From positions 621,061-685,060 of the forward strand of contig RDEW01000011.1 of assembly GCA_011109175.1 (NCBI GenBank): 64,000 bases of DNA, given 5' to 3'. This DNA is from Dicyema japonicum. Its lineage: Eukaryota > Animalia > Dicyemida. The notes under the pieces are model-generated. The model saw nothing but the letters and a program-made list of their open reading frames with translations, ran no database searches and had not been told where the DNA came from. The translations under genes were made by a program, and so were the position numbers. Positions 1-64,000 of the stretch are shown here, in pieces (positions within the stretch are counted from its first letter, which is position 1; every line of letters starts with the position of its first letter).

Positions 1-39
1 GGGGTTCCCAACCTTTACAGCAAATGGACCAGCACAATG
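1..39 (+). mobile_element. Truncated left end of a Buster-type hAT element, cut by the window edge
   Basis: GGGGTTCCCAACC-TTTACAGCAAATGGACCA (1-31) nearly duplicates the left end of the element starting at 48. Confidence 0.7.
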
Positions 40-47
40 ATCCAGAG

Positions 48-2642
48 CAAGGGTTCGCAACCTTTTACAGCAAATGGACCACTTTCTAAAAATTCCATGA
101 ACCACTTCTTATCATACTTAAGGTTAAATCAATTTTTTTAAAGATTTTTTATGGTTTTATTATCAAATGAATAAAAATTAAATTAAGGCATCTGAATGGC
201 CATGCTATTTCCCTAACAATAGCCAACGAGATACGTTCTCGGAATCAACCAGTCTCTCGCGGATCCTTGGTCACAGCTTGAATCATGGAGCCGATCTTAC
301 GAACCAACTCATCTGCTTGGGGGCCAAGGATTCCTGACGTTTCCACCGCGAATAGAACAAAAAGATACTCTCCGAAATTCTCTGGTACTTCCTCCTCTTT
401 CGTTCCTCGGCCTGCTTTGAAGCATGTCCTGGGTCTGAAGCAGAAGCAACCAAATTAGACGGGGAATAAATATCAACACACGTCGCGTCCCAGATCAGGT
501 TTCGTCCGTTGGCGAATGGAAAAGTCGTCATCCCATTAGGGCGTTTTCCATCGTTTCGGGAAAGACCAGCAGGTTCTAACAGGCAATGGTGTCCAGCAAA
601 TTAAAAAAAATTTTTACACGTTTGCATATATATAATTAATTAAATTATTTTAAATATTTTATGAACATATTCAAATATTTCCTACTTACTTATTTTGCCG
701 TGATATATTTAGTACACAATTTTTAAAGACTGTATCTTTTTAGATTGTAAGAATGTCGGAACCAACTAGTAAAATGACAAAAATTATGAATTACCATGAA
801 GGTTTTATTCTGTTTGGTTTTGTGTCTGTAGACTCAAAACCTACTTGCCTTGAATGTTCTGCCATCTTGACAAATGATTCTACTTAGAAAGTCAAACCGG
901 AGTAGCACTAGAAGTCAAAGCATCCATCGTTTGTTGCTAAAGATATGAAAATTTTTGTGAATAAAGAGAGAAGGCAGCCAGTCAAACTATTTGACTTTGT
1001 AAAGAAAATGAATACTACAAATGCAAAGATAATTAAAACAAGCTATTTGGTCTCCGAAATTATTGCCAAGTTGGAGCACCTCAGGTTTATGGGGAGAAGC
1101 TTGTCAAACCTGCTATGCTAGCTTGTGTTAATGAAGTTTCGGAAAAGATGCTGCATTTGCTATGAGTAAAATTCTCCTTTCAAACAATACAAGAAGACTG
1201 GATGTCTAATTTTCTTAAGGAAAAGATAGTCGGAATTCTGCAGAAGACAGTCTTCTATGCAGGTTGATGAGAGCACAATTCATAACGAAACCCTCCTTCT
1301 TGTCTAGATTTATCCATGAAGGTGATATAAGAGAAGAAATGTTATTCCTTTAAAGTTTGCTTGACACTATTTGTGGAGAAAATACATTCAATGAAGCAAT
1401 ATTTGAATGATAAAAACATTCCATTGACTAACTTATCCATATTGCATCAGATGGAGCTACGACTGGAAAAGTCAAAGACTTTGTATCAAGAATCAAATCA
1501 GTGCTCCTCACATATTACATATTTTCTGCATTATCCACATACAGCATTCGGTCGCTAAGAATATTGGAGGAGATATGGAAGAACCACTCAACACTGCCAT
1601 GCTTGCAATTAACTTTGTCAAAAATAATTCAGTGAATGACAGAATATTTGAACAATTTTGTAAAGATGAAAATATTAAAACTCTATTTCTTCACACAAAA
1701 GTAAGATGCTTATCAAAAGGTCTGAGGAAGACTAGTGAATATCTGCGAACCATAATCAACTTTCTCAAGTCAGTAATAAAATATTTCAACTCCAAGAAGC
1801 AAGTTGATAAGGCTAATAAAATTTTGGAAGGGCCTAAGTCTAAATCCAAAATTTTATATCTCACTGATATCTTTACAACAGTGAATCAGCTTACCTTGAA
1901 GCTACAAGGTGGAAGATCAGACTTAATCACCTGTGCACAGAAAATAAAAGACTATGTGGGAAATTGAAATTTGGAAAAAGTTTGAAAAAAAAAACAATCT
2001 GGCATTACTGTTATTTAAAAAATTTAACAACAACGGAATGCATTGCTGCATGCACTGCCCATCTTGATGGTCTTATTGTAGATTTTGAGAGAAGATTCAA
2101 TTACCTTTTAAATATGGATTATCCACTCTAATTTGTGGACCTAAAAATTATGAACCAGGGCATGAAAATCCTGAGTTAGTTGAAATATTATTGGATTTGA
2201 AAGAAAATGTGAAACTGAGAACAAAAGTTTATAAAGAAGGTGTCATTGACCACATATTAATAAAAGACTCACATTCTAGTGTTTTCCAGCATGTAGAAGC
2301 AAGCATAATTTCTTTCCCTACCACATGGATGGTTGAATCTGGTTTTTCTGCTGTTTTGGATTTTTTTAGTAAAAAACGAAGCACATTGGACATCAACAGC
2401 AGAGGAACAATAAGATTGAATGCCTGCATCAAAATTGACTTTGATATCTTGTGTCAGAAATATCAACGTAGTCACTAGTTAATTGAATGTTGTCAATATG
2501 TTTTTTTTGTTTATCCTTGATTATTAAAATAAAGAGCTTCAAAAAAGTTGGCTAGTTACATTTTTGTGAAATCGCTCTGTGGACCACTGCAATTTCACTG
2601 TGAACCGCAGGTGGTCCACTTGGACCACGTTGGGAAACACTG
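48..2642 (+). mobile_element. hAT (Buster/SPIN-like) DNA transposon with pseudogenised transposase (about 760-2478)
   Basis: TIRs CAAGGGTTCGCAAC (48) and GTTGGGAAACACTG (2629-2642). Perfect 8-bp TSD ATCCAGAG at 40-47 and 2643-2650. Subterminal TGGACCAC repeats. Broken ORFs carry Buster motifs such as YLTDIF..NQLTLKLQG and FPTTWMVESGFS. Confidence 0.9.
195..595 (-). mobile_element. 3' fragment of a CRE-clade non-LTR retrotransposon (RLE domain) nested in the hAT element
   Basis: ORF 283-531 reads FPFANGRNLIWDATCVD..RKRRKY, matching the RLE region of the copy at 15652-16644. Confidence 0.8.
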
Positions 2643-2650
2643 ATCCAGAG

Positions 2651-2780
2651 GACGTTGGCCGGGGAGCTGAGGTCGATTCCTGAACTCGTCGCCAGGGAAC
2701 GAAATTGTCTCCCGGTGGAATGAATAGTTGGATTTTTTTGAATCCCGGCCAGGCATTGGGTGTCTCCTGAGTGAGATAGA
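2651..2780 (-). mobile_element. LINE apurinic-endonuclease fragment
   Basis: HSTGRQFRSLATSSGIDL recurs as HSTGRQFCSLATSFGFDLCFLN at about 48600-48694, resembling the APE 'N..G..L...DL..LN' segment. Confidence 0.5.
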
Positions 2781-3939
2781 TCCAATGATGCCCTCTTCCA
2801 ATAGATCAATCATAATCCTCTCTTCTGAGGGACGTCCGAGTAAACCTGGCTCGTCTACGAATGTAGGCACCACCCCTATCTACCAACGTACGATATCCTC
2901 TGTCCTTTTTGTAACTTCTACTCGTAGACAAACAAATCACCTATTAGAGTGCATGAATTAGCACAACGTTCGTCTACAATGCCAGGACTGACCGATCTAT
3001 AGGAGCGACCAACATTTGCTGCTTCTTATTTAATAGCTGCTGACCTCCTACAAGTTAGTGAAACCGGGGTTACTTAACTAACTAAATCAGAGGGAAGATA
3101 AATTTTTAAATAATTATCCACAGCACCACATTTTTAAAATTATTTAAAAATAACTGTCTTGAACTGGTCCATGTTTGGAGACAAGCTATTAAACGCGGCA
3201 AAAATTAAACGTACTTTATATTCTCTCGATTCTGTCATTTTTTGAATCCGCCACCTCTATCATTCAATGCCAATCGAACATCGAGAGGATTTAAATCACG
3301 GAAGCTAGATGGAGGCTCTTTGGATAGTTCTGAGAATGGACCTTGATACTTTGGTTGACCTGACCATGAAAGACTTCGCCTCTGACGCTCCCCGATTCTT
3401 TGATGACTTGGCCTCTGGCAACTGGGATAACCTGGAGGCGTTCATGGATAGAAAACTCCCTTCTATTAAGGAAGAGTTTGTAGTGAAACAGATCTGGAGG
3501 AAATGGATGTTTCCTCAGTGAAATCCTTGAGGAGTACATGCGAACAAACTTTCGATTGCGTCCGTTTTGAGAAACCCGCATTCCAGGCCTGATTTTGAGT
3601 AAAATAATATTAGAAAAAGGTTTTTCGTTTCCGGGGGAAGTGTAGACACGAGGAAAATCGTATCTACTATAAGAAAAAAATATATGCTCTCTAGCGAAAA
3701 ATAAAGAAGGGCCTTGTGAAGCTGGAGAGTGAAAGGTGGAGGAGAGCCCGCGAGAGGGTGAACTCCACATAGTCAGACTTTTGGAAGCAGTTAAAGATCT
3801 TGTCGGATAGAGGGGAGGATTCGTCTGAGCGTACCTTCTGTCGTTTGGATGGCCCTAAAACCTCGGACCCGGCCGAAATTGCGGAGATATTTACAGCAAG
3901 TTTCGGTTCCATCTCAATAGTTCGTTTAATTTGTAGAGA

Positions 3940-5200
3940 AATCTGCCCGTCAGTGCGTGCATGATGTTATCTTTTCAGAGAGACGCAGACTATGTAGCTT
4001 TCATGAGTTCGGGTGGGAGCTCGAGCGCTCCTTTCCAAGCAATAGCTATGGAAAAGGTCCTAGCTGCTATTGGAAAGTCTAAGAACAACACGCCAGGGCA
4101 AGACAAGATTCCCATGGACCTTTTCAAACACGCTCTTGTAAGTATACTTGGAGGACTGGTAAGGCTTTATAGCGGTAGCCTCAGGTTGGGTTACGTTCCT
4201 AGACTTTTGAAGGAAATGAAACTGGTTTTTGTAAAAAAACCAGGAAAACCTCCGGAAGAGCCTAGTTGCCTGGCGTCGCTAAAATCTTAGAGAGAGATAC
4301 ACCATAGGTTAGCCAAGCAATGCCTGATAAAAGACACCCTCTCGGACCTTCACATGGAATTCTATGATGGGCGATCTTGTGGTGATTTCCTTCGGAAGTT
4401 GACCTCTCAGATCCGCAACCAGAAGAAGATGAATAAGTGCACTGTTTCTTGATGTAGAAAGGCGTTCGACTCGGTCTAGTACGACGGCCTCCGATGCGCC
4501 CTTGTCAAGACAGGAATTCCTCTGGAGCTGAGAAGATAGATCTCTAGCTTTTTGGAAGATAGGATGATCTACGTGAGGCATAAAGACTGCCGATCTAGTT
4601 TGTTTAGATCTAACTGGGGAGTTCCACAAGGGTCAGTGATGAGCCCCATCCTTCTTAATATATAGATGTCAAAGCTCTCTCACCCAGTCAATGTAAAAAC
4701 GGAAATGCTGTTTATACTGATGACATACTACTCTAGAATCACTCGTGGAGATCAGATGTGACGCGTCAGAGGATGTAAGGCGCTGTTGATGGAATCATAT
4801 GCTGGTGTGATAGCAGAGGACTCAGACTCAAGCCTGAAAAATGCAGGTTATTAGTCTTTGGCCGCCCTAAGGGGTCTAATAATATAATACCTAGAGTAAC
4901 CATCTATGGGATTCTTATAGAGGTCATTGGGAAGATGAGGTACCTAGGATTGACTTTCAACTCTAAGTGTAGCTTCCAGGAGCACACTGCCTTCGTTAAG
5001 AGGCGAGCTGTGCAAAGATTGGGTGCGATGAGGCCTTCTCAGCTAAGCCGTGATGCTTGGGACAAAGTGTCCTATGCTCACCTATAGCGTTCACTCTTGG
5101 TATCACAACGAGGAACGCGAAAAGTGCCTCGTTAACCTGCAGAAGGTCCGGCGGCGTTCAATACGGTATTTTTTGGGGATGTTTTATCCGCAGCGTTCAA
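3940..5200 (+). mobile_element. Degenerate APE-type LINE reverse transcriptase (Jockey/I-group-like)
   Basis: KSKNNTPGQDKIPMDLFKH..KLVFVKKPGKP; downstream frames give FLDVEKAFD-like, GVPQGSV.SP.LL and YTDD-like motifs with stops and frameshifts. Confidence 0.8.
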
Positions 5201-5585
5201 TAAGGTGAAGTAGAATTAATGTGATCACAAAAGTTCCTTTTGTCTTTTTTTGAATTCAAGATGGAAGATCTTAAAGCCTTTGTGGCTCAATCTGATAGAT
5301 CCTGCTCCCATATTAGATGTTACAGAGATCTGTATAAACATATTCTCTCTAGAATTCAAAAACTAAAGGATCATGAGGGATAGACATCTTGGAATTCTCA
5401 ATATTGACTCTAGTCCCATCATTCTTGTTTCCAATAATTGTTCCTATAGAACCTCCATCCTTCGCCATGTCCTCTTTCACTTTGCCATTAATACACGAGA
5501 CACTTTTTGAACCATTCAGTTAGCCATTAATAATAATAAAGCCTTTTCACGAGAGCCAAAGTATTTATAGCTCCGCATAGGCAGG

Positions 5586-5850
5586 AGACACACTTTATTT
5601 AAGTAAAGAACAGTTAATTTTAACTAATCGTAGAACCAAGAAATGATCTTCATTTCTTTTATTTTTTTTCTTGTGTGTGGGTCCTTTCTAGACAATTCGG
5701 TTCCGCAGTGAGTATCCACTTATGACGGCGTCACTCGTCAAACCATTTCTGCATCGTAGATGCGTGGAACCTTCCACCAGGTAAACAGCAGCGAGATTCG
5801 AACCCGTAGCCTAAGTCACTTAAGTCCGACACACCTAACCACTAGCCATT
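5586..5850 (-). mobile_element. tRNA-derived SINE, family B copy 1
   Basis: Minus strand has an A box TGGCTAGTGG and a B box GGTTCGAATC. The body (GACGGCGTCA.TCGTCAA..ATGCGTGGAA) and the tail ACACTTTATTTAAGTAAAGAACAGTTA are shared with 62299-62535. Confidence 0.75.
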
Positions 5851-6499
5851 AATAGACATCTAAAAACTAAATTCATGCCGTTTTATAGGGTTCTCCGACC
5901 ATTAGCGTCACTTTTACCTAGGAGCTTGTAGGATATTGGTAATAACCATATCCACAAGAGCTTTCTTTTGGTTTAAGATTGAAGATGTTTTTCACAGATT
6001 TTATGTCCGGTATAGATTGGAATCATTATCGACTATTCATGTCCAAGAGTTTGTGTGGTCGGAGAGAGTGTTTGTCATCGCAGGAAGAAATAATTAAGTG
6101 GAAAAATATATGATTCCACGAAGACGTATCTACAACTTTATGGGAAGATATTTTAAAAGAATAACAATAAAAATTCTGCGCCACAAATAGTTATCAAATT
6201 CGAGAGGAACCGATTAAGGGCGAAGTATAGACGTTGTGTCGACTTAATACACAGGGAGGCTATTAACGAAAGGATTTCTCTTACTCTACGGATGCGAAGA
6301 GTGGTTTTTCTCCAAAAAGAACAAGATTTTTTTCTGGCCAGGGTATAACTCGTCTAGAAATAATATAGGAATAAACATTAAATGTTAAGATTTTTAAATA
6401 TTTTCATTTATTTATACTTTTTTATGTACATTTAAAAATAAAAATTATATTTATTACATGTTATTTTCGTGTTTTTCTGTTATAACTATATTACGAATG

Positions 6500-6720
6500 G
6501 AACGCCCCATCGTGAATGCGAAGATCCAGTCACTCGACCGATACGTGCTTGTGTGGGGTCGAGGGAGGAAGCATCGGGCCAAGATGAGGTCCCAGCTAGA
6601 GCGTGCTGGGATCACGTGATTAGGACGAGAACCAAAGTCCGAAGCTCGTATTTCCAAACCATGCTAAACTGAGGAGGATGGGAACAGATGAAGTCTCCAG
6701 GCCATAGAGGCATGACTGTT
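6500..6720 (+). mobile_element. Probable LINE (RTE-like) C-terminal fragment
   Basis: RACWDHVIRT resembles the conserved RLRW.GHV.R motif at LINE C-termini. Confidence 0.35.
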
Positions 6721-6899
6721 CAATAAACCCTCAAACTAACTTCCTAACTTTCTTGCTTAATAAATGTTATGTTATCGTCACTTTCCCAATCAATAGTGTC
6801 ACTAAAATTTAAGGTTAAAACATTTATTTAAAGGTAAAAATAAAATATTTAAAATGTTTCTCATTTTCAGGCCCTCTTGTGGAAATATAGTTTTCCATG

Positions 6900-8820
6900 A
6901 TAACAATAATATCTGGCCCCTGAGAAGGTGTCCACACAAGTTGCGTCCCAGACGAGTGATTTTCCATGGGAGTATGGGAATAACGTCATGCCATCCGGCT
7001 TTTTCCCGTCGCCTCTGTCTAAGCCCAAAGGTTCCAATTGGACCGGAAATCCCGTGGCCTTGAGGGCTCGAAAAATGATGTCATTGAGAGCGGCGTGACG
7101 CGAGGCTCGACCAGCACTTCGTCGGCAAGAGACTGGATGTAAGCCTTTCGTATCAACGTCCCCATCGCAACGGCATTTCTGTCTCTGGCATATGTAGAGT
7201 CCTAGGCGCAGTGCCACCGCGTTTCTCAGGTGGTTTTGTCAAGGAGGGTCCCCAGATGTGGGCACGGTAGGGCCTCGAGCCAGACTCTATTTCCGCGATG
7301 TGCGGCCGACTTAATGCTTGCTAGTCGGTGTTGGTTGGCGCTTATCTTCGCGGCCTCCAGAGTGCTCATACATGCAATTGAGTCTCAACTCTTCTGGCAA
7401 GGTATTCCAAGCCCAACTCTTCCCACAACTTGTTAACTCTACAAGCTCCGAGTTCAGGCCTAGCCTTTAAGTCTGGGAATTATTGTTGTTGAAATAGCTC
7501 TTCACGACGTGGACTGCTGTCTCGCAACCACCGGTCACTCCCACCCCAAGTTGAGTCGGGAACAGCTCTTCAGCAATATTGTGGGAGACTCTCCGGGCAG
7601 CGATTTTAGCAACAAGCCTTCGAAAGTATGTACCGATCGCAATTGGGCGGACACTTCCATCTCCATTTTTTTCGGAATGCCAATAGATGTCCACAAAAAA
7701 AAGATCTCTAGCAAATTTTGGAATATCACCATTAACTATTCGACTGAGCATCATGGTGATAGACGTTAACAAGGCACGGCCGGCTTCAGCAGTAGCTTCG
7801 GAGGTTAAGTCCTCTACATGGCTTGGGCGCAGTCCGTGTAGACCTCCACAGCTACTGGGAGCAAAAGACTTTATTCCACGCACTACTTCAAATTCCGTGG
7901 GAGTAAATGCCGAGAGGTCATCTGCCATTGTCAAGTTCCGCTGGTTCGGTGGTGGAGCAAGGTGCTCCTTCTCAGTAACTCCAAAACTTCTCAGCACGGC
8001 TTCAACAGTGATTCGTCACAAGACACTACTCTTACAGCTGCGCGAACGTCCCCTTCCATCAGTTTTCGGTTCACTCTTTTTAAATGTTTTAGAATCTTCC
8101 TGTTTACACCCAGTTTCTGTAGACAACTGTTTACGCTGAAGTACTTGCTTAGGCTCGATTCCTGAGTCTTTCTGCGTTGAAGTAGCCAAAAAGGCAGAAG
8201 TATTCTTCTTGATTTTTGAGGCCAGTGATCCGTTGCGAGCTTGCTCTTAGAAATAAATTCCTAGGGTCATAGGTGCAAAGCTCAATAGACGTATCCAAGA
8301 GGCCTGGTCGCTGGTATGATGGCTTTATAAATTAATGACGTGAGACATTCAGCAGCGGGAATTCGAGCGGCCTTTGGTATCCTCAGTGGAATCCGTCTAC
8401 TTTTCCGACTCTCCGATAGGCGTAACAAAAAAGGTTCGATTTGTCCAGAATAAGAATAAGAGAGATGACTGAATTCGGCCTGATGATGGCACCGAGCGAG
8501 GTCGGCATCCATACAGTATGCGCAGTCCCATATGTAAAGAGATCTTGCAGCCAATTTCGACATTCGGACACACCCAAAGTGGAAAAATCTTCCGCAAGAT
8601 CTGCAATTCAACCCGTACTTCCTCGCGTTGCAATATCCACAAGACACGGACTGCTCTTTCGATCTCGCAGGTAAAGTAGTATTTCTTCGGATGTAACGTG
8701 GTTTATAGATAAACAGTGAACAGAGTCAGACTTGGCCTGATTAGTTTTCTGTATGTTCTTTTCTGGTTTTCCTTTTCTTTTTCTCTTATTTCTTAGCACC
8801 ACAACGACCACAACGAGTAG
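6900..8820 (-). mobile_element. CRE-clade retrotransposon with PHD finger, internally deleted and 3'-truncated
   Basis: 5' end resembles the 18580 end of the long copy. PHD CGYC..CRSCGRFFHFGC..WDCAYC (8282-8647). RT N-half GGLHGLRPSH..RPIAIG..QLGVG (7467-7997). [23 protein letters not shown] (6867-7217). The RT core with YLDD is missing. Confidence 0.9.
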
Positions 8821-9548
8821 AGTTCCAAAACCTACATTCTCAATTGGATTGAGAAATGGTGAGTAAGGGGGTAAATATGGAGGTTTGATATCAAAAATAA
8901 AGATCGCATCACAAAGTTTTTTAAAAATTCCGGAAAATTAGTCTTCGATGCAATTTCTGGTTCTAATTGCCCCTATATGCATCTAGGAAAAAGACCCTGA
9001 AGCAGCTCTTCCACCCCTTAGTCTTAAGGATGCTGAAAATACGACCTCATTATGAGTTTAAAGAAGTCAATCTAACGTGTGATAGGAATCCTGTTGAGTG
9101 ACATTATTATTCTTACCAAGGTTGAGAACATTGGAAGATCAGGAATCTGACAGAATTTAAAGCAATCAGAAGATGGTATTTTTTGATTACAAGGAGTTGT
9201 ATGGTGGTTATTATGCTTGATTCCAAACCAAGTATTTGATCTCCTACTGTCATATGTAAGTCTATTTCATCGGTTGTATACGTGCAGGTTCGAAGAGATG
9301 ACTTTTAAAGATCTTACAATTTTTGGCTGGACGAGACACAAATCCAGATCCTACGGCATTCTGCATTTCCTTTGTTTGGAACTTCGGGTTTCCGATGTCT
9401 CGTGAGTCTTTCATTGAGTCTGTCATCTGTCCATACCTAATAGAAGGAAGACAGGGATTTGGTTCATTATTATCCAAGGAAAATTTATGGAAATTCCAAA
9501 AATGTACCAAAATGAGGGGGTGAATGAATAACGTAATTGAGACTAACT

Positions 9549-9735
9549 CACCTAAATGACACGTGAGTGACTTGTAACAACAACTAAATGTTCCTCAGCC
9601 ACACGAATGTCACGTATACCGACTTGTGTACGATAACTATATGTTCCACATGCACCTAAATGACACGTGGGTGACTTGTAAACAACAATTTAATGTTCCA
9701 TATAGACACAAATGTCACGTGGGTGACTTGGAATT
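9549..9735. repeat. Degenerate tandem repeat, unit about 52 bp, about 3.5 copies
   Basis: Units of the form CACCTAAATGACACGTG(A/G)GTGACTTGTAA..ATGTTCC start near 9549, 9600, 9653 and 9706. Confidence 0.8.
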
Positions 9736-10685
9736 AATAATCTGATGTATCAGCGAATAAATGGCACATGATTTTATTAACCGCGGATACGCTCAAAAGA
9801 ATAAAGAAAAGAAGACAGTCATGCAGTTGTGGGTTTTCCTCTAATAGAGTGGGGGAGAACAATTATCGTGTTTGTTGCTACCCAAGAAACTGGGCATTAT
9901 CAGAAACAAGTTGATCACATGACGCCACTCTAGTAGAATGGGAGAAGATAATGAAGAGATGATAAACCTTCTACTAAGCTACCAGTGGTGAGAATGGAGC
10001 CCACTACCAATTGCTACAGTAAAACATTCCCACTACACTACTTAATAACCTCATTGCTAAAATTAGGCAACTCTCTTCTGAGTACCCCCTCTCAAGAATC
10101 GCAAACGAACCACTAGCTCTTCCGCTATAGCACCATACTACCCTCATGGGAGCCTTGGTCCTCACCGTCTTTATTTACGGGACAAACGTAAGCCCAGAAT
10201 TGAGTGTTAATGAAATAAGCAAAAAGATACATTAAAATAGAGTAAATGACTAAATAAAATAAGGGAGAGTGGTAATATTGATGTGTTCCTCGGATAAGGA
10301 GGCGTTGAGGTCATCAATGGTCAGAGTGCATTTGCTTGGCTTTATTTTTGGGGCGAGGCTGCCAAACGAACGAAGTTTACAGTTCTGAAATGAATTCCCC
10401 ACAATCTCACACACGTGCTGTTGACATACCACTGATATTAATTTTAGTCTATCCAATAACTAGATTTATACTACAATTTATCGTCAATTTCAGGTACCCC
10501 TGCTGTACGGAGGTAATACGAGATGACCTTTGGTGGAATCTATTTTCGTAATTAATTGGTACCAGAGGTTCAAAGTCATCAATTTTAGAGTATACTTCAT
10601 CAATTTCTTGCGTCATCACAACAAAAATTTTTTTAAATATTTATTGATTAAAATTATTTAAAATAATTAATTTTAAATTTTAGTA

Positions 10686-11050
<365 letters not shown>

Positions 11051-11644
11051 TATGGGTGATTTTAAATAAATTTAGCGTAAAATGGTTTAAAAACACAATT
11101 TAATGTTCGTGACGTAGTTTGTTGAACAATTACTTAGAGATCGTCGTAATTGCTAAATCATTCAAAGTAACTGAATTGGCTAATGCGATGCACGTACTCT
11201 TCGTATGGTGGGCAATAAAAATTTATGTCCTCATCCTCAACCCACGAGAGCTACAACCCATTCCTATGTTTTTGTGAAGAAGGCGAATGCTTCCTTATTT
11301 CTGTCCCGTAAGTTCTTTCTTCCAATTAATTTCCTTGTAAACAAGAGCACTTCAGGACAACGGTGGGTACAATGGAGGACCACAGAGATGGCCTGATAAT
11401 AGCGGGAACTGGTCACCTAACTATTTGAATATAGTTTGCATCTTACTCAGTGACTCTGAGTTATGAATATGAACCATCAAGGAAGTCTGGAAAGACACCT
11501 CAAAGTGAGAGATACGCTAAATCGTATTTGGGATAAAAGTAGTGTTTGACCAATATTTTTGACCTTCATTATCTAGCACAGTTGTGAATCTTTGTTACTA
11601 TTACTAGAATAGAGATCCTTGATCTTTTTCATTAACCAAACACG

Positions 11645-11905
11645 AAAAAAGTTCTATCCCCCGGTCGAAGTGGGACGTATCTTTCCAGTATCCACCAGTG
11701 CGAATTTCTCCACTGGAGTAGAGATGAGAAGGATCATCTTTAGACGCCGTCCAGACATGGGCGTCTCCTTAGTGAGGTGGATTCAATAACGCCTCTAAGA
11801 ATTGAAAAAGGCTCCACTCAAGGAGGAAGCCCTTCCCCCAAGCTGATAACTGCGTGGGAATCTAACCCACAGCTAAATGTGAGCGACAGCTGCAATATCA
11901 GCCAA
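11645..11905 (-). mobile_element. tRNA-derived SINE, family A copy
   Basis: A/B-box-like head (TTGGCTGATATTG, GGTTAGATTCC), core GGAGACGCCC..AAAGATGATCC..TACTCCAGTGGAG, and tail CACTTCGACCGGGGGA. Confidence 0.65.
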
Positions 11906-12870
11906 ATCTCAAATTAACTAATTGACGTGGGAAATAAACTAAAATTTCTTGGCAAATAATCAATAATTAGAGTTACAGAATAGAGGTTTTGATATAACCG
12001 TGACATTCCAGCGTGACGTCATCGAAGTACTCCCGTCTGTTCTGGGCATCTAACAAATACATGTAAATTTTGTTTTTCTCGTGTTCATTGTTAATTATGT
12101 AAGTTCCGAATCCGTACTTCCCCACATTATTAGTGGTTGGTCCCATGAAGACGTCCAAGTCATTGTCTCCCTTTATAATGTCTCCAATCGCTGTCCATAA
12201 ATGACTGGAACTTGGCAGTCATGGAAAACTCTGGAAAGTTTGAGTGGATACTTATGGTCTCGCAAGGAAGACTTTTATTAACATTTGAGCTTTTAGCTTT
12301 AACCACGATGAAAGGCAGAACAAGAAAGAAGACAATCACTAAACATTATCAGCACATTCTAACTTGTTAAAAGAACCCCCAGCTTTACCTGGTTGGTTGT
12401 AGAACTGTTCCTTATTTGGTTGAATCTCTCCTTTGAAATGTTTACAATTCGGCGACAGAACACTTTGGTAGGACAATCAAGGGTCTCTTCTGGCTGTATC
12501 ATTTGGATATTTTAGTCGACGATTATCTAAATATAAGAAATTTGTTTCCTTTTTAAAACATTTGGACATTCGCATAAAATGTTCTAAACTCGTAATTTTA
12601 ATTTCCAAATACAGCTAATTTTATTATTAGCACCATACATCCCATCATCCTAGCTTCTGACAGATGATCTCCTGAGTTCTCCCAATTTTTAGTGGGCAAA
12701 TCCTTCACGCATCAGACACTTCCTTTGTTCAGAACTTTGGTTTATGATTTCCCTCGAGTTCGTCTATGGTCACGAGAAGGAAAATGTAGGCTTTCATCCA
12801 CCATGAAGCAAAGTAGGTATTCAGTGGGTATATGTCGCCACCTCCACCGCCGACCAACTAACCACTAATT

Positions 12871-14082
12871 CAGTGGTTCCCAACCTTTTTGAGAGCACGG
12901 AACCCTATCGACATTTTCATTTTATACGGAACTTTATATAGTTTTTAACAAATATCATTTTTACTAATATAAAAAAATAAAATGCTAGTTAGTGAGACGG
13001 TTGAGGCTGATGTCTCTTTCATAGCTCTTTAATATTTGGCCTTGTCCTTGACAGGGATAAACGCAGGTCTTCTTCCACATACAGTAGGTTCGCGCGTTTT
13101 TTATCCTTTATATTTTTTAATGCAGAAAATCCACTTTCAAAGAGATAAGTCGTTGAAAACTGGACCGAAACTCCCCAAGCTTTGTTTGCCAGAATAAGAT
13201 ATTCTTTTTTTACAATCAGCCAAAACGAATCAATATCAAAGTGTAAATATTCCATTTTTTACGTTTTGTCACCTGAATCAAACGCAAGTTCTTCTTCCTC
13301 TTTTAATGAATATTTTAGAAGCACGTGGACTTAAATTGTGTTTTTAAACCATTTTACGCTAAATTTATTTAAAATCACCTATAATGGCTAGTGGGGGACC
13401 AGTTTTTGTGATCTGCTATATTTGTGGGAGAAAGTTATTTCATAATCAGCAAAGGATTCCTCACCCAATCATAGAGTTCACTGATTTGGGTGGAAAATAA
13501 TTATTCGTACATGTAAATAGTGACTCCAAATTATCTACAGTTTGTGGAACAATTTCTTTAAAATTTCTTTCTTGCACATGAGCGATCTAGCATGCAGTGC
13601 TTTTTCGTTTATTTTGAATTTTTGTAAAACGGGATGCGTGAACTTTATTCTGGTCCAATTTCCGCATAAATTTTTTGAAAGTACAGAGTGCTTGGTGGAG
13701 AAATGGCGTCTAATTTTCGTTAGAGCCATAGCACTATTCGCTAGTTTTTCACCGCAAACAACACAAAGTGGTAAAGTGCAATCCATGTCCATAGTCCATG
13801 TAAAAACAAAGGCAATATAACTTTCTCGATACGATCGAACTTTAAGATATGCACTGTCACAAGACTCCATTTAGACACCCGCAAATTAAATTAATTCGTT
13901 TTGAAAAATCATTTTTTTGAAAATAGAATTGGAATAGCCATACTCCGAGGGAACTCGTTCGCAATCCACGCAGCAGGCTTCCTCAACTGACATTTGTTTA
14001 ATTGTTAAAAAAATTTATTTTGTTCAAAAAAAAAGTATAAAAAAATTTTTGAACTTTGCGGAACCCAGGTTGAAAAACACTG
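12871..14082 (-). mobile_element. Non-autonomous Buster-type hAT element (1212 bp), internally deleted transposase, carrying a 122-nt captured insert
   Basis: TIRs CAGTGGTTCCCAACC and GGTTGAAAAACACTG. TSD CACTAATT at 12863-12870 and 14083-14090 has the central TA typical of Buster. Remnants: CVVCGEKLANSAM..RRHFSTKH, YDWVRNPF, LKEEEEL, FSTTYLFESGFS. Confidence 0.92.
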
Positions 14083-14461
14083 CACTAATTGGTCTGATAG
14101 TTACCGATTTTTAATTTTTACAAAAACATCGTGGAAGTCTCTAACATCTCCTTTTTACGACAGGACTACCTCCATGCTTATATGGGTGTTGATCGTTTTC
14201 TCGAGTGCACGTGGTAATAAAGAAAATTCTAATTACCACAAATTTAAAAATTCTTCCCCTTCAATTGAGAATTTAATACTTGTTTAAACTCCCAATTCGC
14301 CCAACTTCGCCAATAATTCGAATAAAGTCAAGACTTAGATCCAGTCCATTAGTGGGTGGCGATCAAAAATTCGCGATTACAAGACTACTAGGACATGAGT
14401 CTTTAATAACTCCAGATATAGTGGAAAGAGGTTGAGTAAATTAACATCTAATTAAAGTATA

Positions 14462-14730
14462 CCCAATCCCACGGTCGGAGTGAAACGCATTATGTCAAAG
14501 GATCACGCCCATCCATGTCCCCCATCGTGGGAATCCCTCCACTGGAGTATGGAAAAGGAATATCCTTTTGGATGTCCTTTAGTCTTTGGGTTTCACAGGA
14601 GGATCAACTGATTCTTTTCGATTTGAAGAAGGCACAGAGCGGAATGGTATCCCTAGGACGTAGGTAGCGATGTGGGAATCGAACCAAGAGTTAATCGTGA
14701 CTCGAGCGATGACACTAACCATATGATCCC
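14462..14730 (-). mobile_element. tRNA-derived SINE, family A copy
   Basis: Head with GATCATATGGTTAG and GGTTCGATTCC boxes, core AAAAGGATAT..TACTCCAGTGGAGGG, and tail CACTCCGACCGTGGGA similar to the 11645 copy. Confidence 0.65.
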
Positions 14731-14787
14731 TGGTCTGGGTTCAACCATAACAAATCAATTGATAGTAGATATGTTATTAAAATAATA

Positions 14788-15540
14788 TCAAGCACGTGGA
14801 TCATTTAACCGATTTAGTAAATCCAACAATAATTGGGGGGATGGTCCTCTCAGTCTTCCCTTCACATTTGCGCCGCACTCCGTCAACTCTCTCTCTGAAC
14901 TTCTCCCCACAGCGACAAAGTGAACTCCTTTCAATCTCCCACTACAAGCTCTTACACCAGACCCACTGAAGAAAACAACAAATGTCGGGACCTCCACTTG
15001 CAAATAGTGTCCGAATCTCGCAACTTCTCCCTCATCAGGTACAGTAGCATAAACGACACTTTTGTGTATTTCAAAACCGGCCAAACTTAGGGTACCAAAT
15101 ATTGAAGAGCTGGCCACGTTACTACACGGGTACAACAGCTTCGAAGGGACAGGATGAGTCTCAACCACCTTTCTGGCCAAATCTGTCTCAGTGGAAGTAT
15201 CAGGGATGACGAGGTTTTTGAAGGAATTCAAAGAGGCAACAGTTTTGCTTCCAACACCAAAAATGGTTTTATTCTCCCAAATTTGGAAAGTCTTTTCATT
15301 CAATGAATCGAGGAATATTTTAGAAGCACGTGGACTGGTAAGAATTATTCCTGAATGACTTGATTACTTCCAAATTCTACCGTCAAGTGTTTCGTCGTTG
15401 AGATTGCTAGTGAAGTCTGTGAGATTAGTTGTATCAAATTTGATGACATTGAAAACCCTAACTGTGTATTTCGACGACAAAATACTAACGTAAGGGTCGT
15501 CTTCGTCATAACTCTTACAGAGTACAACAGTTGCACACAT
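14788..15540 (-). CDS. UROS: Uroporphyrinogen-III synthase (240 aa); one 30-nt intron (15351-15380)
   Basis: DDPYV..GIILTSPRAS..WENKTIFGVGSKT..LLYPCSN..FFSGSGV..FVAVG..GPSPQLL align in order with the human UROS motifs LIFTSPRA, VYVVGNAT, LLFPCGN, FFSPSG, FAAIG and SPTPQAL. Confidence 0.9.
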
Positions 15541-15639
15541 TAATTATTTAAAATAGTTTAAAATTTTATCAAATTAATAATTTTAAATAATTTAAATTTA
15601 ATTTATTTAAATTATCCAATTATTGGTTAATTTATCCCC

Positions 15640-18580
15640 AGTAAAGCATATTTAAAACTGCCATCCATCCAAAGTGGACCCCGCCGACATTATCGACGTT
15701 GCGTTGCCTCTCACGATTGCAACAGAGATCAACTGGAGTAGCCACCGGGTCTCACGTGCGTCATGGCTTTTTAGTGTAGCTAAGCGTCCAAGTTTCTTTA
15801 GGAAGCGAAGCGATTTTCCACTTATTCCTCCAGTTGTCTCGACCACTATCGGATAAAACGCGAATCGGTCGCGTAGCGCTTCGTACTTCTTCTCCTTTGC
15901 CATCATCGTTTTTTCCGCGGAATACAGTGTGTCTACCGCGCTCCCGACAATGTTGGACGTGCAAAGCGTGTCGACACAAGTAGCGTCCCAGACCAAAGGT
16001 TTCCCCTCTTCGAATGGGAAAATTGTGATCCCGTCGGGACGTTTTCCGTCTCCTCTGTCCAGACCAACAGGTTCTAGTATGGCTGGGTATCCCGCAGACT
16101 CCAGGGCTCGCTTGACAATTCCGTTGATCGCCTTGTGTCTTGGGAATCGTCCTGCACTCCTTCGACAAGAGAGGGCATGGAGTCCATAACAATCGACGGT
16201 TGCGCCACATCGGCATTTGTGGGTCCGGCAAATCTCCAGTCCAAGTCTGGTGGAGATGCCGATGCGGACAGTATCGTCGTCAAGATGGGTCCCGACACTG
16301 CCAACTGGGAGTGCATTGATCCATGCGCCACTCGATTCGCATCTTCCAGTGACTAGACATGCACGTCTGTGTTGGTTTGATTGGTTCAGAAGCCTCTCAT
16401 ATTTATCCTCGCAGATGGTCCTGTAACGATCTTTCTGCTCAGGCATCATCCCCTTCAAATGCTCCATCTCTGTGATTTCAGATGATTCTGTTTGGAGTTG
16501 GAGAATCATCCTGACCAGCAGTCGGCTGGAGCCCAAAGAGGATAGATAAGCAGGGCAAGCCAGATCTTTCGTTGAAGGGATTCCCAGTCCGCCCAGGCTA
16601 ACGGGTAGGGTCGCTTGGTCCCACCCTTGGTCGTCAAATTTCACATTTGTGATACGTTCAATAGTACTCCGGAAGAGAAAATCGATAGCATCGAGCTGTT
16701 ACATTTTCAAGTGCTGATAAGGCGTTTCTCAGGAGGAATAGGGAGGTGTGTGCGTCCAGCATCTCCAGACGTCTGAATTTTGTTTTTAGTTGATGTTCTT
16801 TTGTTCTTAGAGTGTTACTGATTCCAGCATCAGTAAGAGGGCATCCAAGTATTTCCAGTTCTTCTGATTTGGTGTCTGTGGCTTTCAGAATGATCTTTCT
16901 GAACATACCAAGGATCAGATCCCATTCAGACTGTGGAAATCCAAAATTGGTTACTTCACACTTATTGGTGTTTAGAGTTAGGCATAGGGATTCCAATTGT
17001 ACTATCAGACTTTTCAAACAATCTAGTACATCCTTCGGATGGCCGCCCATGGTGCAATCATCCAAATACCATACTCTCAGAGGAGTGGAGCAGTATCCTG
17101 TGATACGGGCAATTCCCAGGCTGAACAAGGCGGGCCCCAGTGGGTCTCCTTGTTGGACTCCAGAAGACGAATGTAATATTGGCCATGTACCAGACTGGAT
17201 GGTTTTCCGTACGAGCTATGAATATAGCTGTACACTGATGTGAAGTATGTGAAGCAATCCTCCAGAATTGTATCACGTCGTATCGAGTTGAAGGCATTTT
17301 TAATGTCAATTTTGACGATTACGTGAGGAATGTTCACGTTCTTTTCGGTGAATGTTCGGACAGCATGAACTGCCGCTTCACAGCCGACCCCTATTTGGGT
17401 TGGTTGCAGCTGTGTTATCAGCGTAAGTAGGATTGCTCTGCATACAAGCTTTGATGCCAACCGACGGAAGACCATTCCGACTGCAATAGGGCGTATTCCA
17501 TCTCCCTTCTTGTTGAATGCGATTAACTTTGCGGAAAACATTACGTGTCGAATTGTTTCTGGTAGTGTCCCTGATAGCATCCTGTTCATTAGTTTGGTGA
17601 TAGCCAACACGAGCCGGACCCCAGAGTTGCCCGTGTTATGAGCAATGAGATCTTTGATGTGACCCGGACGGAGCCCATCTAGTCCTCCACTGCTACTCGG
17701 GACGAAAGAGAGGATACCATCTTTTACGTCCTCTTCAGAGACAAGCAGATTGGGTAATTGTCCTGGGCAAGGGGGAACCCGGTGGTCGTTGGGAAGACTT
17801 GGGTGTCGCTCAACAAGTGATGCGTAGGACTGTTCGGACGGCTCAATTATACATTGTTGATCTGCAAGGATCCTCACCGCAGCACGGATACCACCTTCCG
17901 AAAGTTTTCGACGGATCGCGCTTCTTAATCTCTGAGTGTCCGAGATAGTCGATGTTGGCTTCTCATGGTTTTGAAATTTGTAGGTGAGCTTTTCTGAGTT
18001 GCCAATAGGTTTTTGAGAAGAATGTGTGGACATTCTCCTTTACTAATGACGTAAGTGATTTCTCTCTTTCCCCTCCTATGGGGTATGCATAGTGTGAATG
18101 GAGCAAAGCAAAATAATCGTACCCAATCATCAGAGTCGTCCGAAGAAACTGCCCTTTCAATACACTCACATAGGCAGTCCGCGACAGATATACGGGCAGC
18201 TTTGGGGATCCTAATCAGGAGTCTTCGTGTGTGTGTCAGGTTGGAGATCAATTCAAGTATTTCCTGATGGTCTAGTGGAACATGTTCAGAAGGGTAGCGT
18301 AGGGAAGAGTTTGTCGTATTATCTGGTAGGAGACAAGATCGACAGTGCCAATCGGAAATGGCAGCCAGGGCTCTTTTAGTCATTCCGGCACAGGACATGT
18401 GGAAGCCATACGAACATGCTGTGCAATGGATCATCCGCTTTCTTTTGTTCATTATGTTGCACTTTGTGCAGATCTCATATTCTTTTACAGTTTTCTGCAT
18501 GTTCTTTTCTGATTTTCCTTTCTTATTCTCTTCTTATCCTCTTCTTTAGCAACACAACGAGAACAGACGACACAACGTGC
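15640..18580 (-). mobile_element. Near full-length CRE-clade (RLE) non-LTR retrotransposon: PHD - RT - CCHC/RLE, broken into four ORFs
   Basis: PHD in 17925-18500. RT GGLDGLRPGH..RPIAVG..DIKNAFN (17077-18033). WYLDD (16658-17128). [34 protein letters not shown] (15652-16644). Confidence 0.92.
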
Positions 18581-18609
18581 AGAAATTTATTTAAATTTAT
18601 TTTTATGGG

Positions 18610-21280
18610 CCCCATCATTGCCTGCAGGCATTGAATACACAATATAAGACAAAAGAACCATTCTCTACGTCCAATCCAAGAGGAATGTCCTTCTTGGACG
18701 GTCTCCCTACTGGCCTATCTTTCCTTCCTTGATGGAAGCCCAACTAATGCTTTCCGGCGATGTGAACCCCAATCCTGGACTTCGAAAACCCATTATTTTG
18801 ATTCAACTAAACATAAATGGAGTGAAAGGGAAAATCCTCGAACTCAGAAACCTTTTAAAAATGTATAATACCGACATTTGCCTACTCCAAGAAACAAGAC
18901 TGACTCCGTCTTCTTCCACTCCCGTCTTTCCAAACTATCACGTCATCAGACGCGACCGCCCAGCTGGGCGGGGTGGTGGACTGTCTACCCTTATCAAAAA
19001 AGAAATTCCGTACGCAAACGAAACTTTTGTCAACTTCAAGTCTCCCGTCGAATATATTGTATTTCAGTCAAGACAAGCATCGGAAACATAAACATATTGA
19101 ATGTGTATGTGCCACCGCCCAACACATGCCCCAAGGATTTCAGGTTCTACCTGTCAGACATCGACAAATCAAAAAATAAATTACTTTATGGAGACTTGAA
19201 CGCAAAGCATTTGATACGGTTCAAGAACCAACCATGCGATGTCAGAGGAAACCAATTGTTATCGAATCTGGATGACCTGATAATATTAAACAACCCTACA
19301 TTCAATACAAGAACTCCCTACAGAGCGAATGACAGGACATCGTCCCCCGATCTCACTCTTGCCTCACCAAACATCGCAACATTAACAAAATGGACAGTGC
19401 CATACGAGACCAGCAGTGACCATAATCCCGTTATGATTACGTTTGAAGGAAGAGTGTCAATTGTAAAGAAACCTGTTTTATTTACCGACTACAAAAATGT
19501 CTACTGGGAAAAGTTCTCAAATTTTGTCGACTATTATCTACTTGACTTTCATTTATCCAATTTCAACTTATCGATAAAAGTACTACACTATTTTAATAGA
19601 ATGGTACGCGAGGGAATGAAAATTTGTATTAAAAGAAAGCCACTGACCTCAAGAAAGCCGATCCACTCATAAAAGAAAGAAATACTTAAAAAGCCTCCAA
19701 AAACAATCCTGGGAAACAAGATTGAGAATTCGTAAATTAGAAAGAGAGATCAGGAACAGTGCAAAGAAACAAGAGAAAGTTTGGAAAAACCTCATGTCTA
19801 TTCTAAACAAGCAGAACTCCCTTACAAAAATGTGGAAAAACACTTAGAAGCTTTAGTAACGCTGACAACCCGGCCACATGTGATAAAATGGAAAACAAGA
19901 TCTTCCTAAACAAACTTATCAAGTACTACTCCTCCACGAGTTTCATCCCTCACAAGAAATTCGAAGGTCCATCCATCTTAGCCCTCAAACCTAAAAGAGC
20001 CACCTCCCCGATTGTCCTCTCTGTGGATAACGTACAGAATATGGTCAAGGGTCAAAAGTCGACTTATTCCTGTGGTCCGGACGGAATCCCTGCAATAGTT
20101 CTGAAAAACATAGGCCCCTATGCTATCATGGCCCTCACCAAAATTTTCAACTTTTCAATCAACGAAAATTGTATTCCTGATGCACCTTTTCAACACGGAT
20201 TCAGAAAGGGACACTCCACAGAAACGCATCTTACATGCCTTACAAATTTCATCAAGGATGGACTAAAGCGCAAACCTCATCAGAAGTCTTTGTTATGCTC
20301 CATCGATATTGAAAAAGCTTTCGACACTGTCCCAAGAAAGCTTTTGACAAGGAAGATCTTTAAGTCAAAAATTTCAAAAAACCTGAAAATCTGGATCGCT
20401 AATTTCCTAAATGGAAGAAGAGGGAGAGTAACTGCTGGAAAAACTAGATCAGTGACCAAGTTCCTTCCAAATGGGGTCCCTCAAGGATCTCCACTTTCAC
20501 CACACCTATTCAACCTATTCTTAAATGATATGCCCTCATTTACCAGTGACGATACTCTGGTTCTGACATATGCGGATGATATAATCGTCTCAGTCAAAGA
20601 CCAGTGCGTTAATACTGCAGTTTACCGGATACAAGCTTCATTGGACGATCTGAACTGTTGGCTCGTTAAGAACATTCTACATACAAGTCCCGAAAAGTCT
20701 TATACAACAATTTTCACAACAAACAGAAGATTGACAAACTCCGCTCCATGTGTAACCATAAATGGAAACTCAATCCGCACGACCAACTCGGTCAAGATAC
20801 TGAGCGTAACTTACGACCCACTCTTGACCTTTAGCAAACACATCGACAACGTCATCTCTTCGGCACAACGAAAGCTAAATTTTGTTAAAACACTCCTTGG
20901 ACAATATAATGGGTGTTTCAACACAAATTTGGACTCGCTCTACGTGCAGTATTTTCAACCGTCTCTAACTTACGGGTGTGCTGCATGGGGAACCAACCTA
21001 TCAAACAGAAATATAGAAAAAATCAAAAAATGGCCAGTAAGGCTTTGAAAAAGTTTTCTTGGACACCTCTAAACCCTACACCTTTTGAGGAATTAGTAAG
21101 GAAAATCGGAGCCTTACTACTTTCCAAAAAATTAGAAACCCCCGCCCAATCCGGAAATGCGTTGGAACCCGGGAACAACACCGAGCAAGAATGAGATGGC
21201 TGAGCGAGGTGGTCGGAATCACCTGACGTCCATGTAGTTATTTAATTTGTCGGTGATTTTTGGTTTTTAATAATAATATG
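18610..21280 (+). mobile_element. APE-type LINE (Ingi/Vingi-like) with 2A-like motif, endonuclease and RT; frameshifted and partly deleted
   Basis: LMLSGDVNPNPG, then QLNING..LLQET, NVYVPP, GDLNAKH, SPDLT..SDH (APE). RT QHGFRKGHST..DIEKAFD..GVPQGSPLSP..YADD in 19888-21048. No ORF1 or RNase H seen. Confidence 0.85.
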
Positions 21281-21299
21281 GGTCACCCCTCATGATTGC

Positions 21300-21500
21300 G
21301 AGCCCAATGTTCTGAAAGAGTCATCATATCATTATATATTCCCCCTTCCTCAGCTCTGAAAGCTTCCCAATCGACCTGATAAACTTTACTGTGCTGGATC
21401 CAAGCACGCCAGACGTCTCAACGGAGATCGGTTGGAAGGTGAACCGATCCCTAATGCTACGGTATTTCCTCATTTTAAAATTGAAGGATCGAAAGCCAGA
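21300..21500 (-). mobile_element. CRE-clade RLE 3' fragment
   Basis: RKYRSIRDRFTFQPISVETSGVLG is homologous to KKYEALRDRFAFYPIVVETTGGIS of the long copy. Confidence 0.75.
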
Positions 21501-22989
21501 TGAGATTTTATTTATCAGTGTATCCAACGGTCTTGGAGTACCTTAGTGGGTCGTCTATCTATAACAATGGTCTGTGGGATAGATTCCTCCGTCATCTATT
21601 TGGTCGGAAGGTTCGTAGTCCTCAGTTCAGATCCTTTATTGATTCCTTAATTAGTGTGGAGGCATGTGGCTACCTGACTCACAAGTCTTCTATTGGCGGG
21701 ACCTAATCAAAAGGATCATTTGCTCTTTCTCACTTCATTGACCATTCCACGGGCGTTCCGAGTCAATCGATCCAAATTGCTTGCGGTGTCTGGAAACCTA
21801 CACATGACTCGTTATGATTAGACCACCTGTTTCAAATGTGGAACTCTTGATCTTATTTGGGAGAGAACACACAAGACCTTTTGAGACAATAGTGTGAACT
21901 TTATAATGAAGAACATTGTCAGCCATTCTGTAAGTCCTCGAATTCCATTCAAGAGAGGCGAATCGATATAAGAAATAAATGTCCTCGATCATCCTAATAT
22001 TGACTGTAATGAGAACTAGTAGTAGTGATTCCAGTAAGTTAAGCGAGTAGTTCCCGGGGGTAAACGCGTCAAAGCAGAAATAACGGAAAGAATGGAATTT
22101 TATTTGAGGAGACGGTTTAATTAAAGTGTGATTTCTTCAACATGGGAGTTTCCATGTCTATTAAATGATTCAAATTCAAGGACATTGTAGGCAAGCAACT
22201 GGCACAAACGTCTAAAAGACTTTTTGACTGTATTGGCAACAACTCTGGAATAAAATATACTGTTTTAGTGAGCTTTCTGAGGTCATACTGGTATGTCTCC
22301 GATTAAACTTTCACTTGGGATCAAGATGGTCTCCATTCCGAAGATCTTGTTGAGCAATTTCAGCTAGTCTAAATGTGAGAGCCAACGACCTCGAATTAGA
22401 ATAATCGAGTCTTCTCATTAATTACTGTACTGTCCTCTCCCAACTACAGCACAATGGGGAATTCCCTAAATCCATCTAGACCCCCATTTCGCAAATAACT
22501 GTTATTAAATTTGGGGTTATTCACGACATCTTTCTTTTCAAAATCCTGCCCAACCTCCACCAGTGAGGTTTATTTCCGATAAAAGTTATCATTAATAAAC
22601 AATTTCCTCAAAGACTCTTCGTAGATCTAGTCGTAACATTTGGCAGATATAGGGCGTTGTCTACTAAAGGCTGAGACCAACTACATTGATTGATGACTGA
22701 GACCAACAAATATAATCAACGAACTAATAAAATCACGTGGTGGAACGTCATTCCTTGAACACTCCGTATTTTTTTATATTGAATTATGATGAGATTCTCA
22801 TACTCGAATTGATCCCCAAAATCTCGACTTTTTCTGACTTGGGGACTGGTCCCTTGTGGCCTCTAGCCAGGCCTTGGTTTCATACAAATCGACTGCGGGC
22901 AAACAGATTTACACACTAACTTACTAATTAATTTTTGAATCTCATTTTCTTCTAAAGGGGATAGACTGATTTCCAGCCTAAAAAAATTC

Positions 22990-23900
22990 GCATCACTGTA
23001 GTTCTTTTTCTGGAGTCAGGTCACCGACGTCGGCACACTCGCCTAGAGACACGGCAGACAAGGCGGAATATGAATCCTGTCAGGAAAACTTCATTTATCA
23101 ATAGTAACTTCCAGGGTCACGGGAAAGATGACTGACGGCTTTCTCTCTAAGATGGTCGAAAGATCACTTCGAAGAGATGCGACAGAGACTCAAAATGACA
23201 TTGATCAGAAGAACTCTCACGCGATCCTGCTAACGACTTCGTTCAAGGTCATGTGTTTAGGAAACCTGCCTGCACTCTTCCTGCATGAAAGAGGGTGTAG
23301 GCCAAAACAGTCGATCAGGTCTCCGCGTCGGCACGGATGTGGAATACAGACTTTTAATCCCAGTCGTAGTGAGATCTCAATACGGACGCATTTGTCATCT
23401 AGAAAACTCCATTGGGAATAGTGTTGAGCCAGGCACCGCTCTCGGAAAACGCCCCCGACAACTAACAGGAACGGCGTTGTTGGTTAGATGACACCAGAAG
23501 ATCTTCAAAAGACTTTCGGCATACAGAGAACATGGAAGATAAGGAAAGATGGGGAAAACTGATAGGTACGGCTCCAGGCCTCACGAGCCATACCGGAATC
23601 CTGGTCAGTAGAGAATTCAGGAAGGGAATGTAGAATCCTCTTGACAAGGGTGTTACAGGTCATTAACGAGAGATATGCAAGGAGAAAAAATTACAAAGGG
23701 TAGTGAATTCCAAGCCCTCCGTGTCTACCCGGCAGTGTGGTCTGCTTCCATGAGTAATCCTCAAACCGGACGTTGAAGATACGTTCCGCTTTTGAACAGA
23801 AGATTCCGTCAATCTGTGCGAGTTGGTCACATTGGGTGAAATAAGGAGCAGTCACCAGGACATATGCAAGCCTCTGTACGTCGGGTGACATATTCACCCA
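22990..23900 (-). mobile_element. Degenerate CRE-clade retrotransposon remnant
   Basis: WKQTTLPGRHGGLGI in ORF 23691-23897 matches WDQATLPVSLGGLGI; RLE-like pieces follow. Confidence 0.65.
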
Positions 23901-24905
23901 AAATGGAAAACCACCAGAAAAACGGTGTTATTGAAAATGTGTCGGTTCCGAGAGTAACATCAGGAAAAGATGAGAATATTGCTGAGAGAAGTCGAGATCA
24001 CCTGATGGCCTTTTCCTATTAATTAGTGTTTACCCGGTGCGTCATCGGATCCAACCAACTCAAGAGACGCCCAATGCCTGTCCGGCATTTAAAAGGATTC
24101 ATATCAACATTCAACATGAGACTATTTCGCTCCCATTATGGCATCTACCTCAACCTCTCTGACATGTCATTTATGCTATTGTGTTTGATGAGGAATTAGT
24201 TAGTCTGGTTTTACCCTTGGTCTTTGGAATAATTTGATTTAAATTTCATCCAACAGCCTAAAAAATTTTCCGAGTATACATGGCCTTCACGGCGTAAATG
24301 TGGGAATCCCCCTATAGCTTTTTCCGCCCTTTCATGGAAGTCATTAATTAATCTTTACATTTGCCAGATGTCAAATCTAACGTGCCAGTAATTATATTGC
24401 TTGTTTAATCAATTTAGTTTGACTGATCAATGATTGCACTGAATTTAGCCCATTTTGTGCCTTATAGTACTTTTTTACATCAACTCCCATTAATGGTGTA
24501 CTTCTGTGTCCACAATCCCCACCAAACTTACAATAATCGTTTTAATAACAGATCAAGCGTGAATACAAATGAGTCGAGATCTGCCGACATTCGCTGTGGT
24601 AGTTGCGGAAAACGGTAGGATCGCTGGTTGACCGTTCTAAAAGAATTCGGAAATTGTCACAAACTGGGATCACCTAATTAGCGGGTTTAACACATTGGTG
24701 GTTTGGGGGTAGTAAATAAATAGGGGGTTAATTATTCTCATTATTGAATTTTGGCGTCAAATCTTGAAACAAGAGGAAATTAAGTTCCCCAATTATCAAT
24801 ATTCAAGAGTATTGGCTGAAATTGCCTATATAAATGGGGGGATCCCAATTTAGTTCCCTAGTATGGTACATTGGTTGTAATATGAATGAGTGAAACCGTG
24901 TAAAG

Positions 24906-25487
24906 TCAAAAAATGTTACAAAAACTCCATTTTTTATTTCCCTCGTAATTTAATAACTTTTGGTAGTTCTGATGTGCTTCACTGAGGACAGTATTCCTCA
25001 CAAAACAGTAGAAGATATGATCGACGACATCAGTGTGGTTGTATTGGAGGAAGTCTGACGGATTAATCAGGTGCATCTCCCGGTTTACTAACTCTGATAT
25101 ATGTTCTTGTGATCTTCTACCCTCGCACACACTTATGGCCTCTTCAATGATTTTACTCACCTCCGTGCCATTACTTTTATCATTCTGGCTGACCTAAAGT
25201 CAATACGTGGACATACAATTATGTTAATGTTGTTCACAATGTTCCGGGTTTGTACGCTCGCTTCCTCGCTGTGAAGATCCTCCAATGCTCGGATTAGATG
25301 TTTGGTCAACTCCTCATAGCTCTTATCCACCATAAAGGTAATAATTCTGTTTATGGATATTTTAATCTCATCAATCAGCTTATCATTCATCGTCGGAATA
25401 ACGCTAATTCTCTTATTATAAGCCACACCGCTGTAACGCTACTTGATTATGCTTCATTGTGAATATTTGTAAACCCACGTGCCCCAT
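24906..25487 (-). CDS. Hypothetical protein (about 175 aa), two predicted short introns (25404-25428, 25 nt; 25132-25160, 29 nt)
   Basis: Two adjacent ORFs (25157-25426 and 24906-25160) join in frame, and gain an ATG, through GT-AG introns of the local size. One donor is GTGAGT. No family recognised. Confidence 0.45.
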
Positions 25488-25959
25488 GAGAAATTCTTGT
25501 ATACTATTAATGAGGGAGAAATAAGGTTTTTTCATTCCGGGTCAGTAAAGCATACATTTCTAGGTTTAGGTAGAAAAGGTCAGTTTAGAAGAATGCCGAG
25601 ATCAAGGCTATCAGGAAGTGTGACGGAACAGTGGTCACTGAAGAGAAACGATTACCACCAAACACTCTGGAAGCTTTAATTCGTTTGAACGGTAGGGGTG
25701 CTCGTTACACCTTGACCGATAAGTTTTCAGCCCATCACGAACTTGTGGACTCAAGGGAGAAAAATTGATCTCGATTGAAGGCTCTGGTGGGACTTTGTTG
25801 GGATCACTTAGATCTGATCTTTACTTGTTGTCTATGGAATAAATCCATTCATCTAAGAGGAAATCAGTGAATTTTTGGTTAATTAATAATTTTCAGTGGT
25901 TTTCTACAAAACAATGTTCTAGTAGAGAAAGAAATGATGATTACTTTTTCCAGATCATT

Positions 25960-26200
25960 GGTATGTAGCATGTATTTGTGGAGAAGATCCTTGAGCCCAC
26001 AAGTCCGCTGGGACCAAGATGTTTCAAATTGATTGTACAAACTCCATCAGGGCCATTAGAACCGCGTACTTTGCTCGTTTTGACCTCTCCGCCTTCTCAG
26101 CAGCAGATCAAGCTCCAGAGGCACTCTGATATAGGTTGCAAGGGACGAATGCGTCGGTTTAGGTGACGTCTCAGACAAGAGTTTCCCGGCCTCAAAAGAT
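25960..26200 (-). mobile_element. Ingi-like LINE RT fragment
   Basis: Minus-strand frame SNGPDGVCTINLKHLGPSG matches SCGPDGIPAIVLKNIGP of the 19888 ORF. Confidence 0.65.
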
Positions 26201-26978
26201 AAGATGTTCATCTCACCTTGGTGTTTCCTGTGTGAAGTTGACGATAGATTGTCCTTTCAGATGTCTCCTTTCACGAATGGGATTCAAGTTTCCCGGTTAA
26301 AGTATGGATTGTAATCCCGGATTTTGGGAGTGAACTTTTTTGTCAGCTGAGAGTTAATTGACTGAGAGTATGGTCAACTAGTAGGTTAGTTACCCCGACC
26401 TTAGTAACTATAGAACTACTCTTGTGGTCAGAACAAAATGTTTAAACTGAATGACGATGGGCATTCAATTTGGTTTTGTCGTCGGTGGTTCTACGGAATG
26501 GCGTTAGGATCATGCGTATCCTAGATTCGTAACTTATCAGTATTCTCTTGGGAGATGAAAAACGAAGACTAAGTTGTTTGATCCCCATGTAGCGTTTTTC
26601 ATCCATAAAAACCCTTTCCAAATTCCGAAGCTCTTTCACAGTTTGAGATGTTTTACCCCTACAAGCACATCGACATACTTCTCTCTATACAGGGTTTTCA
26701 AAACACTGAGAAGTGCGTCACATAATGAAGAAATTTTAACATCTAGACAAGAATTGCTCACATTTAATGCCACGTGACCATGTCGCTCTATTTATTTTAT
26801 ATTTTCATAGTCATCCCTAACTTTCTGTATTTTACTACTGTCAGAAAATCTTACAAATGAAAATAGACAAGTTATCATTCATTTGACTTTATAAATCGGA
26901 AATTTTGACCTAAAATTGACTTATTGACTTTCAAATTCTAAAGTTTTGACCTTTTTTGACTTTATGATAAATTTTTCT

Positions 26979-27060
26979 GGTTGAGGTGGTGACGACACCT
27001 CTATTGCACTATGTCTTATTTGTATTCCTTATCGACTTCCCCGTTCACTGTTCCAAAATT
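26979..27060 (+). mobile_element. Isolated 5' end of an RTE element
   Basis: GGTTGAGGTGGTGACG..CCTCTATTGCAC-ATG is the same leader as at 55979 and 31052. Confidence 0.6.
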
Positions 27061-27129
27061 TTACTCCTTGTTTCCTGGTGGATTTCGACCCCTGAAAACG
27101 AATTGATTTTTCTTGGATCCCCGATCACT

Positions 27130-27420
27130 AGGAATGCTATAAAGCATGTACTCCTTGACAAAAAAACAACTCCTATGCGAATTGCTGGACAGATTACAGC
27201 ATCTTGACTCACACTCAGCACTATTCCTCATGAAAAGAAGTCTTAACATTCAGAGAATCGCCTATTTACTCAGGACAGGCCCGTACTATTCCAACTGGAG
27301 CAGCTTGAGCACTTTGAGCAAATATTTAATGTCAAATTCGATGATGCTGCATGGAAGCAAGCTACACTCCCAGTTAGATTTGGGGGTCTTGGAATCCGTC
27401 GTAGTGTTTCCATGGTAACC
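27130..27420 (+). mobile_element. CRE-clade RT C-terminal fragment
   Basis: LDRLQHLDSHSALFLMKRSL..YLLRT, then a WKQATLPVRFGGLGI-like frame. Confidence 0.7.
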
Positions 27421-27491
27421 AGAGATATACTACATAATGACTTTTTTTTTAACTATTATAAGAACAACATTTAACTAATTCATTAATTCTA

Positions 27492-27592
27492 GGTGACGCC
27501 CAGTGCCAGGCCGGCACGAAAAAGGATCATTTGCTCTCCCCACTCCACTGGAGGGGTTTCCACAACTGCATGTAATAAACGTCTTACCTTTT
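27492..27592 (+). mobile_element. SINE family A core and tail fragment
   Basis: GGTGACGCCCAGTGCCAGGCCGGCAC..AAAGGATCATTT..CCACTCCACTGGAGGGG. Related pieces at about 21709, 24062, 31053 and 59860-59905. Confidence 0.6.
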
Positions 27593-28039
27593 ATGCTGAT
27601 TCCGGGTGGACTCTATTTCTGTAGAAGTGGAAATTGGATACACTTAATTAGTTGTTTACTTTAACTTCTTTCTCGGTGTATACGGGGTTAATAAATTAAT
27701 AAATAAAATTAATTAATTCTAAACAAAAAATTAATATAAACTGTATTTATTAAATGGATAACCTGATTTTTTTATTTTACAGCATGTATTTAGTGATTTT
27801 TTTTCTCAATTTAGCGGGTATATCAGATATCTTGTTGAATATGAAAAAATTAAACATAACTTATATGGAATCGATCCTGAAGATATAAGTACTCAGATGA
27901 GACGGAGAGTACGAGAAAATGCCTCAATCCCCCTGGACTTCGTAGATGATAATGCAGTCGAACCATAAGCGGGGGAAGGAGACTCCGGACCATGAAGGTC
28001 TGGCTTCGCTCTGGAGCAGAAGAAGAGAGGATCTGAATT

Positions 28040-28170
28040 GCGGGGTCCAAATTCGCGCAAGCCTGCCAATCAAAAGTCAGGTCTCTCAAGTGCGTGAACT
28101 GTGGCGAGGAAGGACACAGGGCGAGCCATTCAATATGCTTTCTGTATCAAAAGGCTACGGAGAAGGTACT
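28040..28170 (+). mobile_element. Gag-like zinc-knuckle remnant (LINE ORF1 type)
   Basis: 28091-28138 encodes CVNCGEEGHRASHSIC in a frame not listed in the ORF track. Confidence 0.55.
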
Positions 28171-28802
28171 ACAGGGGAGAAGGCAGGCGCCCTCCTCTGG
28201 ATTGACTAGTGATGTAAGCGCCATCGTATGGTAAAAGGATATCCAAACGCGCTTAGGGATATTGCGTTGTGCTACAGAAAGGAAAATTTTATCTTTTTCA
28301 ATTGCGGCGATATTTTGTATAATGCTAATAGGCCTTTTTCAAGCATCTTGGAAATTTTGTAAATATTTGATTATTCATAACAACTGGTATGCGATCTTGT
28401 TATAATGGTCTCAGTTCCCTCATAGTTATATTTCAGATTAGAAAATTAATTAACATTTGCATCAAGTTTCTCAGGATGAAAAACTTAAAAAGATTTAACA
28501 TTCTTAACACTTCATTCTTTCATTTGTAAAGACCTCTTACACATAAGACATATAGGAAGTAATTTGTTATGCTCGTAAGGCAGGGGCCAACCGGTTGATC
28601 ACGGCGAATTTTTTGGTCGATCGCAATTGATTTTTCTTTAAATTTTATTTTACGAAAGAGAAAGTAGAACAATTAAAAAATCTTTTTTCCCAACATATAA
28701 CTTTGAGAAAATTTATTAATTCGTCCAAATGTGCAGCAATTACATCATTGCGTGTGACTCGCCTCCTCCCAAAACACAAAAAACCTTTCACAAATGGTAA
28801 TA

Positions 28803-29290
28803 CAGTAAACCCTCATTAATCCGAACCAAAAAAATTTCGATGTCTTTTGAATTGTGAAGGTATAAATATACTAATTTTATTGTAGTTAATATTTATGTTT
28901 TCATATATCAGAATTAAAAAAATATAAAAAATTATTTAAAATCAAATATTATGCTTTATTTAATAAAGTCATAAATCGTTGTCTGTCTTTAATTCCTTTG
29001 AATTAACACTTCTAACTTCTTTATTGTATTAAAATTTTTCAATGTTTCAGATTCTATCATTTCTAAAAATTCATTGATTTTTGTTTTTTTCTATAACGTT
29101 AATTGCATTTAATGATTCAATTGGCGAAAATTCTCTATTGTTCTCTCCATTTTCAGCATCAATAATTTCCTCGTCGACATTATAATCTTCACAAAAAATT
29201 GTAGTCGCATTCTCAAATCTTTGGTAAGTGGCACAACGCCACCTATGCCCTCAGACCACATCAGCGGTAGATCTGCTTGTCCTGAATCCA
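28803..29290. mobile_element. Tc1/mariner-pogo type deletion derivative; one terminus seen
   Basis: TA|CAGTAAACCCTCATTAATCCGAA terminus. Internal segment about 29116-29200 is shared with 53139-53420. Confidence 0.55.
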
Positions 29291-29299
29291 CTGTGGCTC

Positions 29300-31052
29300 A
29301 ATGACAGAAATTCATTCACATGCTATTGCACACGATCCCACCACCAGAGCAAGGACCTTTCTTAGCGTATTGAGTAGGATGACTGGCGCAGGTTTTTCAC
29401 AGGGTCCGCCCTCTTATTTGGTTTTTGAATCAGCACCAGAATTCTTTGCCCAACGGAAGAAGGTCGTTAGTTGCAAACATTTCGTTTAATACTTTGGCCG
29501 CGATTTCCACCATGGTTTTGGGGTCGTAATTTAGTAACTCAGCACTTATGCCATCCGGTCCTGACGAGTGATTGCACTTCAGTCTCTCTATTGCTTTCAT
29601 TACTTCTCCCACCGTGATTTAATTTAAAAAATTTCCTGTATTACCAGTGATTAGGTCCACCTTTTCCCGTGAACGTCAAAGAGTCGTTCAAAATGAGCAG
29701 CAATAAGTTCGGCTTGTTCTGTAGCGTCAAAAATCATATTCACTTTGTTATCCTGAATTTTTAGATTGCCCTTTTGTTCCTCCTCTTAAGCAGGCGCATT
29801 GCCAATAACATCTGCGCACAATCCTTTAGATTCTCCACTTCCTTTAACCTGGCATCCAAAACGTTTGCAATATGTTCAGTTTTAGTTTGATTTTTCTCTG
29901 TATCCTGGTACGTTCCGACTTAAAAAGCATTTCCTGTCTGTGTTCGTCATGCTTTCTAGCGATAGTAGAAGATCCTTCTGCAGCTAGTGCGGGAACATCG
30001 GGTGGCCCTGCTCGCACTCGTGCGTTGTGCGGCCGTCTCCCAATTTTTTCGTCTGCAGCCATGTGAATTCTTTCCATTGTATGCGTCCAAGTGACTCCCG
30101 GTGGAAGGCCTGTCTCTATTGCTTGTAATAATGTTCCATAGATGCTCGATAGAGTGAGTGTGAAAAACATAATCTCTCGACTAGGTATCCTCTCCGTATG
30201 ACCTGAGATGGCTTTGTTCCTGAAGTGCGTGTATAGCGACTTGTAATATCAAACAGGGCCACGACGGCCCCGTATGACCTCGTCCAGTAATAGAGTTCTA
30301 TCTTTCTGTCGGCAAAGCATGTAATCAATCTGATTGTAAATCATCACATGGCACCCAGATTCATTCTTCTGCAGCTCGTCCAGTAGTCTTATGTCTTGTG
30401 GAGCATGCGCAAACGCAGTGTTACACAAGAATAGACCAAATGCCCGGCAAAAATTTATCAACACAGCCCCCGGCAGGTTCCTGATCCTTTTCCGTGTTTC
30501 CCGATAGTCAACTCATGTTCCCGACGTACTCCTGCTTTAGAATTCCAGTCTCCGGCAATGAAGACTAGAAAAGATGATTCCAGTTCGGCATATGTCCTCG
30601 ACAGTTGCACGTAGAAAGGGTCAAATTCGTCTGAATCTTTGGCGATCCGTCCACTGTGGGTGCATAAACATTTATAATTTAGAAAAGGGCCTCGACGTGC
30701 GTTTGACCCCAACCCGTATTTGTAGTATGCTGATTCTGTCGTTAACACTCCAACACCGACGTATCCCACGAACAAGTTTCTTGTGCACGGCAAACCCTGT
30801 CCATAGTGTCTTGATGACGATAGTAGTAAAATGAGTCTATGGTCTCCATGTAGTTCGTCCATTCCAGCCTGTACTTTTGTCTCTTGTAGGCATCCCACGT
30901 CTGCACCAATCTCCCAAAATCTGAACATAACAGGTTTTTTTTCCACTCCTTGCTGATCCCTCTTACATTGAAAGATGTTATTTTAAGCTCCTCCAAGCGC
31001 TTTAAGTGCGTTTCAGGCATTTGTGCAATAGAGGCACGTTACCACCTCAACC
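29300..31052 (-). mobile_element. Degenerate, 3'-truncated RTE LINE (endonuclease and start of RT)
   Basis: KITSFNVRG..GCLQETK..RHYGQG..AGDWNSK..LCNTAF.H..YNQIDY..LKCNHSSGPDGISAELL, collinear with the RTE at 56011. Confidence 0.85.
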
Positions 31053-32129
31053 AAAAAAAAGGATCATTTCATCTCCCTACAACACTGGTCCATTCAGTGG
31101 TTATGAATTCGATTATTTTAATAAAAATATTAAACAAAATCAATTTAAAACAAATTTAATAAATAAAATGAATTCTATGAACGCTGGTGGAGCAGAACAG
31201 AATCCAAATATTACCCAATAGACATAACAAGGGTACGCGTACATGTTAAAAATGCTTACGGATATTGAACTGACCATGTGGCTCATTGTGGCTATAAATT
31301 AAATGACTTTCCAAACAGATCCCAGTAGCTTTTCGATTGAAAGTAGAAACTCCACTAAAGTGCCCCATCATTTCAAATAGATTGAAAAAAACCGCCAATC
31401 CCAAGGCCAAGTGCAATCTAGTGTAACCAAATAGGCACACTTGTTGTAAGTGAGTTTGTGTGCGCAAAAACTGATCTCTGGAAACGTGGTTGAGATGTAC
31501 GGATTCTGAGCAATTACAAGACGCTTACTGGTTTGGTTATGGCGGCAATAAGAATTATTAAATTGATTGAAAGTGAGATGAATCGAACATAAACCAATTC
31601 AAAGCCCATATTTCCATGGAGATTACATTTATTTGTATAATTAATTATAAAATAGGAATATTTTGATAATATTCTAATAAATCATCTATATGCAAGAATG
31701 GGAGTCGTCCAAGAGGGGGGGTCTTCTTCTTCCTACTGCATTTTCCAACATACAGCGGTGCCACCAGAAACGGCGAACCACATACGTATGAGACATGGGA
31801 GGAGAACGAGGTTCGAATGACATCTCCTATGCGTGTTCCTATACGTGCAACATGTTCGTAAAGTAAGTGCTTCGGGTCACTGGAAGAACACCGGGAAAAG
31901 ACGAGGATACTACTTAAGGTAGTCAGGATGGCCGTGTGTCCTTCTTAATTTGTCTTTGTGAAACAATTACCGAACTAAGCAACTAATTAAAGTAGAAGGT
32001 ACATCGGTCGAGGAGTCCTCTGCACTTCTTTTCTTTAGCTCTTTGCTTTCTGTGGCGGAAAGTGCCTATACCGCGCAATCGATGATGTTGGAGGAGGGGA
32101 GAGAGTTAACATATGTTGCATCGCATACT

Positions 32130-32400
32130 AACGGTTTCCTCTCTTCGAACGAAAAGCTTTCCAGGCTTGTGGGTTCCAGTCAGGGAAATTGAGTAGCCAA
32201 CTTGCGTAGTAAACGATATGCAATGCACAAAGCTGGAAAAACATCCCAGCCTAGCTCAACTGATAAAGCAAGAAATTCCTTCGCTGTTTCCACTTCGGAA
32301 AAGTTTAAGACAGTCGACGATTTCTTCGTAGAAAGAAGATGAGTTGCTGTACTATGCACTTGCATCTAAACATTCTTTCATGATGATCAATAGCAGTCTA
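32130..32400 (-). mobile_element. hAT transposase C-terminal dimerisation-domain fragment
   Basis: VFPALCIAYRLL..P followed by an ERSFS-like motif. Confidence 0.6.
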
Positions 32401-32599
32401 TCTTGTCTATGATGAAAAAACAGCGAGAAAAATGTGAGTACAACTTAATAACGTGAGCTCTATGGCTTGGATCTGCTGTCCCCTACAGCGTGCTACCTGG
32501 GTGGTTGCCCCTATTTCCCTCTATCCACGCCCCTAGTTCCAGTATGGAGAGGTAACCAGCAGACTCTAGGACTCGCTTAACAGTTCAGTTAATCACAAT

Positions 32600-33270
32600 G
32601 TTTTGGTAATCGTCCTGCGCTTCTTCAGCAAAAAAAGGCATGATGACAGTCGACGGACCACCACACCAGTACTTGGGAGTCTGCCAAATCTTCAATCCAA
32701 GTCTGATGGAGATTCCGATGCGGACAGTATATCATCAAGGTGGGTTTTAACACTTCTGACCGGGAAGCTATTTATCTTCGCAGATGGCCTGTAAATGTCT
32801 CTCTGCTCAAGCAGCTTGACTTTCAGATGCTCCATATCTCTGACGATTCTTTTGGGAGTTAAAGAATCATCTTGATCAACCGCTGACTGGAGTAAGGAGG
32901 ATAGATATGCAGGGCATGCTAAATAAATGGGTGAGTGGATTCCCAGTTCTCCAAAGCGAACGGGTAAGGTTACTTGGTCCCATCATTGGTAGTCAAATTT
33001 AACGTTCGTAAAACATAGGTAGTGGTCCGGAAGAGAGAATCGATCGTTTTGAGCTGTTGCATTTTCAGATAACAGGAGGAAACTGCCATTTCAATAGACT
33101 CGTATAGGCAGATACACGGGCAGCTTTAAGAAGCCTTAGCGTAGATGTTAGGTTTGAAATCGATTCAAGTAATTTCTGATGATCCAGTGGCACTTGTTCA
33201 TAATGAAAGCATGAACAGAAGATGTCGTAATACCTGGTAGAAGGCATGACTGACACTGGCAATCAGTAAG
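32600..33270 (-). mobile_element. Heavily deleted derivative of the PHD-CRE family
   Basis: Mosaic of PHD tail (C.C.SC), EQVPLDHQ..LESISNLT, WDQVTLP..LG.LG and RISIRLGL segments similar to 15640-18580. Confidence 0.75.
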
Positions 33271-33788
33271 TAATTCATTTGTCTGTTTTGTTTGGTTTTT
33301 AGTTATAACACCCCTCGGATCTTTGCAAGCGTTTGCTTAGCCTGTTAACCACCCGTTTCCTTAACTTTAAGGCAATGGTGGGAAAAACAAAAAACATCCT
33401 TCAGCTAACAAAAAATTGATGCTCGTTCCAAGTAAACCATTTGCCTTTTAGGAGAAAAAAATGAGTTTGTTGGCTACAAATACAGACTTTTATCCACGAA
33501 CAGGCGACTAAAGTGAGAACCACATCTGACAGATCTCTAAGACCGTTAGTTTTTGGATGTTATTTTTTGTCCGATTTCTCTCACTTGGAAGAACTGGGGG
33601 TTAATAAATCTCTGCTATCTCACTTGTTCAACTTATTCCTGATTGACCCAATTAACCACACCATACAAACAGTACACCTAGTAAGGTCTGGTCTATCCAG
33701 AAGATGGGGTTCAGAGAAGGGTACCACCAATTAATACTCAGAGTGACAAGAAATACAAAAACCTCAAACAAAACAAATAATAGACTAG

Positions 33789-34337
33789 TTACATTCTAGG
33801 GGGCATATAGCCTGGAGGAGGAACTTGTCCCTGTCCGGTCATTGGAGGTCGAGTGGCTGAAGGAAAAGAAGGAGGCATCATTGGGGGCGCCATTCCTGGA
33901 TGCATCATTCCAGGAGCAGGAAAACCAACTCCACGTGGAGGAGCCTGTAGTCCAGGGTTCATGGCTGGCATGGATGGGATTCCTCTCCCCGCCATTTTGG
34001 CAATACCAGGGTTAACGGGGACTGCCTGAGGGAGTCTAATTGAAGTCTCTTCTGGTGGAGGTCTACCTTCCACCGTCATGAGGAAGAGATGTTCCCCTCT
34101 GAGCAGAACAAATCCAAGAGAACGCTTTTCTTCTCTTTCCTCCTTGGTTTCCCGGTTCTTTACTATTCTGAATTCGTCACAGTCCCCGAGAACAATGTTC
34201 ATATGGCGATCAAAGCCTTTCAATGTCCCCACTAGTTGACGCCCGTCAGTTAATGTCAATCTCATCCGAAAGTTCAAGAATTGTATGACTTTTCCACTTC
34301 TTGGAGCCTATTAGTTTACACATTAAATAGCCACCAT
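33789..34337 (-). CDS. SNRPB: Small nuclear ribonucleoprotein SmB/B' (173 aa); one 27-nt intron right after the ATG (34308-34334)
   Basis: Sm fold RMRLTLTDGRQLVGTLKGFDRHMNIVLGDCDEFR..EEKRSLGFVLLRGEHL plus a Pro/Gly/Met-rich tail. Intron GTGGC..CTAATAG. Confidence 0.95.
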
Positions 34338-34559
34338 GCGGTAGAGAACTATACGATTTTAATTTTAAATTAATTATTTTATTTATTTATTAATTTAAAA
34401 AATATTTATTCTTCATATTACCTCCACACCTACATTTTTCATTATTTTTATTTTCAGTAATTTTTTGGGCAGCAGAAGGAAATACGTTCGAATCTGGGAA
34501 GTTCAAATTCGAATAAAACTGTATTAAAGAGAAAAACACAAACCTTGGAAAAGAGAGGG

Positions 34560-34840
34560 GTCACTGGATGGATTAAGGCCTATTATTCTACTGTCAACTA
34601 TCAGGGTACATTATCGATCATAGTGCTTAACCGTATACAAGAGCCAAGGGGAAAATACTTTTCCCAAAGTCAAAGTGGGTTTAGAGGTGGGTGATCTACC
34701 TCAGATATCATGTGGAGTCATCGGCTTACATCAATATGTCAGAAATATACGAAAGTCATCTACATCCTAGGAATTGATCTAACTAAGGCTTTTCACAGCA
34801 TCAACAGAGAAAAACTCATGAGTATCCTGAAGGAACTGCT
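34560..34840 (+). mobile_element. RTE RT fragment
   Basis: SQSGFRGG*STSDIMWSHRL..CQKY..ILGIDLTKAF matches ORF 57725. Confidence 0.75.
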
Positions 34841-35279
34841 TTACTCCAAGCCAAATTTATTTTGAATAAACGGGATCTGCGCATAAACATTGAAAAAACT
34901 AATTATACACGAATCGAACGAGAAAAATCAAAAAAAGTGATGAATGCTATCTACATACAAAAAACTCGGCTCACTACTAGGTGAAGCCGAGGACATTTGT
35001 CGCTCTGTGAATCTAGATCAATTAAAATGGACGTTATTTTATCGAGATGGCAACTATTTAGACATTTTCTCAGACTGGACCTGACTACGTCTTGTAACAG
35101 AATAATGGAAGATTTCGAGGCAGACTAAGAAATACACTTCCAATTTGCTTAAAAGATAATTACGAAACAACAGGTCGGAAATTGGTGACAGCAGACGGTT
35201 GCCCAGAAACAAGATGGCGAGGAGGATGTCTGCAAAGCATGGTTCAAGGAAACCCTTTTAAGGCTACGCGAAAGAGCTC

Positions 35280-36220
35280 TTAACTAACTAACTTCAGATT
35301 CTTTCTTCCAACGTAGTATTTTTTCAGACAGAACTTGCCAATAACCATTTTATGGTTACTATTTATCATCGATTCTCCGTAAGAACGGGAATCATGCAGT
35401 AGGGGTTTGTCCTTAGTCAGACAAATGATGTAGTCAATTTGATTGTATTGACACTCGTTTTCAAAGTTCTGCCCAGTCCAAGTGTTCTTGTGGCGAGCTG
35501 GATGCACAAAGGCAGTGCTTCCGACGAAAAGATCATTCACTTGACAGATGCTGGCCAATGGTGTTCCCGGCGTGTTTCTCCACCCCGTTCATGTCTGCCG
35601 ATGAGTGATTCTCTCCATCTTATCCCAACTTTTGCGTTAAAGTCTCCGGCAATAAATATCAGCAATGAAGTTTCATATTCTGAGTAAGTCCTTAATAATT
35701 GACAGTAAAAGTCATCCAGTTCACCAGGGTTTTTCAAAAATCTATTACTATGTGGAGCATACACGTTAATGGTTGTCATGTAGCTTTTGGAAGAGCACAT
35801 GCCATTTATTCTAATTTGCAGGGCACTGATCCTGTCATTGAGTTCCAAAAGTGATGTATTCGAGAAACATGGTGGTCATGGACTGCGAAACCTTGTCCAT
35901 AATGTTTCTATTCACTGCATTTTTTAGAGCCACGTCACCAGCCTGCTCAACCAAAAATAGTGTTAATTGTTCTGAAGGCTGGAATGGTGACGTACCTCTT
36001 CGATGTATGACGGACAACTGTCTTCTTTCTTCTCATGAGCTTGGAAATGATCGGAACCCTACGTTTCAACCAAGAAAATCCTGAATACTTGAAATATTCG
36101 GATTCATGTCCCATCTGAGCCAAAAGGATAGAATCTGGAGTATCATCTGTCCGAAGTTGCACGTGTTTACCTAGTTGATAGCTAAAAATAATTTGTGAGA
36201 ACCATCTCCGTTCGCGAGGG
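35280..36220 (-). mobile_element. RTE endonuclease region, degenerate
   Basis: DRISALQIR..INVYAPHS..IAGDFNAKVG; TAFVHPARHKNTWTG..YNQIDYI..SRSYG..NHKMV. Confidence 0.8.
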
Positions 36221-36911
36221 TCTTCGAGTTTTGCAGGAATAATTTTCCGATATCGTTTACTAATTTTTTCCGAACGTTTCAGTCGTTTAGAAGAGCATTA
36301 GCTTATTAAGCCAAATGCTATATTCCTCTACAGAATTGATGGTCTCTCGCATTCTCTTCATGGATCTCTTCAAGGTCAATCTGAGGCCAAATCTCCATAA
36401 TCTTTTCATTTAGTTTATTTTATCCTCAAAAAGGAAGCAAGTACTTCCTCTCCAGTTCTCGACTAGAAGCTTTAAAAATAATGTCCCCACGATTGGGACC
36501 ATGCCTGAGTAGATGAAAGTCCTTACCTTCCTTTACATAGACGTTGACGAGGAGACAGGCTCAGGAAATCACGGAAATTCTTCTTTGTGAACAACGGAAG
36601 TTCGATTCACGTAGGAGCAGAGGTCGAATCTCGTCCACCAAATATTGGAAGGACCGGGAGAAATGCGTCCTATATAATTAAGAATATTCTGGAATTAATG
36701 ACTACTTATTCCCTTGTTCCTTCTCAAAACAGGCAAATCCAAAATTGTACAATTCGAACCGAGACATCCCCGCTTCCTTGTATTCGAAAGTTTACATATC
36801 CGATGTCTATTGAGTTCACGAAGAACGTGAGGTCACATCCATATTGTGGAGATAAAGGGAGATGTTAATAACTTTATTTCCTACGTTAAGGTAGTAAGGA
36901 AGTAAACAAAA

Positions 36912-37515
36912 TTAAAATTCAACTAAAGAATCAAAATCCCTGATGACACAATCATAGTCCTCACCATATAAGGAATCACCATTCATCGCCAGCTCCACGT
37001 TGGCACCAAGTATTCCTTCCCTCAGATCATTGGCCGCCTTCGAATTGAGAGGGTTATTTGGGGATATCTCCTGCACATTACTAATCAAATACCTCAAATA
37101 GGAGACAGAGAGCATATATTACTGAATTCAGTTCTAATGTGGGCAACCAATTCTCCCTCAGTATGTCAAGACAGACAGCACCACTTCTATCAACGTTGGG
37201 ATGGTAGATTACGTCCAGACATCTCACTTGAGGGGGAGAAAATGGGTAGTCGTCGGGCATTCGGAATTTAAAGAAAAACACGCCTTTCTTATAGAATCCC
37301 TTAAATCAGATGATTTGTTACTTTTTCGGGGGAAATAGCCAGCTTGAAGAAGTTATTTTTGTGTGAGGAGGGAAAATAGTACTTACAGTTGTGAGGAAGT
37401 ACAATATCTTGGACGTCTGAGTATTACACATCAGCTAACCTTTGTCAATTCTGCTTTTACATGTTGGGGATATTTTATCAGATTTCAACTTCTCGTCCAT
37501 CAATAAGCTAAACAT
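36912..37515 (-). CDS. UBE2M: NEDD8-conjugating enzyme Ubc12 (178 aa); introns 37417-37439 (23 nt), 37300-37321 (22 nt), 37071-37092 (22 nt)
   Basis: RIDKDVQDIVLP..SPEKGFYKKGVF.F..YPFSPPQV..IYHPNVD.SGAVCLDILRENWLPTL.LNSVIY..PNNPLNSKAA follows human UBE2M along its length. Splicing gives an intact frame. UBE2F is not excluded. Confidence 0.85.
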
Positions 37516-38570
37516 TTAATAATTTTATATAATTTATTTACATTTTAAATAATTTTATTTAAATAATTAATTTATTTTTTACTTATGTAATTTACTTTTC
37601 AAGTTCCTATGGGCTTTCATTCTACAACAGCCCTTTCCATTCTTACATATAGTTTTTCTAAACAATCCACCATCATCGTACACTCCTTGGGTAACTTCAA
37701 ATCAGACCGGGAGTAAATTAATTCCATCGATGTATTGTCCAACCTTCCCCCTACATGTGAAAATAAGCATGTTCAATGTATACCGAGGATTTAACGTATT
37801 CTTGTATAGCAGTAACCCATCGTATTCCACGAGACCATCCCAGGCAAACACAATTTTGACTTATTCATGACTTTAGCTTTGATTCTTTACAAAGGAAGTC
37901 ACATCTCCTTATAGAGGTATAAAGAACCTCTGCCTGAGAATTGGACCACATAAAACTGGAAGTAACGTTCTGAAAAAATTTAAAAAAAATGAGTTAAGGT
38001 CCAGGTGTGGAGTCCAAGCCTTATGGTAGAACTCAGATGTAATACCCTCCAGAACATTCCTCAACTCTTGTTAATAAATTGTTGTTTATAAAAAAAGAAA
38101 GGGCCACGTCTAAGTATAACTTTATTGCTTAAACAAACCTCACGTAGGTCAACCATAACTCGTCTATATTAAGTTGATTTGCTATTTAATTATAGGACAG
38201 TGCATAGATTCAATTAGCTTTAGCTATTAACTTCTTTCAGGCGTATCCGTGGTTAAATTAAGTAATTAATAAATATGCAATCTAGCACTCCACTCGTATT
38301 TTTATAACTTCTTCATAGTCCGAGGAGTGAATATCCATAATCCTTCCATTAATTTGATTATAACGTACATCCCATTTTCCTTGAACTTCGACATCTGTCA
38401 CATCCGATCCTTGAGAACTGTATCATTGAAGCATCCAAGCTAAACCAACTGGACAGGCGTTCAATATCTATTATTTCTGCACTACAGACATCCACAGAGA
38501 GAAACAATCAACAGCACGCTTTATTCCCTAATACTCAAACAAATACAAGAAAATGAACAATTAAAGTAAG

Positions 38571-39853
38571 TTAATCCTCCAAATCAATTCCCTTGTCCCC
38601 AACACATCCAATACAACTCAAATCAACATCAATTTCAAAATTATGGGCCTCAAACAGATTAACAACCCTCTCCTTCTTATCCTCAAATTCAACCTCATCA
38701 TGTTTATCATCCCCCTCTGTTATACTAGTTTTACCAGACTATAATAACATTACAATAGTAACCATAGTAACAATTGACGGCCTACACTGTCTTCTAGTGA
38801 ACGGATCCAATAAAATCGACTCTCTAGTCTCAGTAGTCGCCTCTGAACGGTCGAGAGCACGGTTCCTCTCATTTATCAACAGAATGGGATCATCCATCGA
38901 CACCCGACTGTGGTCAATCTCCCTCAGCTCCTCACTGAGGTCAGTCGCCTTTCTCTGATCCCCCTCATCCCTAGCTTCTTCCTACAAGATTATTATTACT
39001 TCTACTAGTTTCTTTAACAACATGCACTTTCTCTTAGCAGGGCACGTGTTAGATTCCATAAACTGATCCCTCTCACATATCATCATCTGACGATCCTTCT
39101 CGGTCAATTTGTAAGTCTCCAGAGATTTAATATCACGTGCCTTCCTCTCCAGTTCAATTTGGGAAGGAAGTGACCGCCCACCCATTAACATTGCCTGTCT
39201 CCACTCAAGGTACTCTTCCTCAGAACACTTCCCATTACTAACAAAGTCCAGTCTGATAGTCCGATTCTTCCCACCAATTCTAAGGTGACGACTCTAATAC
39301 AAACATTGCATTCAAAGCCTTGTTGGTCCTCGTCCTTCCAAGTTTATAGGGATCTGGCATATCTATAAACTCATAGATCTCTGCAATCTACTGATTAATG
39401 AGTTTTAATAACCTTATAATGAGCATTTCCGTCATCAGAAAAACCCGCGTTAATTCGAATTAAAGCACGCAAAACTGTTCGTCTGAAGTGGCTGTAGTAA
39501 ATATTCTGCTCAAACAATGTTCTGGAACATAAAACAGAGTTTATTAGGCTCAAATTGGGATAATTTTCTTCACTATCCACACTGTCGGGGGAGAATACTT
39601 CTTCCACTCTCAATGCTGGGGGATTTACAGAAGTGGGGATAGGATTAAACTGTTTGAGGCTGGTCTGTAGCTCATGTCTCATAGCAGTCATTGCTCGTTG
39701 TTCTGCGCGTACAAATAGTTCCTGTTCTCTATCTTTTTCTGAAAGTGTAGCCATCCATGCTCGATCTTCCTCATCCCCCAAAAGATCTCGATCCAATCCA
39801 TCAACAAATACTTCCGTAGGTTCCTCCTGCTTTCTTCTGTGATATCCTTTCAT
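38571..39853 (-). CDS. RTF1: RTF1 (Paf1 complex, Plus3 domain), 394 aa; introns 39388-39412 (25), 39280-39304 (25), 38982-39005 (24), 38739-38762 (24)
   Basis: DGLDRDLLGDEEDRAW..EKDREQELF; Plus3 YKLGRTRTNKAL..RLDFVSN; INERNR..DPFTRRQCRP; LFEAHNFEIDVDL. The spliced length is a multiple of 3. Confidence 0.92.
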
Positions 39854-40469
39854 TGTACAACACGATGGATTATTGATAAATAAAATAAATTAATTTTTAA
39901 AACTTTTTATTATAAATAAAAAAAACTAACATTAAATTAAATAGTTGTTTATTTTTTAGTGTGCAAGTTTGATTTAAATATATTTTCGAAGTACAGCCCG
40001 GACTAATGAATCAAAATAATCAATCAAATAAGAAAGATGATCTCTCAAGGACAACGGAAAATACTATTAGGCCTTTCGAAAAATCAGAGAAAAACTTCTA
40101 AACAACCTATAACTTTAGGAGATGGCCAAAGTAAACAGATCGCGCTCTAGCTAGAGGTGCCCGAATTGGTGCTGACCACTTCGAAAGGATTTTCAAATCA
40201 AACGACCATGGAAATATGGGGACACTCTCCACTAAACTGAATATAGCAAACTCCAAACTAAAAATAACAAAGTCCAGGACCAGACGGTCTTATGGTGAAT
40301 TCATATACCACGGTATAAATTTATTGATTTTTAATTTGTCTTCTAAAATTTAATTATTTTACATTCTCGAGGATCAAGTTTGACGAAATTACTTACATTA
40401 TATTTAACTCCCAAATAACGGTATCCATCAAAAACTAATTTGGTCCCAGATCGCTTGATGTTCAATTTT

Positions 40470-41520
40470 CAGACATGCACATAGCAATGGAGATAAACTA
40501 GAGAAGCCACTGGGTTTCACGGACGTCGTTACTTTCAAGTGTAGATAGACGTCCTAGTTTCTGAGAAAATATTGATTATCCACTTATGCCTCCAGTTCTC
40601 TCGACAACAATAACCTGGAAAGTGAACCGGTCGGAGCCTTTAGAACTTCTTCCCTTTGGCTTTCTCTGCCTTTTCTGTGGCGTATAAGTGCTCAGGAGCC
40701 TTACAAATTTATTTTCGCTGATAAACATGTAAAAGTATCTGCTTCGGCAGCCTGACTTCTTGATTCTGCGTATCTCTGGTCTCTGATGATTCTGTATAAA
40801 ATTGAAGAATCCATTAATTAGTGGCGGGCTTGTTAAAAGAAGTATTCTCAGACCAACGAGCGAACAGGTAAAGTTGCTCAGTCCCATTCTTAATCGTCAA
40901 ATTGACATTCGTGAGATGCTTGATCGTTGAAAGTATTGCATTCTCAGGAAACAAAATACCACACCAAAAAATATGTTTATACCACACCTGACAGGGGTGT
41001 ATGTGCGTCCAGCAACATGTGGATATTGTTTTTATTTGTTGTTGTTTTGTTTTGGGATTGACACAGATTTCTACTGCCTGTAAAGGAGGATCCAAGTATC
41101 TCTAGATTATGCGTGGGGTATCGTTGTAGGGTGTTGAACGCGTTTTTAATACCAAATTAGATAATCACACAGGGAATATTTCTGTGGTTTTTTGAAAATG
41201 TCCGCACAACGTGTACTGCCGCATCTCCACCTCCGGGAGTGCCGACTCCTATTTGGCCTAGTTGCAGTTGTATGACAGCTTTGAAGCAAGCCAGTGAAAA
41301 AACACACTCATCAATGTGACGTATTCTGTCCCGAACGAAGACTATCAAAACCTCCACTGATGTTTGGCGGAAAAAGAAAATACCATCTCTCATCCTTTTC
41401 AGAGAAGGTGTCGTCCATGTAAAGAGAATCCGCTGTCGTTCAATGATTGTTTTTTAAGATTTTTCAGATGCCTCCAGACAGGGTATTCCCGGCAGCAGGA
41501 ATTCTGCTTCAGGCAGCTTG
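40470..41520 (-). mobile_element. Degenerate, deleted CRE-clade copy
   Basis: QLQLGQIGVG..AAVHVVRTF..NIPCVI and SDRFTFQVIVVERTGGISG match the long copy. Confidence 0.75.
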
Positions 41521-41898
41521 CGGTGAATTGCACTTTTCACTCGTTGTGTGTCGTCGACAGTCGATGTTTGTAAATATGTTTATGGAGCCAACCATTAATT
41601 AAATTAAATTGATTTTAAGACTGCAATTATAAAAATACATATATTTCAATCAATAATCAATTATAATTGAAAAATTAATCTAAAGACATGAAAGAGAAAT
41701 TCACTATGAATTTCGAATCAAGACAACGAGAAACTGAAATAATAAATAATCTGTTTATTTTTAAATAATCAAGGAAATATATTTTAATTTTATTTAATTA
41801 AAATAACAATAATTAATATTTAAATATTAATTAATTTAAATTCAAAATTGATAGTTCCTTATCTCTGATAGTTCTTTATTTGACAAATTAGTTTTCAT

Positions 41899-42684
41899 AT
41901 GTCAAATTCTTCTGAAAGATCAGACTTATGCAACATATGTCACTCTCAGGTATTCAATAATATAACTCTTTAGCCCATAGATGGGCACATTTGCCCCAAC
42001 GTTCACATCTTCTGCAAAGAGTGCATTTTTCGCTGGCTTTCCTGTTCATCTACGTGTCCTGTCTGTCGTATAGACTTCACTTCCGAACTCCCACCAATTC
42101 CTCTCATTGGAGCCTCATCGGAGTCTTTATTTCTCCCTCAAAACAAAAAGCTTAATAGGCTTGTGAACATCGTCTCCCATTTCCTCCAGGTATAGTTTTC
42201 TTTCTACGGAAGGATCAAATTGGCGACCTTTTGTCAGAGCCTGTGGAACGGAATGACGTCGGGTGCAGTACATCTGACTTAGAAGAAAGTGAGGAGGGAA
42301 CTCTTATGGTGGACGACCTTATCGAGGAAAATGAGAGACTAAAGCAGAGGGTGGCCCATCTGGAGATTGAGAACGGAAACATGCGGTCTGAGCTCATTAA
42401 TCGATCTCCAATTAAGTTTGCTTTCTTTTCTGAACCTCAGGTATAGTCGAACGTACGTTAACTGTCTGGAGAAGGTCCTCGATGAGAAGGAGGCTGAGCT
42501 TGCCTCTCTCAGAAATAGGAGAATGGAAGTGAAGGACTTTTTCTTTGGAAACTCAGGGGCTCAAATAACTGTGTACTCAATGGATGAGAGAAACCGATTG
42601 GTGGAGACCTGTGAGCAATTGCCTGTTAGTCCATTTTCCTCTCCTGAGAGAAGGAGTGGGGGATTGAAAAGAAGGAGGATTTAA
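41899..42684 (+). CDS. OBI1: ORC ubiquitin ligase 1 / RNF219-like RING and coiled-coil protein (about 235 aa); introns 41950-41973 (24), 42190-42212 (23), probably 42441-42471 or -42474
   Basis: RING CNIC..CPNVHIFCKECIFRWL..TCPVCRIDFT..LIGASSE and ENGNMRSELINRSPIKF resemble remembered RNF219 segments CINNHVFC..CPACR..IIGGTSE and EVDNRSPQKF. The RING is absent from the ORF track. The last junction is uncertain. Confidence 0.75.
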
Positions 42685-43189
42685 GTTATGACTGTGATAT
42701 GTGATGAGTGTGCTATTTTAATTTATTAACTTGAAGTTGTTGAGTTGAGTGAACCTTTTTGGTGGTTATAGGGAGACTGTAGTTGTACCTCTGAGTATTA
42801 ACTTTATTTAACAACTCTATTCTGGTTGCTGTTTTTTTGTGTTACTGTAAAAAACCATTGTTACTGTAAAGAAGCCATGATTGATTGAGTTGAGGAACGC
42901 CTGCAACATTTGTTAGATTTGCTGAGGGGCTAAGGTTATGTTTTTAAGTTTTTTGAAGAAATCGTAGGACAAGAGTCTGAAGGATTCAGAGGTTTTTATA
43001 GCGTTAAAAACAAATGCTAATTGACGTACTTACGGAGATTCAATTTCTCGGTTTCAGAAGCTGAACGGGTATTGGCAACGCTCTGAGTGAGGTTGCTTAA
43101 AGCGAAGGTGACTGAGAAGGTGACGTCCTAGACTAGGGGCTTTGCAGCAGTACACGACGTTTTTCATCTCGTCCACTTATCCAAGCGAG

Positions 43190-44650
43190 TCCGTTTAACT
43201 CTTTGTGAGGTCCGTGCAAACAAGTGCATATAGAAATTTATTGCAATATAGGTTCAAGCATCTCGGCCCAATTAGAATAGAAGCGTTCCGGAACATCTTT
43301 AACTTTTCAACAAACCATAACCAATTTCCAGAAATTTGGAAACAGTCCAACATACGTTCAATTCTCAAGCCGGGAAGGCCAAAAAACGACTCCTCTTTGT
43401 ACAGACCCATTGCACTATTATGCTCATTCTCGAAGCTTTTAGAAAAACTTGTTCTACACATCATTACCCCGCCCTTCCCCTTACACATTTCCAACATGGT
43501 TTTAGAAGAGACATCAACACACCTCACCTCATTGAACGAGTTAATTATTGAAGGCTTTTTTACAAAATCACATCTAAAATCGGTTTTATGCTGTCTTGCT
43601 TGACCTACAAAAAATTTTCGATTCTGTATCAAGAAAAATCCTCACTCAAAAAATATTTAGACTATCCATCAGCTCGAACATAAAATTATGGCTTTCAAAT
43701 TTCTTCAGCGGAAGGAGAAAGCGTGTATGTTGGATGGGATTCGATCAGTCTCAAGATTACTTCCAAATGGAGTTCCAAAGGCTCCCCCTGTCTCCTGCTC
43801 TATTCAACTTATAACTTTCCGACATTCTTAACCCAGTTATAGAAGACTCGAAAATTCTCGCCTATGCTGATGACCTACTCATTATTTCACGTGATAAAGA
43901 CCTCACGAATTCTTCCAAAAAGTGCAAGAACTCTTGCTTCAAATTCAAAGTTGGCTACACCAAAACTGGATGAACATATCTCCCGAAAAATCCTCAACCA
44001 CTCTATTTACCTCGGATAAAAGGCTCGGAAGATGTACCGTGGATCTATTCCTGGACAACGAAAAAATCCCTTTTACGAAGAACCCTAAAATCCTGGGGGT
44101 CACTTTTGATACGCACATGTGTTTTTCTGCCCATACTGAGAAGACCATTGGAACTTGTCAGAGGAAAATTGGTTTAATCAAAACCATATTTGGTGGAATA
44201 AAAAAGCCATTCCCTGCTCTCGGAATTCTCTATAAACAATCCATTGAGGCAACAATCAGTTACGCCTGTGCAGCATTGGGAATTAATCTTTCGTGGACCA
44301 ACCGTCTTAAAGTTGATAACACCCTATGTCGAGCGGCGACTACCATAATGCTCATCGCAAAGCTGAACAACATTTCACCCAGTCTCTTCGACCACCTTAT
44401 TGAGCAAAACGGCAAGAGCTTTTTGACGTAACCCTCCGCAGGACCTGTCGTCGACAGTCCGTCCTGTATCAAGTTTCCAGAAGCACATCACCCCAGTTAG
44501 CTTTCTCACGAACACTGTCCCTCGCCCATACCGTAAATGTGTTGGGTCAAAAGTCCAGCATCGGGAGAAGCTGAGAAAGCTCTTCAGGATTGTCGATCAC
44601 CTAATTAATTTCAACGAGATTAACTATTGGTGTTTTTGGGTTAAATAAAA
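43190..44650 (+). mobile_element. Ingi-like LINE, RT and 3' end, frameshifted
   Basis: YRPIALLCSFSKLLEK, DLQKIFDSV, LSPALFN, AYADD, KILGVTFD; 3' motif GATCACCTAATTA at 44595. Confidence 0.85.
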
Positions 44651-45149
44651 ATATAGGTACATCACTACATCAATCTTCCGCACGTGAGTGCTGATGGTTA
44701 TTTGAGCGAATCATCCTGAGAGGGTAGAGCCACACAGTCAAGGCGGCCCAACTTCGAAACCTCTAAGATGTTCTTAAACCAAAGTAGATATATTAGCAAA
44801 AGCAAAATGTAAAAATTAAATCATCTAGTTGTTAGTTGTATATCCCCCACTTTGGGGACCCTGGTTTATCTGATACTTTCTAAGTTTCTTACCTCCTTAG
44901 TTAGAGAAAGTGGGACAAAGAAGGTGGATAAGTAATAGACCACTAAACATTTTCTAGGAATCATGTCAGCAAGAAGTCAAATCAATGGTGGTTGAGGGAC
45001 ATACACAGATTATAGACCGTAGGAAAGTGAATCTCGAGGTGAATCGGGACCAGAAGTTTAGTCCGTTTTAAAAGAATTCCGGTATACCGAGAAGTCGGTT
45101 TAGAGGGTTTGACTGTATATACAATGTTGCAAATTGGCAATTATTTCGA

Positions 45150-47020
45150 TCAGTTACGGACCAACATTTGGTTCATGTACAGCTGGAAAACTTTACCTCC
45201 CTTGGTATAGTGGTTGCCTACGTCAACAAAGTCATCCTGGAAGCAAGAACAATGGCTGGTTCTAAAAGATATGTCGTTTACATGAGAGAGTACGGATGGA
45301 AGGCTCTGGTCAAGGAACGAAACCGTCTCAAAAAAGCAGGGATCCGTTCCTCCGAAACAAGGATCCGTCTAAAAGTGGTGAACGAGAAATAAAAGCCATA
45401 GAATTCAAAATACAGAAAGCTAAATGAAAGATGGTCCTTACGTCATTAAATCGTAACCGGTCAACATCCGAAGTCTGGAAGACTATTCGAAATATCTCGA
45501 AGGTGGATGAGAGGACACCCGGAAATGACGAATTCAGCCGAAAGGACATAAACGCCCTAATCAAATACTACGCGAAAATCTCCCACAAAAACCACATGTG
45601 GACTGTTTCACGGAAAAGGAGGTTATGGCATGCCTAAGCCAAACAAAAGTAACATATTCACATGTTCCAGACGGAATTCCCATAATTCTCTTGAAAAACC
45701 TAGGCAATGAGGGAATCGGTACCCTGACCAAAATCTACAACTGGTCGATTAATTATAACTCAATCCGAACGATATGGAAACTTGCAAACATTCGCCCAGT
45801 ATTGATGGCAGGAAAACCTATAGTAGACCCAGCTTCCTTCAGGCCTATTTCTTTCTTGTGCTCTATGTCAAAAATTCTGGAAAAGCTTATTTTCGCAAAA
45901 ATCACTGAAAGGACTCTCAATAAACCGTTCCAGCATGATTTCAAATAGGATTGATCCACAACGAGCTTCCACATTTTGACTAACTTTATTCTCTCTGGAT
46001 TTCTGTACAAACCAAGACACCAGAAAATTGTGTTATGCTCACTGGACGTCCACAAAGCTTTTGACTCTGTGCCGAAAAAGAATCTAACATGGAAAATTAC
46101 CAATCAGATATCCTGAAAACCTCAAACGCTGGCTGACTAACTTCTTTAGCGTAGGAGAGGTAGAGTGTGCATTGGAAACATTCATTCTGTCCCCATTTAT
46201 TCCAAATGAGTACCCCAGGGTCGCTATCACCATTCCTATTCAACCTGTTATACGGCTGACATTCCGACACCGAATGGAGAAGACGACCTGCTTCTGGCTT
46301 ATGCAGACGACATCGTCTTAGCCTCACGGGATCAGAACACCCAAACAGCGACGGAAAAAATACAACACAACATGGATCGACTACTCGAATGGTTTAATGA
46401 AAATCGGATGTCAATCAATACATAAAAATCTATGACAACTCTCTATACCTCGGACAAAAGCTTGTCGAACAGGACAATAGAAGTTGCTGCGGAGGGAAGA
46501 GCATTGCCGTTCGGCGAATGGCAAAAAATATTGGGTCTGACTTCCGATACGCACATGAACTTTTCGAGACACGTCACTAACGTGATGAACAAATGTGAGA
46601 AAAAAATCAACCTTCTAAAATGCCTAACAGGTCTATGAAAATTGGACATCACCTATACTTAAAACGCTCTACTCACAGTACATCGAACCATGCATTTCAT
46701 AGCGTGCACTTCATGGGGACCACTGGCCTCTTATACGAACATCCAGAAAATCTCCGCAACCCAGAAAAAGGCTTCAAACTAACTGAGAGATGGTGTACAG
46801 GGGAAACATTAAATCACCGACGTCCATGGAGACACTAATCGAAAAAGAACAAAAATGGACACCAATGCCAAAAAGGAAGTGCTCGTCCTCAACGAACTTG
46901 TGCAAGTTCAAGGGATCAACACCGAGCAAAGATGTGAGCCTTGATCCAATTCGTCGGGATCACTTAGTTAGTTTTTTTTTTAACAGTGGTCTTTGGAATT
47001 AATTTTAATTTAATAAAACC
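45150..47020 (+). mobile_element. Ingi-like LINE, RT and 3' end, frameshifted
   Basis: PDGIPIILLKNLG..FRPISFLCSMSKILEK, LDVHKAFD, AYADD; 3' motif GGATCACTTAGTTAG at 46957. Confidence 0.85.
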
Positions 47021-48319
47021 CTGCATCACAGGAGGAGAATAGTTATCTTCTAAATTAAGTGATCCCGGTGTCCATACGAGGTTCCTGCGGTTAATTTTGG
47101 AGTCCTTGATTAATCTCCACAAAGGAGATCTCGTATCTCTGGCAGGCTTCCAGATATAGCCTGATTTCCGGTCGAAGAGGATTTTCAGGAGACTCTTAAG
47201 AACTCACTTAAACACGTTCAATAACATTGGGCGTAAATAAATAATAATTCTAACAAATATTATTAAATTTGTCACTCAACTCACGTGGTGACTTGAATAA
47301 TCCAGGTATTTTCCCTTAAAAATCTTCACTTTATTTCGCCCAAACACTGAACTGTCAACGAACGGAAGTATGTTTGGTGTGAAAAGTCACTATTTCTGAT
47401 TTTTATTAAGAATTCTTCCTCTGCCTATTTTGGAGATAATTGTGGGGGTAGGTCAGACTCCTTAGTTTTTCAACTATTGCATTATTCAGCCTATCTACCA
47501 CACAGTGGCTAAACTACCCAAAACCATTATCTATTACAGACTTATTGGGTAGTTGATTAACCCGATTACAAAAGAATCCTTAAAACTAATCACAGCGATA
47601 ATGCCAATTTAACTGACAAAACATCAATTGAACTTCCAACAGTCACCAAGTACTCTTCTATTCAAACATTAACATTACAACAAATCAAGCTGTTAGAGAC
47701 AGTTTCCATTGACACTGACTGGAGATTTTAAGATGTCGTGAGAACCATCCCCGTTAGCGAGGTCTCTTTACTGTTAGGGATCTTGTAAATGACTGCAGAC
47801 ACAGAGACCACAAACGTGCTTATTTGCAGACGTGTCTATCCTGTGAGAACATTACAAGCCTTATCTAAGTTTCCTTGGTGATCCTCAAATGGGAGTTTAG
47901 TGAGTTGGAGAATAGGACACCAGAAGAGTAGAGAAATCAAGAAATGTTAGTAAAGTTAAGGTTAGAGAATCACTCCAGAATTAACTATAATGCTTATCGA
48001 AGTTCATCCTATCCCTTCAGTTTCACATCTTCTGTACTGAACGATCAATCTGCCCAGCTGGGAGATATCATCAATTTGTTCCTTAATAAATTTTCAAACT
48101 AAAAATCAGCCCAGAGTAACCGTCAACATCATTACTATTCTTCGCCAAAGTCGACATGTTATAAATCTCAGAAGTGATTTGACGTTAAGCATCATAAGCG
48201 ATCATCAAGGCTTCGTGAATATTCGAAGACTTGGATTGAATCTCCTATTTATCAGTAATCAAACTGACATCAATCTTTTTTAGTGAAACAGCTCCACCTC
48301 TTCTGATTTGGTAGTCCAT

Positions 48320-48700
48320 GAATCGTTTAGCGAAAATCTCCCACAAAAACCACATGAAGACTGACCCACCCAAACCGCCGCTAAGAAAACCGAAAAGGGA
48401 TCAATTAACTTATTTCACGGAAAAGGAGGTAATGGCATCCCTAAGCCAAACAAAAATAACACATTCTCATGGTCCAGACTGAATTCCCATAATCCTCCTG
48501 AAAAACTAGGCTATGAGAGAATCGGTACCCTGACCAAAATCACGTTGAGTCTTGAAATCACAGAATTTTGAATTGTTGGAAAAGATCGGACATTGATCCT
48601 GATGCGTTCCAGTAGAGTTCAGGAAGCAGAGGTCGAAACCAAAACTGGTCGCCAGAGAGCAAAATTGTCTCCCGGTGGAATGAAGTTCTCTCATTGTTTA
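48320..48700. mobile_element. Ingi-like RT fragment (+, about 48320-48540) abutting an endonuclease fragment (-, about 48600-48700)
   Basis: 48320-48540 is nearly the same sequence as 45570-45740; the endonuclease piece matches 2651-2780. Confidence 0.7.
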
Positions 48701-49640
48701 CTTTTCCTCCGACAATAGGAATCACCTGTCTCAGTGATTTCTACTGGTCTTCATTAAATTTCGCGTCAACATCATCCGGAGAGCACCTTTATAGCCGATC
48801 ATCCGTTCTCTTCCAATATAAAAATAACTCTCTCTTGGCTACCGATCTCTTTGTAAGTCCAGGTTGACCCCAAAAATCTCTATTTTTGTACAACCGGCAT
48901 TGACTTATACAAGTAAGTCGTTAGTCAATTGTCATTTCCCGATTCTCCTGAAACAGTTCGCAATCCACGAAGCTCCTAAAAGAGCGACTTTGTGTCCGCC
49001 CTTCTGGAAGCAGTTTTAAATGGACGTCAACGGTAGTTGGTGGGGGTAGCTACTTTGCCTAGCATCCCCCATACGAAACCATCCCAAATACCTTAAAAAC
49101 AGCCAAGATATGAAATAACTACATTCCCGTTCTGGAGAACCATCTACGATTCTCGTCCACGTAGGATAGAGCCTCCCGCATGTCGATCTGTGGTCACTTA
49201 GTTAGTTGGGAACTTTCTCTTTTCTTTTTAACCCGGTGATCCTGGGGTAATAATAATTGATATTTTTTTCACACTTAGGCCTCTCGTGGAAAATTCCTTT
49301 ATACCTAAAATCGATACTGTGGGCAGATAAACGCAAAGAGGGTGGTTTGATAAATATGTCATTAATATTCCGTTTAGACTTACCAAGTTTTTGATTTTAT
49401 GTTTACAGCTTTTATTGAATAAACTAACGGGAAGTATTAGGGGTAGATAGGAAGCTCTGGAGTCTATCTAAAGTCCACTGTACTAAACAGACCATAGAGC
49501 CTGAAACTGGAGTATAAGAGGCAGAGCCGGAGATACCTTATGTACAAAGCGTTCTCAGAGTTATTTTCGCAACCAGAATCGAACCTGCCTGAGGAGGCTG
49601 GCGAACAGGCAAGTAAGGAAAGTTGTTGATTATTCAAATA

Positions 49641-50344
49641 CACTGGACCCTCGCAAATTGCCCATTTTTGGTTCCATAGAATTTTGTTGCCAATTTTAAA
49701 AATAAAATCAATAATTTTGAAGAACAATTAACAAAGAATTAAAAAATGCCTTAAATGAACAAAAAAACGCACTATCCATTTTGTCTAAATGTCTTATTTT
49801 TTCAGTTTCTTGTTCACTATTTTAAGAATTTTCATTTTTATTAAATGCAAAAAATGCTGCCTTTGTTTCATTTCGAAAACCACCTAGAAAATTGATTTTT
49901 CGAAAAATATCTTTAGACCCTTCTACCTACTTCCATTCTACCAACTTCTCTCCAAGCTTTGAAAACTTTGGTTTATATGGTGCTAAAGCACAGTTGATAT
50001 TTTTTTAGAATCTTTCAAAATAATGTCTTTCTAGACTAAAAGATTATTATTTGTTTTTCTCGATATGTCTTACGATACAAGTGAAAGAATCTATTAGCTA
50101 ATTTTTGGCACGAAATAACATCACTTTCTTGTTTATAGATTTTCATTAAAAATAAGGCGAGTAAATCGTCCACGAAATGAATTGGAAGACAAGTGTCAAT
50201 TAAATTTTTATTTTTTCCAATTCATATTAAAAATTGTGACCAGTTTACAAATTGGCCTATTAATAAGGAGAATAGGATTTTTTCTTAGAGAAAATTTTCA
50301 AAATGTGGTCAATTAAACATTGGCCAATTCGCGAGGGTCGATTG
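49641..50344 (-). mobile_element. pogo/Tigger-like deletion derivative (704 bp) with TA TSD
   Basis: 24-bp TIRs CACTGGACCCTCGCAAATTGCCCA and the reverse complement CAATCGACCCTCGCGAATTGGCCA (20/24). TA on both sides. Internal KPKFSKLGEKLVEW resembles a CENP-B HTH. Confidence 0.75.
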
Positions 50345-51377
50345 TATTAACTTTTTTTTTATTGTTGATAAAGTTTAAGAATTACAATGAAATCAAATAA
50401 TCATTAATATTTTCTGTTTTAAAATATTGATTTTTGTGAGAATCTTTGACATTTTCAAATTGAATATTCTGTCCAAAAGACTGACGTTAGTCATTGTCCG
50501 GTAAGGGAGAGAGGTTAGGTCTGCTGGCTACAGTTGTAGGGTTGATAAAGTGATCCGGTGGGCAAGGAGTTGAGTTCTACAGCAACCCCTACCACCCAAC
50601 CATACGCTGAGATATCGACATTGTTTGCCACTAGTGCAACTAAATCTACTATCTCCCAATATCCTTGATAGCACGTGTCACAAATTATAGTATAAAGACC
50701 AATACTTCATTCACACAGAAATATAAATTAATGACAGTCAATTTTTCCGTGATCAATCGAATCCTGCATGTTTCCGTCAATAAAATGAACAATTTTCACA
50801 TTATTGGGGTCACTTATTGTGGGGACACGACTAGGTAGATTCCGTCCCCACAAAGTCCAACTGTCCTCACGTGGCGTCCAACGTAGAAATTGGATTTGTC
50901 TGAACTCTCGTATTTATAGAAATCCGTTGAAGTCGGGGAATGGAAGAAAATCTCCGTAAAAGTCTGCGGGGATACTCAAGACGAGCCTTATGGCAGGGTT
51001 GGTACACCAGAAAGCGTTTTGAGTCGCGGAGTTCCTGCTGTTTCCGTTTAAATGACTTAATATCAGTCACAATGACTAAAATGATGACGTAAAATTACTG
51101 TCAAGTTGGTAGAAGGGACGAAGACGATGATTACTTTGACGATTAACCCCACAATAACAAAAGTCCACAATGCTGGCGAACAGAGCGTCATTAGAACTTC
51201 CCATATCTGTCATTCATTTATTACTACAAATTTCCCAATTTGAACATAAAGCATTTACGACAGACGTAGCTTAAAATAGCCGTATAATGAAAACGTGCTG
51301 GTTACTACTCTATTTTTTACCCCAACCCTCAAGTGAAAGGAACCGGTGGCTAACAGAAAAGTAACTGTCAAAAGGAC

Positions 51378-51580
51378 CTGGTAGCGTGATGGTTAGTGCT
51401 GTCTCTCGCGTCGCATTAAGGATTTCTTCCATGCTTTTTGGTTTCTTCCATTTCTAGAGGCGTCGTTAAATCTCTCTTACTATGAAGACGTCCATGCCTG
51501 ACCGGTAACCAAATAGGATCCTTCTCTTTCCTACTCAGAAGGGTTCCCATTATGTCGGAAACTTGGGAAGGACGTGACGT
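51378..51580 (+). mobile_element. tRNA-derived SINE, family A copy
   Basis: A-box-like GGTAGCGTGATGGTTAG; body TAGAGGCGT..GAAGACGTCCATGCCTGACCGG..AAATAGGATCCTTCTC aligns with the 11645-11905 copy. Confidence 0.55.
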
Positions 51581-52630
51581 GAAAAAGGATCTCTCCGCCC
51601 GGAGGAAGTGCTCAAAGGAAACTAGTTTGTGTTCATATTCGAACACGTGCTACATTCAAAGGCTAATGGCTTATGTGAATCCAAGTTCGCACACGTGTGT
51701 AGGTCACATATGACAGTACTGTTTATACTAAGTAACTCTACCTATTTAGAACTCTGAAGTAAAGAATTCGAAAAAAATTTCGTCAAAAATGTTATTTTGG
51801 GATCAAAGGTAGGGAGCACGTGGGAAATAAAACAGTGACATGAATTTCTATATTAATCGCTTATCATTTACTGCTAAATAAAGAGACTTTGGGACCATGC
51901 ATGGAAGATGGTAAGTGCAGCATCCCGAGAATCAATAGGCAATAGGGAGGAAATGGAAATCCCTTATACAAAAGAGTACGTCAGTAAAGGAAGTTCACAG
52001 CAACTTCCAGAGGAGGTAATCAAATGAAATGATTGTCGACGACAAATGGGTTGTACTGTATAGTAAGTTTTAATGGGAGACATTGAATTTTCATGCTACT
52101 TCAATTACTATAGAGCATATTCTGAGACAGGCGGATCGTAGGACGCCTCTTAAGAATTGAAAAGTCACTGACAGAACGGAATCCTTCGACCACGGGAAGT
52201 AGCGATGCAAGAAGCGAACTCAAAGCTAATAATGATTCGAACAACGGGAGAAATAAATTCGACATCTGGTTTCTATTAATAACTTCCTGAAAAGTTACAA
52301 ATTGCAATGTTCGGTTCCACCTCGTGTGGAAATTGTTTTCATGAAATCAACAAAATCTTCTCAGAACGAGGCTGACTGATGAACACTCGTCACCTCCAAT
52401 CAAAGTTGGAACTGCTACAGCCCCACAAGCTCATCTAGGCCGTAGTAGAGCGAAGTATACGACTATATTATCATTTGGTAAATTTTTGTCATTTAGTGGA
52501 TTCGGGAGAAAGTGTGAAACAATCAGAATTGTTTATTATCGGGGTTGTATCTGAATCCAATATATTTGGGGGATCATGGCGCGAATTATTTGTCGTGAGA
52601 TTTTAACTTTTGTATCTCATTTTGAACGTT

Positions 52631-52720
52631 TAGTCTCATTTTGATCGACAAACCCTATCATTTGCTTTATAGCCCCACGATAGTCTCATTTTGATCGACA
52701 AACTTTATCACTTACTTTAT
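52631..52720. repeat. Tandem duplication, period 50 bp
   Basis: TAGTCTCATTTTGATCGACAAAC..TATCA at 52631 and 52681. Confidence 0.85.
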
Positions 52721-53138
52721 TATTTAGTGACCACAGACTGAAATGGGGAGGCCAATTCTAGTGGGGACGAAAGTTTTGTATGATTTTCTCATTGGGCATC
52801 TGAGGAAGATTTTCTAGAGTAACTTACTTAAGAGGTTTGTTGGGTTTTCGTTGGCATTCACCTCAAAGACCACATTTTTAGCAACAGGGGGTATACATAC
52901 AAATTTATATTTCCACGTGGCAGCATTCAAAACGATTCTATCTACCAACCTCTTTCAACTTCCCTTTATTCTCCTAAGCATGTTCAGATCATTTGTTTAT
53001 TAAGCTTAAGATTGTTGTCTGTCACTGAGGTTGCATGGTTGCACGTGGACGACCACAGTATTTCTCTCCATTCGACATGAAGTAATCTTCCACAACTTTG
53101 TTGGTAAAGTTTGATAAAATATTCATATTTTATGAATA

Positions 53139-53420
53139 CAGTAAACCCTCATTAATCCGAAAAAATCGATGTTTGAACTGTCTTCTACAATGTTGATTGC
53201 ATTGAATAGTATTGGCGAAAATTCTCCATCGGTCTCTCCATTTCAGCATCAATAATTTCCTCGACATTATAATCTTCACAAAAAAGGGTGACGCTTTCGA
53301 TCTCGTCGAGGATTTCTGTTTGAGTTATCTCTTATTTAGCAAGTTCTTTCAGTTCTTTTCGATACACATTCAAAACAGGATCTTTCATGATATCTTCATT
53401 AGCAACTGAATCAAGACATT
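53139..53420. mobile_element. Second copy of the Tc1/pogo-type derivative at 28803
   Basis: Identical terminus TA|CAGTAAACCCTCATTAATCCGAA and shared CAGCATCAATAATTTCCTCG..ACATTATAATCTTCACAAAAAA. Confidence 0.6.
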
Positions 53421-53601
53421 TAATTTCCTCTGTCTTTTTGGATTTTTATTGTGTCTTCTTTGACTTCATGTGTGAGATACCATAATGATGGCCTTCCATA
53501 AATTCACAAAAATTATATTTCTTTACTGTATTTAAATTGTCAGATATTTGAAAATTTGATTTTTAAATAAATAAATTTGAAAATTTAGGCGATGTGGGGT
53601 T

Positions 53602-54206
53602 ATGAATTTGCTTGATACAAGTTATTTTAGTATAAGCGACATTTTGTCCACAGAAGAGAATATTCCCTGCAAAATACTAAGACCAATAAAGGATGTGGTT
53701 GGTGTCGATATCCAAACCGAGCAAGTGGGGAAAATTACTAAGGCCGACTTCCCAATATGGATGGTGGTCCCTTTGGCTGACCAGAGTCACCTCATTTTGG
53801 AGCCTCTCGACGTCCCATATCACTACAGACAACTTTCAAAGGGATATTCTTGCCGGCGGACGCCACTGTGGTCAACATTCAACAACGCTATTACTACCAG
53901 ACAGGTCTCCGTCTAAGGGACATTCCGTTTTTGGATTACTCTGAGATCAAAAAGTCAATAATAGACGTACCACGTTGCTTTAATATTTAATAGGCATTTG
54001 TCTCCCGGTTTTCCATCGTTCAGAGTCTTTCAAACGTGGAGGAAGCGAGGACTGTTCATTCGAAGTATGAAAACCTGAACTTGAGGAATTTTCAAAATGT
54101 CAAAATGTGAGAAAATTTTCAAAATGTGTTTGAAGTCAACAAAAAGTGCCTCCTCTGGGAGATGGGGCTTTTGAGCAAGATTACCTGCTCCTCCGAACGT
54201 GATTGA
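53602..54206 (+). CDS. GINS3: GINS subunit Psf3; 27-nt intron (53967-53993); frame disrupted (net +2 nt near 53842-53855, short duplication with TGA at 54108-54110)
   Basis: YFSISDILSTEENIPC..DFPIWM..P..Y..ADATVVN..YYQTG..AFVSRF..LLWEMG parallels human Psf3 FLSLDDIL, ELPLWL, ADPNVVDL, TFIGRF and CWEKG. Confidence 0.8.
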
Positions 54207-55419
54207 CGAGGAGACATTTTTACGTAATTCCGTGAAATAAATGCTTTTTTGTTGTTTTTAAATTACTCACGTGAATTGTTCTTACGATTTGTATGGAGGG
54301 TACGCTCAATCAGCCTTTTTTGGCTTTCGACAGTCGGGGGATGTAGGAAGGCGATTTGGCACCGAGTCCCGGAGAAGATGGGCATGAAACTGGACTGTTT
54401 TCCAGAGGTCGCGTATTTCTTTCTTTGGGGGTTCCAGCTTTCGGTGAGACTGATCTCTGGTGAGCGACTGTCAACGTGAGGTTAGAAGGGAGACATGGCC
54501 ACATGTGGCTTCCCAAGATTTTCCACCCTTCCACGGGAAAAGTCGTTAGGAAATCACCCTGTATTTCTTGTGCATCCTGGAGTCTATTCACGGACAAATT
54601 CCTTGAACTAAAAGAAAGCAACGATGTTATTCCCTCAGCACATCTCATAGATCTTTGAGGTGATTTTTGACTTGCACACGTGTCAATACCCACCCACCCC
54701 CGCCCATGTTGAAAATATGGTAACAAAATGTGAAAAGAAAAACAACGCTACGCATGAATAAGAACATCCAGTTATAAGGCCGATACGCGTCTGTGTGGGC
54801 TCGAGAGAAGATGTTTTATGACAGTTCGGAATTCGGTGGCGGGGAATTCAGGATTTTCTACAGACATGCAAATCATAACACTTCCCTTGCCGATTACTCC
54901 GAAACAATAAGACGAAGGATGGTCTCCCCAAAAGAGATAACAAGTATTTCGTTTTTCCAAGGAGTAAGTTCATCCTCTTATCCCCGTGGAGGAAAGAAAA
55001 AACCATGATCCGGCACAACCATCACGTGATGATAAAGTTTGTTAATGAGGACCGCAGTTGGAAGGAGGCTCTCCTACCATTTAGGGGGCAAATTCCGGAA
55101 CGTGCATATATACAACGATAATATTAAAATAAAAGAATTTTTAACTAAATTTATAACTTTGAACAATTTATTACGGAAAAAACCAAATTTATTCTTTTTT
55201 AAAATCAATGTACAATCACAAGACATTTAGCGCAAAATTAAAAAAATTAATTAAAAAATTACATTTGACGAAGCTTGTCGGAAATGGAACGGGTCCGGAC
55301 TCAAAATCCCCGAAGACACAACGAAGGAAAGTAATTGGGGTAACATTGTCTGCTCCAAAATTTTGAAAGACCTTAAAAAAGAAGCAAATCAACATCGTCT
55401 GGCGTTTTTTGGTGTCAGC

Positions 55420-55600
55420 TTCAAGTGGAGGTAGTGGAGCATGGCTTGGTGCGACACCTTGCCCAAACCTAGGGACTTTTCTTGACGACGATTCTTTGAT
55501 GATTGGAATCGGACAAAGGCTAGGACTAGACGTTTGCCAGGAGCACCGATGCCGATGCGAAAGGATTGCACCCGCTGTCCTGCAAAAGAAGAGACAAAAT
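55420..55600 (+). mobile_element. CRE-clade fragment (pre-RLE zinc-knuckle region)
   Basis: SGAWLGATPCPNLGTFLDDDSLMIGIGQRLGLDVCQEHRCRC. Confidence 0.8.
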
Positions 55601-55978
55601 TACTGTAAAGAGGCAAGGATTTAATAAAATTAAGTCACAACTAACTAATCTTGTAAATTTAGCATACTATTGAGAATGTCCCTATCAGAGGGATCATCAG
55701 CAATAAGCAAGCACTCCCCGTTATTCAACGCTATAATCGACTCATCAATCCAATTATTATCAGAATATGACCCATCCAGCTGCATTTCATAAAGTGGGCT
55801 TATGTCAACTTTCATCTCATCAAAGCTTTTACGAGATCAAATGTCAATTTCTGCATGATATTTGAAAAATCCGTTAATCGGGACCAAATCATCCACATCA
55901 GAGACCTTTATATTCTCCACCACGGATTTAGATATTGCCTTCAGATCCGAATAATCTGACGGAAACATCTCTACTTTT

Positions 55979-58925
55979 GGTTGAGGTGGTGACGTCCCTC
56001 TATAGCACATATGTCTTTCTCACGTCTAATATCTAACTGCCCTTTTTCTGTGGTTACCCTGAATGTAAGAGGACTCAATCCAACATACAAGAAGCTTCAG
56101 CTGTCACGTGATTTGGATCACTATAAGGTATCAGTATGCTGCCTACAGGAAACAAAAATAACTGACAACACATGCATGCGGGTAGGAAATTATCATTTGA
56201 TTACCCTTCCAACAACGTGTCGTCACTATGGACTTGGATTTGCTATTCATCACACATTGTATAGTCGTATATCTCGGATGTGGGTCGTTACAGACAGGAT
56301 TGCGGTACTGCAAATCCGGTGGGGAAGCAAACCAAACTCTACAGTGACAATCATCAACATATACGCCCCGACTGTAATCAGGGCATCTGCCAATCCAGAA
56401 GAACTAAACGAATTCTACTCCACCCTCATAAGGGTTTACAACACCCTCAGTTCTTCATATTTTTGCTTAATTGCCGGGGACTGGAATGCCAAAGCAGGAA
56501 AAGCCAGATCTGGAGAAACTTGTATCGGATCTCATGGAAGAAATCGGCGAAACACGCCCGGAATGGCATTAATCCACTTTTGCACTTCCTTGGATCTGTT
56601 TTTGTGCAATACGGCATTCCGTCACCCAGCGAGACACAAGACGACGTGGACTGGAACTAGGAAGGATTTGCAAGGAAATTACATAAAAATATATAATCAA
56701 ATTGACTACATACTATGCAGACGAGGTCACAAACATCTCCTCGTAGACTCCAGGTCATATGGAGGATTAGAGACAAATAGTGATCATAAAATTGTGGTTA
56801 CCGCATTGGACTATACAAAGTCCATAACCAAATGAAAACACCTTCCAATAAAAAGCAGGAGCAATATGATATCCAATTATTACATGACAAGTCAACTCAA
56901 CAGAAATATGCGTATCAACTAAATCTTGAACTTAATGATATCGACGAAACTAAACCTGTTCATATTATTTGGGACAAAGTCACAAAGTCGATAAAAGGTA
57001 CAGCATGTGATGTGTTGGGAAGTATTACAAAACCCGTAAATTTTACAATCATGATATTTGCGTCCTATCAGAAAACCAGAAAGCCTTGAGATTATAGATA
57101 GAAAGCTCAAGGTCTCCAGAAAAGGCCAATGAACTTCGGCAACAACGAAACCGAACATTATTAAAAATCAAGCAAACTCAGAAATCCCTAACGGCTAAAG
57201 TAATAGAAAAACAAATTGAAGACATTGAAAAATATAAAAATGGAGTGAAAATGTTCAAAGCTATTCAATTAATAAGAAAAAGAGTGCAAGCCCCATAATA
57301 ATATATAACATCTTTGGCAGAATAATTATCGATGAAAAGGACAAAGCAGCTTCTATATCTGCTTATTACTATCATATGCTCAACTGGGACAACGAAATAG
57401 GCTATAAATTTGGTGCACAAGTCAAGCATAGTTTGGGCATCCCAATAAACACACAAGAAACACTGGATGCAATTAAAAAAATGAAAAATGACATATCGGC
57501 AAGACCAGAGAATATCCCAGCCGAACTTATAAAGTAGGCCACAGTGAAGTTGGTAACAATCATTACCAATATACTCAACAAAATATTTGAAGAAAACACT
57601 ACGTTAGACATTGGCAAGGGTTGGTGAATTCCACTGCAAAAACCGGGAAAACCCAAAGGGCCCCTTTCCAACCTTAGACCAATCATCCTACTAACTACGC
57701 TGCGAAAAATCTTGTATCATTACATTGGAAAGAATCAAAGACAAGGTGGTGTATTTTCTGTCACCAGGACAAAGTGGTTTCCGGTCAGGCAGATCCACTG
57801 CCGATGTCATTTGGACACACAGATGGTCAAGTGCTCTATGCCAAAAATATAAAAAGTGCATAGATGTTCTCGGAATAGACATGTCCAGAGCGTTTGACTC
57901 GGTTCATAGAGGCAAACTTCTTGAAGTACTCACAAGCTTCCTAACAACGGATGATGTCAAAATTATACAAAAACTACTGCAGAATACGCAACTAGCAACC
58001 AAACTCGGAAAAACTACTTCAGAATTCTTTTATACTTCACGTGGAATTCCGCAAGGAGACTCTTTGTCACCAGTTCTATTCATAATCTACCTGGAGGCTG
58101 CACTGAGAGATTTCAGGCCTTTAATTGAGAACAACAAAATAATCGAGTTAATATATGCAGACGATCTTGACTTTGTTTCTGAAGATGTTGAAATTCTTCA
58201 TCACGTTCTCAAGAACTTACCAAATGCCTTTTCTAAATGGTTCTTAGTTGTCAACCAAGACAAAACTGAATATACAAAACTTGTACGAGTTGTACGCACT
58301 TACGATGAATCATGGAGAAGGCATAAAAAAGTTGGTTCACTACTTGGAGACTCAGAAGATGTTACCCACAGAAAAATCCTTTCCACTGCTGCATATAAAA
58401 AATTCTTAACTATCTGGCGTTCTAAGAAGAGCATAACTACGAATACAAAGCTAAAATTGTATAAAACATTCGTGGTTCCAGTCCTGACATACAACTGTGG
58501 GACATGGGGGATTACGAAACGGGAAATGGACAATCTGGATCAATTTCATAGAAATCAACTAAGAAACATCTTGAGAATACATTTCCCGAAAAAGATATCA
58601 AATTCAGAACTGTACAAAAGATGTGGCTTAAGGCCATTATCATCAAGGCTAGAGACTTTTTGGTCACATCTTACGAATGGATATGTTGACTCCACCAGAC
58701 ATTGCAATGGAGAACTATTTCGCACAACTGAAGGGATCATTCCGTGGCAGGCCTAGAGTGACGTTGCCTTCAGTACTAAATGATGACCTAATCCGAATAA
58801 ACAAAACTCTACGAAATGGTGAAGATCTTGACTCACTACGAGCAATGGCCCGGAACAGGGGAACATGGAAGAGGATGTGTGGGAGGATACTGGACGTGGC
58901 ACAAGGGGAACTTAATTAATCTAAT
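55979..58925 (+). mobile_element. Near full-length RTE-clade LINE (single EN-RT ORF broken by a few frameshifts and stops)
   Basis: APE domain LNVRGL..CLQETK..NIYAPT..GDWNAK..YNQIDY..SDH (56011-56835). RT QSGFRSGRST..DMSRAFD..GIPQGDSLSP..YADD (57725-58756). C-terminus GRPRVT..ARNRGTW. Confidence 0.92.
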
Positions 58926-59129
58926 TAATTTTTGATTTCCCGGGAGTGCTTTAATAAAAAAATTTCCGTAACTGTCAATCAAACGAATCTTTTCACGTGG
59001 TTTTGTTGTGACGTCTTCGGATTCAACTTCGTAAATAATATCCCAGTGACCCCAATAATGATCCAAGACTCATTCTTTCTATTCTCAAGAGCAGTCGTGG
59101 CTCTGTCCACAAATGAGTTCTGCATCAAT

Positions 59130-59370
59130 CCTGGATTTGACCCCAATTGAAAATATTTTATTTAGTAGTGTAGCGATTTTTTTCAAAAAGGGGGGTCATG
59201 GCCGTATTTCAGTAATTCTGGGTTTATCGTATCTGGTTCAGGGCTTCTGTTGTTTTTTAGTTTTTGACATGCTGTTTTTACTTCCAAAATTTTAATTGGT
59301 TCTTTCAAGAATCTTGGCTTTCCTTGGGGGGATTGCTGTAGTCACATTGAAAGGTTTCTTAAAATGTGTT
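59130..59370 (-). mobile_element. RTE RT N-terminal fragment
   Basis: EVKTACQKLKNNRSPEPDTINPELLKYG. Confidence 0.7.
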
Positions 59371-59789
59371 GCAATTATTTAAAAAAAATTAAATAAATAA
59401 TTAAATTAATCGTAGGTAATTAATAATTAAAAATTATTTGTAAACTAAAAATACCATATATTGATTTTGTTGCAGGAAAGTGGCTGTCAGATTCTAAATA
59501 AGAACCAAAAAATTAAACAGTTAATGAGCACTTTTTAGGGATCTCGAATGGCCGTACTGCTTCCTCTCACAATGGCTGTCGAGATACACTCTCGAAGCCA
59601 CCCAGTCCACTTAGATCATTGATAGTCCGTTGGATCATGAGCCGATCTTGCGTAGTAGATCGTCAGCTTGTAGGCCTATGATTACTGACGTCTCGACAGC
59701 ATATGGGAAACAAGTGATCCTCGAGATGCTGGATTAAAATTTAATCCAGTAATTTTTATAACTTTATGCATTTTTGTTTTTCGCGTTAT

Positions 59790-59910
59790 TACCGCAGCGG
59801 GATTCGAACAGGCCTCTTGACCGGCACTCGTTACACTGCGCGACCGTCAAAGTAAAAGACGTCCATTCCTTGCAGGTGTGGACCCCCTCCAGTGGAGTGG
59901 AATTGGATTA
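59790..59910 (-). mobile_element. SINE family A tail followed by a tRNA-like SINE head
   Basis: CCACTCCACTGGAGGGGGTCCAC..ACGTCTTTTACTTT (as at 27540-27590), then TCGCGCAGTGT and TGTTCGAATCC boxes. Confidence 0.5.
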
Positions 59911-61033
59911 AATAGTTTTTAAGTAATGCTCCTCTGACACCAGAGCTTCGTAAAGACAGATGATCAAGTTACTGATACTACCAGCAAAAATTCACGTAAT
60001 CTTCCCCCCAGACAACACCGAAATTTAGAAGCAAATGTGTTACCTGCCAATATCCTGAAAAGTACATCCATGTATTCTGTAATAACGGAGAAAATTAAGA
60101 GAACACGTGAAGCTTGTCACTTCCGAGAGATAGAAGTTATTGTCCCCTTCCGACGTACAGACTCTTACCAGGAACTCGGGATTTCTGTTGTCGATCCTAT
60201 AACCAAAGTACTTGTTCTTGGAGTTAAGATTTCCTTCTAGAATTTCCATCAGATTTTTAAAGAATTCATAAATTTCTCTGATGCATTCTCTCAAAAATTT
60301 CGAATATAGACCATCCAAAAAGACCCATTCATGAACCTTAGTTTGAACCTTAGTCAGAACTCATAACTAATTAATCCAAGGAAAACGTCTTATGAAAGAT
60401 AAATCCATCCTCCAATAGTCCATTACAGACTTTTTTCCGAAGGTAGATGGAGAAGTAGGTCCACTTTTTTCCATTTTCGTTCAAACCTTCGAGGGTTGCT
60501 GACATCGATTCATTATTATGAGGATGAGTTGTCATATTGGTAATCCTTATCATTCGAACTGGTCAGGGAGAAGGTAGAAAAATTCCTTTTGACAACTGTA
60601 TCGTGCCAAAACTCGTCACCTCACGAGTGGGGCCTGGTTGACAAAAGTAACCTTCGCTGAAAAGTCTTTTTTCGGATTTGCACCTACGACTGTCAGATCC
60701 GATTTCATCAGACGTTCAGCCAAGAGGCCTTTCGATATAGATATGATGTTATAGAGTTTTATCTACACTCTTTAGGATTCCGCGAAAATAGGAGGAAGAA
60801 ATTAAGGCAAATTTTGGATGGAACTCAAAGATAAGCAATTAATTGCCTATTGTCTCGGATCTGAAATCCAAGGCTGCGTAGACCGATCTTCAAGTGACGC
60901 CGCTCACATAGACTTTCTCTAGTTCATGGATCATCTCATATGAATCTTTGATTGGATTTTCTCTAGCTTATTCCATTTTGATGGATTAATATTATTTAAC
61001 TTAAGAACACAAAGAACGAAAGAGTTAAGCAAA

Positions 61034-61800
61034 CTAATTAAGTGATCCAGGTGGTGGACAACCAACGAATGAGGTTTCAGCAATGCTCCATCATAGTTTT
61101 CAACTGCTTTCCTGTAACCAGGAGACTCTTCGTTTGAAAAATTTAAAGAGCTCAGTTTCTTTTGAAATTTACACGTTTCGGAAACTTATACCTCTAATCG
61201 AAAGAAATATTAGATTCAAAGACGCAGAGTAAGATAATCGGACCCATTATTTCAGATGGTCGAAGAGGGGGAAAAGAGTTGATAGCGAAGTTTGTTTGAG
61301 AGATCAAGTCCACGAGGCACAGGAGTATTTCTTGGTTGGTTTGTATAAAGTGGAAAGACGTCTAAAATGTATTGTGTTGACTGTCTTTATGATCTTGAAT
61401 TTCCGGAGACCCTTTTCCAGAACGTCCTTCACATGTTAACTTTAAGTTGGGTCCTGCTTCTTTTTTTATAGTTTTGAAAGTTACTTTGTTCCTGTGTTGT
61501 GATCACTGTGGAACACGTGGAAGATGTAGTCAGCGATTGGGGGTGTTTGGTGTTGAAATCTTCATAAATTATTATTTTTTCAAATTCTTTTAGTTTATTC
61601 AGTTCGGGGACATAATTTCTCGGTCTTGATCTCGATGAGGAATGTATTGGTTGATTAAAGTAGGTGATCTGGACTTTCCATCTTAAATTATTAACCAGTT
61701 TCGATAACATTTAGGACAGTGGCAACCGTAGAAAAACGCTCCCAGAGATCCATTACTTTGACGTAGGGTCCTAGAGACCTAGGGACAAGCCAAGAGATCC
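61034..61800 (-). mobile_element. Degenerate Ingi-like LINE remnant with 3' end
   Basis: IIIYEDFNTKH (endonuclease), TLYKPTKKYSCASW (post-RT) and GGATCACTTAATTAG at the 3' end. Confidence 0.6.
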
Positions 61801-62298
61801 TGAACCTTTCTCCCAACCAGAGACGGATGATGTCCATTTCGTAAACGAGAAAGTTCTAATAATTGAATTGGAAGGGTTCCTCAAAAAATAAATTAACCCA
61901 AAAGGGTTCCGTTAAACCATTAAAGTTGGGAACCTCTAAGAGATCGAAGGCGACCTAAACAAGATGAGTGACTCTTCTTGTGGTTTCTCGGAGATCTGGA
62001 CAATTAAGACTCCTGTTGTAGCTGATTGTGTCATTAATATTATTTTCTCCAGAGTTATATGAAATCAATGAGGCTAATCAATCCTGGACAATGGTTTGCA
62101 CGAAGTTATCAACGGCCTTCGGAATGCAGTACTCGCTGATGTCAATTATCAATAAAATCAGAGTCAATGGAATTTTCAGAGGTTCCAAATCCAAATTCAT
62201 TCTGTGACAACTTATCAGTCACTCCTAATGCATGTCTAATGGATGATCATTTTTTATCACAGCCGCGTTACCAGTAAACACTGTTTATGGTTTCAGAA

Positions 62299-62535
62299 CA
62301 CACACTTTATTTAAGTAAAGAACAGTTATCATAGCTAGTCGATGAGGAGAACGAATGAATGCGCTTCACTTCTTTTTCTTGAGTGTATGTCCTTTATAGA
62401 CGATCCGTATCCACTGATGACGGCGTCATTCGTCAAGCCAAAGCATATTGATGCGTGGAATTTTCGACCGAATGTACAGTATGGGATTCAAACTAGCGAC
62501 CTTCAGGCCTCTAGCCCGGCAACCGGATGATCATT
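62299..62535 (-). mobile_element. tRNA-derived SINE, family B copy 2
   Basis: Collinear with 5586-5850; identical tail ACACTTTATTTAAGTAAAGAACAGTTA. Confidence 0.7.
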
Positions 62536-62799
62536 TATAATAGAAAAAAAGACCAGGAGATACACACTCGTACAAAAAACTCTAAAAATGAAAATTTTTC
62601 AATTACTGAAAAGACGAAACTTCTTTGCTATGTCGCGTAACTGGTGGATAGAAATATATTTTTTGATCAGAAGAAGATGCTCTTATTGAACAAACAAAAC
62701 ATCAAAAGGGGACTTGGTCAGATTGAGAATTACGATTTATTTTTTACAACCTCCTTGAAAACTGTCTTCTGTTCTTATATTTCCGCGATATCCTCCTCA

Positions 62800-63200
62800 C
62801 TCAACAGATAGACACTATCGAACCTCACGTGAATCATACAGAACATTCTGAACACTGATTCCATTGGTTGCACAATAGCGACTCTTAGCAAAAACACTAC
62901 GACTTTGAGTCCAACGTTCTCATCGACAACAAAACTTTACATTCAACATCGACATTCTCGGAGTCACATTTGACCAAGGATCTCTTTCGCGAGATATAGT
63001 GACATCATCGCTGATAAAACTAACAATTTTAAAAATCACATCATAAACTCTTGGAGGCAAGACTAAATGCCAGTTCACCATCTACCTCCAATTTGTAAGT
63101 TCAATACTCATATACTCAGGTACCTCGTGGTCAATGACCGTTTTCAACTCTTCCCTACACAAGTTATCCACCAAACAAAAAACTGCCAACAAAGTCATCG
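62800..63200 (+). mobile_element. Ingi-like LINE post-RT fragment
   Basis: ILGVTFD..H..IADK and LYLQFVSSILIYSGTSW-like frames. Confidence 0.55.
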
Positions 63201-64000
63201 TACATATTTTATAGTTCATGCTTCCTAAGGGAAGCCAATCTACCAGAAATGCCCGTCTCTTAATAACTCACAATTACCACGTGTCTTATAATTAAATTAC
63301 TCATCTCTATTAGCATTAATTAGAATTTTTATTCAAATGTAAAAAAGGTTTTACTGTCATTCAAGTCCCCTAACGTCAAGCCCTACCCTTTGAACAACTT
63401 AATGTATGCTGAAATGTGAAGGGGTAAATTAAAATAATCCTATTTTAACCACATTAACCCAAAAAAGACCAAAAAAGGTATTTCGCGATGTTACGTTTAT
63501 ATTCGATTATAGTTCGTTACGTCGTCGCAACGAAATTTCGACAGTTTTAAATTTGCGCAAACCTGTCAGCCGCTTTTAGTGCCTGATAAAAACTAGAAGT
63601 AGTTAACTTTAGTGGTGAGGTTGTGAAGTCAATCTCCACGTGTTTAATCCACGTTTGGACTGTCAATGACAGAGGGATAAAAGACTGAAGAGTCACCACG
63701 TCAGTATTTGCCTCAATGCAGAGGATCAATCCGCTGCTATCAAGACAAGTCAAAGAAGGTTTTCTTTTTTTTCAATTCCTTCGCTCAAACTTTTGATCAA
63801 ACAGCATCATCCAATAGCATATCCTTCGTCGACCATCCCAATATATCAGTTCCCCGTGAGCCAGATGGCTATGGACAACTTACTCGTATAAGTCATCCAC
63901 TTTAACTTTGTTTTAGTGGTGCTTAAAGAACTTGCCCCCAATACCATCTCAGGTTATGGAAAAGGATNGATTTTTTGTTGCGCACTAGTTCTCTTAGGTA

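Follow-up and report, generated by a model that had tools for sequence, protein, structure and literature searches.

A patch copied from both neighbouring genes fills a small gap in an old hAT element of Dicyema japonicum

How did pieces of two different genes come to lie side by side inside a transposon that is located between these genes? The question is raised by a locus in the window, that is, the whole 64-kb stretch of Dicyema japonicum DNA that was analysed (G+C 39.8%), in which a hAT element occupies the spacer between the 3' end of a UROS gene and the 5' end of a ZNF474-like gene. An earlier sequence-only reading had proposed that the transposase remnant of this element is interrupted by an insert copied from both neighbouring genes. 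Capture of host gene fragments by DNA transposons is still debated, and most captured fragments are too old or too distant from their source to reveal the steps involved.

The element is a non-autonomous hAT element of 1,212 bp on the minus strand (12871-14082). Its termini are CAGTG, and the 8-bp duplication of its target is perfect. The 8-mer CACTAATT flanks it on both sides, at 12863-12870 on the left and at 14083-14090 on the right, as expected for the hAT superfamily, and the terminal inverted repeats (TIRs) are short, with CAGTGGTTCCCAACCT at 12871 against CAGTGTTTTTCAACCT (reverse complement) ending at 14082. The left arm (12871-13309, minus strand) consists of the TIR starting with CAGTGG and a remnant of the C-terminal part of the transposase. 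The right arm (13433-14082, minus strand) carries a remnant of the N-terminal zinc finger, a deletion junction at 13586 and the TIR ending with CACTG. The patch is thus located between intact TIRs, as had been proposed. Approximately 30 genomic copies match 12871-13309 and the sequence from 13433 onward with 84-90% identity, and coverage by the family falls to zero between 13309 and 13433. At least eight other family copies have matching 8-mers of their own, of the type nnnTAnnn, and the hAT repeat holding the patch site is present in about 1,000 copies in the genome.

The transposase remnant of the window gave no match in Pfam. An ORF of a sister copy, 78% identical to the window remnant, matched Dimer_Tnp_hAT with E=3.7e-4 (20.7 bits, below the cut-off of 21.4), and the ORF at 13535-13870 in the right arm showed a weak match to zf-C2H2_12. 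The remnant peptide given in the sequence-only reading is a frameshift-corrected translation, the reading frames of the copy itself being broken by stops and frameshifts. Longer hAT copies have an extra 750-1,100 nt at the position equivalent to 13586, while the junction at this position is common to copies on C157 (754458-754944) and C356 (894887-895386), so the window copy is a member of a non-autonomous subfamily of deletion derivatives, which was mobilised in its own right. An apparent open frame of 650 aa in a longer copy proved to be a run of 1,609 N (C312:1240410-1242018) and was discarded as evidence of an intact transposase. The host of the patch is an old, immobile, internally deleted hAT copy in the UROS/ZNF474-like spacer.

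The patch is made of two segments. Segment A (13308-13331, plus strand) is a copy of part of UROS exon 2 in the same orientation as its donor, with 24 of 24 nt identical to 15313-15336. Segment B (13331-13433, plus strand) is an inverted copy of the 5' end of the ZNF474-like gene; without gaps, its first 99 nt (13331-13429) match the reverse complement of 11005-11103 at 98 positions, the single mismatch being T against C at 13380. Neither match can be extended ungapped, and a repeat search found both independently. If a 1-nt gap is allowed, with one A skipped, segment B reaches 13433 and its donor becomes 11000-11103, a tract of 103 nt. The GAA at 13430-13432 is then templated, leaving zero untemplated filler bases. 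Segment B holds 53 nt of upstream sequence, an ATG at 13384 and 16 codons. Donor A (15313-15336, minus strand) comprises the codons SPRASKIF within UROS exon 2, on the right-hand side of the break at a distance of 2,004 bp. Donor B (11000-11103, minus strand), which lies ~2,230 bp to the left, belongs to the ZNF474-like C2HC zinc-finger gene and takes in its 5' end, including the ATG at 11050. The two identities and the donor distances of about 2 kb to either side were as claimed from the sequence alone, and the copying of the insert from both neighbouring genes is supported.

The sequence before the event can be read from the sister copies. All 27 other family copies spanning the site are without the insert and have 12 nt in its place. 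They read ...TTTTAATGA TAGCTCGTTTCC AGTTATTTC..., where TAGCTCGTTTCC represents these 12 nt, the codons GNEL on the minus strand. In the window copy TAGCTCGTTTCC is missing and the filler occupies its place between ...AATGA and AGTTATTTC. The event therefore combined a 12-nt deletion with a filler of ~125 nt, and the transposase remnant is not split exactly at one point, as had been thought, since the GNEL codons are missing there.

At the junctions, which are read from one assembly, adjacent parts overlap by GA between the left arm and segment A (13308-13309, 2 nt), by T between segments A and B (13331, 1 nt) and by A between segment B and the right arm (13433, 1 nt). Microhomologies had been reported at these junctions. 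They are present, but as GA, T and A, and overlaps of 2, 1 and 1 nt are at the level of random junctions (P(sum>=4)=0.19; P(all three >=1)=0.09). Overlaps of this kind are as frequent as expected by chance in AT-rich DNA, so they are compatible with switching guided by microhomology and do not prove it. The left arm ends with AATGA, and in the UROS donor this 5-mer is found again 6 nt upstream of the tract that was copied, the intervening 8 nt being bounded by a GAAT repeat. A 5-mer of this kind would recur within 10-15 nt by chance with a probability of about 0.02-0.03, and its presence is a hint that the end first annealed at AATGA and then slipped, which would yield the observed sequence.

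Both donors lie within genes. For spliced gene models, Pfam searches were made exon by exon. UROS exon 1 (15540-15381, minus strand) gave no Pfam match when searched singly, and exon 2 (15350-14788, minus strand), also searched singly, matched HEM4 with E=1.2e-22. Between them lies an intron of 30 nt with GT...AG ends (15380-15351, minus strand), and its splicing joins ...LDG to IILTSPRAS. The intron contains an in-frame TAA. Its length fits the ultra-short introns reported for Dicyema japonicum, in which the mean intron is 38 bp (PMC6736024). Segment A is antisense to the SPRASKIF codons, UROS lying on the minus strand. The possibility that segment A crosses an intron-exon boundary was ruled out, as the conserved motif IILTSPRAS runs through segment A and the intron is confined to 15351-15380. 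Segment B within the element points in the direction opposite to the ZNF474-like gene, which is on the minus strand. An RNA or cDNA template is not supported; segment A runs antisense to UROS and, with introns of 30 nt, there is no splice site within either tract. Just upstream of UROS, at 15652-17128 on the minus strand, there are long ORFs of a retroelement (330 and 156 aa), for which no Pfam match was found at E<=0.01.

The next question is whether the patched element has spread, and when the patch was made. The 99-nt segment occurs at exactly two places in the 67.5-Mb genome, the donor and the patch, and the junction of segments A and B occurs at one. Hence the segment does not represent a dispersed repeat, and no spread of the patched element has occurred. 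A dispersed-repeat origin of the 99-nt segment, by which the sequence-only reading would have failed, is ruled out by these two places. A mobilised capture was likewise rejected for this assembly on the basis of the unique junction and the 27 of 27 spanning copies without the insert. Compared with the majority consensus of its family, the element has 48 differences in 932 sites (5.15%), as against 1 substitution in 126 nt between the filler and its donors. Were the filler of the same age as the insertion, one substitution or fewer would be expected with P=0.011, a contrast that weakens to P=0.17 if half of the ~5% divergence represents subfamily differences. The divergence of the filler is far below that of the element, which indicates that the patch was made long after insertion. 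The claim of a local event after insertion of the element has accordingly stood, on both the 27 unfilled copies and the younger age of the filler, whereas the suggestion that the cassette might be mobilised met with no second copy in the genome. Its suggested production of small RNA is likewise not supported.

The class of event to which the patch belongs is already described for animal hAT elements in the survey of Tan et al. 2021 (Nat Commun; PMC8277862). Of the 370 animal Pack-TIRs of that survey, 208 are hAT elements. Nearly all are single-copy with donors mostly less than 5 kb away, and the medians are 2 bp for microhomology and 4.6% of the element for the gap. Capture follows insertion, and the authors give transposition-independent gap filling as its cause (PMC8277862). 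The window element resembles these single-copy Pack-TIRs in its hAT host, in the non-TE filler between two parts of one element, in its cis donors at less than 5 kb, its overlaps of 1-2 nt, its 12-nt gap, its single-copy state and its capture after insertion (PMC8277862). It has features of a Pack-TIR, in that non-TE sequence lies between two parts of one TIR element of which both termini are kept, an unambiguous, non-repeat parental copy exists elsewhere, and the cis donors are nearby, at 2,004 bp and ~2,230 bp. In contrast to these Pack-TIRs, its filler is chimeric, with one donor on each side and the two tracts in opposite orientations, and its host is a dicyemid, a group that the survey apparently did not sample (PMC8277862). 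The survey accepted internal sequences of >100 bp with one parental copy (PMC8277862). Set against a single-locus cut-off of >100 bp, the filler is 125 nt in total and is drawn from two loci (24 + 103 nt), the larger piece barely passing. Its pieces being at or below these cut-offs, events of this kind would be missed in the survey (PMC8277862).

Fillers have also been familiar for a long time in other hAT derivatives, the maize Ds elements described by Du et al. 2011 (PMC3260210). Like these, the window element is non-autonomous and has internal sequence replaced by foreign DNA, which in Ds occasionally consists of gene fragments. In Ds, however, fillers mostly replace large parts of the element and their sources are mostly untraceable (PMC3260210), in contrast to the 12 nt replaced here from two identified sources beside the element. 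The window element was compared with one further system. Plant Pack-MULEs carry gene fragments, often from several loci, between the TIRs of DNA transposons, and are commonly multicopy and mobilised. The window element shares with them the fragments of several loci between TIRs, but it is single-copy, lies beside its own donors and belongs to a different superfamily.

Taken together, it is considered highly probable that the patch is a single-copy Pack-TIR (Pack-hAT) with two donors, produced by break repair through serial template switching or gap filling, independently of transposition. An internal break would have arisen in the resident hAT element. One free 3' end would then have primed on UROS, copied 24 nt and dissociated, and the same 3' end would have re-primed on the 5' end of the ZNF474-like gene, copied 103 nt in inverted orientation and been released. 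The released end would finally have annealed to the other broken end of the element. A single nascent 3' end that switches serially would, we infer, be the most economical path, and one event or two successive events would leave sequences that look alike. Candidate pathways are gap filling of the SDSA type, extended alternative end joining and replicative switching.

The last of these pathways, taken by itself, is possible though rather doubtful as the source of the patch. In replication-based template switching (FoSTeS/MMBIR), a stalled or collapsed fork within the element would have switched to templates on both sides and returned. The location of both donors within 2.3 kb, one copied directly and one inverted, together with the tiny overlaps and the small net deletion, would suit this explanation, such features being typical of the class (discussed in PMC8277862). 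The product, however, would be the same as that of break-induced gap filling, and the two routes cannot be separated from the sequence alone.

Polymerase-theta end joining proper (TMEJ) was named as the agent in the sequence-only reading, and in this the reading went too far. Were the filler a templated insertion made by theta, the templated bases, the short junction overlaps, the presence of direct and inverted tracts together and the sign of re-priming in the AATGA upstream of donor A could all be accounted for, and in these respects the filler does resemble templated insertions (TINS; PMC7165422). Such insertions, however, are of 3-30 bp, are copied within tens of bp of the break and have primary tracts rarely >10 bp (Carvajal-Garcia et al. 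2020, PMC7165422), whereas the tracts of the window are 24 and 103 nt long with templates 2.0 and 2.2 kb away. The genome does provide this class of enzyme, encoding a family-A polymerase, with PF00476 above its cut-off on C223 (2122129-2125530, minus strand) in a gene interrupted by tiny introns. In searches against PDB, the last exon of this gene matched human Pol theta (3e-7) and one other exon gave no match. Taq Pol I nevertheless scored above Pol theta with the same last exon (2e-9), and the polymerase may be of the nu or Pol I type. End joining by theta is thus regarded as unlikely.

Still less probable is abortive gap repair after excision, in which the sister chromatid serves as template for refilling the gap but synthesis is interrupted and filler is left, as in maize Ds. 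This route is a known source of hAT derivatives with filler (PMC3260210), and the family does have mobilised deletion derivatives, those with the 13586 junction on C157 and C356. The deletions expected from it are large and biased to the ends (PMC8277862), in contrast to the loss of 12 nt from the middle of the element, and the filler is much younger than the element, a copy that is 5% off the consensus.

It appears very unlikely that the 125 nt were placed by the assembler, through gap closing or through merging of Illumina and PacBio data. The site lies in a repeat of ~1,000 copies, the assembly merged Illumina and PacBio data and was gap-closed and haplomerged, and the one substitution and one indel relative to the donors could be allelic in a sample with a heterozygosity of 1.24% (PMC6736024). 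Against such an origin, precisely 12 nt are exchanged for the patch while each arm stays in register with the family, the surroundings are free of Ns (the sole N of the window is at 63968), and the libraries were PCR-free, without whole-genome amplification (PMC6736024). An artefact would also conflict with the overlaps observed. Graph assemblers join at long shared words and not at overlaps of 1-2 nt, and this, with the exact 12-nt swap, makes an artefact unlikely.

The patch most likely has no function. A functional capture, whether as a new promoter with ATG, a 38-codon chimeric ORF, a hairpin RNA or an element now spreading the fragment, is hardly credible even though TIRs and duplication remain intact, the ATG at 13384 opens an ORF of 38 codons, an inverted repeat of 103-108 bp is formed with the ZNF474-like 5' end across a 2.2-kb spacer and some animal Pack-TIRs are transcribed (PMC8277862), because there is no second copy in the genome, the upstream sequence copied is 53 nt only and the ORF from 13384 runs into degenerate transposon sequence. 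The term promoter-plus-ATG cassette, used in the sequence-only reading, was overstated for the same 53 nt. The 103-bp inverted repeat could form a hairpin in a read-through transcript. By a more speculative scheme, to which little credence is given, the one repair event would have created a nascent multi-gene Pack-hAT, with ends that still look functional, before any transposition, and a hairpin from UROS read-through might feed small RNAs against the ZNF474-like gene.

The return to a probable Pack-hAT made by serial switching in an immobile element leaves the known picture unchanged and no function indicated. Its use lies elsewhere. Since the patch can be traced base by base to sources 2 kb off, all three junctions can be read and sister copies supply the sequence before the event, the locus is a good illustration of the gap-filling route. 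It also shows that there are two-donor events of roughly 100 bp which fall below the filters for size and for a single parent in the published survey (PMC8277862), so that surveys of this kind probably undercount them.

Flank-templated fillers were sought in ~35 other copies of the family, with 1.5-kb flanks, and no further case was found. The same survey revealed four other copy-specific holes, of which two were small and represented AT-rich local variation. The two large ones, 356 nt in L009 and 317 nt in L014, were nested high-copy short repeats. That in L009 (1978-2333) is a repeat of ~355 nt with at least 145 candidates at 92-97% identity, and that in L014 (2062-2378) is a repeat of ~306 nt with at least 1,813 candidates at 89-94% identity. 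Both resemble SINE- or MITE-like families.

The patch and its ZNF474-like donor differ in one further respect. As assembled, the gene has an extra A at ~11004/11005, and the frame starting at the ATG stops after 20 codons (with CYIC there). The rest of the finger, 16 residues that match positions 9-24 of Pfam zf-C2HC_2, is in the +1 frame. In the transposon copy, which is shorter by one A, ...CYICGRK can be read without a shift of frame, so that both halves of the finger are joined, and its short ORF matches positions 3-11 of the zf-C2HC_2 profile. Having one A fewer, the transposon copy preserves the in-frame state of the first zinc finger of the ZNF474-like gene, and the patch can be regarded as a small molecular fossil of it. 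Judged from the two sequences, the extra A of the gene would be one of three things, a later mutation, an allele or an assembly error. On the gene side, ~1.3-1.5 kb downstream of the ZNF474-like ATG, the region 9549-9733 consists of four tandem units of ~52 nt, each with a CACGTG-type motif (...AATGTCACGTGGGTGACTTG...).
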